Shown here piece by piece: positions 1 to 64,000 of a stretch of 64,000 nucleotides of DNA (within the stretch, counting starts at the first letter, position 1; each line of letters opens with the position of its first letter). Location of the stretch: positions 66,508 through 130,507 of the forward strand of contig CAVYZZ010000006.1 of the NCBI GenBank assembly GCA_963773115.1. Direction: 5' to 3'. The DNA is from an uncultured Alphaproteobacteria bacterium (GTDB lineage Bacteria > Pseudomonadota > Alphaproteobacteria > Rhizobiales > Xanthobacteraceae). A program made the position numbers and the translations under genes. A model generated the notes under the pieces. That model did not search any database. It was not told where the DNA came from and worked only from the letters and a program-made list of their open reading frames with translations.

Positions 1-1336
1 GCCCGGTCAGCGCGGCCCGCAACGGTTGCGCCACCGCGCCCAGTTTCAGGCCGGACCGTTCGGCAAAGGGCCGCACCACCGCCTCGATCGTGGCGGGGGT
101 CCAGTCGGTGACGGTTTCGAGCTCCGGCAACAGCGTGGCGACCAGGGCCTTGGCCTCGTCGGTGAGCAGGCCCTTGGCCTTATCGTCGAGGTCGAGCGGG
201 CGGCTGGCCCAGACAAAGCGCGAGGCGTCGAACAGTTCGACCAAAGTCTTGGCGCGCTCCTTCAGGCCCGGCATGGCCGCGAGCAGGCTGGTGCGCAAGG
301 CCGGCGTCATTTTGGAGGCCAATTCCTGGCCGCTGGCGATGTGCGGCAGCAATTGCTCGAGCGCGTCCAACAGTTCGCTGTCGGTGCTGGCGCGAATGTA
401 ATGGCCGTTGAGGCTTTCCAGCTTGGCGAAATCGAAGCGCGCCGGCGAGCGGCCGATCTGCGGCAGATCGAAAGCCGCGATCATTTCCTCGGTGGTGAAG
501 ATTTCCTGGTCGCCATGGGCCCAGCCCAGCCGTACCAGATAGTTGCGCATCGCCGCCGGCAGATAGCCCATGGCCCGGTAGGCGTCGATGCCGAGAGCGC
601 CGTGACGCTTGGACAGCTTGGAGCCGTCCGGCCCGTGGATCAGCGGGATATGCGCGAAGACCGGCGCCTGCCAGCCGAGCGCCTCGTAGATGTGGGTCTG
701 GCGCGCGGCATTGGTGAGGTGGTCGTCGCCGCGGATGACGTGGGTCACCGCCATGTCGTGGTCGTCCACCACCACCGCCAGCATGTAGGTCGGGTTGCCG
801 TCGGAGCGAAGCAGCACAAGGTCGTCGAGATCGGAATTCTGCCAGGTGACGCGGCCCTGCACCTGGTCCTCGATCACGATCTCGCCGGTCTTCGGCGACT
901 TCAGACGGATCACCGGCTTGACGCCGGCCGGCGCTTCGGCCGGGTCGCGGTTGCGCCAGCGCCCGTCATAGAGCTTGGTGCGGCCCTCGCGGCGGGCGGC
1001 TTCGCGCATGGCGGTGAGTTCTTCGGGCGTTGCGTAACAGCGGTAGGCGCGCCCCGCCGCCAGCAGCTGTTCGGCCACCTGGCGGTGACGCTGCGCGCGC
1101 GAGAATTGGAAAACGATCTCGCCGTCCCAGGTGATGCCCAGCCAGGTCAGCCCGTCGATGATGGCGTTGATGGCGGCGGCGGTGGAGCGCTCGCGGTCGG
1201 TGTCCTCGATTCGCAGCAGCATCTTGCCGCCGTGGTGGCGCGCGTAGAGCCAGTTGAACAGCGCGGTGCGGCCGCCGCCGATATGCAGGAAGCCGGTCGG
1301 AGAGGGTGCAAAACGGGTAATGACGGGCTCGGTCAT
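1..1336 (-). CDS. gltX: glutamyl-tRNA synthetase; C-terminal part lies beyond the window edge
   Basis: Own reverse-strand translation from ATG 1336..1334 gives [52 protein letters not shown], a class I HIGH-type signature and GluRS N-terminus. The frame stays open to position 1, so it is absent from the ORF track. Listed ORF 26..1441(+) is its antisense shadow. Confidence 0.9.
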
Positions 1337-1459
1337 CGCAGCGCCTGTACCACAATTGCAGGCAAAGGTGTCAGCGCGATTGACATTGAGCCGAGCGCCG
1401 CGTCATGGCATAGGCCGCCGTTCGCGGCATCATGGTGTTAGACCCGGGATCGAGGAAGC

Positions 1460-3154
1460 ATGGCGAAGGACGACAAGGCAAGTGGGGAGGCGGTCACGGC
1501 AGAGCCCGGGCGCGACTTTATCCGCGACATCGTCCAGGCAGACCTCGACGCCGGGCGTGTCAAGGAGGTAGTGACCCGTTTCCCGCCCGAGCCGAACGGC
1601 TATCTCCATATCGGCCACGCCAAGTCGATCGGTCTGAATTTCGGCGTCGCCGAGGAGTTCGGCGGTCACTGCAACCTGCGCTTCGACGACACCAACCCGG
1701 CCAAGGAAGAGCAGGAATATATCGACGCCATCGAGCGCGACGTGCGCTGGCTCGGCTTCGACTGGGGCCGGCGCCTCTATCATGCCTCCGACTATTTCGA
1801 GCAGCTTTACGATTGGGCCGAGGACCTGACCCGCGCCGGCAAGGCCTATGTCGACGACCAGACGCAAGACCAAATGCGCGCGAACCGCGGCACGCTCACC
1901 GAGCCCGGCAGGAACAGTCCATTCCGCGACCGCAGCGTGGAGGAAAACCTCGACCTGTTCCGCCGCATGCGCGCCGGCGAGTACGAGAACGGAGCGCGCG
2001 TGCTGCGCGCCAAGATCGACATGGCGTCCGGCAACATCAATCTGCGTGATCCGGTCATGTACCGCATTCTCCACGCGGCGCATCCGCGCACCGGTAGCGC
2101 CTGGACGATCTATCCGAGCTACGACTACGCCCACGGCCAGTCCGACGCCATCGAAGGCATCACCCATTCGGTCTGCACGCTCGAATTCGAGGACCACCGG
2201 CCGCTTTACGACTGGTTCATCGAAAACCTGAAAGTGCCCTCGCGGCCGCGCCAGTACGAGTTCGCGCGGCTCAATCTAACCTACACCGTTTTATCGAAGC
2301 GCGTGCTCACGCTGCTGGTGCGCGACGGCCACATCAAAGGCTGGGACGATCCGCGCATGCCGACATTGGCCGGTTTGCGCCGGCGCGGCGTGCCGCCGGA
2401 GGCGATCCGCGATTTCGTCAAGCGCATCGGCGTGGCCAAGGCCAACAGCGTGGTCGACGTCGGCATGCTCGAATTCTGCGTGCGTGAGGCGCTCAACAGA
2501 ACCGCGCTGCGGCGCATGGCGGTGTTGCGGCCGCTGAAAGTCGTGATCGAGAACTATCCGGAAGGCCAGGTCGAGGAGCTGGACGCGGTCAATCACCCTG
2601 ATGATTCAGCCGCAGGTTCGCGCAAGATCAAATTCGGGCGTGAGCTTTTCATCGAGGCCGAAGATTTCATGGAGGAGCCGCCGAAGAAGTTCTTCCGCCT
2701 TGCGCCCGGTCGCGAGGTGCGCCTGCGTTACGCCTATTTCATCACCTGCCGCGAGGTGAAGAAGAACGCCAAGGGCGAGGTGATCGAACTGGTCTGCACC
2801 TACGACCCGGCCACCAAGGGCGGCAACGCGCCCGACGGCCGCAAGGTGAAGGGAACCATCCACTGGGTGTCGGCCGAATATTCCTTGCCGGCGGAAGTGC
2901 GGCTCTACAATCCGCTGTTCACCAAGCCCGACCCGAATGCAGAAGATTTTGCGGCCGATCTAAATCCAAACTCACTCGAAATCGTTGAGGCGCGCGTCGA
3001 ACCGGCGGTCGTCGCCGGCAACGAAACCGAGGCGGTGCAATTCGAGCGCAATGGCTACTTCTGCCGCGATCCCGACAGCGCGCCCGACAAGCCGGTTTTC
3101 AACCGCACCATTGGCCTGCGCGACACCTGGGCCAAGGAAAAGGCGGCGGGCTAG
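1460..3154 (+). CDS. glnS: glutaminyl-tRNA synthetase
   Basis: 564-aa ORF with [16 protein letters not shown] (HIGH), NLRFDDTNP and LTYTVLSKR (GlnRS-type MSK loop). Divergent from gltX across a 123-nt spacer. Confidence 0.92.
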
Positions 3155-3203
3155 GGCGTACTCATAGCCGATAGCTAGCTACTAATATGCAGCAGCGCCC
3201 GCT

Positions 3204-3273
3204 GTCCGCTTCCGGGGGCAAAGAAGACATGACGCCGACATCCCGGGATGTCCGCTAATGACCCATAACGGAC
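3204..3273 (+). repeat. GTCCGC/GCGGAC stem-loop cluster R1 (2 hairpins)
   Basis: GTCCGC-ttccgggggcaaa-GAAGAC (3204-3228) and GTCCGC-taatgacccataa-CGGAC (3250-3273, loop class C), immediately after the glnS stop. Confidence 0.7.
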
Positions 3274-3324
3274 AGTGCGGAGAATGGACGTCGGCTTTTA
3301 AGGCACTGTTTGGCTCTATTATCG

Positions 3325-4227
3325 TCAGCGGGTTCGACGGTGAGCCATTTCGGCGAGGTGCGTGCGAACGAAGGTCTGAAAGAGGTCTGCAGAAGGCGTC
3401 AACTTGGCGTCTCGAACGCGAAGCACTGAAACGACGTTACGAACATTCCATCCCCGAAAGCGGATAGCGGCCAATGATCCCGTTCGCAATTCTGCAGCCA
3501 CAACGTAGCGGCTGATGGCCGCAATTCCATAGCCTCGCTTCAGCGCGTGGACGACCGCCTCATTGGACGGCAATTCAAGCCGATGTCTGGGAACAATGCC
3601 CAACCGCGCCAATCCTGCGTCTGACGAGATCCGCGTCGCCGAGCCGTCCTCTCTAGAAATCCAGGTCACCTTTTCGAAACTGTCGCGCGATGGTCGCCGC
3701 GGTACGAGCGCTGGCTTGCCGACGATCACAATATCATACTCCAGCAGAGGCTCAGTTTCGATCTCCGGTGCCGTGACGGTCCCCGCGACGAAGCCGAGCT
3801 CGGCGTGATGCGACCGAAGCAATTCAACTGCTCGCCAGGCGGTGCCTACCTGCAAGGTGACCCGCACGTCTGGATAGGAATGCTGAAAGTCGGCAATGAT
3901 CTCGGGCAGCAGATATCCGCCAGTAAGCGATGACGCCACCACTGCCACTGAGCCGGAGCCGCTTTTGCGGAATTGGGCGGCGCCGAGGTCTGCTTGCACG
4001 AGGAGTGCCTCGGCCCGAAGCACGTGGTTTGCAACGAAATCGCCCGCCTTCGTGAGCACGCCCTCCCGCCGCGCCCGTTCAACGAGTTTTAGGCCCAATG
4101 CGGTCTCCAACTCGGCGATGTGTTTTGAGACAGCAGGCTGGCTGATGCGCAGCTCCGCGGCGGCCGCCGAGAACGACCGTTGCCGGACAAACGCGGCGAA
4201 GGCGCGCAATCGTGCTTCGAGCTTCAT
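3325..4227 (-). CDS. LysR-family transcriptional regulator
   Basis: 300-aa ORF. N-terminal wHTH MKLEARLRAFAAFVRQRSFSAAAAELRISQPAVSKHIAELETALGLKLVER. Divergent from the MBL gene, the classic LysR arrangement. Confidence 0.9.
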   Translation of the reverse strand: MKLEARLRAFAAFVRQRSFSAAAAELRISQPAVSKHIAELETALGLKLVERARREGVLTKAGDFVANHVLRAEALLVQADLGAAQFRKSGSGSVAVVASSLTGGYLLPEIIADFQHSYPDVRVTLQVGTAWRAVELLRSHHAELGFVAGTVTAPEIETEPLLEYDIVIVGKPALVPRRPSRDSFEKVTWISREDGSATRISSDAGLARLGIVPRHRLELPSNEAVVHALKRGYGIAAISRYVVAAELRTGSLAAIRFRGWNVRNVVSVLRVRDAKLTPSADLFQTFVRTHLAEMAHRRTR

Positions 4228-4314
4228 AATCTGAGGTTATACCGAAACGTCGATTATGTATTTTTTTCTTGATCCCGCGGCCGATATGGTGGGTCGACCA
4301 AACGAGGGTAAACG

Positions 4315-5139
4315 ATGCCTGCATTCATTTGCTCGACCTGCGGCACGCAAAATCCGCCAAGTGAGGCGCCACCAGCCTCGTGCCCCGTGTGCGAAGACGA
4401 ACGCCAGTTCATCCCTCCCGAGGGACAGTCATGGACGACGCTAGAGCGACTCAGGATTTCGCACCACAACGGGTTCCGTCAGTACGAGCCAGGTCTCATC
4501 GGCATCGGCACGACGCCCAAATTTGCCATCGGACAGCGCGCACTGCTTTTGTGTACCCCTGAAGGAAACATCCTCTGGGATTGCATCTCGCTGATCGACG
4601 ACGCCACTGTAACGCTGATCAACGGGCTTGGCGGATTGCGTGCCATCGCCATTTCGCATCCGCACTTCTACACGACGCTTGTCGATTGGAGCCGGGCCTT
4701 CGGGAACGTGCCGGTCCATCTGCACGCCGACGATGCCAAGTGGGTGAGGCAGCCCGACCACTGCATCAAGTTCTGGCAAGGCGAGAGATTCGAACTGTTT
4801 AAAGGTATCACTCTGGTCCGCGGCGGCGGGCACTTCCCCGGCGGAGCGATGTTGTATTGGGCGGCAGGGGCCGGGGGTAAAGGCGTGGTGTGCTCGGCGG
4901 ACATGGCCATCGCCAACCTCGACCGTAAGTCCTTCTCGTTCATGCGCAGCATTCCGAACTTTATCCCGCTATCCGAAAAGGCTGTCCGTGCTGTCGGTGC
5001 GGCACTGATGCCTCTCGCTTTCGATCGGGTCTACAGCCACCACTTCGAGCGGGTGATCCATTCGGGCGCCAAGGAGATATTGCGGAGCTCCGTGGAACGC
5101 TACGTTGCGGCTATCACGGGCGTCTATGATCGTTCATGA
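4315..5139 (+). CDS. MBL-fold metallo-hydrolase with N-terminal CxxC...CxxC zinc-ribbon-like motif
   Basis: 274-aa ORF. N-terminus CSTCGTQNPPSEAPPASCPVCEDERQ, then AISHPHFYTT in the position of the MBL His motif and HLHADD further on. Function beyond the fold is unknown. Confidence 0.75.
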   Translation: MPAFICSTCGTQNPPSEAPPASCPVCEDERQFIPPEGQSWTTLERLRISHHNGFRQYEPGLIGIGTTPKFAIGQRALLLCTPEGNILWDCISLIDDATVTLINGLGGLRAIAISHPHFYTTLVDWSRAFGNVPVHLHADDAKWVRQPDHCIKFWQGERFELFKGITLVRGGGHFPGGAMLYWAAGAGGKGVVCSADMAIANLDRKSFSFMRSIPNFIPLSEKAVRAVGAALMPLAFDRVYSHHFERVIHSGAKEILRSSVERYVAAITGVYDRS

Positions 5140-5383
5140 GGTCAAGAAGTCCAGCACGCACAAGAAGCGCGAGCGGTCGCTACGCTCCGGCCTAAGTACA
5201 ACATGGCACCGCTCATAGCAGATACAGCATGAGAGACATTGTGACTGCGATCAGACACAACCGGACAGTGGTGTGCGGCAAAATCTTAACGGGCCTGCAG
5301 GAGGTTCCATCGCCGCATTTGCTGTGCTTCAAGCTATCTTGGGGAATGTGCAGCCCCGTGCCCATCTAAGCGATCGATGCGAT

Positions 5384-5505
5384 GTCCGTTTCTGGCACAT
5401 AGCAGACACCCCAGTTGCGCCCGCGTTTGTCCGCTATTGGAGCAACAGCGGACATTGATCGGCACTGGTGCCGGATGGCTCGGTCGCTAATGACCCAGAG
5501 CGGAC
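5384..5505 (+). repeat. tripartite stem-loop module R2 (hairpins A-B-C)
   Basis: A: GTCCGT-ttctggcacata-GCAGAC (5384-5407). B: GTCCGC-tattggagcaaca-GCGGAC (5429-5453). C: GTCGC-taatgacccaga-GCGGAC (5483-5505). Track ORFs 5273..5458 and 5415..5609 are translations of this repeat. Confidence 0.8.
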
Positions 5506-5626
5506 TGGCCGCGATCCCAGACGGATCAGAAACCTTCTTGCGCCAGCCTTTCCTTACTAACCTAGGAGGCCTCTTTCGCTTCGGTGGCGGCGCACCGTCC
5601 CCACTATGATCCGAGACCTTGTCCGG

Positions 5627-5974
5627 TCACTGGGAGGAAATAGCGCTGAAGAGGGCCACCTCGTTTGTACATTGATGATACGAGGATGGGTTTACGCGAA
5701 CCCCTTTCGGTACCACTTTAATCCTAAGATATGCTTTGTTGTTGCTGGAATAGCGGTCGGAGAAACTTTTCGGAGTGTCGACTTCACAGGTCACCGTGTG
5801 CAGTCCTAACTTGTTGCCCGTAAAGCCGAGACCCCAGCCATTTTGGATGTATTGGGCGCCTTGCATCGAATTAGGGTAGTGCGTCGTTGATGATCCTCCA
5901 CACGAGTTCCAGAAATCGGGAAAGCATAAGGTGCTTAGGCCCGTCTGCTGCGTGCATGTTCCGAGCGCCGCAAT
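5627..5974 (-). pseudogene. possible 3' portion of the upstream secreted-protein gene, displaced by a frameshift
   Basis: The frame of track ORF 5627..5866 is open upstream to 5974 and overlaps the last ~37 nt of ORF 5935..6345. One indel within 5938-5974 would fuse them into about 239 codons. Trp/Gly/Asn-rich sequence with several Cys, no recognised family. Confidence 0.3.
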
Positions 5975-6345
5975 TCATAGGGTACCGTGCCAGTGAAAGG
6001 GAAGATCTTGGCGCCGCCGTATGTGAAGAAACCGGGCCACGTATTGTGCCACGGAGTTCGCATGATCCAACAGGTGTCCGAATTTACGATATTTATGGAC
6101 CACCTGCAGTATAGTCCGATCGTCTCACCTTCCCGCAACAGGACTGTTTTGTGGTCGGCGAGGCATCTCAAGGCATGCGGCGCGGGCTGCGTTTGGTCCC
6201 AGCTCCAACTGGGATACACTTGTCCAACGGGGTTCAGGCTTAGGGCCTTGATGTCTAGAAGGTCCTTTCCTGCGGCGGGGTGATCCAGAAGGGTTGCAGC
6301 TAATAGCAGTGGGAGAATATGAAATAACGCCTTGCGCGTTTTCAT
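5935..6345 (-). CDS. hypothetical secreted protein
   Basis: 136-aa ORF. Signal-peptide-like MKTRKALFHILPLLLAATLLDHPAAG. AGGAG Shine-Dalgarno upstream of the ATG (reverse complement of 6346-6360). Low-GC island context. Confidence 0.55.
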   Translation of the reverse strand: MKTRKALFHILPLLLAATLLDHPAAGKDLLDIKALSLNPVGQVYPSWSWDQTQPAPHALRCLADHKTVLLREGETIGLYCRWSINIVNSDTCWIMRTPWHNTWPGFFTYGGAKIFPFTGTVPYELRRSEHARSRRA

Positions 6346-6460
6346 GGTTGGCTCCTAGTGCGGCCCCCCAATTTTTCTTTGTATCGCCTATCTACCGCTG
6401 CGTAAATGTGTAGTTGGGGCAACAACGTTGACGTTTTTCGGTTAATCGAGACGTTTGAAT

Positions 6461-6530
6461 GTTTGCTTTTGGCCCAAAGCGGACATGCCAGCCGCGCCAC
6501 CGAATGTCCGCTTCCGGGAATAAGGCGGAC
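6461..6530 (+). repeat. GTCCGC/GCGGAC stem-loop cluster R3 (2 hairpins)
   Basis: GTTTGC-ttttggcccaaa-GCGGAC (6461-6484, decayed left arm) and GTCCGC-ttccgggaataag-GCGGAC (6506-6530). Confidence 0.65.
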
Positions 6531-6704
6531 GTTTCTTCAAGAGTGCACGTCCCCGGACATTGGTTCATTTTTGTATTCGTAGCTTCGCGGGCGGCGCGGG
6601 GCGCATAAGGCCATCGCTTCAAAAATACCTCAACTTTTAAAGAATCCGAAAAATGAATGCTTACGGCATCGCTGATTATGTCACACGGAGTAGGGCTTTC
6701 GAAA

Positions 6705-6975
6705 ATGACCGCTTTCAACCTTACGACCAATAACGAGCAGATCGCCGCTGACCTCAAGGCTACACTTGAGACCAGCGATGCGATGCTCATTTCCACCCTG
6801 AAGGCGTCACTCAATAAACCTGCGCCTGTCGAGCCGGGGCCGCCGAAGACATCCGATCTCGGCGCTCTTAAAATTGGCTTATTCCGAGACCGGCTCCGTA
6901 CCCCTATTGCGAAGACCGATTGACTTGGAAGATGCGACAGGACGCAGAAGAAGGCTGCTGCCATTGCAGTCGCCC
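6705..6975 (+). pseudogene. decayed paralog fragment of the PEP-CTERM protein tail
   Basis: ORF ...PAPVEPGPPKTSDLGALKIGLFRDRLRTPIAKTD stops at 6921-6923 but continues in frame as LGRCDRTQKKAAAIAVA. This loosely parallels ...EGPPPVVPLPGALPLFASGLGALGLLSLRRKRKKAAVAA of 8546..9301. DNA identity is clear from gaagaaggctgc onward and through the shared terminator. No signal peptide. Confidence 0.35.
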
Positions 6976-7002
6976 GACAAGCGGTCCAATCGGATTTCGG
7001 AG

Positions 7003-7027
7003 AGACCGCCGCGAGGCGGTCTTTTTT
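7003..7027 (+). terminator. rho-independent terminator (copy 1 of a duplicated terminator)
   Basis: aGACCGCC-gcga-GGCGGTCt followed by TTTTTT. The block atcggatttcggagagaccgccgcg..ggcggtcttttttg (6989-7028) recurs at 9314-9354. Confidence 0.7.
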
Positions 7028-7048
7028 GCACTCAGTTGATTTGAGAAT

Positions 7049-7176
7049 GTCCGCTATTATCTATGGCACTAAGCGGACAAACGAACTTAGCCGTCGAATG
7101 ATCGCTATTGGACTATGAGCGGACAAAAGTCGGCCCCGGCGCTGGAGGGCTCGGTCGCGAATGACCCATCAGCGAC
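7049..7176 (+). repeat. tripartite stem-loop module R4 (hairpins A-B-C)
   Basis: A: GTCCGC-tattatctatggcactaa-GCGGAC (7049-7078). B: GATCGC-tattggactatga-GCGGAC (7100-7124). C: GTCGC-gaatgacccatca-GCGAC (7154-7176). Confidence 0.8.
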
Positions 7177-7359
7177 ATTAGCATTGCAACGCAACAGTGC
7201 GCTTCACCGCTAGTCAATCGAGCAAGGTCATGGCGATCCGCTCCGCCGGCCACATCCGCCGGATCAACAGGTCGGACACGTGACCGCACCCGACCAATGC
7301 TGCAGCAACGTCAAAAAAGCCCGCCGATGGGCTGGGCGGGGTAGCGAGCCTGCCGTCAT

Positions 7360-7435
7360 GTCCGCCTTTGGACCAAAGCGGACAAAGGTCGCCCCCGGAG
7401 GCCTAATGGCTTGTCCACTGGTGACCCAAGCGGAT
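7360..7435 (+). repeat. GTCCGC/GCGGAC stem-loop cluster R5 (2 hairpins)
   Basis: GTCCGC-ctttggaccaaa-GCGGAC (7360-7383) and GTCCAC-tggtgacccaa-GCGGAT (7413-7435, degenerate C type). Preceded at about 7270-7320 by a ccgaccaatgctgca block that recurs at about 10695-10745. Confidence 0.65.
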
Positions 7436-7539
7436 AGCTTGATCACCGGTCGAAACTGGTTGTCTAGCATTTTCCGTTCGCCGCCCACTTTCAAAGTGCT
7501 AGGCCTTAGCAATTGGACGCGCGCATTCTTAGGGTACGC

Positions 7540-8091
7540 ATGCTGCGGCGCAAATTCATCACACTTCTAAGCGGTGCGACGTTTGTATGGTCGTTCGTAG
7601 CGATAGGTATACTGGCTGCGCAAGCAAGCGAAATTAGATTTCCGAAAACGGGTAAGCACGCATTTCTCCTGACTTTGTTTAAAGGCTGGCAATCAAGGAT
7701 GGACACCCGTGGTGGGCTACTTTTGGTGCCGCCCTCAAGCAATCAACACGCGATGATCTATATTGCCATCGTCATGGACGATAAATATCGTGACCAACCG
7801 GACAGCGTTATTGCCAGCGCCGTCGGGAAAATTGCCGGCATTCAGACTTTCGACAAACAGGAGTCCGCACGGATATCTGATTCGAATGGCACGACGTTTC
7901 ACAAGGGCACGGCATTTTACGGCAAGATGCCCGCAAGTTTCGGTTTTGCGAGAATGGCCAAGCTCATGATTTTCCGACTGGAGCCAAATACGTGGGCGGA
8001 GGTATGGATTGTGGCGCAGCCTGGGTTAAATGCCGCTGAGGCTGACTCGCTCGAGCAAACCCTCAACGGCATCACGCTCACGAGCGAATGA
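7540..8091 (+). CDS. hypothetical secreted protein
   Basis: Track ORF 7513..8091. ATG at 7540 gives MLRRKFITLLSGATFVWSFVAIGILAAQA (signal-peptide-like). No recognised family. Confidence 0.6.
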   Translation: MLRRKFITLLSGATFVWSFVAIGILAAQASEIRFPKTGKHAFLLTLFKGWQSRMDTRGGLLLVPPSSNQHAMIYIAIVMDDKYRDQPDSVIASAVGKIAGIQTFDKQESARISDSNGTTFHKGTAFYGKMPASFGFARMAKLMIFRLEPNTWAEVWIVAQPGLNAAEADSLEQTLNGITLTSE

Positions 8092-8146
8092 AAATATAAA
8101 CGAGAGATCGTTTCGGACCTTATTCGTTTATTTCCTAAACTGTGAT

Positions 8147-8268
8147 GTCCGCACTTGGCACTTAGCGGACAAACCTACCGCGCCAACGTTAGTCCGCTAT
8201 TGGACCAACAGCGGACAAACAGCGCCGTCGCGCCTCAACGGCTAGGCCGCGAATGACCCAAAGCGGGC
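8147..8268 (+). repeat. tripartite stem-loop module R6 (hairpins A-B-C)
   Basis: A: GTCCGC-acttggcactta-GCGGAC (8147-8170). B: GTCCGC-tattggaccaaca-GCGGAC (8192-8216). C: GGCCGC-gaatgacccaaa-GCGGGC (8245-8268). Track ORF 8030..8245 is a translation of it. Confidence 0.8.
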
Positions 8269-8545
8269 ATCCGATTGGCCGTCTCGGTCATAGGCCATGC
8301 TGCCGGGAGGCACTAATCCGCGCCGTAAAAGCGGAAAGCGCCACGTCCGTTCGTGTCCGGGCCGTCTGAGACCCTATCGGCGATAAGCCATTGACCTATA
8401 TTAATAAATTTCGCTTGTGCGCAAAACGGTGTTAAGGCAACAATGACACCAACTTGCTGCATTGCAGAAAATTTGCTCTAATTTGACTGTGGCGTCATGG
8501 GATTTGCGAACTTTATCGCATCCCCAAGATGTTGAGCGTCAAGCA

Positions 8546-9301
8546 ATGAATAAAAAAACATGCAAGGCGTTGATCTCTGCGGGGATCGCGTTTGGTCTTG
8601 GCCTATTGGGTGTCCCGACAGTCAGTTACGCAGCTACTGTGACATACGTTCAGACGACGCAAGGTTGTACTGGCGGTTGCGGCATAAGTGTCAACAACAC
8701 GGTGCAGGTGTCGGATACGGCGTTGCCGACGTCGATTACGCCGTTAGCCGGTGGCGTGTTTGATATTTACGTAACGCTCGATACGAGTACAGCCACGCCT
8801 TGGTCGTTCATGAAAAATGCTGGGGGTAAAACCACAGGCCACGCCGCATCGTTCGCGTTTTCTAGCAGTCTAAACCCACTCACTCTGACCGTCATAACTC
8901 CCGGCAGTAATTTTGCCCCGAATTCAATTAACCCGATGCCCGCATATGCGATGTCGCCGTTTGATTTTCCAGCTAATGGCTATGGGCTGTCTACAGATCA
9001 ACAAAAGGTATACAGCACACTCGATTTTCATGTCGACACGGGGAATAGCTCGCTGACGCTGGCTCAGTTCTTGGCTACCTTACTTGCTTCAACTGACTCA
9101 CCGTATCCAATATTTGCCGCGGACGTGTATAGCGGCATTACAGGCTATACGGGCATTATCGGCTTTACCCAATCCAATAACGAAGGCCCGCCGCCCGTGG
9201 TGCCACTTCCAGGCGCACTTCCGCTGTTCGCCAGCGGCCTCGGCGCGTTAGGGCTGCTCAGCTTGCGCAGGAAGCGGAAGAAGGCTGCAGTCGCGGCCTA
9301 A
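8546..9301 (+). CDS. secreted protein with C-terminal PEP-CTERM-type (VPLPA-like) sorting signal
   Basis: ATG at 8546 gives signal peptide MNKKTCKALISAGIAFGLGLLGVPTVSYA. The C-terminus VVPLPGALPLFASGLGALGLLSLRRKRKK is a VPLP motif plus hydrophobic helix plus basic cluster. A strong terminator follows. Confidence 0.8.
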   Translation: MNKKTCKALISAGIAFGLGLLGVPTVSYAATVTYVQTTQGCTGGCGISVNNTVQVSDTALPTSITPLAGGVFDIYVTLDTSTATPWSFMKNAGGKTTGHAASFAFSSSLNPLTLTVITPGSNFAPNSINPMPAYAMSPFDFPANGYGLSTDQQKVYSTLDFHVDTGNSSLTLAQFLATLLASTDSPYPIFAADVYSGITGYTGIIGFTQSNNEGPPPVVPLPGALPLFASGLGALGLLSLRRKRKKAAVAA

Positions 9302-9327
9302 CCAAAACACCTGATCGGATTTCGGAG

Positions 9328-9353
9328 AGACCGCCGCGTTGGCGGTCTTTTTT
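9328..9353 (+). terminator. rho-independent terminator (copy 2)
   Basis: GACCGCC-gcgtt-GGCGGTC followed by TTTTTT, 27 nt after the stop of 8546..9301. Confidence 0.75.
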
Positions 9354-9378
9354 GTGCCGATCATGTTGCAGTGCATGA

Positions 9379-17131: not shown

Positions 17132-18157
17132 TCACGCCTCCGGCGCGTTGGACACCGCGATCAGGCGGTCGAGCTTGCCTTCCGCTTCGCCGCTGTCGAT
17201 GGCCTTGGCGGCGAGGGAAGCGCCTTCCTTCAGGTCCTTGGCTTTGCCGGCCACCACCAGCGCGGCCGCGGCATTGAGGATCGCCACGTCGCGGAACGCG
17301 CTTTTCTTGCCCTTGAGCACGTCGAGCAGCGCCTTGGCGTTGGTTTCGGCGTCGCCGCCGCGCAGCGCTTCCGGCTTGACGCGCGGAAGCCCTATGTCCT
17401 CCGGCGTGATCTCGAAGGTGCGGATCTTGCCCTTCTCCAGCGCCGCCACGCTGGTCGCGCCCGTGGTGGTGATCTCGTCGAGGCCGTCGGAGCCGTGCAC
17501 CACCCAGATGCTTTCCGAGCCGAGGTTCTTCAGCACCTGCGCCATCGGCTCGATCCACTGCCGCGAAAAGGCGCCGATCATCTGGCGCTTGACGCTGGCC
17601 GGGTTCGACAGCGGGCCCAGCAGATTGAAGATGGTGCGGGTGCCGAGCTCGACGCGGGTGGGGCCGACGTTTTTCATGGCCGGATGATGCGCCGGCGCGA
17701 ACATGAAGCCGATGCCGGCGTCGCGGATGCAGCGCGCGACCTTCTCGCCGGCAAGCTCGATGTTGACCCCGAGCGCGCCCAGCACGTCGGCGGCGCCCGA
17801 TTTCGACGACAGCGCCCGGTTGCCGTGCTTGGCCACCGGCACGCCGGCGCCCGCCACAATAAAGGCCGCGCAGGTCGAAATGTTGTACGAGCCGGAGGCA
17901 TCGCCGCCGGTGCCCACCACGTCGATGGCGTCGGGCGGCGCCTGCACGCCCAGCATCTTGGCGCGCATGGTGGTGACCGCGCCGGTGATCTCGTCGACTG
18001 TTTCGCCACGCACACGCAGCGCCATCAAGAGGCCGCCCATTTGCGAGGGCGTCGCTTCGCCCGACATCATGCGGTCGAAGGCGCCGGCGGCTTCCTCGCG
18101 GGTGAGGCTGGCGCCGGTCGCGACCTTGGCGATGAGCGCTTTGAATTCGTCGGCCAC
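17132..18157 (-). CDS. trpD: anthranilate phosphoribosyltransferase
   Basis: 341-aa ORF. ...MALRVRGET..., [33 protein letters not shown]. Confidence 0.95.
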
Positions 18158-18165
18158 GGCGCCCT

Positions 18166-18783
18166 CTATTCCGCCGCGTGCATCGCGGCCGCGCGCCGGC
18201 CGGTCTGCTTGTTCCAGGCGGCGGCGATGTCGAGAAAATTCTTCAGCATCAGATGGCCGTGTTCCGACGCGATGCTTTCGGGATGAAACTGCACGCCATG
18301 AACGGCCAATTTTTCATGTGCAAGCCCCATCACCAGGCCATCGTCGGTCTCGGCGTTAATCGTGAGCGCCTTCGGCACGCTTTTGCGCTCGACCACCAAC
18401 GAATGATAGCGCGTGGCTTGCAGCGGCCCGTTGATGCCGCGAAATACGCCGGTGCCACTGTGGCGGATCTCCGACAATTTGCCGTGCCGCGGCGTCGCCC
18501 GCACGATTTTGCCGCCGAAGGCCTGGCCGATCGCCTGATGGCCGAGGCAGACGCCGAGGATTGGAATGGTAGGTGCAGCCTTTTCGACGAGCGCGAGGCA
18601 GATGCCGGCGTCGTCCGGCGTGCCGGGGCCGGGCGAAAGCACGATCGCCTCGGGTGCCATCTTCATCACCTCGGCAACCGAAATCTTGTCGTTGCGGTGC
18701 ACGACGACGTCGGCTCCCAAGCTGCCCAGGTAATGGAACAGGTTGAAAGTGAAGCTGTCGTAATTGTCGATCAGGACGATCAT
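18166..18783 (-). CDS. trpG: anthranilate synthase component II (glutamine amidotransferase)
   Basis: ATG at 18783 gives [19 protein letters not shown]. Catalytic [12 protein letters not shown] and the His in GVQFHPES. The 16-aa upstream extension of the track ORF is unlikely. Confidence 0.93.
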
Positions 18784-18805
18784 GTTTGCCCGCCGTATCA
18801 AGCTC

Positions 18806-19360
18806 TTAAGACCCATGGCGGGGAGGGTCAAGGCAGGCGGGCCAAGCGTAGCTACCCGAGCCGGCCACGAACCGATCCACCTGGGACCTGTCCGTCAGCC
18901 TTATCTTTGCGCCGTCAATGGCCTCGAAAAGGCGGAGATGGCCGGCGTGGGAATTAGCGTTCTGGCGCTCCCAATAGGCGGCGGCCCACGCGACCAATTC
19001 TGCGTGATCGGTTTCCGCCATATTTCGGCGCAAGCCGCGTTGCATCAGGCCGGCGCGACATTCCTCCCAAGGGATGTCGAGCCAGATCAACCCGGTCGCT
19101 TTTTGCAGCGCGATGCGGCAAAGCGCGCCGAAGACGCCTTCGATAACCCATGCTGGCTTGGCGGTAGCTTTTTCGACCAGGTTTCGCGCCAACATGTCGT
19201 CGCGCTTGGTGCCGTAGCTTTTTTCCTGCCAATAAACTTGATCGAGATCGACCAGCGGGAGCGCAAAGGCTTGCGCAATGCACTGGGCTACGTAGCTTTT
19301 TCCAGAACCGCTGTTTCCGGTGATGACGATTCGCTGGGCCTGGCCTGATTTGAATTCCAC
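18806..19360 (-). CDS. P-loop NTPase, adenylate-kinase/topology-modulation-like
   Basis: 184-aa ORF (GTG start). Walker A RIVITGNSGSGKS. Sits between trpE and trpG. GC looks lower than its neighbours by eye. Confidence 0.7.
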   Translation of the reverse strand: MEFKSGQAQRIVITGNSGSGKSYVAQCIAQAFALPLVDLDQVYWQEKSYGTKRDDMLARNLVEKATAKPAWVIEGVFGALCRIALQKATGLIWLDIPWEECRAGLMQRGLRRNMAETDHAELVAWAAAYWERQNANSHAGHLRLFEAIDGAKIRLTDRSQVDRFVAGSGSYAWPACLDPPRHGS

Positions 19361-19386
19361 GCGGGCGTCTTTCTATGCCGCGACGC

Positions 19387-20904
19387 CTACTGCCCGCGTT
19401 TGGCCTGGCTCGCGAAGCGCCGTGCCTCTTCGGCGGCGCGGAACAAGGCCTTCGCCTTGTTGATGCATTCCACCTGCTCATAATCAGGATCGCTGTCGGC
19501 GACGATGCCGGCGCCGGCCTGCACATACATGGTGCCGTTCTTCACCAGCGCGGTGCGCAGCACGATGCAGGTGTCCATCTCGCCGGCGGCGGAGAAATAG
19601 CCGACGCAGCCGGCATAGAGCCCGCGCTTTTCCTTCTCCAATTCGTCGATGATCTCCATGGCGCGCACTTTCGGCGCGCCCGAGACAGTGCCGGCGGGAA
19701 AGCCGCCGACCAGCGCATCGAGCGCGTCGTATTTCTCGTCGAGCTTGCCTTCCACGTTCGACACGATGTGCATGACGTGGCTGTAGCGCTCGACGAAGAA
19801 CTGATCGGTGACGGTGACGGTGCCGATTTTCGCCACGCGTCCGACATCGTTGCGGCCGAGATCGAGCAGCATCAGGTGTTCGGCGCGCTCCTTCGGATCG
19901 GCCAGCAGTTCTTCCTCCATCGCCTTGTCCTCGTGCGGCGTGTTGCCGCGCGCACGCGTGCCGGCGATCGGGCGGATCGTTACCCTGTCGCCTGAAACCT
20001 TCACCAGGATTTCCGGGCTGGAGCCGGCGACCGCGAAATCACCGTAATCGAGATAATAGAGATAAGGCGACGGATTGGTCCGCCGCAGCGCACGGTAGAG
20101 TGAGAACGCCGGCAGTTTGAACGGCGCCTCGAAGCGTTGCGCCAGCACGATTTGGAAGGCATCGCCCGCGGCGATGTATTCCTTGCCCTTCAGCACCATC
20201 GCCTTGTAGTCGTCCGGCGTTGTGTTTGATTGCATCGGCACGTCGAGCGGGCCTTCGTCGACGTCCGCCAGCGACTTGTCGAGCGGCCGGTCGAGCGCAT
20301 CGACCACGGCCGATAGCCGCTCGATCGCGCGCTTGAGCGCAGCCTTGGCGTCGACGCTTTTTTCCGGCCGAACTGGTGTCACCACCGTGAGCGCGTCCTT
20401 CACCGCGTCGAACACCACGATCAGCGTCGGGCGCACCAGAATGGCATCGGGAATGCCGATCGGGTCGGGATTGGGCGGCGGCAGTTCTTCCATCAGCCGC
20501 ACCATGTCGTAGCCGAGATAGCCGAACACGCCGGCCGCCATCGGCGGTAAGCTATCCGGTAAGGTGATGCGGCTTTCCGCGATCAGCGCGCGCAGCGCCG
20601 CGAGCGGCGGCTCGTTGAGTGGGGCGAAGGCGTCCGGTCTGCTGCGTGCCGCGCGGTTGACCTCGGCCTTGGTGCCGTTGGCGCGCCAGATCAGGTCGGG
20701 CTCCAGTCCGATAATCGAATAGCGCCCGCGCGCCTCGCCGCCCTCCACCGACTCCAGGAGGAAGCTCATCGGCTTGGAGCCGGCGATTTTCAGATAGGCT
20801 GAGACCGGCGTCTCCAGATCGGCGACCAGCGTCGTCCACACCACCTGCGCTTCGCCGCGGTTGTATGTTTCGGCAAAAGCGGTTTCCGGCGGCTCGATCT
20901 GCAT
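19387..20904 (-). CDS. trpE: anthranilate synthase component I
   Basis: Track ORF 19387..20931. ATG at 20904 (MQIEPPETAFAETYNRGEAQ...) avoids overlap with the ppiD stop. C-terminal chorismate-binding block ...GLYAGCVGYFSAAGEMDTCIVLRTALVKNGTMYVQAGAGIVADSDP. Confidence 0.92.
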   Translation of the reverse strand: MQIEPPETAFAETYNRGEAQVVWTTLVADLETPVSAYLKIAGSKPMSFLLESVEGGEARGRYSIIGLEPDLIWRANGTKAEVNRAARSRPDAFAPLNEPPLAALRALIAESRITLPDSLPPMAAGVFGYLGYDMVRLMEELPPPNPDPIGIPDAILVRPTLIVVFDAVKDALTVVTPVRPEKSVDAKAALKRAIERLSAVVDALDRPLDKSLADVDEGPLDVPMQSNTTPDDYKAMVLKGKEYIAAGDAFQIVLAQRFEAPFKLPAFSLYRALRRTNPSPYLYYLDYGDFAVAGSSPEILVKVSGDRVTIRPIAGTRARGNTPHEDKAMEEELLADPKERAEHLMLLDLGRNDVGRVAKIGTVTVTDQFFVERYSHVMHIVSNVEGKLDEKYDALDALVGGFPAGTVSGAPKVRAMEIIDELEKEKRGLYAGCVGYFSAAGEMDTCIVLRTALVKNGTMYVQAGAGIVADSDPDYEQVECINKAKALFRAAEEARRFASQAKRGQ

Positions 20905-20911
20905 GAGGCTG

Positions 20912-22819
20912 CTATTGCCTGGCGCCGCCAACGACCTGATTCACCAGCGACGTATTGATGTCGACGCCGAAGTCGCGTTCGAGCTGCGCGATATATTCGC
21001 CGGTGATGTCGTCGGCGTAGGAACTTTCCAGCGACGCCGCGATGCCCTTGCCCTCCGTCGAAGCGGGATCGAGCTTCGGTTCGGTGACGCCGGTCACGCG
21101 GAACACGTAGCGTTCGGTTGCTTGTTTGCCGTCGGAAACGCCGGGTGTGTCTTTCGGCGTGCTGAACACCGCTTGGATCAGTTTCTCCGGCAGGAACCCC
21201 GCCGGCTTGCCGCGCTGCAGGCCGCCTTCTTTTTGCACCTGGAGCCCAGAGTCAGTCGCAAGCTGTGCCAGCGTGCTGCCGCTTTTGAGCTTACCGACCA
21301 TTTCGTCGGTCTTGGCTTTCAGCCGCTTGGCGATCTCGGCATCGCGCCACTGCTGCTCGACTTTTCCCTTCACCTCGTCGAGCGTGCGCTCGCGCGAGGG
21401 CGTGATGCCGGTGACGTCGTAATAGAGAACGCCGCCGCCCGGCAATCTCAGCGCGTCGTTGTCGACGCCGACGTCGCTGGCGAAGGCGGCAGCCGCCATG
21501 TTCGGTTGTGTCGGCAGGTCGGGGACCGCGTTGCCGTCGGGACCGCGCCCGGATCGGTCGATGGCGTCGATGACGCGCGCCTTAAGGCCGAGTTTCTGGC
21601 CGGCTTCGACGAGCGTGGAGCCGGCCGCGCGCTCGTCCTCGATCTTGTCGCGCAGATCGTCAATCTGGATTTTGGCGTGGCTCTCGGCAATCTGGCGCTT
21701 GATCTGCGGCGCCACCTCGTCATAGCCCTTCTGTGCGCCGGGCTCGATCTTACCCGTCGTCACCAGCACGGTGCCGAACGCGCCTTGGATCGGTTGGCTG
21801 ACCTCGCCGGGCTTGAGCGAGAAGGCGGCGTCGGCGATGGCCGGGACGATGATCGCGCTCTTCGTCACCATGCCGAGATCGGTGTCGGACGCTTTCAAGC
21901 CGCGATCCTTGGCGAGATCGGCGAAGCTCTTGCCCTTGTCGATCTGTTCGCGCGCGGCTTTGGCTTCCTCTGCGCTGGGGAAGACGATCTGTTTGATCTC
22001 GCGCTTCTCCGGCTTGCCGAACTCGCTCTTGTGGTCCTCGTAATATTTCTTGGCGTCGGCGTCGGTCACCGCATCCGGCTTGGCGATCGCCGCCGGCGAC
22101 AGCGCGAGCAGAGTAACCTTGCGGTATTCCGGGGCGCGGAACAGCACCTTGTGCGCCTGGAAATATGTGTCGAGGTCGGCCGAGGTCGGCGCGGGGATAT
22201 CGCCGGCCTGTGCCGGGCCCAGCGCCAGGTAATCGATCGAACGCTTCTCGTTGCGGAACTGATCGATGGCCGTCATGGCCGCGCGTGGAATATGCAATCC
22301 ACCGGAGATGCTTTGCGCGATCTGCCGGCGCAACATCAGTCGCCGCTGCTCGTCTACGAAGCGTGCTTCGTTGTAACCGGCCTCGCGGATCAGTTCTTCA
22401 AAACGGGCGCGGTCGAACTGACCGGTAAGCCCGCGGAAAGTCGGATCGTTGGTGATGCGCTTGGCGACTTCGGCATTGCTGACGCCGAGCCCGAGGGCCT
22501 TGGCCTGTTCATCGAGCGTGGTTTCGGCCACCAGGCGGCCGATCAATTGCCGGTCGATCCCGCGCGCGCGGGCCTGATCGGGTGTGATTTGCTGGCCCAG
22601 CCGGCGGCTGAGCTGACGCAGCTGGTCGGTATAATATTCGCGCAGCTGTTCAAGCGAGATCTCGGTGCGGCCGATCGTGATCGCGGCGTTTTGCCCGAAT
22701 CCGCGGAAGATGTCGCCGATGCCCCAGATCGCGAAGCTGATGACCAGGAAGCCCATGATGACGGCCATGACGGCCTTGCCGAGCCAGGTCGAGGAGGCGT
22801 TGTGGATACCGCGGAGCAT
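20912..22819 (-). CDS. ppiD: PpiD-like periplasmic chaperone / peptidyl-prolyl isomerase (SurA N-terminal domain family)
   Basis: 635-aa ORF. N-terminal anchor MLRGIHNASSTWLGKAVMAVIMGFLVISFAIWGIGDIF, a long chaperone-like region and a parvulin-like middle section. Confidence 0.85.
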   Translation of the reverse strand: MLRGIHNASSTWLGKAVMAVIMGFLVISFAIWGIGDIFRGFGQNAAITIGRTEISLEQLREYYTDQLRQLSRRLGQQITPDQARARGIDRQLIGRLVAETTLDEQAKALGLGVSNAEVAKRITNDPTFRGLTGQFDRARFEELIREAGYNEARFVDEQRRLMLRRQIAQSISGGLHIPRAAMTAIDQFRNEKRSIDYLALGPAQAGDIPAPTSADLDTYFQAHKVLFRAPEYRKVTLLALSPAAIAKPDAVTDADAKKYYEDHKSEFGKPEKREIKQIVFPSAEEAKAAREQIDKGKSFADLAKDRGLKASDTDLGMVTKSAIIVPAIADAAFSLKPGEVSQPIQGAFGTVLVTTGKIEPGAQKGYDEVAPQIKRQIAESHAKIQIDDLRDKIEDERAAGSTLVEAGQKLGLKARVIDAIDRSGRGPDGNAVPDLPTQPNMAAAAFASDVGVDNDALRLPGGGVLYYDVTGITPSRERTLDEVKGKVEQQWRDAEIAKRLKAKTDEMVGKLKSGSTLAQLATDSGLQVQKEGGLQRGKPAGFLPEKLIQAVFSTPKDTPGVSDGKQATERYVFRVTGVTEPKLDPASTEGKGIAASLESSYADDITGEYIAQLERDFGVDINTSLVNQVVGGARQ

Positions 22820-22995
22820 GCGCGCACTTTTTCTCGAATAAGGCCGAATAAGGCGATGACTGGATGAAGGGATGATGGCGCCCTTATAGGGAGCGAGCCA
22901 ACTCCTTGCAACTCAAGAAGGATCGGCTTTCATGCGGCCCGTACTGGCGCGTCGCCTGCCGGTCTGATAACCGCACGCGCAAAAGGACTTAAGCG

Positions 22996-23748
22996 ATGGC
23001 GGGCGCCGCTCCCCGCCCGCTGGTGGCGGGCAATTGGAAGATGCACGGGCTTGCCGCCTCCGCGGCCGAGCTCGCCAAGATCACCGCCGGCGCCGCCGGC
23101 GTCCAATGCGATCTGATGGTGTGCCCGCCGGCGACGTTGATTGCGCGCTTTGCCGCAACCGCAACTGGCTCGGCGGTCTTAATCGGCGGCCAGGACTGCC
23201 ATCCTGATGTCTCAGGCGCCCATACCGGGGATATCTCGGCCGAGATGCTGGCGGACGCCGGCGCCCGCGCGGTGATCGTCGGCCATTCCGAGCGGCGCGC
23301 CGACCACCACGAAAGCGACGCGCAAGTGCGGGCCAAGGCATTAGCCGCCTGGCGGGCCGGGCTGACCGCGATTGTCTGCGTCGGCGAACAAAAGGCCGAG
23401 CGCGAAGCTGGCAAGACGCTAGCCATCGTCGGGCGCCAGCTCGACGGCTCGCTGCCGGACGGCGCCACCGGCGCCACACTGGTGGTCGCTTACGAGCCGG
23501 TCTGGGCGATCGGCAGCGGCCTGACCCCCACGCCGGCCGACGTGGCCGAGGTCCATGGTTTCATCCGCAAACGGCTGGGCGAACGCTTCGGCCCCGAGGG
23601 CCCTCGCATCCGCATCCTCTATGGCGGCTCGGTGAAACCCTCCAACGCCAAGGAACTGCTGACGGTTGCCGAGGTGAATGGCGCCCTGGTTGGTGGTGCC
23701 AGCCTGAAAGCCGACGATTTCCTTGGCATCGCGGCTGTTTACCGGTGA
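22996..23748 (+). CDS. tpiA: triosephosphate isomerase
   Basis: 250-aa [37 protein letters not shown]. Confidence 0.96.
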
Positions 23749-23918
23749 GGCGGGGCAGGGTGGAAAAGGCCGGAACTATCGTGTAGAGACCGCGGCGAAT
23801 TCTTGAGTTAGGTGCCGGGTTCACCTTCAGTTTTCCTTGATCGGCCTCTATCGGCCTCTATATGACCGGCGTGGCGGCCACCCGGGCGGTGCCGCCCGTT
23901 TGAACGGATTTTGACTGC

Positions 23919-24338
23919 ATGCAGCACGTCGTCATCGTCGTCCACCTGATGCTGGTGCTCGCCCTGATCGGCGTGGTGTTGCTGCAGCGCTCCGAAGGCG
24001 GTGGGCTCGGTATCGGCGGCGGCGGCGGCTTCATGACCAGCCGCGGCACCGCCAATGTGCTCACGCGCGCGACCGCGATCCTGGCCGGCTTGTTTTTCGT
24101 GACCAGCCTGGTGCTCTCGATCTTGGCCGGCATGAACCGCAAACCGACCTCAATTCTGCAAGGCAGCCAAAGCGCGCCGACGGCGCCGGCACCCGGAACG
24201 GCGCCGCCGCTGGGCGGCGGCAGCGGCGGTCTGCTCAAGCAATTGCAGCAAGGCGCGCCGGGCTCGCAAGCACCCGCGCCAGCTGCGCCTGCCGCCCCCG
24301 CGGCTCCGTCCGGGCCGCAGGTGCCGCAGTCGAAATGA
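23919..24338 (+). CDS. secG: preprotein translocase subunit SecG
   Basis: 139-aa ORF. Two TM segments flanking LLQRSEGGGLGIGGGGGFMTSRG, plus an Ala/Pro-rich tail. Confidence 0.9.
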   Translation: MQHVVIVVHLMLVLALIGVVLLQRSEGGGLGIGGGGGFMTSRGTANVLTRATAILAGLFFVTSLVLSILAGMNRKPTSILQGSQSAPTAPAPGTAPPLGGGSGGLLKQLQQGAPGSQAPAPAAPAAPAAPSGPQVPQSK

Positions 24339-24352
24339 CGAAACCTCAGGAG

Positions 24353-24370
24353 GGGCCGGGAAACCGGCCC
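24353..24370 (+). terminator. GC stem-loop after secG (weak T tract)
   Basis: GGGCCGG-gaaa-CCGGCCC, 15 nt after the secG stop and followed only by TT. Confidence 0.3.
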
Positions 24371-24530
24371 TTCCGCGTTATGGGAAGCAATATGGAACCG
24401 TGCGGCGCGAGTTCGTTGTGATGGGCCAAGTGAGCAAACCGATGCCAGCAACTGCGGCTTGCGGAGCTACGCACAGATGCGGGGCGGCTTTGCGGTTTTC
24501 GCGCTCGTCGAATTGATTCGGGAGGGCTAA

Positions 24531-26171
<1,641 letters not shown>

Positions 26172-26343
26172 CCTTTACCGGTTTTTATCACGCGAAAGCG
26201 CCGCCGGCGGCGACGTCCGGGCGCGGTGTTTATGCCGGAACGCATGCAGCTCGCCGAAAATATTACGCCGTTGTTACGCCGGAAGTCACACCATGGCGGC
26301 GTTTCTTATTCGTAAATATCCCCGACTCCGAGGACAACGCACC

Positions 26344-26568
26344 ATGCGTCACCTTATCACTGCCGTCGCTGCGATCGCGGCCGCCGGAATGATCTCTTCG
26401 ACGGCCGTTCGTGCCGAGCCGCTGTTCGAGCCGGACGGGCCCGCCAAGATCGGCGAAATGTGCGTCGTGAATACCGACGAAAATGGCAACGCCAGCTTTG
26501 GCTACCTCGCGGGCTGCCCGAATGAGGCAGTACACGCCGCCAAGCGCACCAAGAAAGCGAAGTCGTAA
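26344..26568 (+). CDS. small hypothetical secreted protein
   Basis: ATG 26344 about 10 nt after GAGGA gives MRHLITAVAAIAAAGMISSTAVRAEP (signal peptide), 74 aa with 2 Cys and a basic tail. It is the 3' part of track ORF 25912..26568, whose 5' part is an off-frame read of pyrG. Confidence 0.5.
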   Translation: MRHLITAVAAIAAAGMISSTAVRAEPLFEPDGPAKIGEMCVVNTDENGNASFGYLAGCPNEAVHAAKRTKKAKS

Positions 26569-26736
26569 GTACAAGTTGACTGACCGCATTCCGCCCCCAC
26601 GAGTGCGGTGGATTGCCGGCCGCGGTCGGCGCGAGGAAAACCTCGCGCCCGGGCGCGGCCGGTTTTTGTTTTTCGCAGCCGACTGCGGCATCATGAGCGG
26701 CCGGCGCCGGAGCCGGCGCGATGTGGATGCATGCCC

Positions 26737-27604
26737 ATGGCGCGCGGCCTCGACCATATCGTTCATGCTGTGCGTGATCTCGACGCCGCGGCCGCGCTCT
26801 ATCGCGATCTCGGTTTTACCGTCGGCGCGCGCAACCGCCACCCATGGGGCACGCATAACCACATCGTGCAGTTCCCCGGCTGCTTCATCGAACTGCTGAC
26901 ACTGGCCGAACCGGACAAGCTCGGCGCCGACGGCTTCTCGGTTTTGTTCGGCGCCTACACCGGCGATTTCCTCAAGCGCCACGAGGGACTGTCGCTGCTG
27001 ATTCTGGAGTCGCGCGATGCGGCCGCCGACGAAGCGGCGTTCCGCGCCGCACGGATAGCCGCCTCCGAGGTGATGCGTTTCGAGCGCGAGGGCAAGCGGC
27101 CGGATGGCGCGGCCGTCAAGCTAGGTTTCTCGCTCGCCTTCGCCGACGATACGCTTGCGCCCGACATCCATTTCGCCACTTGCCAGCAGCATTATCCGGA
27201 AAAATTTCTGGAACCCGGCGTTTCAAAAACACGCCAACAGCGTCTCCGGCATTGCTGGCGTCGTTGCCGTCGCCGCGGCGCCGACACGTCACCTCGCATT
27301 CATGCAGGCCTTCGCCGGTGCAACGGCCGAGCGCGCCGACGGCGATGGTTTCATGCTTGTCACCCCGCGCGGAACGATCGAGGTGGTGACGCCGGCCGCA
27401 TTCGTCGCCCGCTTCGGCGTGGCGGCGCCGGACGTTGCGCGCGGCGCCCGTCTGGCGGCGCTGTGCTTTACCGCCGCCGATGCCGGCCTTCTGCAAGCGG
27501 CGCCCGAGCAGGCTGGCATTGCCGGCCTCTACGCCGGAAATGCCACGGTGATCGGCGCGGAGGATGCGATGGGCGCGGTGCTGGTCTTCGAACCGGGGCG
27601 TTGA
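26737..27604 (+). pseudogene. VOC (glyoxalase-like) family gene interrupted by a +1 frameshift in an A5 run
   Basis: Frame 1 (part of ORF 26608..27843): MARGLDHIVHAVRDLDAAAALYRDLGFTV...HFATCQQHYPE. Frame 2 (ORF 27155..27604): ..NFWNPAFQKHANSVSGIAGVV...AVLVFEPGR stop. The join lies at ccggAAAAAtttctgg (A-run 27200-27204); deleting one A restores QQHYPENFWNPAF. Confidence 0.7.
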
Positions 27605-27613
27605 CCGGGCGGC

Positions 27614-28492
27614 TTGCCCGTTTCATGGTCCGCCCCGCGAGGACCAACCTTGGACAAAAGCCTGCTGCCCAACGCCAGCGTCACGGTCGGGACAGTCCGC
27701 TTCGGCAACGACTTGCCGCTGGCGCTGATCGCCGGCCCCTGTGCGCTCGAAAGCCGCGCGCACGCACTCGAAATGGCGACGGCGCTCAAGGAGATCGCCG
27801 GCAAAGTCGGCGTTGGCCTCATCTACAAGACATCGTTCGATAAGGCCAACCGCACCTCGGCGGCAAGCGGCCGCGGCATCGGGCTCGACGCGGCGCTGCC
27901 AATCTTCGCCGAGATACACGACACGCTTAAAGTGCCGGTGCTCACCGACGTGCACGAAGCCGGCCAATGCGCGCACGTGGCGCAAGCGGTGGACGTGTTA
28001 CAAATTCCGGCGTTCCTTTGCCGGCAGACCGATCTGTTGATCGCCGCCGCCAGAACCGGTCGCGCGGTCAACGTCAAGAAAGGCCAGTTCCTGGCGCCTT
28101 GGGACATGAAGAACGTGGTCGAGAAAATTACCGGCGCCGGCAACCGCAACGTGCTGGTGACCGAGCGTGGCGTCAGTTTCGGCTACAACACGCTGGTCTC
28201 CGACCTGCGCGCGCTGCCGATCCTCAAGCGCGAGACCGGGGCGCCGGTCATCTTCGATGCCACCCATTCGGTGCAGCAGCCGGGCGGGCAGGGCGACCGG
28301 TCGGGCGGTGAGCGCGAGTTCGTCCCGGTGCTGGCGCGGGCGGCGGTGGCGGTCGGCGTCGCCGGGGTGTTCATCGAGACCCACCAGGATCCGGACCGCG
28401 CGCCGTCCGACGGCCCCAACATGCTGCCGCTCAAGGACATGGAACCGCTGTTGCGCCAACTGGTCGAATTCGACCGGCTGGCCAAGCGCTGA
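27614..28492 (+). CDS. kdsA: 3-deoxy-8-phosphooctulonate synthase
   Basis: 292-aa ORF from TTG 27614; an in-frame TTG at 27650 is also possible. [43 protein letters not shown]. Confidence 0.93.
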
Positions 28493-28508
28493 GCTGAGGC
28501 GGCGCACG

Positions 28509-28557
28509 GCGCATGATCCCGAAAAGTGGGAACCGGTTTTCGGATAAGTTCATGCGC
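28509..28557. repeat. 49-bp palindromic intergenic element, copy 3 (inverted relative to copies 1-2)
   Basis: GCGCATGATCccgaaaagtgggaaccggttttcggataagTTCATGCGC, 17 nt after the kdsA stop and before the MFS gene. Confidence 0.85.
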
Positions 28558-28571
28558 AAGAAAAAAGCCGC

Positions 28572-29738
28572 ATGAGTCGGGTCCTCAACCTCATGGCGTT
28601 CGTCGTGTTCGCGACGACGCTGTTCATGCGTTCTGTCGATCCTGTCATTCCGCAGATCGCGCATGGCTTGAACGTGGCGCCCACCACCGCCGCGTTGTTG
28701 TCGACCGCCTTCGCCTTGCCCTATGCGCTGATACAGCCGGTGCTCGGCGCGCTCGCCGACATGTTCAGCAAGACCCGGATGATAACGCTGTGCATGCTGG
28801 GGCTCGGCCTCACCACGCTCGCCTGCGGACTGGTGACGAATTTCGAAATGCTGATGGTCCTGCGCGTGCTCGCGGGCTTTGCCGCTGGCGGCGTCTTCCC
28901 GATCGCGCTGGCAGTTGCCGGCGACCGCGTGCCGGTTCAGCAGCGCCAGGTCGCGATCGGGCGGCTGTTGTTTGCCGCCATGACCGGCAATCTGCTGGGA
29001 GCGTCGGGCGCCGGCGTGGTCGGCGACACGATCGGCTGGCGCGGCGTCTTCTTCCTTACCGGCGCCATCGACCTGATCGCGCTTGGGCTGGCCATTCGCG
29101 GCTTTCGCGAATTGAAAGAAGTACCGGGGCGTTTCGACTTTTCAACCTTCATTCCGAACTATCGCGCGGTGTTCAGCAATCCGCTGGCGAAGTACTGCTT
29201 CGGCGCCGTTTTCATGGAAGCAATCTTCATGTTCGGCGTGTTTCCCTATATCGCGGTGATGTTGCGCACAGAAGGCGTCACGCAGGCCTCCATCGCCGGC
29301 GTGGTGATCGCCGGCTTCGGCATCGGCGGCGTCATCTACACCCTCATCGTGTCATGGCTGGTCACGCATATCGGCGAGCGTCGCCTGATGGCGGGCGGCG
29401 GCATGGTGATGGGGGCGTGCCTTGCGGTGATCGCGCTGCGCGTGCCCTGGCCGGCCGAATTCGTCAACTTTATTGTTATCGGATTCGGCTTCTACATGCT
29501 GCACGGCTGCATCCAGGTCTATGTGACCGAGCTGGCGCCGCACGCGCGCGCCTCGGCAACGGCCGGGCATTCGGCATTCTTTTTCCTGGGGCAGGCGATT
29601 GGGCCGGTGATCTATGGCCTCGGCCTCAACAGCGTCGGTATCGTCCCGGTACTGCTCACCGGCACGGTGGTGCTGACGCTGACGGGCTGGACTTGCGCCT
29701 TGCGGCTGCGCCGCCAGCCGCTACCGGCGGAAACTTAG
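28572..29738 (+). CDS. MFS transporter
   Basis: 388-aa ORF with about 12 hydrophobic segments and the MFS loop motif [13 protein letters not shown]. Confidence 0.85.
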
Positions 29739-30190
29739 CCGCGGCCGCGATAAGGCGCGACGCCTTGGTCGGGCGGCAGCCACACATCCTTTGGCAGCCG
29801 GCCGGCCTGCCAGAACACGTCGATTGGCATGCCGCCGCGCGGATACCAGTAGCCGCCAATGCGCAGATATTTGGGCTTGAGCAGCGCGAACAGTTTCTTG
29901 CCGATGGCGACGGTGCAGTCCTCGTGGAAGGCGCCGTGATTGCGGAAACTGTTGAGATAGAGCTTGAGCGATTTCGACTCCACCAGAAAACGCCCGGGCA
30001 CGTAGTCGATCACGAAATGCGCAAAATCCGGCTGGCCGGTGATCGGGCACAGGCAGGTGAATTCCGGCGCTGTAAAGCGCGCCACATAATTGGTGTTGGT
30101 GTGCGGATTCGGCACGCGGTCGAGCCTCGCCTTGGCGGGCGAAGCAGGGATGGGGGCAGGGCGCCCGAGCTGGAGCCGTTTTTTTGCCAT
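29735..30190 (-). CDS. queF: NADPH-dependent 7-cyano-7-deazaguanine reductase
   Basis: 151-aa [17 protein letters not shown] (catalytic Cys) and [14 protein letters not shown]. Convergent 4-nt overlap with the MFS gene. Confidence 0.92.
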
Positions 30191-30205
30191 TTACTCACCG
30201 CTGTC

Positions 30206-30296
30206 ATCGTCCGCGAAAGCGGACGATCCAGTATCCCCTGTGCCTGCGACTATCGCAGGATCTGAGAGTACTGGATGCCCCGCTTTCGCGGGGCAT
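30206..30296. repeat. cluster of three GC-rich hairpins between queF and eno
   Basis: ATCGTCCGC-gaaa-GCGGACGAT (30206-30227), CTGCGA-cta-TCGCAG (30245-30259) and ATGCCCCGC-tttc-GCGGGGCAT (30275-30296). Confidence 0.7.
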
Positions 30297-30323
30297 GACA
30301 AGGGGTAGGGATCGGGGACATGA

Positions 30324-31652
<1,329 letters not shown>

Positions 31653-31718
31653 CGCTTGCATTACCGCCGAAATCGCCGCAAATTGTGCCGTAGATAATTT
31701 CCGCTTTAGAGACGTTCC

Positions 31719-32522
31719 ATGGACCAGAGCACGGGCTTGCCGATCCACGACCGCCGCCGCGCCGCCGCGCGCCTGGCGGATTTCGTCGCCCAATCGGTCT
31801 TGGCCGCACGCGCGGTGGAGACACCTTTCTTCCATCTTGAATTGGACCGCGTGTTCCCCGACGATACCTACGCCCAGATCCTGGCGCTGATGCCGCAGTC
31901 GCGCGACTACCGGCCGATGCACGGGCGCAGCAAGGGCCACGATCTCGACGACGGCACCCATACGCGCGTCAAGATCGACCTGTTCCCGGAATACATCCGC
32001 AACCTGCCGCCGGAAAAACGCGCGCTGTGGGACGTGGTCGGCCGCGCGCTGTGTTCAGACACAGTGAAGCAAGCCTTCATCCGGCGGCTCGGGCCCGGCC
32101 TGTTGAAGCGCTTCGGCAAAGACTTTGCCAAGGTCGGCATGTATCCGATCCCGATCCTGACGCGCGACATCCCCGGCTATCTGATCACGCCGCACACCGA
32201 CACCCGGTGGAAGGGCATCACCGTGCAGCTTTATCTGCCCCAGGATGACGCCAATACCGATATCGGCACCATTTTCCATGAAAAGCTTCCCGACGGCTCC
32301 ATGCCGAAGAAGGCGCAGATGAAGTTCGCGCCCAACACCGGATATGCCTTTGCCGTCGGCGACGACACCTGGCACTCGGCCGATCCGGTGCACAACCGCG
32401 TGAAGACCCGTGACTCGATCCTGCTCACTTATTTCGTCGACCAGGGGCTGCTGCGCACCCTGCGCAACCGCGGCAAGCGGCTGGGGAATTTCGTGCTCAA
32501 CGAGATCAGGCAGCGGGTTTAG
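31719..32522 (+). CDS. hypothetical protein, possibly 2OG-Fe(II) oxygenase-fold
   Basis: 267-aa ORF. Candidate metal triad in ITPHTD (HxD) and TWHSADPV (distal His), with RDS about 15 residues later. The assignment is motif-level only. Confidence 0.6.
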   Translation: MDQSTGLPIHDRRRAAARLADFVAQSVLAARAVETPFFHLELDRVFPDDTYAQILALMPQSRDYRPMHGRSKGHDLDDGTHTRVKIDLFPEYIRNLPPEKRALWDVVGRALCSDTVKQAFIRRLGPGLLKRFGKDFAKVGMYPIPILTRDIPGYLITPHTDTRWKGITVQLYLPQDDANTDIGTIFHEKLPDGSMPKKAQMKFAPNTGYAFAVGDDTWHSADPVHNRVKTRDSILLTYFVDQGLLRTLRNRGKRLGNFVLNEIRQRV

Positions 32523-32550
32523 CGCTGTTGGCGCCAAGCTCTCCTTCGTC

Positions 32551-32635
32551 ATGGCCGGCCCAGTGCCGGCCATCTCGCTTACGGACACAGGGCCTTGCGA
32601 CATTTAAGCGGAATGCGCGGGACAAGCCCGCGCAT
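32551..32635. repeat. two GC-rich hairpins between 31719..32522 and ftsB
   Basis: ATGGCCGGC-ccagt-GCCGGCCAT (32551-32573) and ATGCGCGGG-acaag-CCCGCGCAT (32613-32635). Confidence 0.65.
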
Positions 32636-32702
32636 GACGGTGGAGCGGTCGTGGCCCGCCCATTAAAACCGCCTTAACGCGATTCCCGCATCTTCGCGGG
32701 CT

Positions 32703-33023
32703 ATGGTCACCCACCGGCACCGCCGCGTCATCCTGACCGTGCTCGGGCTTTACAGCTTCGCGGCGCTGTTCATCGGCTATTTCGGCGTCAACGCCTTCAC
32801 CGGCGCCCATGGTCTGCGTGCGCAAGCCGACCTGGACCATCGGCTCGCGCTCATGCAGAAAGAGATCGGCGACCTCAAAGCCAAGCGGGCGGTGTGGGAG
32901 CGGCGGGTGTCGCTGCTGCGCGCAAACCGCATCGACCCCGACATGCTGGACGAGCGCGCCCGCGCGCTTCTGGGCTATACCGACCCGCGCGACATAACGT
33001 TGCTCCTGCACCCGCACGAATAA
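32703..33023 (+). CDS. ftsB: septum formation initiator family protein (FtsB-like)
   Basis: 106-aa ORF with one N-terminal TM segment then a coiled coil (LALMQKEIGDLKAKRAVWERRVSLLR). From memory this eno-pdhA position is typical in Alphaproteobacteria. Confidence 0.8.
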   Translation: MVTHRHRRVILTVLGLYSFAALFIGYFGVNAFTGAHGLRAQADLDHRLALMQKEIGDLKAKRAVWERRVSLLRANRIDPDMLDERARALLGYTDPRDITLLLHPHE

Positions 33024-33204
33024 ACGAACCTTGCGCGGCCCGCCGGCGTTATCCACCACCGGTCATTCCCGTTGCCAATCAAATCCTTGGCCAGCTTTGC
33101 CGCAAACAGGACCGGCGCGCTCGCGCTTCCGCCTGCGGTCGATTTAAGCTAAGGGGATCGAGCTTAAGGCGTCACCCCGCGCCCCAGCCGATCCTTGTTG
33201 AGGA

Positions 33205-34239
33205 GTGCCTATGGCTGCGCCCAAGAAGAATCCGAGCGCCGACAGCAAGCCGCCGGCCGTGGACGGAAAACCCGTTCCCGAATTCAGCAAGGACGAGGAA
33301 CTCGCAGCCTACCGCGCCATGCTGACCATCCGCCGCTTCGAGGAGAAGGCGGGGCAGATGTACGGCATGGGCCTGATTGGCGGCTTCTGCCACCTTTATA
33401 TCGGCCAGGAAGCCGTCGTTACCGGCATGCAGATGGTGCTCGATCCCGGCGACGACGTGATCACCGGCTACCGCGATCACGGACATATGATCGCCTGCGG
33501 CATGGACCCCAAAGGCGTGATGGCGGAATTGACCGGCCGCGCCCATGGCTATTCCAAGGGCAAGGGCGGCTCGATGCATATGTTCAGCGTCGAAAAAAAC
33601 TTCTACGGCGGCCACGGCATCGTCGGCGCGCCGGTACCGCTCGGAACGGGCCTGGCTTTCGCCAATACTTATCGCGGCAATAAAAACATTTGTCTTACTT
33701 ACTTTGGTGACGGCGCCGCCAACCAGGGTCAGGTCTATGAAAGCTTCAATATGGCGGAGCTGTGGAAACTGCCGGTGATCTACGTGATCGAGAACAACCG
33801 CTACGCCATGGGCACCGCCATCTCGCGCTCCTCGGCCCAGACCAACCTGTCGCGGCGCGGCCTCTCGTTCAACATTCCGGGCGAGCAGGTCGACGGCATG
33901 GACGTGCGCGCAGTCAAGGCGGCGGGCCAGAAGGCGGCGGCGTGGTGCCGCGCCGGCAAGGGTCCGTACATTCTCGAGATGCTCACCTACCGCTATCGCG
34001 GCCACTCGATGTCGGACCCGGCCAAGTATCGCACCCGCCAGGAAGTGGACGAGGTGCGCACGCACCACGACCCGATCGACATGGTGCGTCACCGCATCCT
34101 GGAAAAGAAATTCGCCAGCGAGGATGCGCTCAAGAAGATCGATGCCGAAGTGCGCGATCTCATCAATCAGGCAGCCGAGTTCGCCACCCACGATCCGGAG
34201 CCGGATCCCTCCGAGCTCTACACCGACGTATACCGCTGA
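33205..34239 (+). CDS. pdhA: pyruvate dehydrogenase E1 alpha subunit
   Basis: 344-aa ORF. TPP motif YFGDGAANQGQVYESFNMA and ...YRYRGHSMSDP. Confidence 0.96.
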   Translation: MPMAAPKKNPSADSKPPAVDGKPVPEFSKDEELAAYRAMLTIRRFEEKAGQMYGMGLIGGFCHLYIGQEAVVTGMQMVLDPGDDVITGYRDHGHMIACGMDPKGVMAELTGRAHGYSKGKGGSMHMFSVEKNFYGGHGIVGAPVPLGTGLAFANTYRGNKNICLTYFGDGAANQGQVYESFNMAELWKLPVIYVIENNRYAMGTAISRSSAQTNLSRRGLSFNIPGEQVDGMDVRAVKAAGQKAAAWCRAGKGPYILEMLTYRYRGHSMSDPAKYRTRQEVDEVRTHHDPIDMVRHRILEKKFASEDALKKIDAEVRDLINQAAEFATHDPEPDPSELYTDVYR

Positions 34240-34277
34240 GCGTCATCGCGCGGTCAATGTAAGAAGCAGTAGCGCCC

Positions 34278-35705
34278 ATGCCGACCGAAGTATTGATGCC
34301 CGCGCTGTCGCCCACGATGGAGAAGGGCAACCTCTCCAAGTGGCTCAAGAAGGAGGGCGACCCGGTCAAGTCCGGCGACGTCATCGCCGAGATCGAGACC
34401 GATAAGGCCACCATGGAAGTGGAAGCGGCGGACGAGGGCACGCTCGGCAAAATCCTGGTCCCGGAAGGCACCGCCGACGTCGCGGTCAATACGCCGATCG
34501 CGGTCATTCTGGGTGACGGCGAGGAGGCCTCCGCGATCAAGGTGGCCAAACCTGCGCAGCAGAAAAATACCGCGTCACCGGAGCCGATGACGGAAGAGGT
34601 AGCGGAGTCGCAGCCGCAAGTCGAAGAACGACATGCAATCAAGGAACCGAAAGCGTTGGCCACGGCGCCGGTCGCGCCGGAAGCTAAGGTTGCGCCCGAT
34701 CCCGACATTCCCGAAGGCACTGAGCTGGTGACCATGACCATGCGCGAAGCGCTGCGCGACGCCATGGCCGAGGAGATGCGTCGCGATCCGGATGTGTTCG
34801 TGATGGGCGAGGAGGTCGCCGAATATCAGGGCGCCTACAAGGTCACGCAAGGCCTGTTGCAGGAGTTCGGCGCCAAGCGCGTCATCGACACGCCCATTAC
34901 CGAACACGGTTTCGCAGGCCTCGGCGTCGGCGCCGCCTTCGCCGGCTTGAAGCCGATCGTCGAATTCATGACCTTCAATTTCGCCATGCAGGCCATGGAC
35001 CATCTGATCAATTCGGCGGCCAAGACGAATTACATGTCCGGCGGCCAGGTGAATTGCCATATCGTGTTCCGCGGGCCGAACGGCGCCGCCGCCCGGGTCG
35101 GCGCCCAGCACAGCCAGGATTATTCGTCCTGGTATTCGCACGTGCCCGGCCTGAAGGTGGTCGCGCCGTCCAATGCCGCCGACGCCAAGGGCCTGCTGAA
35201 GGCGGCGATCCGCGATCCCAATCCAGTCGTCTTCCTGGAAAACGAAATCCTCTACGGCCATTCCTCACCGGTGCCCAAGCTCGACGACTTCGTGCTGTCG
35301 ATCGGCAAGGCGCATATCGCGCGCGCCGGCAACGACGTCACTATCGTCGCCTGGTCTATGGGCATGTCCTACGCGCTGCAGGCGGCCGACGCGCTCGCCA
35401 AGGACGGCATTGAGGCCGAGGTGATCGACCTGCGCACGCTCAAGCCCATGGACGTCGCTACAATCATCGCCTCGGTGCAGAAAACGGGTCGCTGCGTGAC
35501 GGTGGAAGAGGGCTGGAAGCAGTCCGGCGTCGGCGCCGAGATCGCCGCGCAACTGATGGAGAATGCGTTCGATTATCTCGACGCACCGGTGACGCGCGTC
35601 ACCGGCAAGGACGTGCCGATGCCTTACGCGGCCAACCTGGAAAAGCTGGCGCTGCCTTCGGTCGCCGAGGTGATCGAGGCGGCCAAAGCGGTTTGCTACC
35701 GGTAA
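34278..35705 (+). CDS. pdhB: pyruvate dehydrogenase E1 beta subunit with N-terminal lipoyl domain
   Basis: 475-aa ORF. Lipoyl motif [16 protein letters not shown], a linker, then the transketolase-like beta subunit ([13 protein letters not shown]). Confidence 0.96.
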
Positions 35706-35714
35706 GCGCGCGCG

Positions 35715-37115
35715 ATGCCCACCAACATCCTCATGCCGGCGCTGTCGCCCACCATGGAGAAGGGCAACCTCACCAAGTGGCTCAAGAAAGAGGGCGACAA
35801 GATTTCGTCGGGCGACGTCATCGCAGAGATTGAGACCGACAAGGCCACCATGGAATATGAGGCGGTGGACGAGGGCACGCTCGCCAAGATCGTGGTGCCG
35901 GAAGGCACGCAGGACGTGGCGGTGAATTCGGTGATCGCCGTGCTGGCCGGCGACGGCGAGGACGTGAAAGCGGCGGCGGCCGGTGCCGCGAAAGCGCCAG
36001 CGCCAGCGCCGAAACTGGCCGCTGCCCCGGCAAAAGCAACAAGCGCTCCAGCCCCCTCACCCCAACCCTCTCCCACAAGGGGAGAGGGAGTCCCGCCGAG
36101 TGTGACGCACGCTCCCTCCACCTCTCCCCCGGTGGGGGAGGTCGCCGCGCGAAGCGCGGCGGGTGAGGGGGAAAAGCGTTCGGGGTCTAACCGAATTTTT
36201 TCGTCCCCATTGGCCCGCCGCTTGGCCAAAGAAGCCGGCATCGATCTCAACCGCGTGCAGGGCTCTGGCCCGCACGGCCGCGTCATCGCGCGCGACATCG
36301 ACGCCGCCAAATCCGGCAAAGGCCTGCGCGCGCCGGCCATAGGTGCTCTGCTAGGAGCGCCGTCTGTGCAAACAATGTCGGACCAGCAGATCCTCTCACT
36401 CTACGAGGAAGGCTCTTACGAACTGGTGCCCCATGACGGCATGCGCCGCACCATCGCGCAACGGTTGACCGCGTCGGCGCAGAGCATTCCGCATTTCTAC
36501 CTGACGATGGATTGCGACATCGGCAAGCTTATGGCCGCGCGCGAGGAGATCAACGCCGCCGCGCCCAAGGATAAGGACGGCAAGCCGGCCTACAAGATTT
36601 CTGTCAACGACTTCGTCATCAAGGCGCTGGCGCTGGCGCTGCAACGCATCCCCGACGCCAATGTGAGCTGGACCGAAGCCGGCCTGGTCAAGCACAAATA
36701 TTCCGACATCGGCGTCGCAGTGGCGCTGCCCGGCGGGCTGATCACGCCGATCGTGCGCAAGGCCGAGACCAAATCACTCTCCGCCATCTCGAATGAGATG
36801 CGCGATCTCGCCGCCCGCGCGCGCGCCCGCAAGCTCAAGCCGCACGAATATCAGGGCGGCGGCAGTTCGGTGTCGAACCTCGGTATGTACGGCATCAAGG
36901 ACTTCACCGCGGTGATCAATCCGCCGCAATCCACCATCCTCGCGGTCGGAACCGGCGAAGAACGTGCTGTGGTGCGCAACGGTCAGATCGTGCCGGCGAC
37001 GATCATGAGCGTAACGCTGTCCTGCGATCACCGTAGCGTCGACGGCGCGCTTGGCGCCGAGCTGATCGGCGCCTTCAAGACACTGATCGAGAACCCGGTG
37101 ATGATGGTGGTGTGA
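35715..37115 (+). CDS. pdhC: dihydrolipoamide acetyltransferase (E2)
   Basis: 466-aa ORF. Lipoyl [16 protein letters not shown], subunit-binding SSPLARRLAKEAGIDL...GSGPHGRV, catalytic LSCDHRSVDGA. Confidence 0.96.
   Translation: MPTNILMPALSPTMEKGNLTKWLKKEGDKISSGDVIAEIETDKATMEYEAVDEGTLAKIVVPEGTQDVAVNSVIAVLAGDGEDVKAAAAGAAKAPAPAPKLAAAPAKATSAPAPSPQPSPTRGEGVPPSVTHAPSTSPPVGEVAARSAAGEGEKRSGSNRIFSSPLARRLAKEAGIDLNRVQGSGPHGRVIARDIDAAKSGKGLRAPAIGALLGAPSVQTMSDQQILSLYEEGSYELVPHDGMRRTIAQRLTASAQSIPHFYLTMDCDIGKLMAAREEINAAAPKDKDGKPAYKISVNDFVIKALALALQRIPDANVSWTEAGLVKHKYSDIGVAVALPGGLITPIVRKAETKSLSAISNEMRDLAARARARKLKPHEYQGGGSSVSNLGMYGIKDFTAVINPPQSTILAVGTGEERAVVRNGQIVPATIMSVTLSCDHRSVDGALGAELIGAFKTLIENPVMMVV
36052..36171. 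repeat. 120-nt multi-hairpin repeat element lying in frame inside the pdhC linker
   Basis: Outer inverted repeat CCCCCTCACCC (36052-62) / GGGTGAGGGGG (36161-71). Inner hairpins CCCTCTCCC-acaag-GGGAGAGGG (36066-88), a 7-8 bp stem at 36122-36141 and CGCCGCGC-gaa-GCGCGGCG (36143-61). Encodes PSPQPSPTRGEGVPPSVTHAPSTSPPVGEVAARSAAGEGE. Confidence 0.75.
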
Positions 37116-37471
37116 CGGCGCCGCTGAGGAGGCCAGTCGTGATTTTGACTCGGTTGATTTGCGCGTTAGGTCTGGCTTCTCTGGTAATATGCTTGCTGTT
37201 TGCGGCGCCCGCCGTCGCCGAGCTCGCGCCGCGTTATACGACGTGGGCGGACTATGCCGCCGTGGTCAATCAATCCACGATTCCGCATCTGCTTGGCGTT
37301 GTCGACCGCATCGAACGTATCGGTTACGGAAAGTTCCTCGTTTCTGGTGGCAAATGCTCGGTCGAGATCAAGATTGCGCGGGAATCCGCCAAGGGTCCTG
37401 GTGGCCAGCCCGTTGCCGGCGGGTCTCACGTTGCCCGGGTCGATGTCGGGCCGAAGCGCTGCAAGCCATAG
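37112..37471 (+). CDS. small hypothetical secreted protein
   Basis: 119-aa ORF (GTG overlapping the pdhC stop; an alternative GTG at 37139). Signal-peptide-like ...LTRLICALGLASLVICLLFAAPAVA. Confidence 0.55.
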   Translation: MTAPLRRPVVILTRLICALGLASLVICLLFAAPAVAELAPRYTTWADYAAVVNQSTIPHLLGVVDRIERIGYGKFLVSGGKCSVEIKIARESAKGPGGQPVAGGSHVARVDVGPKRCKP

Positions 37472-37563
37472 CAGGGCGCTGGCCGTGAAGGACACCGTCG
37501 CCGTCAGCTTCAAGAATATCGTCGCGCCGTTCTATCCGGCTACTCAGACTCTGTAGGCGCCTA

Positions 37564-37980
37564 ATGCGTTTGTTCGTGACCGTACTGCTTGGTGGCGTCG
37601 TGTCGTTCGCGCTCGGCTTTGCCCTGGTGTTCGCGGTGAGCGAATGGCTGCCTCGCCCCGACGACCGGGCGTCCTGTGGCATGGGCCAGGCCTACAGCAT
37701 CATCGCCGTCATGATCTTTGCGCCGCTGGTGATGCTGGTGTTCGGCTTTGCGGTCTGGCGTAGCGCCAGCGAGCGTGCCATCGCAATTGCAGCAATCACG
37801 CTCTTGGCCCCGATCGTCGGTGTGTTGCTGTTCGCCATGATCCTCAACGGCATGCCGCGCGATATCATGCGCGAGCTGTATGGACTGCTCGAATTCTATG
37901 TTCCGCTGGTGCTGATTGTAGGTGTTCAATGGGCCGTGCTGCGCGTGTACATGCGCCGCCCGGCGCCGAAGGGCGCGTAA
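37564..37980 (+). CDS. hypothetical integral membrane protein (about 4 TM)
   Basis: 138-aa ORF with four hydrophobic stretches. Its stop TAA overlaps the ATG of the downstream GNAT gene (TAATG). Confidence 0.6.
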   Translation: MRLFVTVLLGGVVSFALGFALVFAVSEWLPRPDDRASCGMGQAYSIIAVMIFAPLVMLVFGFAVWRSASERAIAIAAITLLAPIVGVLLFAMILNGMPRDIMRELYGLLEFYVPLVLIVGVQWAVLRVYMRRPAPKGA

Positions 37981-38558
37981 TGGCGGACATTCGCCCCGCC
38001 CGCAAATCCGACGCCGCTGCGCTCGCTATTCTGGTCGACATCGCCGGCGAAGGCATGCCGAGCTACATGTGGTCGCGCATGCGCGAGCCGGGCCAGTCGG
38101 CTTTTGAAGTCGGGCGCGCGCGGGCGGCGCGTGACGAGGGCGGGTTTTCCTATCGCAACGCCACTGTCGCCGCGATTGACGGCGAAGTGGCGGCCTGCCT
38201 GGTCGACTACCGGCTCGACGATCCTTACAACACCGGAGATCTCACCGAGCTGCCGGACATGGTGCGGCCGCTGGTGGAGCTGGAAGCCAAAGCGCCGGGT
38301 TCCTGGTACGTCAACGTGCTTGCCGCGTTTCCCGAATTTCGCGGCCAGGGCATCGGCGCCCGTCTGCTGGCGCTGGCCGAAGAGCGCGGCCGGGCACAGA
38401 AAGCGAAATCCGCCAGTATCATCGTCGCCAGCGAGAACGCGGGCGCCATGCGGCTTTATGCGCGCAGCGGTTACCGCGAGGTGGCGCGCGCCCGGGTGGT
38501 GGAATTTCCCGGCTGCGCCCATGGCGGCGACTGGGTGCTGATGGTCAAAGCGATCTGA
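37980..38558 (+). CDS. GNAT-family N-acetyltransferase
   Basis: ATG 37980 within track ORF 37929..38558 gives MADIRPARKSDAAALAILV.... Acetyl-CoA motif FRGQGIGARLL. ...ENAGAMRLYARSGY. Confidence 0.85.
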   Translation: MADIRPARKSDAAALAILVDIAGEGMPSYMWSRMREPGQSAFEVGRARAARDEGGFSYRNATVAAIDGEVAACLVDYRLDDPYNTGDLTELPDMVRPLVELEAKAPGSWYVNVLAAFPEFRGQGIGARLLALAEERGRAQKAKSASIIVASENAGAMRLYARSGYREVARARVVEFPGCAHGGDWVLMVKAI

Positions 38559-38576
38559 ATGGGCGGCGCGCCCGTG

Positions 38577-39842
38577 TTATGCGACCTGCCCACTTTTCCG
38601 AGGCGGCACATCGAACAGCCGGACGGCCTTCGCAAGCGGCATCGGCCGGCCCAGGAAATACCCTTGCGCCTTTTCGACACCCAGCGCCTTCAGCGTGTTG
38701 AGCTCCGACTGCGTTTCGACGCCTTCGGCGATCAGTTTGCTGCCGGTGTCACGCGCGAAACTGATCAGCGCGGCGGCAAGCGCGCGGCGCGCGGGATCGA
38801 GATCGATATGGCGCGTGAGGCCCATGTCGAGCTTGATGATGTCGGGCCGCAAGTGAAGGATATGCTGAAGGCTGGAATAGCCGGCGCCGGCGTCGTCGAC
38901 CGCCAGGCGAACGCCGCGCGCGCGCAATGGCACGAGCGTCGCAAGCAGTTGATCGTAATCGTCGACATGAGCGTGCTCGGTGACTTCGACGACGATACGG
39001 TCGGCTTGCAGGGGACCGAGCACGGCGGAAAATTCCGCGCTCAGGATTGTCGCCGGCGAGGCGTTCACTGCGAGATAGGCGTCTCCCGGCAGCGTCGCAA
39101 AAGCGGCGAACGCCATGCGGATGGCGGTGAGTTCCAGATCGACGCCGAGCCCGGTGTCGGCGGCTTCCTTGAACCAAAGGTCCGGCGTGCGCTGCGGCTC
39201 GGCCGAAAAGCGCGCAAGGCATTCCAGCCCGAGAGGCTGCTGCCGTGCGACGTGCCAGATCGGCTGATAGACGATCGCCAGGCGTTTCGCCGCGATCACG
39301 TCCTCGATGCGAATACGCCTTTCCTCGGCCTCCTTTTTCGTTTCCTGTTCGCGGGCGATTTCGTAGGCCGCAAGCTCGGCGAAGGCCCGCATCATTTGCA
39401 TATCGCGCTCGTTGAGCGAGGGGCTGGCCTCGCGCCCGAGGCAACAGAACATGCCATAGGTGCTGCCGTCGGGCAGGCGGATCGGCACGCTCAAATGCTT
39501 GCCGATCGGCACCGTCGTGGTGATCGGCAGCGCCATGGCGATCGGTTCGACCGATGTATCGGGCATCAGCTGCGGCAGACGGCCTTCGAGGATGTGCCGA
39601 CAGTAGATGTCGTCGAGCGACATGGAATCGCCGGGCTTGATCACGGCTTCTAAACCGGGCGCATCGACTTCGTGAAACACCGACGTGTTGCCGACGAACT
39701 CCGACACGTAGGCCACATCCATCCCGAGATGGGAGCGGATGACCTGGAGCGCGCGCTTGACGGTGCCGGCTTCGGCGCCGGCGGTGTCGCCCGCCGCCGT
39801 GATCAGATTGAACAGAGACGGGCCGCTGTCCGGTTGCGCCAT
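38577..39842 (-). CDS. GAF domain / EAL domain protein (putative c-di-GMP phosphodiesterase)
   Basis: Track ORF 38577..39854 (GTG); ATG at 39842. N-terminal GAF-like region, then an EAL domain with YQPIW, an ECL variant of the EAL motif (GLECLARF), DDAGAGYSS, IKLDMGL and AEGVET. Confidence 0.85.
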   Translation of the reverse strand: MAQPDSGPSLFNLITAAGDTAGAEAGTVKRALQVIRSHLGMDVAYVSEFVGNTSVFHEVDAPGLEAVIKPGDSMSLDDIYCRHILEGRLPQLMPDTSVEPIAMALPITTTVPIGKHLSVPIRLPDGSTYGMFCCLGREASPSLNERDMQMMRAFAELAAYEIAREQETKKEAEERRIRIEDVIAAKRLAIVYQPIWHVARQQPLGLECLARFSAEPQRTPDLWFKEAADTGLGVDLELTAIRMAFAAFATLPGDAYLAVNASPATILSAEFSAVLGPLQADRIVVEVTEHAHVDDYDQLLATLVPLRARGVRLAVDDAGAGYSSLQHILHLRPDIIKLDMGLTRHIDLDPARRALAAALISFARDTGSKLIAEGVETQSELNTLKALGVEKAQGYFLGRPMPLAKAVRLFDVPPRKSGQVA

Positions 39843-40059
39843 GGCGCGGTTCACCCTTTTTGGTCAGTTTGGACAACCGCGACTGTCCCATATTGGTTGC
39901 GCGCCAGCTGCGGTTCCGGAAACTATAGATAAGGAATTATGACTTGGGGGCAGCCGCCCGCGCGGCTAAAACCCTCTCCCGATTGGTGTTTCACCCCCTC
40001 TATTCCATGCCTATAGTCCCACTTCGAAAAACCTTCGATAAACACTGAAAGCCTGCGGT

Positions 40060-41478
40060 ATGGCCGACACTTCCTTCGACGTCCTCATCATCGGCTCCGG
40101 CCCCGGCGGCTATATCACCGCCATCCGCGCGGCCCAGCTCGGCTTCAAGACCGCCATCGTCGAGCGCGACTATCTCGGCGGCATCTGCCTGAACTGGGGC
40201 TGCATCCCGACCAAGGCGCTGTTGCGCTCGGCCGAAATCTACCACTACCTGCAGCACGCCAAGGACTACGGGCTGACGGTCGACAAAGTCGGCTACGACC
40301 CGACCGCGATCGTCAAGCGCTCGCGCGCGGTCGCCAAGCGGTTGAACGACGGCGTCGGCTTCCTGATGAAGAAGAACAAGGTCGCGGTGATCTGGGGCGA
40401 AGCTTCGATCGACGCGCCTGGCAAGGTCACGGTGAAGCCGTCGAAGAGCGAGGCGCCGAAAGGCGCGCTCGGGCCGGGCGCCTATCAGGCCAAACACATC
40501 ATCCTTGCCACCGGTGCGCGCCCGCGCGTGCTGCCGGGTCTCGAGCCGGACAAGAAACTGATCTGGACGTATTTCGAGGCCATGGTGCCGCCGTCAATCC
40601 CGAAGTCGCTGCTGGTGATCGGCTCAGGTGCCATCGGCATCGAGTTCGCCTCGTTCTTCCGTAATTTCGGCGCCGACGTCACCGTGGTCGAAGTGCTGCC
40701 GCAGATCCTGCCGGTCGAGGACCATGAGATACAAGCCTTCGCCCGCAAGAGCTTCGAGAAGCAAGGCATCAAGATTTACACCAATGCCAAAGTCACCAAG
40801 CTCGACAAGAAAGCCGACAGCGTCACCGCGACCATCGAAGAAGGCGGCAAAAGCCAGACCATCACGGTCGAGCGCGTCATTTCCGCCGTCGGCGTCACCG
40901 GCAATATTGAGAACCTCGGCCTGGAAAAGCTCGGCGTGAAGACCGAGCGCGGCATTGTCGTGGTCGACCAATACAACAAAACCAGTGTCCCCGGCATCTA
41001 CGCCATCGGCGATGTCTCCGGCCCGCCCATGCTGGCGCACAAGGCCGAGCACGAAGGCGTCGTCTGCATCGAGGCCATCAAGGGCCTCAATCCGCATCCG
41101 ATGAACAAATTGATGATCCCCGGCTGCACCTATTGCACGCCGCAGGTTGCTTCCGTCGGCCTCACCGAGCAGGCTGCCAAGGACAAGAAACTCGATATCC
41201 GCGTCGGCCGCTTCCCCTTCATCGGCAACGGCAAGGCCATCGCGCTCGGCGAGGATCAGGGCCTGGTGAAGGTGATCTTCGACAAGAAGACCGGGCAACT
41301 GCTCGGCGCCCATATGGTCGGTGCCGAAGTCACCGAACTGATCCAGGGTTATGTCGTGGCCATGAACCTGGAGACCACTGAAGAAGAATTGATGCACACG
41401 GTCTTCCCGCATCCCACGCTTTCGGAGATGATGAAGGAAGCGGTGCTCGACGCCTATGGGCGCGTGCTGAATATGTAA
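40060..41478 (+). CDS. lpdA: dihydrolipoyl dehydrogenase (E3)
   Basis: 472-aa ORF. VLIIGSGPGGY, redox-active GGICLNWGCIPTK, C-terminal HPTLSE. Confidence 0.96.
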   Translation: MADTSFDVLIIGSGPGGYITAIRAAQLGFKTAIVERDYLGGICLNWGCIPTKALLRSAEIYHYLQHAKDYGLTVDKVGYDPTAIVKRSRAVAKRLNDGVGFLMKKNKVAVIWGEASIDAPGKVTVKPSKSEAPKGALGPGAYQAKHIILATGARPRVLPGLEPDKKLIWTYFEAMVPPSIPKSLLVIGSGAIGIEFASFFRNFGADVTVVEVLPQILPVEDHEIQAFARKSFEKQGIKIYTNAKVTKLDKKADSVTATIEEGGKSQTITVERVISAVGVTGNIENLGLEKLGVKTERGIVVVDQYNKTSVPGIYAIGDVSGPPMLAHKAEHEGVVCIEAIKGLNPHPMNKLMIPGCTYCTPQVASVGLTEQAAKDKKLDIRVGRFPFIGNGKAIALGEDQGLVKVIFDKKTGQLLGAHMVGAEVTELIQGYVVAMNLETTEEELMHTVFPHPTLSEMMKEAVLDAYGRVLNM

Positions 41479-41521
41479 ATCTGAATATGTGAATTGGCGT
41501 AGAAAGTTTGGGAGGAAGCCG

Positions 41522-42577
41522 ATGGCGAAGTTCAACAATATTCTCGAAACTGTCGGCCGCACGCCGGTGGTCAAGATCACCAAGCTGGGCCCCAAGGGCA
41601 TCAACCTTTACGTCAAGATCGAAGCCTTCAATCCGCTCGGCTCGGTCAAGGACCGCCTGGCGCTCGGCGTCATCGAGGCGGCGGAGAAAGCCGGCCAAAT
41701 CAAGCCGGGCCAGACCGTCATCGAGGCGACCTCCGGCAACACCGGCATCGGGCTTGCCATGGTCTGCGCCGCCAAGGGCTATCCGCTGGTGGTCACCATG
41801 GCCGAAAGCTTCTCGGTCGAACGCCGCAAGCTGATGCGCTTCCTCGGCGCCAAGGTTGTGCTGACGCCGGCGGCTGAGCGCGGCATGGGCATGGTGCTCA
41901 AAGCCCAGGAACTCGCCAAGACGCACGGCTGGTTCCTCACCCGCCAATTCGAAAACGAAGCCAACCCCGACATGCACGAGCGCACCACCGGGCCCGAAAT
42001 CGTCGCGGACTTCAAAGGCGAGAAGCTCGACTACTGGGTCACCGGCTTCGGCACCGGCGGCACGCTCACCGGCGTTTCGCGCGTGCTCGCCAAGGAAATG
42101 CCCGACACCAAGATCGTGGTGTGCGAGCCGGCCGACGCGCCCATGCTCTCGACCAAGTCGCCGCAGCAGCGCAATCCCGACGGCTCGCCGGCCGCTGCCA
42201 ACGCCGCCTTCAAGCCGCACCCGATGCAAGGCTGGAGCCCGGACTTCATCCCGAAGATCACCGCCGAGGCGGTCGATGCCGGCGTCATCGATCGCATCAT
42301 CACCATTGCCGGTGCCGACGCCATGAAATGCAGCCGCGATCTGGCGCAGAAGGAAGGCATCTTCGTCGGCATCACCGCCGGCGGTACTTTTGCCGGCGCG
42401 CTCGAAGTCGCCAAGACGGCCGCGCCGGGCTCGACCATTCTCGCCATGTTGCCCGACACCGGCGAGCGTTATCTGTCCACGCCGCTGTTCGGCGACATCG
42501 GCGCCGACATGAACGACGACGAATTAAAGATTTCCAATTCGACGCCGAACCACCGCATGCCGCCGAAGGCGGCATAG
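41522..42577 (+). CDS. cysK: cysteine synthase A (PLP-dependent)
   Basis: ATG 41522 after GGGAGGAAG gives MAKFNNILETVGRTPVV. PLP lysine in NPLGSVKDR, plus TSGNTGIGLA. It has an internal insertion and a C-terminal tail relative to the minimal CysK I remember. Confidence 0.88.
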   Translation: MAKFNNILETVGRTPVVKITKLGPKGINLYVKIEAFNPLGSVKDRLALGVIEAAEKAGQIKPGQTVIEATSGNTGIGLAMVCAAKGYPLVVTMAESFSVERRKLMRFLGAKVVLTPAAERGMGMVLKAQELAKTHGWFLTRQFENEANPDMHERTTGPEIVADFKGEKLDYWVTGFGTGGTLTGVSRVLAKEMPDTKIVVCEPADAPMLSTKSPQQRNPDGSPAAANAAFKPHPMQGWSPDFIPKITAEAVDAGVIDRIITIAGADAMKCSRDLAQKEGIFVGITAGGTFAGALEVAKTAAPGSTILAMLPDTGERYLSTPLFGDIGADMNDDELKISNSTPNHRMPPKAA

Positions 42578-42597
42578 GCGAGGCGAAGGGGGACACC

Positions 42598-42840
42598 ATG
42601 GGCGTCATCGCCTGGATCATCATCGGCCTGATCGCTGGCTGGCTCGCGCACGTCATCCTGGGCGGGCGCGGCGGCATCTTCGGCAATCTCGCGGTCGGGC
42701 TGATCGGCGCGATCGTAGGCGGCTTTCTGTTCGAGAAGCTCAATCTGCACGTCATGCCCGATTTCTGGGGCAATCTGATTACCGCCACCATCGGCGCCAT
42801 CGTGTTCCTGCTGATCTGGCGCGCGATCCGGCGGGCGTGA
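42598..42840 (+). CDS. GlsB/YeaQ/YmgE (transglycosylase-associated) family small membrane protein
   Basis: 80 aa. MGVIAWIIIGLIAGWLAHVILGGRGGIFGNLAVGLIGAIVGGFLF.... It is the 3' part of track ORF 42121..42840. Confidence 0.8.
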   Translation: MGVIAWIIIGLIAGWLAHVILGGRGGIFGNLAVGLIGAIVGGFLFEKLNLHVMPDFWGNLITATIGAIVFLLIWRAIRRA

Positions 42841-42886
42841 CCGGCCTGACCTTGCGGCGCAACCTCCGCAGCCGTAAGTAAAGGCC

Positions 42887-43837
42887 ATGGCCGTCGTCCT
42901 CGATCTCGTCAACAACCCGCGCCCGCGCCATCCGGAAAAGGCGCACCGGCCGGATTCCGCGCAAGCGAAAAAGCCCGACTGGATCCGCGTCAAGGCGCCG
43001 GTGTCGCCCGGCTATTTCGCCACGCACGCGATCATGCGCGAGAACGGCCTGGTTACCGTGTGCGAGGAGGCCGGCTGCCCCAATATCGGTGAGTGCTGGG
43101 AGAAAAAGCACGCCACCTTCATGATCATGGGCGACACCTGCACGCGCGCCTGCGCCTTCTGCAATGTGAAGACCGGGCTGCCCGGTGCGCTCGACGCCCA
43201 AGAGCCCGAACACGTCGCGCAAGCGACCGCCAAGCTGGGGCTCGCCCACATCGTCGTCACCTCGGTCGACCGTGACGATCTCGCCGACGGCGGCGCTCAA
43301 CATTTCGCCGACACCATCCGCGCCATTCGCAAGGCCTGCCCGCAAACGACGATCGAGGTGCTCACACCCGATTTCCTGCGCAAGGACGGCGCGCTCGAAA
43401 AGGTAGTCGAGGCCAGGCCCGACGTGTTCAACCACAATCTTGAAACCGTGCCTTCGCACTATCTCACGGTGCGGCCGGGCGCGCGCTATTTCCATTCGTT
43501 GCGTCTCTTGCAACGCGTGAAGGAGATCGACCCGGCGATGTTCACCAAATCGGGCATCATGGTGGGCCTCGGCGAAGAACGGAACGAGGTCTTGCAGGTG
43601 ATGGACGACCTGCGCTCGGCCAATGTCGACTTCCTCACCGTCGGGCAATATCTCCAGCCCACGCGCAAGCACCACGAGGTCGTGCGCTTCGTGCCGCCCG
43701 ACGAATTCAGGGCGCTAAAAACCGCCGCCTATGCCAAGGGTTTCCCGATGGTGTCGGCCTCGCCGCTGACGCGTTCCTCGCATCACGCCGGCGACGACTT
43801 CGCTCGGCTCAAAGCGGCGCGGTTGGCAAAGGCCTGA
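42887..43837 (+). CDS. lipA: lipoyl synthase
   Basis: 316-aa [15 protein letters not shown] and the radical-SAM CTRACAFC clusters. Confidence 0.96.
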
Positions 43838-43855
43838 TTCATTCTGGGGCGGGCG

Positions 43856-44368
43856 ATGCAGCGGGTCTTGGTCGTCGGATGCTCCGGGGCGGGCAAGAGC
43901 ACCCTCGGGTGTCAGTTGGCGATGACGCTCGGTCTGCCACTCATCCATCTCGACCAACATTTTTGGCGCCCCGGGTGGCAAGCGCCTGGCCCGCAAGAAT
44001 GGCGCGAGCAGGTAGTGGCGTTCGCAGGCGAACCGGCTTGGATCATGGACGGCAACTATGCCAACACCTTCGACATCCGCATGCCTCGCGCCGATACCTT
44101 GATCTGGCTTGATCACCCGCGGTCGGTCTGCATGCGCCGCGTCCTGACGCGCACGCTGGCGCAATACGGCCGTACGCGTCCCGACTTGCCGGAAAACTGC
44201 CCCGGACGTTTCGATCTTTCCTTCCTGCGCTACGTCTGGAGTTTCCACAAACAGCAGCGGCCGCGAATTGAAAATGGCATCAAGACGTTTGGAGGCCACC
44301 TGCGTCTGGTCGTCTTGCGTGACGATCGCGACGCGAGTTCATTCTTGGCCAATGCGGGGACTGCCTGA
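43856..44368 (+). CDS. P-loop NTPase, adenylate-kinase/topology-modulation-like (paralog of 18806..19360)
   Basis: 170-aa ORF. Walker A VLVVGCSGAGKST. Shares with 18806..19360 the pattern ...LPL(I/V)(H/D)LD...W... and ...AW(I/V)(M/I)(D/E)G. Its stop overlaps the next ATG (TGATG). Confidence 0.75.
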   Translation: MQRVLVVGCSGAGKSTLGCQLAMTLGLPLIHLDQHFWRPGWQAPGPQEWREQVVAFAGEPAWIMDGNYANTFDIRMPRADTLIWLDHPRSVCMRRVLTRTLAQYGRTRPDLPENCPGRFDLSFLRYVWSFHKQQRPRIENGIKTFGGHLRLVVLRDDRDASSFLANAGTA

Positions 44369-44823
44369 TGCCGCAATTCTCGACGAAGCGCCGCGTCCGC
44401 CACAGCGCATCCAACATGTTCGACCTCGTGGCGGATGTGGAGAATTATCCCGCGTTCGTGCCCATGTGCAGCGCCATGCACGTGCGCCGCGTCACCGACA
44501 AGGGCGAGGGCGTGACCGTGATGGTCGCGGCCATGACGGTCGCCTACAAGATGATCCACCAGACCTTCACGAGCCGGGCGACCCTCGACAAGCCCAACTT
44601 GAAGATCCTGGTGGAATATCTCGACGGCCCGTTCAGCCGCATGCAGAACCGCTGGGCTTTCTATCCGCAAGGCGATAACGCCTGCGACGTCGAGTTTTTC
44701 ATCGACTACGAATTCAGGAGCCGCACGCTGGCCGCGCTGATGGGCGCCGTGTTCGATACCGTGTTCCGCCGTATGGCGGTCGCCTTCGAGCATCGCGCCG
44801 ACAAAGTCTACGGCAAGGCTTGA
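44368..44823 (+). CDS. SRPBCC-fold protein, RatA/COQ10-like
   Basis: 151-aa ORF. ...MFDLVADVENYPAFVPMC.... From memory the position after lipA is typical in Alphaproteobacteria. Confidence 0.8.
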   Translation: MPQFSTKRRVRHSASNMFDLVADVENYPAFVPMCSAMHVRRVTDKGEGVTVMVAAMTVAYKMIHQTFTSRATLDKPNLKILVEYLDGPFSRMQNRWAFYPQGDNACDVEFFIDYEFRSRTLAALMGAVFDTVFRRMAVAFEHRADKVYGKA

Positions 44824-45256
44824 TCGCGCGGTCAGGCGGGAACGTCTTGCTCGCGCGCCGCGTCTCCCGGGACACAAAAATGAACCCGGAGGCTTCCCGG
44901 CACGGATAGGAGCGCACGCCGCTCGGCAACGGTGTGTCCTTGGGCAGATAGGGCACCGTGCACCGCCCGGCCGCGTTGTATGTCCAGGCATGGTAGCAGC
45001 ACTTGATGTGTTCGCCTGCCACGACGCCGCAGCTCAACGGCATCTGCCGATGGGCGCATCGATCCTCCAGCGCAAACACCTTGCCGCTGTCGGGCCGCAC
45101 CAGCGCGATGGGGTCACCGGCGAACGAGGCCGCGATCATGCTGCCGCGCTTGAGGTCCTTTGACCGTGCCACCGGATACCAGAAATCCGGGTTCAGTCCG
45201 ATCCGGCGCAAATCCGGTTCGTTGCCGCGCCGCTCCGGCGGCACTGTCCCATGCAT
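44714..45256 (-). pseudogene. Rieske [2Fe-2S] domain gene, probably a truncated remnant of an oxygenase alpha subunit
   Basis: ATG 45256 after AAGGGGG. FWYPVARSKDL..., Rieske ligands CAHRQMPL ... CCYHAW. After SGFIFV the frame degenerates into an Arg-rich tail that overlaps the 3' end of 44368..44823 by 110 nt. The adjacent frame (PGDAAREQDVPA stop at 44832) looks like the authentic continuation. No catalytic domain follows in either frame. Confidence 0.5.
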
Positions 45257-45410
45257 GTCAGCCCCCTTGACCTGCACGGTTGTCGCCCGCACGCCGGATT
45301 GTCCCATTCAGCCCGGCGATGACGCTAGCAGCTAACGCGCAGGGCCGAAAGTTTCCACTTGTCACGCCGTGGCGTCGTGCTGGCCCCCTTGTATCGTTGC
45401 CACCCTCCGG

Positions 45411-47837
45411 TCAACGACTGCAGTTGACGCGAAGCAGTTTGCAATCGGCGCTGAATTTTGCACACCGATTGATGGCATCTTGCGCTGCGGCCTTGGCTGA
45501 TTGTCCTTTGCCACCGGACCAACTGCCATCGGAGGCGCCCGCCACCGCCCCGCAATACTTGTTGTACCAGATAGCGATTTTGCAGCCTTTATCGCTCCCA
45601 CCGCAGGCAGACAACGCACTACGCTTTGCCTGCGCGCTCGTTCGGTAACCGGAAGCTTCGCCCCAGCGCTTCTCCTTCGGGTTATAGGCGAGCGCTCCGA
45701 AGCCGCGCTGAACGGGACCCATGAGGTCGTCCGTTACTTCGACCTTCGGAGGCGGGCGCGTGATACGATCGAGCGCCTTGCGATAGTCCGCCATGGCCAC
45801 GGATTTTTCGCCCTTTGCCTCGTAGAGCAAGCCGCGGTCGCTGTGGGCGATCGTTAACGATCCATCGCGGCGGATAGCCTCATTGTAGTCGGCAAGCGCC
45901 TTATCGGGTTTGCCGAGAGCTCGGTAAGCTCGGCCGCGCGCAACATATGCGAGAGCATAGTTCGGATTTAGACGAATGGTCTCGTCGAGGTCGTCAACCG
46001 CGCTGTTGTATTTCTTCGTGTCCATAAACACGCTGGCGCGGTTGAAGTATGCGTTGGCGAATTTGGGTGCAAGCTGGATCGCCTTGGCATAGTCGTCGAA
46101 GGCGTGGCTATAGTCCTTCTTGGCGGCATAGGCATTTCCGCGGTTGCTGTAGGCGTTGGCTAGTCTGGGATTGATCTTGATTGCCTCGGTGTAGTCGGCG
46201 ATAGCGCGATCGTTGTCACCTTTGGCCTTGTAGGTTATGCCGCGCTCGACAAAAGCGGCGGCAAGCTTCGGATTGCGCCGGATCGATTCGCTCAAGTCGG
46301 CGATGGCAGTGTCGTAGTCGCGCTTGAGCCTGTAGGCGATGCCGCGCTGGCCGTAGGCAAAGACGAATTTCGGATCGAGCTGGATGACTTTGGTGTATTC
46401 GCTGATGGCGCGGTCGTAGTCGTGCTTGGCCGCATATGCGAGGCCGCGTTGATAGTAGGCCAGGGGATATTTCGGATTTCGCCGGATCCCCTCGCTGAAA
46501 TTCGCGATGGCAAGGTCATAGTCCTTGGCTACGCCCCGGCCGGTATAATGCACCAAGCCCACATTAGCCGCCCCGGCAGCGTCGCCTTTGGCGGCCGCCT
46601 TGCGGAACCACTCCAGGGCCTTGGCGCCATCCTGCGCCACGCCTGTACCGTTCAGATACATCAGGCCGACATTGTTCATCGCCTGCAGATAGCCCGCGTC
46701 GGCTGCCTTGCGATACTCGGTCATCGCCTCGTCAAAGTTTTTGGATTGTTGCAGGGCGCGGCCGAGCTGGAAGTGGAAACGCGGCGTATCGAGATGGGCC
46801 GCGACCGCGGTCCGGCAGGCCGCGATGGCGCGGGCGGAATCAATTTCAGCCATTTGTAGACCCGACGCAACTTTCGACGGATCGTAAGGATGCGCCGCGA
46901 GCCGGTCGCAATCATTGACCGGCAGCGGACCTGACGCCGCCTTCGCAGGCGGAGCAGCGGCCGGCTTCTCCGGCGTTGCCGCCGGCGGAGTCTTGGAAGG
47001 GGCAGGCGGAGGCGGTTGCGGCGGGTTATCAGCGACTGCCGGCGGCACGTCCGCAGGCTTGTCGCCGAAGCGGAATTCTCCGAGCAGCGAGGACGCCACC
47101 CACGGTACCTGCGCGCCGTTGGAGGCGCGCGACACGCCGATGCGGGTGCGATTGAAAATCGCCTCTGCGGTCAGACCCGGTACGTGCAGTTGCTTGATCA
47201 GCTCGGCGGCGAACAGGCCGTTGCCGCCGGAACTTCGTTCGTCGATCAATTTGTTTGGCGCGCTCGAATAGAGAACCAGCGTGCCAACCGGTGTATTAAG
47301 CGGCGCAAGCCCCGCGGCAACGCTGCGAAAGCGGCGCTCGAACGGATTCCTGCGCGCGGCGTCGATGACGACGAGTTTGATCGTGGCGCCTTTGTGGTGC
47401 ATCTCGGCCAGCAACGCGTCAATGTCGACGCCGTCGCGGCGCACGTCACTTTCGGTCCAGATTTGGGCGTCGATCGGAATGAGATAGGTTTGGCGCCGGA
47501 CCTGAAGGCCGAATCCACTGAAATAGAAGATAGCCGTCGTACCTTTTTTAATTTTTCCGGTGAAGGCGTCGATCGCCCGCCGCATGTCCTCCTTGCCGAG
47601 GTTGGTCTTGAGGTCGACGCTGAAATGCAACCGGCGGAATTCTTCCGCCAATGCGGTCGCGTCCTTGGTCGCGTTGGGCAGCGGTGTTTGGGCGTCGGGG
47701 TAGTTCGCATTGCCGATGACCAGCGCGACACGCGCGTCTTGCTGCTGGGCGGGCGCCGACGTGAGCCCGATCAGCGACACGCCGAACAGGCCCAGGCAAA
47801 ACAAGATCAGCCGGCTGGATGCGCGATGCGCCGACAT
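45411..47837 (-). CDS. secreted caspase-fold (peptidase C14-like, dyad substituted) / Sel1 / TPR / Cys-rich C-terminal domain protein
   Basis: ATG 47837 after GGGGAGGA gives MSAHRASSRLILFCLGLFGVSLIGLTSAPA (signal peptide). Caspase-like ALVIGNANY...FYFSGFGLQ...LVVIDAARRNPF, a Pro-rich linker, Sel1-like repeats (GYLQAMNNVGLMYLNGTGVAQD...), about 9 TPRs and a C-terminal Cys-rich domain (GALAYNPKEKRWGEASGY...ALSACG...C...NKYCGAVA...INRCAKFSADCKL) resembling DUF4189 from memory. Confidence 0.85.
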   Translation of the reverse strand: MSAHRASSRLILFCLGLFGVSLIGLTSAPAQQQDARVALVIGNANYPDAQTPLPNATKDATALAEEFRRLHFSVDLKTNLGKEDMRRAIDAFTGKIKKGTTAIFYFSGFGLQVRRQTYLIPIDAQIWTESDVRRDGVDIDALLAEMHHKGATIKLVVIDAARRNPFERRFRSVAAGLAPLNTPVGTLVLYSSAPNKLIDERSSGGNGLFAAELIKQLHVPGLTAEAIFNRTRIGVSRASNGAQVPWVASSLLGEFRFGDKPADVPPAVADNPPQPPPPAPSKTPPAATPEKPAAAPPAKAASGPLPVNDCDRLAAHPYDPSKVASGLQMAEIDSARAIAACRTAVAAHLDTPRFHFQLGRALQQSKNFDEAMTEYRKAADAGYLQAMNNVGLMYLNGTGVAQDGAKALEWFRKAAAKGDAAGAANVGLVHYTGRGVAKDYDLAIANFSEGIRRNPKYPLAYYQRGLAYAAKHDYDRAISEYTKVIQLDPKFVFAYGQRGIAYRLKRDYDTAIADLSESIRRNPKLAAAFVERGITYKAKGDNDRAIADYTEAIKINPRLANAYSNRGNAYAAKKDYSHAFDDYAKAIQLAPKFANAYFNRASVFMDTKKYNSAVDDLDETIRLNPNYALAYVARGRAYRALGKPDKALADYNEAIRRDGSLTIAHSDRGLLYEAKGEKSVAMADYRKALDRITRPPPKVEVTDDLMGPVQRGFGALAYNPKEKRWGEASGYRTSAQAKRSALSACGGSDKGCKIAIWYNKYCGAVAGASDGSWSGGKGQSAKAAAQDAINRCAKFSADCKLLRVNCSR

Positions 47838-47975
47838 CGCATCCTCCCCTACACTGATGCCCGACGAGGCCGTTCCCGCCTGTTTTATTGCTTCGGGTCG
47901 ACCACCAATTTGCAGCTTAACAACGCGTGGAGCGGACCGGAACCCGAAATCGAGTACGTGACGCATCTGCCGCAG

Positions 47976-48470
47976 CTAAATGTGTTCTGCCATCTCGCGC
48001 AACATCGCCAGCGCCGCCAGCACCGACTTCTCGCGCACCGCGCCGCGGCCGATATCGCCGTAGCGCATCTCCTGGTGGGTGAGGGCGCCTCCGCGCGAGG
48101 CGGCGGCGAAATGCACCAGGCCCACCGGCTTGTCGGCGCTGCCGCCGCCAGGGCCGGCGATGCCGGTGATGGCGACCGCAATCTCGGCATTCGAATGGGC
48201 GATGGCGCCGCGCGCCATTTCCTCCGCCGTCTGCCGGCTCACCGCGCCATAGTCGCGCAGCGTTTCGGACGCGACGCCCAGCATCTGCTGCTTGGCCTCG
48301 TCGCTGTAGGTGACGAAGCCGCGGTCGACCACATCGGATGAGCCGGCGATCTCGGTGAGGGCGCCCGCCACCAGCCCGCCGGTGCAGGATTCCGCGGTCG
48401 CCACTTTCAGCTTGCGCGCGCGACAAGCGTCGAGCACGGCGGTGGCGGCGGCGTGCAGCTCGTCGCTCAT
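47976..48470 (-). CDS. CinA-family / nicotinamide-nucleotide amidohydrolase (PncC-like) domain protein
   Basis: ATG 48470 within track ORF 47976..48521. ...KVATAESCTGGLVAGALTEIAGSS...VAITGIAGPGGG. Confidence 0.88.
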   Translation of the reverse strand: MSDELHAAATAVLDACRARKLKVATAESCTGGLVAGALTEIAGSSDVVDRGFVTYSDEAKQQMLGVASETLRDYGAVSRQTAEEMARGAIAHSNAEIAVAITGIAGPGGGSADKPVGLVHFAAASRGGALTHQEMRYGDIGRGAVREKSVLAALAMLREMAEHI

Positions 48471-48480
48471 CGCGCGCCTT

Positions 48481-49656
48481 TCATTCCGAGCCCCAGGGCA
48501 GCCGCACCGTCGCGGTGGCATAGGCCGCGATGCCTTCGCCGCGGCCGGTGAAGCCGAGTTTCTCGCTGGTGGTCGCCTTCACCGCCACGCGCTCGATCGC
48601 GACGCCTGAGAGCTCGGCGATCTTGGCGCGCATGGCGTCGCGGTGCGGGCCGATTTTCGGTGCCTCGCACACCACCGTGACGTCGAGATGGGCGATGCGG
48701 CCGCCGCGCGCGGCCACGCGCTCCACCGCGAATTTGAGGAATCGGTCGGAGGAGGCGCCGCGCCATTGCGGGTCGCTGGGCGGAAAATGCGCGCCGATGT
48801 CGCCCTCGGCCAACGCGCCGAGAACGGCGTCGGTCAGCGCATGCAGCACTACGTCGGCGTCGGAATGCCCGGTGAGCGCTTGCGCGTGCGGAATTCGGAT
48901 ACCGCCGAGCACGACATGATCGCCGGGGCCGAAGGCGTGCACGTCGATGCCGGTGCCGGTGCGCACATCGCCCAAGCGCGTGAACTGCATTGCCTCGGCG
49001 CGCGCGAAGTCGTCGGCATTTGTGATCTTGATATTGCCGGGTTCGCCGTCGAACACGGCGACCTTCATGCCGGCCCATTCGGCGAGCGCGGCGTCGTCGG
49101 TGAAATCCTCGCGGCCTTGTGCCGCCGCCTTGCGATGGGCTGCCAGCAGGGGCGCGAAGGCGAAACCTTGCGGCGTCTGGATGGTGCGCAGCGTTTTGCG
49201 ATCCAGCGTATTGCCGACGAAGCCACCCGCATCGACGCTCTTGACCGTGTCGGTCACAGGCAGTCCCGGCACCGCGGCGCCGGTCTGCTGCGCGGCCGCG
49301 ATCGCGCGCGCGACCAGCGCCCGCGTCGCGAACGGACGCGCGGCATCGTGCACCAGCACGATATCGGGCTTGTTCGGCTCCAGCGCTTCCAGCCCCGCGC
49401 GCACCGAGGCCTGGCGCGTGGCGCCGCCGAAGGCCGGTTTCGGCAGTCGGATCGTGCCCACTGCGGCCGCGTAGAGCTTGAGATCCTCGGGCCTGATCAC
49501 CGGCTGGACCAAGCCGACGTTGGGCGCTTCTACGAGCATTAACAGGGTCCGGCGCAGCATGACCTCGTCGCCAATTCGCCGGAATTGCTTGGGTCTATCC
49601 CCGCCGGCGCGTTCCCCGCGCCCGGCGGCCACCACCACGGCTGCGACGCCCGGCAT
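48481..49656 (-). CDS. ispDF: bifunctional IspD/IspF (MEP cytidylyltransferase / MEcPP synthase)
   Basis: ATG 49656 within track ORF 48481..49923 gives [18 protein letters not shown] (IspD P-loop). IspF half: GTGIDVHAF...[19 protein letters not shown]. Confidence 0.93.
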
Positions 49657-49823
49657 GCTGCTTCTGCTCCCGCTGTTCTCGCTTGGCTTTAGCGCGTTCC
49701 GGCGGGGGAAGGAAATCCTGTGCAAATCCAGCCCGTTCTCGGCAATGAACATTTTTTGCAGTGCAGCACTTGCGCCGCCCAACGGCTTGGCTAAACTATG
49801 TGCATCAGCTGAGGGTCGCCTAA

Positions 49824-50879
49824 ATGGTAGGCAGCAATCCCGGATCGCGCGAAATCGGCGCTGTTCCGCATGAACCGTTAAAAATCGGTCCGGTGACTTT
49901 GCCAAATCGCGTGATTTTGGCACCGATGTCGGCGATCACCGACACACCATTCCGCCGTTTAGCCGAAAAGCTGGGGGCGGGGCTGGTGATCTCTGAAATG
50001 ACGGCCGGCGCCGGGCTTGCCCGCGGCGAACGCGAGGCGCGCGTACGCAGCGAAAATGGCGGTATCGCCATCCGCGTCGTGCAGCTCGCCGGCTGCGAAG
50101 CCGTTTGGATGGCCGAGGGCGCCCGCATTGCCGAAGCACAGGGCGCCGACATCATCGATATCAACATGGGATGTCCGTCCAAACAGGTGACCAATGGGGC
50201 GGCCGGATCGGCGTTGATGCGCGATCTCGATCATGCCCTGACCCTGATCGCAGCAACGATATCTGCCGTGCGCGCGCCAGTGACGCTGAAAATGCGGCTG
50301 GGCTGGGATACCGCCTCCATCAACGCCCCCGCGCTCGCCCGCCGCGCCGAAGCCGCGGGCGTAAAAATGATCACAGTTCACGGGCGCACCCGCTGCCAGT
50401 TTTATGACGGTTCCGCCGACTGGTCCGCTGTGCGCGCCGTGAAAGAGGCGGTTTCGATTCCGGTCGTCGTCAATGGCGACATTGCATCGTTTGATGACGC
50501 CGCGAACGCGCTTGCTGTCTCCGGCGCCGACGCCATTATGATTGGTCGTGCGGCACAAGGGCGTCCGTGGTTTCCGGGGCAGGTCGCGCGCTATCTGAAC
50601 AACGACGAGCGAGGACAAGCGCCATCACTCGCCGAGCAGCACGCGATCGCCGCGGCGCTCTATGATGCAATGATTGAACATCATGGACACCGCATCGGCC
50701 GGCGCCATGCGCGCAAGCATCTTGCCTGGGCGCTCGACACTGCCGGCGCCACGGCCGGCGCGTCCGTTGCGCTCTTGAAGGATCACCGTGCCCGCGTACT
50801 TACGGCCGAAGAGCCAGCGCAGGCGCGCCGCCGCCTCGCCGACGCCTATGATGCCTTCGCATGGAGAGCCGCCGCATGA
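49824..50879 (+). CDS. dusB: tRNA-dihydrouridine synthase B (NifR3 family)
   Basis: 351-aa ORF. ...[15 protein letters not shown]...DINMGCP...VTLKMRLGW...TVHGRTR. Upstream of ntrBC, as I recall for Alphaproteobacteria. Confidence 0.92.
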
Positions 50880-52021
50880 GCCGAGCCCACGCCGTCTCCG
50901 CCACCGTCAACTCGCCGGCCGACGCAGTGCTGCACGCATTGCCGCATCCAGTCATCATGGTCTCGCCCGACGGCAAGATCGCCGACGCCAACGTTGCAGC
51001 CGAGCAATTTTTCGAAGCCTCGATTTCGGTGCTGCGTCGGCACATGGTGCGCGAACTGGTTCCGTTCGGCTCGCCTTTGCTGGCTCTGATCGAGCAGGTT
51101 CGCAAGCGCGGCGCGGCGGTGAACGAATACAAGGTGGATCTGGCGACGCCGCGCAATCCGGGCGAGCGGCTGGTCGACTTGTACGTGGCGCCGTTGCCGG
51201 AATATCCCGACCACGTCGTCGTCATGCTGCAAGAACGCACCATCGCCGACAAAATGGACCGCCAACTCACGCATCGCGGCGCGGCGCGTTCCGTGATCGC
51301 GCTCGCGGCCATGCTGGCGCACGAAATCAAGAACCCATTGTCGGGTATCCGCGGCGCGGCCCAATTGCTGGAACAGTCGGCTGCCGACGATGACCGGTCG
51401 CTCACCAAGCTGATCTGCGACGAGACCGACCGCATTGTGAAGCTGGTCGATCGCATGGAGGTCTTCGCCGACGAGCGTCCGGTCGAACGCGAACCGGTTA
51501 ACATCCACGTGGTGCTCGATCACGTGAAGCGCCTGGCGCAGTCCGGCTTTGCCCGCCATATCAAATTCGTCGAGGATTACGATCCCTCGCTGCCCAATAT
51601 TTTCGCCAACCGTGACCAACTCATTCAGGTCTTTCTTAACTTGGTGAAGAACGCGACCGAAGCCGTCGGCGAGGGGACTAAAGACGGGGAACTCCAACTG
51701 ACCACCGCGTTCCGCCCGGGCGTGCGCTTGTCACTGCCCGGCAGCAAGACGCGCGTGTCGTTGCCGCTGGAATTTTGCGTCAAGGACAACGGTCCCGGCG
51801 TGCCGGAGGACCTGATGCCGCATTTATTCGACCCCTTCGTCACCACCAAGCAGAGCGGCAGCGGGCTCGGTTTGGCATTGGCGGCCAAGATCGTGGGTGA
51901 CCATGGCGGCATCATCGAATGTGAATCGCAGCCGCGGCGGACGATCTTTCGCGTGCTGATGCCGATCTATAGCGGCAAACGCTTGCTGACCGACGAGGCT
52001 TCGTCGGTCGAGAGCCCGTGA
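50876..52021 (+). CDS. ntrB: nitrogen regulation sensor histidine kinase
   Basis: Track ORF starts at 50861; ATG 50876 overlaps the dusB stop (ATGA). PAS-like N-terminus, H box [21 protein letters not shown] boxes ...LVKNA...DNGPGV...GSGLGLA. Confidence 0.93.
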
Positions 52022-52029
52022 GGTAAGCC

Positions 52030-53472
52030 ATGCCGACGGGAAGCATACTGGTTGCAGACGACGACGCGGCAATCCGTACCGTGCTCAATCAAGCTTTGTC
52101 ACGCGCCGGCTACGAAGTGCGCTCTACCGGCAACGCGGCGACGCTGTGGCGGTGGATCAGCCAGGGCGAGGGCGACTTGGTCATCACTGACGTGGTGATG
52201 CCGGATGAAAACGCTTTCGATCTGATCCCGCGCATTCGCAAAACGCGTCCCGATCTGCCGATCATCGTCATGAGCGCGCAGAACACCTTCATGACCGCGA
52301 TCCGCGCATCCGAGCGCGGCGCCTATGAATATCTGCCGAAGCCCTTCGATCTGAAGGAGCTGATCGCAATCGTCGGGCGCGCCATGTCGGAGCCGAAGGA
52401 GCGTCCGGCGTCGCCCGCCAAGGGCGAAGACTTCGATAACATTCCGCTGGTCGGCCGTTCGCCGGCGATGCAGGAAATCTACCGCGTCTTGGCGCGGCTG
52501 ATGCAGACCGATTTGACCGTGATGATCTCCGGCGAATCGGGAACCGGCAAAGAGCTAGTGGCGCGCGCGCTGCACGATTATGGCAAGCGCCGTTCCGGTA
52601 CTTTCGTCGCCATCAACATGGCGGCCATCCCGCGCGATCTGATCGAGTCTGAATTGTTTGGCCACGAGAAAGGCGCCTTCACCGGCGCAAATAGCCGCTC
52701 GTCCGGCCGCTTCGAGCAGGCCGAGGGCGGCACGCTGTTCCTCGACGAGATTGGCGACATGCCGATGGAGGCGCAGACCCGGCTCTTGCGCGTGCTGCAA
52801 CAGGGCGAATATACCACGGTCGGCGGGCGCACGCCGATCAAAAGCGACGTACGTATCATCGCCGCCACCAACAAAGATCTGCGGCTGCTGATCCAGCAGG
52901 GCCTGTTCCGCGAAGATCTGTTCTTCCGCCTCAACGTGGTGCCGCTGCGGTTGCCTCCCTTGCGCGAGCGCACGGAAGACATTCCCGACCTGATCCGCCA
53001 TTTCTTCGCCCAGATCGAGCGCGAGGGCCTGCCGCCGAAACAGATCGACCAGGCCGGCCTCGACCGGCTCAAGCGCCATCGCTGGCCCGGCAATGTGCGC
53101 GAGCTGGAAAACCTGGCACGCCGGCTTGCGGCGCTCTATCCGCAGGAGATCATCACCGCTGCCGTCATGGACGCCGAGCTGGCGCAGCCGGCGTTGCCGC
53201 CCGCCAGCGAAGAGCCGCGGGCTGAGGAATCCTTGAGCGCCGCCGTGGAGCGGCACCTGACGGCCTATTTCGCCGGGTTCGAGAGCGGCCTGCCGCCGGC
53301 GGGCCTTTATCACCGCGTCTTGCGTGAGATCGAATATCCCTTGCTGATGGCCGCCCTTGCGGCCACCCGCGGCAATCAGATCCGTGCCGCCGACCTGTTG
53401 GGGGTCAACCGCAATACTCTGCGCAAGAAAATCCGCGACCTCGACATCCAGTTTTTCCGCGGTGGAAGCTGA
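52030..53472 (+). CDS. ntrC: sigma-54-dependent response regulator NtrC
   Basis: 480-aa ORF. Receiver (ILVADDD...DVVMPD), AAA+ GESGTGKE, the intact sigma-54 contact motif EKGAFTGA and a C-terminal HTH. Confidence 0.96.
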
Positions 53473-53520
53473 GCTTCGTTTAGTCGGCTTTGATTTTCAC
53501 GCCGCGGTTTTGTCGCAATT

Positions 53521-53535
53521 TGGCAACATTGTTGT
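53521..53535 (+). promoter_or_regulatory. weak sigma-54-like -24/-12 motif upstream of ntrY
   Basis: TGGCAAcattgTTGT has correct GG-N10 spacing, but the -12 element reads GT rather than GC. It lies 89 nt upstream of the ntrY ATG. Confidence 0.2.
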
Positions 53536-53623
53536 ATAAAAGCATCAGTGCCGGGGAGGGATAGCCCCTTCGCGCGCACCTTCCCCGGGGCGTCCACGCC
53601 CCGCCATCCGCCGCCAGGGGTCA

Positions 53624-55882
53624 ATGAGCGTCGAACAGGCTGCCACCGCCGAGACCGCGCTCGCCGGTCCGCCTGCCAAGCGGGGGGAAACGCGAGTGCT
53701 TGGCCCGATTGCTGTCGGGCTCGCGTTGCTGTCGGCCTTTGCTACCTTCATCGTTCTCGCCGACCTGACGCCGATTTCGCCGACGCATTACGTCGTCGTC
53801 ACGCTGCTGCTCGTGAACGCATCGACGGTGCTGCTGCTGCTCGGCATCATCGTGCGCGAAGTGTGGCTGGTGGTGCAGGCACGCCGCGCCGGTCGCGCAG
53901 GCGCGCGGCTGCACGTGCGCATCGTCGGCTTGTTCGCCATCATTGCCGCGTTCCCCGCCATCCTGGTGGCGATCGTGGCCAGTGTCACGCTCGACCGCGG
54001 TCTCGACAAGCTTTTTTCGTCGCGCACGCGCGCTGCTATCGAGAACTCGCTGATCGTTGCGGAAGCGTATTTGCGCGACCACGCGCAGATCGTGCGCTCC
54101 GATATCTTGGTCATGGCCGTCGACATGGCCCGCGCCGAGCCGGTCTTCAAGGAGGACAGTAGCAAGCTCCGGCAATTCCTGACCTTCCAGGCTTCGGTGC
54201 GCGGCCTCGGCGCCGCCATCGTGATCGACAAGAATCTGACAATCGTCGCGCAGGCCGACCTGCAGAGCACGCGAACCTTCGCCTTGCCGCCGAAAGACGC
54301 GCTACCGCGTATCGGCGAAAAGGATCCACAAATCGTCCTGCTGCCCGACACCAGCTACGTCGCCGCCGTCATCAAGTTGCGCAAATACGACGACTATTGG
54401 CTTTACGTCACGCGGCTGCTCGATCCGCGCGTGGTGCCGCAATTGCAGGCGACGCGGGCGAGCGCGAGCGAATATGCCGCGATCGAGCAGCGCCGCCTCG
54501 GTGTGCAGGTCGCCTTCGCCCTGATGTACACCGTCATCGCGCTCACCGTGTTGCTATCGGCGGTCTGGATCGGATTGAATTTCGCCAATGTGCTGGTGGC
54601 ACCGATCCGGCGGCTAATCGGCGCCGCCAATGTGGTCTCCACCGGGAACCTTTACGTACGCGTGCCCGTGCGCGAGTTTGAAGGCGATCTCGCGCAGCTC
54701 GGCGAAACCTTCAACCGAATGACGCAGGAGTTGCGCACCCAGCGTGACGACATCATGCGCGCGCGCGACGTCATCGACAGCCGCCGCCGTTTCACCGAGG
54801 CGGTGCTGGCTGGCGCCAGCGCCGGTGTGATCGGCGTCGACGGCAAAGGCTGCGTGAGCATCCTCAACCGGTCGGCGGAAAAGCTGATCGGCTGCGTGGA
54901 AGCCGAAGCCCTCGGCCGTCCCTTGGACGAAGTATTTCCTGAACTCGCCGATATGATGTCCGCGGCGAAAGCCGGCGCCCGCGCGCAGGGGCAAGTCACC
55001 ATCACCCGCAACGGCCGCGAGCGCAATTTGTCGGTGCGCATCACCAGCGAGCAGTCGAGCGAATCCGAACATGGTTACGTGGTGACACTTGACGACATTA
55101 CCGAACTGGTCGCGGCCCAGCGCACCTCGGCCTGGGCCGACATCGCGCGTCGCATCGCGCACGAGATCAAGAACCCGCTCACGCCCATCCAACTGTCGGC
55201 GGAGCGGCTGCGCCGCAAATACGGCAAGGTGATTGGCGAGGATGACGGCGTTTTCGCGCAATGTACGGATACCATCGTGCGCCAGGTCGACGATATCAGG
55301 CGCATGGTCGACGAATTCTCGCGCTTTGCCCGCACGCCCAAGCCCGTGATGGCGGGCGAGGACGTGGCCGACACCGTGCGCCAGGCGGCGTTCCTGATGC
55401 GCGTCGGCAATTCGGAAATCGACATCGACGCCGAGATCGCCGAAGACCCGATGCCGGCGCGTTTCGACCGTCGCTTGATCTCACAGGCGCTCACCAACCT
55501 CATCAAGAACGCCGCAGAGGCGATCGCCGCCGTGCCGCCCGCCGAACTCGGCAAGGGCAAGATTCGCGTCTTTGCCGCGCGCGACCACGACGACATTGTG
55601 ATCGACGTCGTCGACAACGGCATCGGCCTACCGACCGAAAACCGCAGTCGGCTGCTAGAACCTTACGTGACCACGCGCGAGAAGGGCACGGGCTTAGGCC
55701 TTGCCATCGTCGGCCGCATTATCGAAGAGCACGGCGGCAGCATCGAACTGCACGACGCGGTGGCCAAAATTCCCGGCCAGCGCGGCGCCTGGATACGCCT
55801 GCGTTTTGCCGCCTCCGGCGAGGCGGCAGAATCCGAGTCCGAAAAACAAAAAACGATGAACGAGCAATCGCATGTCCGCTGA
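53624..55882 (+). CDS. ntrY: sensor histidine kinase NtrY
   Basis: 752-aa ORF. N-terminal TM segments, HAMP, PAS, H box [19 protein letters not shown] and an ATPase domain. Confidence 0.94.
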   Translation: MSVEQAATAETALAGPPAKRGETRVLGPIAVGLALLSAFATFIVLADLTPISPTHYVVVTLLLVNASTVLLLLGIIVREVWLVVQARRAGRAGARLHVRIVGLFAIIAAFPAILVAIVASVTLDRGLDKLFSSRTRAAIENSLIVAEAYLRDHAQIVRSDILVMAVDMARAEPVFKEDSSKLRQFLTFQASVRGLGAAIVIDKNLTIVAQADLQSTRTFALPPKDALPRIGEKDPQIVLLPDTSYVAAVIKLRKYDDYWLYVTRLLDPRVVPQLQATRASASEYAAIEQRRLGVQVAFALMYTVIALTVLLSAVWIGLNFANVLVAPIRRLIGAANVVSTGNLYVRVPVREFEGDLAQLGETFNRMTQELRTQRDDIMRARDVIDSRRRFTEAVLAGASAGVIGVDGKGCVSILNRSAEKLIGCVEAEALGRPLDEVFPELADMMSAAKAGARAQGQVTITRNGRERNLSVRITSEQSSESEHGYVVTLDDITELVAAQRTSAWADIARRIAHEIKNPLTPIQLSAERLRRKYGKVIGEDDGVFAQCTDTIVRQVDDIRRMVDEFSRFARTPKPVMAGEDVADTVRQAAFLMRVGNSEIDIDAEIAEDPMPARFDRRLISQALTNLIKNAAEAIAAVPPAELGKGKIRVFAARDHDDIVIDVVDNGIGLPTENRSRLLEPYVTTREKGTGLGLAIVGRIIEEHGGSIELHDAVAKIPGQRGAWIRLRFAASGEAAESESEKQKTMNEQSHVR

Positions 55883-57242
55883 TATTCTGATCGTCGACGA
55901 CGAAGCCGATATCCGCGATCTGGTGGCCGGCATCCTGCAGGATGAAGGTTACGAGCCGCGGACCGCGCGCAATAGTGACGATGCGCTCGCGGCGATCGCG
56001 TCGCGCCGTCCGTCCTTGGTGTTCTTGGATATCTGGCTGCAAGGCAGCAAGCTCGATGGATTGCAACTGCTTGAAGCCATCAAGCAGGAGCATCCCGAGC
56101 TTCCGGTCGTCATGATCTCCGGCCACGGCAACATCGAGACTGCGGTCGCCGCCATCAAGCGCGGCGCCTACGATTTCATTGAGAAGCCGTTCAAAGCCGA
56201 CCGGCTGGTGCTGGTGGCCGACCGCACGCTTGAGACGTCGCGGCTCAAGCGCGAGGTCAAGCAGTTGAAGCAGCTCGCGCCGATCCCGGCCACGCTTGTC
56301 GGCAAGTCGGCGGCCATTGCCCAACTGCGCCAGACCGTCGAGCGGGTCGCGCCGACCAACAGCCGCATTCTCATCGTCGGTCCATCCGGCTCGGGCAAGG
56401 AACTGGCGGCCCGCACGATCCATCAATTGTCGGGCCGGGCCAATGGTCCCTTCATCGTGATCAATGCCGCCGCGATCACGCCCGACCGCATGGAAGTTGA
56501 ATTGTTCGGCGTCGACCAGTCCAACGGCTCGGAAGGCCGCAAGCCTGGCGCGCTGGAAGAGGCGCATGGCGGCACGCTGTTTATTGACGACATCGCCGAC
56601 CTTCCGCGCGAAACGCAGAACAAGATCCTGCGCGTGCTGGTCGACCAGACCTTCCAGCGGGTCGGCGGCAGCACCAAGGTCGCGGTCGATGTGCGCATCG
56701 TGTCGTCGACTGCACGCAATCTTGAAACGCTGATCGCCGAAGGAAAATTTCGGGAAGACCTCTATCACCGCCTTTCAGTCGTGCCGATCCGCGTGCCGCC
56801 TTTGGCGGAACGGCGCGAGGACATTCCCAGCTTGATCGAGTATTTCATGGATCAGATCTCGCTGGCCACCGGTCTGCCCAAACGCCGCATCGGCGACGAT
56901 GCCATGGCCGTGCTGCAATCGCACGACTGGCCAGGCAACGTGCGCCAGTTGCGCAACAATATCGAGCGGCTCATGATTCTCGCCGGCGGTGATCCGGACG
57001 CCGTGCTCGACGCCAGCATGCTGCCGCCCGATGTCGGCTCGATGGTGCCGAGCATGCCGAACGGCAATGGCGGCGAGCATTTGATGGGCCTAGCGCTGCG
57101 CGAAGCGCGCGAAGTGTTTGAACGCGAATACTTGGTGGCGCAGATCAGCCGCTTCGGCGGCAACATCTCGCGCACGGCCGAATTCGTCGGCATGGAGCGC
57201 TCAGCGCTGCACCGCAAGCTCAAGGCGCTCGGGATCGGGTAG
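55872..57242 (+). CDS. ntrX: response regulator NtrX (AAA+ domain without GAFTGA)
   Basis: 456-aa ORF with an 11-nt overlap with ntrY. Receiver (ILIVDDE...DIWL), Walker A GPSGSGKE. Where NtrC has [10 protein letters not shown], this protein reads GVDQSNGSEGRKPGALEEA. Confidence 0.93.
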   Translation: MSADILIVDDEADIRDLVAGILQDEGYEPRTARNSDDALAAIASRRPSLVFLDIWLQGSKLDGLQLLEAIKQEHPELPVVMISGHGNIETAVAAIKRGAYDFIEKPFKADRLVLVADRTLETSRLKREVKQLKQLAPIPATLVGKSAAIAQLRQTVERVAPTNSRILIVGPSGSGKELAARTIHQLSGRANGPFIVINAAAITPDRMEVELFGVDQSNGSEGRKPGALEEAHGGTLFIDDIADLPRETQNKILRVLVDQTFQRVGGSTKVAVDVRIVSSTARNLETLIAEGKFREDLYHRLSVVPIRVPPLAERREDIPSLIEYFMDQISLATGLPKRRIGDDAMAVLQSHDWPGNVRQLRNNIERLMILAGGDPDAVLDASMLPPDVGSMVPSMPNGNGGEHLMGLALREAREVFEREYLVAQISRFGGNISRTAEFVGMERSALHRKLKALGIG

Positions 57243-57266
57243 GGCCGGAAGCAGTGATGCAAACTC

Positions 57267-57351
57267 CGTTCGTTCCCGCGCAAGCGGGAACCCAGATCAG
57301 CAAACTCAGAGACTTTTTGCCCTGGGTTCCCGCTTGCGCCGGGACGAACGG
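57267..57351. repeat. large inverted repeat (two ~29-nt arms, each itself a hairpin) between ntrX and the aminotransferase gene
   Basis: Left arm cgttcGTTCCCGCgcaaGCGGGAACccag (57267-57294). Right arm ctggGTTCCCGCttgcGCCGGGACgaacg (57322-57351). The arms are reverse complements of each other with 2 mismatches. Confidence 0.75.
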
Positions 57352-57358
57352 GTAGGTC

Positions 57359-58216
57359 ATGTCCCGCATCGCCTATGTCAATGGCCGCTATTTGCCGCGG
57401 GCGCGGGCGATGGTCTCGGTCGAGGACCGGGGCTTCCAATTCGCCGACGGTGTCTACGAAGTCTGCGAAGTGCGGGACGGGCGCCTGGTGGACGAGCGCC
57501 GGCACATGGCGCGGCTCGACCGCTCTTTACGCGAATTGCGCATCGCGCGCCCGATGACACCGGCGGCGTTGTCGGTCGTGCTGCACGAAACGGTCTGGCG
57601 CAATCGCGTGCGCGACGGCATTGTCTATCTCCAGATCACCCGCGGCGCGGCGCGGCGGGATTTTCCGTTTCCATCGAGGGATACGCCCCCGACCGTGGTC
57701 GTAACCGCACGCAGCAACGACCTCGCGCGGCTCGAGCAATTGGCCACCGAAGGTGTCGCGGTCGTCACCGTGCCCGATATCCGCTGGGGACGCGTCGATA
57801 TCAAGTCCGTGGCGCTGCTGCCGAACGTGCTGGCAAAGCAGGCCGCGCGCGACGCGGGTGCCCGCGAGGCCTGGCTGGTCGACGCGGCCGGCCGCGTCAC
57901 CGAAGGCGCTTCGTCGAATGCCTGGATCGTTACGCGCGAAGGCACGCTCATCACGCACCCGCTTGGGCGCGACATCCTGCCGGGCATTACGCGTTCGGTG
58001 GTAATCGACGCGATCAAGGCGCAAGGGCTGGCCTTCGAGGAGCGCGCTTTCACCGTCGCGGACGCCTATGCCGCGCGCGAGGCGTTCATCACCTCGGCCA
58101 GCCAGATCGTTTTGCCGGTCGTAGCGATCGACGGCCGTCCGATCGGCAATGGCGCCCCCGGGCCGATCGCTGCCGGCTTGCGCCGTGACTATCACCGCCA
58201 CGCCGAAATCGGCTGA
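57359..58216 (+). CDS. class IV (D-amino-acid / branched-chain) aminotransferase
   Basis: 285-aa ORF. ...VSVEDRGFQFADGVYEV...YLQITRG...VDIKSVALLPNVLAK... (PLP fold type IV). Confidence 0.88.
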   Translation: MSRIAYVNGRYLPRARAMVSVEDRGFQFADGVYEVCEVRDGRLVDERRHMARLDRSLRELRIARPMTPAALSVVLHETVWRNRVRDGIVYLQITRGAARRDFPFPSRDTPPTVVVTARSNDLARLEQLATEGVAVVTVPDIRWGRVDIKSVALLPNVLAKQAARDAGAREAWLVDAAGRVTEGASSNAWIVTREGTLITHPLGRDILPGITRSVVIDAIKAQGLAFEERAFTVADAYAAREAFITSASQIVLPVVAIDGRPIGNGAPGPIAAGLRRDYHRHAEIG

Positions 58217-58457
58217 TCGAATCGGCCGCTTCAAGGCGGCCGGCAACCAATAAAATGCTATATAAGTCAAACGCTTGATGGGTATGCGTCAAGCGGCTTG
58301 CACGCAGAGTTTACCTGCCATCTAATAGCGCGCTCCTGAGCCGTGCACCGCACTTGCGTGGGGCAGAGCGGCACATGTAGTGGAACTCGCATGTGAATGG
58401 GTCTCGGGCAACAAAGGTCTCGCGCGCTAGACGCGGGCAAAAAAATGGAACACGGCC

Positions 58458-58718
58458 ATGGCTGCCGAACGTGCGCAGAATCTCCAAGACACTTTTCTCA
58501 ATCACGTCCGCAAAAGCAAAATCCCGCTCACCATTTTTCTGGTCAACGGGGTGAAATTGCAGGGCGTGGTGACCTGGTTCGATAATTTCTGCGTGCTATT
58601 GCGGCGGGACGGACACTCCCAGCTCGTCTATAAGCATGCGATCTCGACCATCATGCCGGGTCATCCGATCCAGCTGTTCGAAGGCGGCGAAGAGCCGCCG
58701 GCCGCAGAGAAGGCCTGA
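58458..58718 (+). CDS. hfq: RNA chaperone Hfq
   Basis: 86-aa [61 protein letters not shown]. Confidence 0.97.
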
Positions 58719-60086
58719 TTGGAACCACGCCGCCGCGACAAGCGCGCTGACCTCCTGAACCCGACGACGACGGGGCCTGAGACAGGCCGCGCTATAGTCA
58801 TTGAGCCGTGGCTGAAGCACGCGGGCGGACGGGCGGGTGCTGCCCGCGCGTCAGAGGATCTGCGCACGCCGGAAGCCCGTCTCGCGGAAGCCGCCGGCCT
58901 CGCGCGCGCCATCGATCTCAATGTGGTGGAGCAGGGGCTGGTGACCCTCGCCGCCATTCGCCCCGCGACTTACATCGGCAAAGGCAAGGTCGATGAGATC
59001 GCCGGACTCGTTAAAAGCCTCGAGGCCACCGTTGTGGTGATGGATTGCCCGGTCTCGCCGGTGCAGCAGCGCAATCTGGAAAAGGCGTGGGGCACCAAGG
59101 TCATCGACCGCACCGGCTTGATCCTGGAAATCTTCGGCCGGCGCGCGCGCACCAAGGAAGGCGCGCTGCAGGTGGAACACGCACACCTGTCGTATCAGAA
59201 GGGCCGGCTGGTGCGCTCCTGGACCCATCTCGAGCGCCAGCGCGGCGGCCATGGCTTCCTTGGTGGCCCGGGCGAAACCCAGATCGAAGCCGACCGGCGT
59301 GCCATCGATGAGCGCATCGCCCGCATCGAAACCGAGCTCGACAAAGTTAAGCGCACCCGCTCCCTACATCGCGAGAGCCGCAAGCGCGTGCCTTATCCGA
59401 TCGTGGCGCTGGTGGGCTACACCAATGCCGGCAAGTCGACGCTGTTCAACCGCATGACGCAGGCCACCGTGCTGTCGGCCGACATGCTATTCGCCACTCT
59501 CGATCCGACGCTGCGCGCAGTCGCTCTGCCGCGCGGCAACCGCGTCATCCTGTCAGACACTGTCGGCTTTATCTCAGACCTGCCGACCATGCTGGTGGCG
59601 GCCTTCCGCGCTACGCTCGAAGAGGTGATCGAGGCGGATGTCATCCTGCATGTGCGCGATGTGTCACATGAGGACACGCAGGCGCAGTCGCATGACGTCG
59701 AAAAAGTTCTGGGCGAGCTCGGCATCGCAGCCACCGATCCGCGCCTGATCGAGGTTTGGAACAAGATCGACTGTCTGGACGGCGATGGCCGCGCGCAACT
59801 GTTCAATCTCGCCGAGCGGCAGCCGCTTGCGCGCCGGCCGGTTCCGGTCTCGGCGCTCAGTGGGGAGGGCATCGACCGTCTGGTCGAGGCGATCGAGGCG
59901 CGCCTGGCCGAAAGCCGCCAGACGCTTGAACTCGCGATCAACCCGGCGGACGGTGCGGGCTTGAGCTGGCTCTACCGCCACTCCGAAGTGCTGGAAAAGC
60001 ATATGCGCGAGGACGGGCAACTGGCCGTGACCGTGCGCGCGGATGCCGACAAGGCGGCGCGGGTGCGGGCGAAGTTTCCGATCTGA
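58719..60086 (+). CDS. hflX: GTPase HflX
   Basis: 455-aa ORF from a TTG directly after the hfq stop (start uncertain). G1 [20 protein letters not shown]. Confidence 0.92.
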
Positions 60087-60089
60087 GGA

Positions 60090-60941
60090 CTACTTTTCGG
60101 CCGCCTTGGCGGCGTCCCATAGCGCGTCCATCTCGGCCAAAGTGGCGTCCTTGGGGGTCTTGCCGCGCGCGGCGAGCGCGCGCTCGATCGAGGCGAAGCG
60201 GCGCTCGAATTTGAGATTGGTCGCGCGCAATATAGCTTCTGGCTCGGCGCGCAAATGGCGGGCGAGATTGACCACCGCGAACAACAGATCGCCGACCTCG
60301 CTCGCCGCATGTTCATGTGTGCTGTCGGCGTCGTCGAGCTCGGCTTCGATCTCGTCGGCTTCCTCACGGATCTTGGCGAGCACCGCGCGCGGATCGTTCC
60401 AGTCGAAGCCAACACGGCCGGCCTTGCTCTGCAGCTTCAGGGCACGCGTCAGGGCGGGCAGGGCAATCGGCACGCCCGCCAGGGCGCCGGCCGGCGCGGC
60501 CTCGCCGCGGTCGGCGCGCTGAGCGCGCTCCTCCGCCTTGATCCGTTCCCACAGGCCTTTGACGGCCTCGGCCGTGCGGCCTTGCTCGTCGGCAAAGACG
60601 TGTGGGTGGCGGCGAATGAGCTTGGTGGTGATGGTGTCGACCACATCGCCGAAGTCGAAGGCGCCTTGCTCCTGCGCCATGCGGGCATGGAAGACAACCT
60701 GCAGCAGCAGGTCGCCCAATTCGTCCTGGAGGTCGGCAAGGTCGCCGCGGGCGATGGCGTCGGCCACCTCATAGGCTTCCTCGAGGGTATAGGGTGCGAT
60801 CGTCTCGAAATTCTGCTCCAGGTCCCAGGGGCAGCCCGAACCGGGCGTGCGCAGCGCCGCCATGATCTCGAGTAGCCGGGCGATGTCGCGGGAGGGCTTC
60901 ACGGGGCGTGGCTCGGAGGCTGGAGCGGTCGACCGTAACAA
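60090..60941 (-). CDS. mazG: nucleoside triphosphate pyrophosphohydrolase MazG
   Basis: 283-aa ORF with tandem MazG domains. CPWDLEQNFETIAPYTLEEAYEVADAI, ELGDLLLQVVFHA, RHPHVF. Convergent with hflX, with 3 nt between the stops. Confidence 0.93.
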   Translation of the reverse strand: MLRSTAPASEPRPVKPSRDIARLLEIMAALRTPGSGCPWDLEQNFETIAPYTLEEAYEVADAIARGDLADLQDELGDLLLQVVFHARMAQEQGAFDFGDVVDTITTKLIRRHPHVFADEQGRTAEAVKGLWERIKAEERAQRADRGEAAPAGALAGVPIALPALTRALKLQSKAGRVGFDWNDPRAVLAKIREEADEIEAELDDADSTHEHAASEVGDLLFAVVNLARHLRAEPEAILRATNLKFERRFASIERALAARGKTPKDATLAEMDALWDAAKAAEK

Positions 60942-61124
60942 AGCCGGCGCCGGGCTGCGATTGCGGATGTCAGATTCGCATAAGACATATTATGGAATAA
61001 TTCGACTGAGACCATGCACCGGCGCGGACTTAAGCTGGTTCGGTAGAAGATTGAAATCGGGCAGATTGACAAAGCGTTTCCCCTGCAATATCAGCGCACT
61101 CTGAACGAGAGCGCGAAAATAACT

Positions 61125-61925
61125 TTAAGGCACCTCAAATTGCATACGGTCGTAAGCCGGCTCCACATTCGACGGCAGTGAAGCCCTCAGGGCCTCGTAA
61201 TCCATATCACTATGCAGGTTGGTCAGGATCGCCCGTTTGGGCTTGATCCGCTCGATCCAGGACAGCGCTTCCTCCAAATTGAAGTGGCTGGGATGTGGCG
61301 TCTTGCGCAGCGCATCGACGATCCAGACGTCAAGCCCGGCCATCTGGGCGATGCTGGCGGGCGGCAGGCCCTTGATGTCGGCCGAGTAGGCCACGTTACC
61401 GATACGGAAGCCGAGCGAGGGGATATCGCCGTGCTCCTGCAGCACCGGCAGCGCCTCGATCGGGCCGCCCTGCCCCTCGATGGCGACGGGCTTTCCCGGG
61501 GTCAGCCTGTGCTCGGCCGCGATAGGCGGGTATTCGCTGCCCGACGGCGTCATGAAGCAATAGCCGAAGCGGGCATGCATCGCCCGTGAGGTCGGTTCGT
61601 CCATGTAGACCGGCACGCGCTGCCGCTTGCGCACGAACAGCGGCCGCAAATCGTCGATGCCGTGGGTGTGGTCGGCATGCTCATGGGTGATCAGTACGCC
61701 GTCGATCCAGTCTACCTCGGCGTCCAGGAGCTGCGCGCGCAGATCCGGCGAGCAGTCCACAAGCGCGCGCGTCACATGACCTTGCGCATTCGCGCGCTCA
61801 ACCAAAAGAGAGCAGCGTCGCCGCCGGTTCTTCGGATTGTTGGGATCGCATTGGCCCCAGCCCAGCGCCACGCGAGGCACGCCCATGGACGAGCCGCAGC
61901 CGAGGATGGTGAAGGTCAGGCTCAT
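61125..61925 (-). CDS. MBL-fold metallo-hydrolase (PhnP-like)
   Basis: 266-aa ORF. MSLTFTILGCGSSMGVP, ITHEHADHTHG. 4-nt overlap with tatD. Confidence 0.88.
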   Translation of the reverse strand: MSLTFTILGCGSSMGVPRVALGWGQCDPNNPKNRRRRCSLLVERANAQGHVTRALVDCSPDLRAQLLDAEVDWIDGVLITHEHADHTHGIDDLRPLFVRKRQRVPVYMDEPTSRAMHARFGYCFMTPSGSEYPPIAAEHRLTPGKPVAIEGQGGPIEALPVLQEHGDIPSLGFRIGNVAYSADIKGLPPASIAQMAGLDVWIVDALRKTPHPSHFNLEEALSWIERIKPKRAILTNLHSDMDYEALRASLPSNVEPAYDRMQFEVP

Positions 61926-62716
61926 GCCGCGTTGGCCAAGCTGCGCGGCACTTTGCTGAACAGCCGGAAGAAGTTTTCCGTGGTTTGCGCAGCGATTTCG
62001 TCCGGCGACACACCGCGTGTGTCGGCCAGAACTTTCGCGGTCTCCACTACATAGGCCGGCTCGTTGCGCTTTCCCCGGTACGGTAGCGGCGCGAGATAGG
62101 GCGCGTCTGTTTCTACCAGGATGCGGTCCGCCGGCAGATCCTTGGCGATGGCGCGCAAGTCGTCCGAGCGTTTAAAAGTGAGGATGCCGGTGAACGAGAT
62201 ATGCAGCCCTAAGTCCATGGCTTTGAACGCCAAATCGCGTCCGCCGGTGAAGCAATGCAGCACGGCCGGGAAGGCGCCCTTCCCGGTTTCTTCCGCAAGA
62301 ATCCGCGCCATGTCGGCGTCGCAATCGCGCGAATGGATCACCAGCGGCAGCCTTGTTTCACGTGCAGCAACGATGTGCTGACGGAAGCTCTGTTCCTGCG
62401 CATCGCGCGGGCTGTTGTCGTAGTGATAGTCGAGCCCGGCTTCGCCGATGGCGACGATTTTCGGGTGCTGGCTCAATGCGATGAGCGTTTTGGAATCGAC
62501 GTCCAACTCTTCCGCCGCGTTGTGCGGATGGGTGCCGAGCGAGCAGAACATGTCCTGGAAATTCTCCGCAATCGCAAGCACCTGGGCGTGTTTCTTCACC
62601 CTGGTCGAGATGGTGACCATGCGGCCAATGCCGGCCGCACGTGCGCGCGCAACAACTGCGTCGAGCTCGCTGGCGAAGTCGGGAAAATCCAGGTGGCAAT
62701 GGCTATCGATCAGCAT
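61922..62716 (-). CDS. tatD: TatD-family metal-dependent hydrolase
   Basis: ATG 62716 gives MLIDSHCHLDF; the track ORF starts 2 codons earlier at a TTG. ...LPLVIHSRD...VLHCF... Confidence 0.92.
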   Translation of the reverse strand: MLIDSHCHLDFPDFASELDAVVARARAAGIGRMVTISTRVKKHAQVLAIAENFQDMFCSLGTHPHNAAEELDVDSKTLIALSQHPKIVAIGEAGLDYHYDNSPRDAQEQSFRQHIVAARETRLPLVIHSRDCDADMARILAEETGKGAFPAVLHCFTGGRDLAFKAMDLGLHISFTGILTFKRSDDLRAIAKDLPADRILVETDAPYLAPLPYRGKRNEPAYVVETAKVLADTRGVSPDEIAAQTTENFFRLFSKVPRSLANAA

Positions 62717-62718
62717 TT

Positions 62719-64000
62719 TCAAGCGGTTGCCTCGGCTTCCACGTAGCGCGGGAAAACCGGTTTTGGCGGCGGCAATGTGACGCCCGCCTTGATGCGGCGG
62801 TCCGCGTTAAGCTCGGAGAAGGACCGTTGCTCGGCCGGGATCGCCAGTTGATCGAGCATGTTCGCCATAGACGTCGGCATGTACGGCTGGGCGAGGATGG
62901 CGACCTGCCGCAGCACCTCGGCGGTCACGTACAGAATGGTCCCCTGCCGCTGCGGATCGGTCTTGGCCTGCGCCCACGGCGCTTCGCTCGCGAAATACCG
63001 GTTGGCGTCGGCCACCACCGCCCACACGGTGGCAAGCACTTGGTGCAGCGCTTGCGTTTTCATGAAATCGCGCGCCTTGCCGACCATGGCATCGGCCGCC
63101 GCCAGGATGGTCTTGTCGGCGTCAGTGAAGGCACCCGGCGCCGGCAGCTTGCCGCCAAAGGCCTTGCCGACCATCGACAGCGAGCGCTGCGCCAGATTGC
63201 CAAGGTCGTTGGCGAGATCGGCATTGATGCGGTTAACGATGGCCTCGTGGCTGTAGTTGCCGTCTTGCCCGAACGGCACCTCGCGCAGGAAGAAATAGCG
63301 CAGCTGATCGACGCCATAGGCGTCGGCGAGCGCAAACGGGTCGATCACGTTGCCAACCGACTTCGACATCTTCTCCCCGCGGTTGAACAGGAAGCCGTGT
63401 GAATAAATGCGCTGCGGCACCGCCACGCCGGCCGACATCAGGAAGGCCGGCCAATAGACCGCGTGAAAGCGCACAATGTCCTTGCCGATGACGTGCAGCG
63501 CCGCCGGCCAGTAGCGCTTGAACTTCTCGCTGCCGGTATCGGGAAAGCCGACGCCGGTGATGTAATTGGTGAGCGCGTCCACCCACACATACATGATGTG
63601 GCCGTCCGAGCCCGGCACGCGGACGCCCCAGTCGAAGGTGGTGCGCGAGATCGACAGGTCCTGCAAACCGCCGCGCACGAAGCTGGCGACTTCGTTGAGG
63701 CGCTCCTTCGGCAGCACGTAGTTCGGCCGCGCGAACAGTTCGAGCAGCTTGTCCTGATAGGCCGACAGCCGGAAGAAATAGCTCGCCTCCTCTACCCATT
63801 CGACCGGCGTGCCGGTCTTGGACGAGACGCGCACCTTCTGCTCGTTGAGCTGCGTTTCGTCCTCGGCGTAATAGGCCTCGTCGCGTACCGAATACCAGCC
63901 GGCATATTTGTCGAGATAGATGTCGCCGTTCTGCTCCATGCGCTGCCAGATGGCTTCGGACGAACGGTGGTGGCGCTCTTCGGTGGTGTGGATGAAGTCG
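62719..64000 (-). CDS. metG: methionyl-tRNA synthetase; N-terminal part lies beyond the window edge
   Basis: Track ORF 62719..63939 starts at an internal Met. The frame remains open to 64000 (own translation ...[26 protein letters not shown]...). KMSKS motif in [14 protein letters not shown]. Confidence 0.93.

What the first reader, a model, noticed from the sequence alone, without database searches (positions are those of the whole stretch)
45411..47837. Secreted caspase-fold protein with both catalytic dyad residues replaced, fused to Sel1, TPR and a Cys-rich terminal domain
Seen: after a signal peptide the N-terminal domain has the hallmark strands of peptidase family C14 (ALVIGNANY; FYFSG-x-G; VVID-A-x-R-NPF). 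At the canonical His position the sequence is SGFG (Phe109, codon 47513..47511). At the canonical Cys position it is DAAR (Ala161, codon 47357..47355). A Pro-rich linker, about 3 Sel1-like repeats, about 9 TPRs and a 6-Cys C-terminal domain resembling DUF4189 follow. Established: the caspase/metacaspase/orthocaspase mechanism requires the His-Cys dyad. Inference: this is a pseudo-protease, a periplasmic or secreted scaffold or decoy that retains the caspase fold for binding. Bacterial caspase-like/TPR fusions have been linked to conflict and signalling systems, but no partner gene such as a gasdermin or an effector is adjacent here.
Basis: partly seen in the sequence, partly recalled or inferred. 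Interest (0 to 1): 0.65.

Follow-up and report, generated by a model that had tools for sequence, protein, structure and literature searches.

The report
Exported dead-caspase (pseudo-orthocaspase) repeat protein
This gene encodes an exported protein whose caspase-like domain has lost both catalytic residues; it is real and conserved, but it belongs to a class (pseudo-orthocaspases of Rhizobiales) described from sequence in 2019, so it is a new example, not a new kind.

Summary
Window 45411..47837 (-) encodes an 808-aa protein: a Sec-type signal peptide, a Peptidase_C14 domain (Pfam E 8.5e-35), a disordered Pro-rich linker, 3-4 Sel1-like and about 7 TPR repeats, and a 6-Cys DUF4189 domain (Pfam E 2.8e-16; Rv1813c E 2e-9).

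MALT1's catalytic His and Cys align to Phe109 and Ala161. The caspase domain has no Cys at all. Its AlphaFold model (pLDDT 93) matches the MALT1 caspase domain at TM 0.81.

The loss is old and selected. The domain falls in one similarity cluster of 330 domains, of which 327 carry Y/F/aliphatic + A/S/G, three keep His only, and none keeps His-Cys. Both S1-pocket Asp residues are retained. dN/dS is about 0.29.

This is the Rhizobiales pseudo-orthocaspase class of Klemencic et al. 2019 (YS, YA and FS dyads; FS fused to TPR). The FA + Sel1 + TPR + DUF4189 architecture is a rare sub-type, found in about nine clusters from soil MAGs.

The gene sits in housekeeping context (lipA ... cinA-ispDF-dusB-ntrBC). 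No defence or gasdermin partner is present.

Most likely it is a non-catalytic periplasmic peptide-binding adaptor. Fusions and adjacency with His-Cys paralogues elsewhere hint at a cFLIP-like link to active orthocaspases.

Interest is modest.

The parts
45411..47837 (-). Complete CDS, 808 aa plus stop: the pseudo-orthocaspase / Sel1 / TPR / DUF4189 protein
   Evidence: Full-length orthologues at 51-98% identity: P0121-P0129.
47842..47847 (-). Shine-Dalgarno GGAGGA, 4 nt upstream of the ATG at 47837
   Evidence: The sequence is conserved in L001 and L064.
47748..47837 (-). Sec-type signal peptide, residues 1-30: R5 and R9, then the hydrophobic stretch LILFCLGLFGVSLIGL, then A-P-A followed by QQQ
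   Evidence: Read directly from the sequence. Equivalent N-termini occur in all full-length orthologues. pLDDT is below 50 in the model. No signal-peptide predictor was available.
47073..47732 (-). Caspase-fold (Peptidase_C14) domain, residues 36-255, catalytically dead
   Evidence: Pfam E 8.5e-35. AF2 pLDDT 93.2. Foldseek best hit is the MALT1 caspase domain 3v4o_A, TM 0.81, E 1.8e-17.
47511..47513 (-). Phe109 (TTC) at the catalytic His position
47355..47357 (-). Ala161 (GCG) at the catalytic Cys position
47661..47663 (-). Asp59, the retained S1-pocket acidic residue. It aligns with the Asp of MALT1 'lvDv'.
   Evidence: Conserved in 93% of the pseudo cluster and 100% of His-Cys relatives.
47361..47363 (-). 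Asp159, the retained S1-pocket acidic residue two positions before the former Cys (motif D-A-A-R-R-N-P-F)
   Evidence: Conserved in 99% of the pseudo cluster and 100% of His-Cys relatives.
46920..47063 (-). Pro/Ala-rich disordered linker, residues 259-306
   Evidence: pLDDT 35-37. It has the highest dN/dS of any segment, 0.66 against L001.
46470..46913 (-). Sel1-like helical repeats, residues 309-456, with C310 and C341 at the N-terminal cap
   Evidence: Pfam Sel1. PDB Sel1 proteins 6ok3 and 4bwr align here. Helices H334-H453 in the model.
45768..46469 (-). About 7 TPR repeats plus a capping helix, residues 457-690
   Evidence: Pfam TPR_1 and TPR_2. Consensus TPR proteins match at E 1e-78. Helices H458-H690 in the model.
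45420..45701 (-). DUF4189 domain, residues 713-806, with six Cys (745, 752, 762, 792, 799, 806)
   Evidence: Pfam E 2.8e-16. phmmer to Rv1813c (7nhz_A) gives E 2e-9. The model shows two beta-beta-alpha-beta lobes. Six Cys are present in all orthologues.

Best explanation
The gene encodes an exported, most likely periplasmic, non-catalytic caspase-fold protein: a pseudo-orthocaspase.

**Shown**
- The domain is a bona fide C14 fold.
- His and Cys are replaced by Phe109 and Ala161, and the domain has no Cys, so cysteine-protease chemistry is impossible.
- The loss is shared by a large, coherent clade and is maintained under purifying selection.
- The two acidic residues that form the Arg/Lys-binding S1 pocket in metacaspases and paracaspases (D59, D159) are kept.
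- The clade has acquired its own near-invariant residues: W127, R134, R163 and E167-R-R-F-R171.

**Inferred**
- After Sec export and signal-peptide cleavage after A-P-A, the dead caspase domain acts as a peptide- or protein-binding module. It probably recognises a basic residue without cutting.
- A flexible Pro-rich linker tethers it to a rigid Sel1/TPR solenoid and a disulfide-locked DUF4189 domain, which supply further protein-binding surfaces.
- The whole protein would be an envelope adaptor that brings partners together or sequesters them.

The same dead N-terminal module is combined in relatives with TPR alone, Sel1+PDZ, FGE-sulfatase, peptidoglycan-binding or CHAT modules. So it behaves as a portable binding head with exchangeable tails.
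For: **Domain identity and fold:**

**Dyad replaced:**. There is zero Cys in residues 31-260.

**Clade-wide loss**
- All 120 best homologues lack both H and C.
- Every sampled domain at 50% identity or more to the query lacks the full His-Cys dyad (three keep His only); His-Cys domains appear only at 47% identity or less.
- In UPGMA clustering the query sits in a cluster of 330 domains: 327 pseudo, 3 keeping His only, 0 His-Cys.

**Selection:** dN/dS of the caspase domain is 0.29 against L001 and 0.28 against L002.

**Pocket and new conserved residues:**

**Export**
- Signal peptides are present in all full-length orthologues, all of which have 6 Cys in the C-terminal domain.
- DUF4189 proteins are periplasmic or secreted and disulfide-stabilised: XAC2611 and Rv1813c.
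- Fusion partners in relatives are envelope domains: PDZ, PG_binding_1, Sel1.

**Domain layout:** the full-length model has a disordered linker and well-folded modules.

**Literature:** Rhizobiales pseudo-orthocaspases with YS, YA and FS dyads, FS ones with TPR. The same motifs (FFSGYG, DAQIW, RRDG, LDASRRNP, ERRFR) appear in that paper's alignment.
Against: - No ligand, partner or localisation has been measured for any Rhizobiales pseudo-orthocaspase.
- No signal-peptide predictor or model coordinates were available, so export and pocket geometry rest on sequence reading and column conservation.
- The gene has no informative operon partner. Its neighbours are housekeeping genes.
- It evolves faster than its neighbours: 82% identity against 86-98% in L001. 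That fits a dispensable accessory role.
- Retention of the two Asp residues could reflect structural rather than ligand-binding constraint.
Confidence: 0.6

Rival explanations
1. cFLIP-like partner. The dead domain works by pairing with an active (His-Cys) secreted orthocaspase encoded elsewhere in the genome. It would activate, inhibit or target that enzyme, or be its substrate. The Sel1/TPR/DUF4189 tail would bring in clients.
For: **Fusions.** Secreted proteins join a domain of the same pseudo cluster (45-54% identical to the query) to a His-Cys domain: P0241, P0133, P0242, P0137, P0249.

**Adjacency.**
- In L006 and L007 a separate His-Cys orthocaspase gene lies directly upstream, on the same strand, of a pseudo-orthocaspase-TPR gene.
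- L008 and L009 show the same His-Cys then pseudo domain order and spacing by tblastn; their ORFs were not checked.

**Precedents.** cFLIP-L with caspase-8 and TbMCA4 with TbMCA3, as cited in PMC6426788.
Against: - No His-Cys paralogue lies within the 64-kb window.
- None lies near the Bradyrhizobium FS-TPR genes: 4 of about 60 loci have one within 8 kb.
- The authors of PMC6426788 argue that prokaryotic pseudo-variants probably act independently of true ones.
- The rest of the source genome could not be searched.
Confidence: 0.2
2. It is still an enzyme. The caspase fold would have been re-tooled for another reaction using different residues, for example a Ser-based or metal-based hydrolase, or a transferase.
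For: The clade has new near-invariant residues absent from His-Cys relatives: W127, R134, R163, E167, R169, F170. S107, S249 and S250 are conserved. Many clade members carry Ser at the Cys position.
Against: - This protein has Ala, not Ser, at the nucleophile position.
- No His is conserved anywhere in the domain. H71, H147, H148 and H218 are not conserved columns.
- No Cys is present.
- S107 is simply the SG[H/Y/F]G motif position, which is mostly Ala (85%) in the His-Cys relatives, so nothing marks it as a nucleophile.
Confidence: 0.05
3. It is a component of an anti-phage or conflict system. Caspase-like proteases with TPR or repeat sensors occur in gasdermin, CHAT and EACC1-type systems.
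For: There is a weak PADLOC 'caspase' hit (E 1e-5) and a 'TPR' hit. NCBIfam caspase_w_EACC1 gives E 4.7e-11. One relative carries a CHAT domain (P0133).
Against: - The NCBIfam score of 42.6 is far below the cutoff of 140.
- The protein is exported and catalytically dead.
- Its neighbours are lipA, SRPBCC, a Rieske remnant, cinA, ispDF, dusB and ntrBC, with no gasdermin, NTPase or effector. The rest of the window sampled is housekeeping too, including ntrYX.
- The position between cinA and Rieske is syntenic in three genomes.
Confidence: 0.05
4. It is a decaying relic: a formerly active secreted orthocaspase that lost its dyad and now drifts without function.
For: It evolves faster than the flanking genes. 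The orthologue in L064 has frameshifts. The downstream Rieske gene is itself truncated.
Against: - dN/dS is 0.13-0.30 in every folded domain.
- The ORF is intact over 808 codons.
- The FA dyad, the 6 Cys and the signal peptide are conserved in all orthologues down to 51% identity.
- 327 related dead domains have many invariant positions.
- The L064 frameshifts are clustered, as expected for long-read assembly errors.
Confidence: 0.03

Closest known systems
Rhizobiales pseudo-orthocaspases, especially the FS-dyad + TPR type (Klemencic, Asplund-Samuelsson, Dolinar & Funk 2019, PMC6426788)
   Same: - Alphaproteobacterial (Rhizobiales/Hyphomicrobiales) p20-type caspase domain with both dyad residues replaced by an aromatic plus a small residue.
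- C-terminal TPRs.
- The same sequence motifs as in that paper's alignment.
- The Bradyrhizobium FS-TPR proteins are 52-55% identical in the caspase domain.
   Different: - The dyad here is FA. It is not among the three types the paper names as commonest, but it accounts for 65 of about 408 domains in my sample.
- The tail has additional Sel1 repeats and a terminal DUF4189. Neither the main text nor the held supplements mention DUF4189.
- The paper links the class to anoxygenic phototrophs. The relatives found here are mostly soil MAGs and Bradyrhizobium.
Cyanobacterial pseudo-orthocaspase SyOC (YS type), Synechocystis PCC 6803 (PMC7889975)
   Same: A bacterial dead caspase homologue with an aromatic residue at the His position. 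It has a putative export signal and conserved acidic pocket residues.
   Different: - It belongs to a different clade and has no repeat or DUF4189 tail.
- A TAT-like signal is proposed there; here the signal is Sec-like, with no twin Arg.
- It is the only bacterial pseudo-orthocaspase these literature searches turned up with a knock-out phenotype: higher H2O2 tolerance. No such data exist for the Rhizobiales clade.
Eukaryotic pseudo-caspases cFLIP-L and Trypanosoma TbMCA4
   Same: A dead caspase fold retained under selection. In relatives of this protein the dead domain is fused to, or encoded beside, a live one.
   Different: - Those act in the cytosol with a defined live partner: caspase-8 or TbMCA3.
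- No partner is known or adjacent here.
- There is no homology beyond the shared fold.
MALT1 paracaspase caspase domain (PDB 3v4o, 3uo8)
   Same: It is the best sequence hit (E 3.5e-9) and the best structural hit (TM 0.81) in the PDB. The acidic S1 residues align.
   Different: MALT1 has His415 and Cys464 (numbering from my own knowledge) and is an Arg-specific protease with death-domain and Ig domains. This protein has F and A at those positions and is exported.
DUF4189 proteins Rv1813c (M. tuberculosis, PDB 7nhz) and XAC2611 (Xanthomonas citri)
   Same: The C-terminal domain matches Rv1813c (E 2e-9) and Pfam DUF4189. It has six Cys and two beta-beta-alpha-beta lobes. The described members are exported binding proteins.
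   Different: - Those are small stand-alone proteins. Here the domain ends an 808-aa multidomain protein.
- No X-T4SS genes turned up among the ORFs that were scanned.

Membership tests
Peptidase family C14 (caspase/metacaspase/paracaspase/orthocaspase) - homology | Significant match to the C14 profile over the whole domain | tested here: met
   PF00656, E 8.5e-35, 121 bits against a cutoff of 21.4. Residues 36-255 cover model positions 2-232 of 233.
Peptidase family C14 - homology | Caspase-hemoglobinase fold | tested here: met
   AF2 model pLDDT 93.2. Foldseek finds MALT1 at TM 0.81 and E 1.8e-17, then caspase-7, -3 and -9.
Peptidase family C14 - active enzyme | Catalytic His-Cys dyad | tested here: not met
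   F109 and A161 sit at the aligned positions. There is no Cys in residues 31-260.
Pseudo-orthocaspases (PMC6426788) | Bacterial p20-type caspase domain with the His-Cys dyad substituted | tested here: met
Pseudo-orthocaspases (PMC6426788) | Belongs to the Rhizobiales Y/F + S/A clade | tested here: met
   The query sits in a cluster of 330 domains with YA, FA, YS and FS dyads and no His-Cys. It shares motifs with the paper's supplementary alignment. Hits come from Xanthobacteraceae and Nitrobacteraceae.
Pseudo-orthocaspases (PMC6426788) | No metacaspase-type p10 domain (this separates ortho- from metacaspase) | tested here: inconclusive
   The authors' p10 HMM was not available. Pfam finds nothing p10-like after residue 255, only linker and repeats. 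However, the domain spans the whole MALT1 caspase domain (TMt 0.82).
Pseudo-orthocaspases (PMC6426788) | Acidic specificity-pocket residues retained | tested here: met
   D59 is conserved in 93% and D159 in 99% of the pseudo cluster, and both in 100% of His-Cys relatives.
DUF4189 (PF13827; Rv1813c-like) | Profile match above the gathering score | tested here: met
   60.3 bits against a cutoff of 25, E 2.8e-16, covering model positions 1-97 of 97. Rv1813c gives E 2e-9.
DUF4189 (PF13827; Rv1813c-like) | Two beta-beta-alpha-beta lobes locked by conserved disulfides | tested here: met
   The model shows E713-719, E724-731, H734-745, E753-758 and then E762-767, E773-778, H781-793, E800-807. Six Cys are present in all orthologues. 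Actual disulfide bonding is not testable here.
Sel1 / TPR solenoids | Repeated helix-turn-helix units matching the profiles | tested here: met
   Sel1 E 1.5e-12 and TPR_1 E 1.5e-52. The model has 22 repeat helices plus a cap.
Defence-associated caspase-like systems (gasdermin-protease, EACC1-associated caspase, PADLOC caspase) | Family-level profile score | tested here: not met
   NCBIfam caspase_w_EACC1 scores 42.6 bits against a cutoff of 140. The PADLOC caspase hit reaches only E 1e-5.
Defence-associated caspase-like systems | Adjacent effector or sensor gene (gasdermin, NTPase, toxin) | tested here: not met
   The neighbours are a Rieske remnant, SRPBCC, lipA, cinA, ispDF, dusB and ntrBC. 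The same synteny is seen in L001 and L064.

The most novel reading that the evidence does not exclude
Xanthobacteraceae and Nitrobacteraceae run a periplasmic caspase-type proteolytic network. In it, dead (Y/F-A/S) caspase domains are obligatory partners of live secreted orthocaspases, as in cFLIP with caspase-8. The exchangeable tails (TPR, Sel1, PDZ, FGE-sulfatase, peptidoglycan-binding, DUF4189) select the clients. This protein would be the DUF4189-targeted adaptor of that network.
Probability: 0.12. Interest if true: 0.6.

Novelty: new member of a known kind. Interest (0 to 1): 0.3.

Why it matters
Pseudo-orthocaspases are abundant. The caspase domain used here finds 35,898 clusters at 50% identity with E <= 1e-3 and 7,061 with E <= 1e-30; that count mixes live and dead domains. 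Of 401 sampled domains, 333 are fully dead and 14 keep only His or only Cys.

No Rhizobiales member has a known function, partner or localisation.

This example adds three things:
- an architecture (FA dyad + Sel1 + TPR + DUF4189) that the 2019 survey does not mention;
- clear evidence that the dead state is ancient and selected;
- fusion and adjacency evidence linking dead and live domains.

It does not open a new category. Its practical value is as a well-defined construct for the first biochemical test of what a bacterial dead caspase binds.

Tried and rejected
- **Exact-sequence lookup of the protein:** The closest entries are a 98% ENA protein (P0121), an 82% orthologue in an uncultured alphaproteobacterial MAG (L001) and a 74% orthologue in an Undibacter MAG (L002).
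- **Homologue search with the DUF4189 segment alone:** returned nothing, because the word index found only 3 candidates. The DUF4189 call rests instead on Pfam, Rv1813c and the model.
- **Promoter and terminator scan of 44000..48700:** no promoter-like site, and terminator-like sites below the shuffled expectation. Operon structure with cinA and the Rieske gene is left open.
- **Alternative start at 47966 (851 aa):** rejected. It has no SD, it would bury the signal peptide, and the extension is not a conserved reading frame in L001.
- **Second caspase or DUF4189 copy in the window:** none found by tblastn.
- **Rfam and tRNA scans of the window:** empty.
- **Defence-system reading:** rejected.
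- **Pocket geometry:** could not be inspected because model coordinates are not exposed.
- **Fold search of the full-length model:** not run, because TPR hits would dominate it.
Full report
**1. What is in the sequence**

Window 45411..47837 (minus strand) is an intact 808-codon ORF. The longest ORF reaches an ATG at 47966, but the start at 47837 is the supported one:
- GGAGGA lies 4 nt upstream of it (47842..47847).
- It puts a signal peptide at the N-terminus.
- Gene calls for the orthologues begin MSAHRAS.
- In the 82% orthologous locus L001 the upstream extension is broken by a stop and a frameshift, while the nucleotides stay conserved.

GC3 of the CDS is 73%, against a window GC of 63%.

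**2. Domain content**

Pfam finds:
- Peptidase_C14 at residues 36-255 (E 8.5e-35, model positions 2-232 of 233).
- Sel1 (E 1.5e-12).
- Several TPR families (TPR_1 E 1.5e-52, 7-8 stretches).
- DUF4189 at residues 713-806 (E 2.8e-16, full model length).

PDB sequence searches agree with this. Sel1 proteins and consensus TPRs match the middle of the protein. MALT1 matches the N-terminal domain (E 3.5e-9). Rv1813c, the solved DUF4189 protein 7nhz, matches the C-terminus (E 2e-9).

A full-length AlphaFold model (mean pLDDT 85.9) shows:
- residues 1-33 and 262-306 disordered (signal peptide and Pro-rich linker);
- a caspase-type alpha/beta domain;
- 22 repeat helices plus a cap (11 pairs, so about 3-4 Sel1-like and about 7 TPR);
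- a C-terminal domain of two beta-beta-alpha-beta lobes, the topology reported for Rv1813c.

Everything else is as described.

**3. The dyad**

In the MALT1 alignment the catalytic motif 'yyaGhGye' pairs with 'fyfsGfGlq', and 'LDmCRk' pairs with 'IDaaRr'. F109 (TTC, 47511..47513) takes the His position and A161 (GCG, 47355..47357) takes the Cys position.

The model places both residues directly after strands, E101-107 and E153-159. These are the canonical locations in the fold, from my own knowledge of caspase structures.

Among 54 related domains that keep His-Cys, the same two alignment columns are 100% H and 100% C. The alignment is therefore not ambiguous.

Residues 31-260 contain no cysteine, and none of the four histidines falls in a conserved column. 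A domain model built on 50 sequences has pLDDT 93.2. Its best PDB matches are the MALT1 caspase domain (TM 0.81, E 1.8e-17), followed by caspases 7, 3, 9 and 1 and CED-3.

**4. The loss is clade-wide, old and selected**

- All 120 best homologues of the domain lack both residues: Y/F (rarely L/I/V/C) plus A/S/G. G108, D159 and A160 are invariant.
- Across 376 proteins from three searches, about 408 aligned caspase domains were scored. Every domain at least 50% identical to the query lacks the full His-Cys dyad (three keep His only). His-Cys domains appear only at 47% identity or less.
- Average-linkage clustering of the 401 domains long enough to compare places the query in one cluster of 330: 327 pseudo, 3 that keep His only, and no His-Cys. 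This is indicative, not a phylogeny.
- dN/dS of the caspase domain is 0.29 against L001 and 0.28 against L002. It is 0.13-0.31 for the other folded domains and highest in the linker.
- The two acidic residues that line the S1 pocket of metacaspases and paracaspases are kept: D59 in 93% and D159 in 99% of the pseudo cluster, and both in 100% of His-Cys relatives.
- The pseudo cluster also has near-invariant residues that His-Cys relatives lack: W127, R134, R163, E167, R169, F170. That is the signature of a retained or re-purposed surface rather than decay.

**5. It is a known class**

Klemencic et al. 2019 (PMC6426788) surveyed prokaryotic caspase homologues and defined pseudo-orthocaspases.
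- 582 were alphaproteobacterial, and 96% of those came from Rhizobiales.
- The commonest dyads were YS, YA and FS.
- FS variants 'consistently' carried TPRs.
- The pocket Asp residues were conserved.

Their supplementary alignment contains Bradyrhizobium sequences with the same motifs as this protein. The Bradyrhizobium FS-TPR genes were recovered here as 52-55% relatives. Asplund-Samuelsson et al. 2012 (PMC3501461) had already listed TPR, Sel1, FGE-sulfatase and peptidoglycan-binding fusions, and 75% dyad conservation in Alphaproteobacteria.

Three things are not in those papers as far as the held text shows:
- the DUF4189 terminus;
- FA named as a common dyad, although it accounts for 65 of about 408 domains here;
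- the fusion and adjacency pattern described in section 8 below.

**6. This architecture and its distribution**

Only nine database clusters among the best 120 full-length hits combine C14 + (Sel1) + TPR + DUF4189 (P0121-P0129, 51-98% identity). Eight of them have an FA dyad and a signal peptide, and all nine have six C-terminal Cys. The ninth, P0127, is an N-terminally truncated gene call whose 648 residues start after the His position.

They come from soil and other environmental MAGs labelled uncultured Alphaproteobacteria or Undibacter. Neighbouring hits are labelled Xanthobacteraceae, Pseudolabrys, Pseudorhodoplanes and Rhodoplanes. These belong to Hyphomicrobiales.

The same dead N-terminal module is joined in relatives to:
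- TPR only (about 490-520 aa, Bradyrhizobium);
- Sel1 + PDZ, with or without PG_binding_1 (about 810 aa);
- FGE-sulfatase (about 541 aa, dozens of clusters);
- CHAT.

**7. Genomic context**

The gene lies between a Rieske gene and cinA, in the run lipA, SRPBCC, Rieske | gene | cinA, ispDF, dusB, ntrB, ntrC, ntrY, ntrX, hflX. This position is conserved in L001 (82%) and L064 (70%). It is not conserved in the Undibacter MAG or in Bradyrhizobium.

The flanking genes are 86-98% identical to L001, while this protein is 82% identical. So it is an accessory, faster-evolving insertion in a core region.

Nothing suggests a defence island. There is no effector next door, NCBIfam caspase_w_EACC1 is far below its cutoff, and PADLOC gives only weak hits. 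No second caspase or DUF4189 copy is in the window.

**8. How it probably works**

*Shown:* it is a dead C14 fold with a retained acidic pocket. It is under selection, carries an N-terminal signal peptide, and has an even number (8) of Cys in the mature part. It is followed by three kinds of protein-binding module.

*From the literature:* the characterised DUF4189 proteins are an abundant periplasmic protein that binds VirB5 (XAC2611) and a secreted, disulfide-bonded protein (Rv1813c).

*Inferred:* the protein is exported by Sec and cleaved after A-P-A. It then acts in the periplasm as a non-catalytic adaptor. Its caspase head holds a peptide, probably through a basic residue, without cutting it. 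Its Sel1/TPR/DUF4189 tail engages other envelope proteins.

The main rival, or a refinement of this, is a cFLIP-like relation to live orthocaspases:
- 31 sampled proteins carry 2-3 caspase domains, and 23 of them pair a His-Cys domain with a dead or half-dead one.
- Five of those contain a dead domain from the query's own cluster: P0241, P0133, P0242, P0137, P0249.
- In L006 and L007 a His-Cys orthocaspase gene sits directly upstream of a pseudo-orthocaspase-TPR gene on the same strand. L008 and L009 show the same domain order by tblastn.

Against this rival, most loci have no His-Cys gene nearby, and neither does this window.

**9. Verdict**

The object is a new member of an already described, functionally uncharacterised class. 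Interest is modest at 0.3. Its value is as a clean test case for what bacterial dead caspases bind.

Noticed in passing
window 44714..45307 (-), overlapping the convergent gene 44368..44823 (+): The Rieske gene just downstream is a remnant. It is 197 aa here, against 368 aa (Rieske + VanA_C) for the syntenic gene in L064. Only residues 1-128 are found in the window (45256..44873, 91% identity). The catalytic C-terminal domain is missing, and the ORF tail overlaps the SRPBCC gene.
   Followed up: partly
L006 8010..10091 and 10532..12280; L007 5091..7277 and 7971..9509; also L008 and L009: In L006 and L007 a His-Cys (presumably active) secreted orthocaspase gene lies immediately upstream, on the same strand, of a pseudo-orthocaspase-TPR gene (YS or FS dyad). 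L008 and L009 show the same domain order and spacing by tblastn; their ORFs were not checked. Separately, 31 sampled proteins carry 2-3 tandem caspase domains, and 23 of them pair a His-Cys domain with a dead or half-dead one.
   Followed up: partly
L002 173..2782 and 3095..5557: The Undibacter MAG carries two adjacent FA-dyad paralogues. One has the Sel1/TPR/DUF4189 architecture. Next to it is a caspase + PDZ + 6x Sel1 + PG_binding_1 protein of 820 aa.
   Followed up: partly
window 47838..47975 (the cinA-gene intergenic region): The roughly 130-nt region upstream of the start codon is conserved at nucleotide level in L001 and L064, for example GGGTTCCGGTCCGCT.CACGCGTTGTTAA.CTGCAAATT and CATCAGTGT.GGGGAGGATGCG. 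It is not a conserved reading frame. It could be a leader or promoter. No sigma-70-like site was found by the simple scan.
   Followed up: partly
L064 7423..9947: The 70% orthologue (P0127) is split by at least two frameshifts in its first 600 nt. They are probably long-read assembly errors rather than a pseudogene, because the rest of the gene is intact.
   Followed up: partly
Proteins P0175-P0238: Dozens of clusters fuse the same dead caspase head (63-69% identical) to an FGE-sulfatase (SUMF1/EgtB/PvdO-type) domain, giving proteins of about 541 aa. This dead-protease + live-oxidase combination was listed in 2012 but remains unexplained.
   Followed up: no
Window as a whole, and the hit lists: The 2019 paper ties Rhizobiales pseudo-orthocaspases to anoxygenic photosynthesis. 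The relatives recovered here are mostly soil MAGs (Xanthobacteraceae, Pseudolabrys, Undibacter) and Bradyrhizobium. None of the roughly 20 ORFs scanned in the window is a photosynthesis gene. The link looks taxonomic rather than functional.
   Followed up: no
window 28526..30265 (+): This 579-aa ORF has no Pfam hit at E <= 1e-8. It may be an overprinted non-gene, because ORF 28572..29738 overlaps it. Not examined.
   Followed up: no
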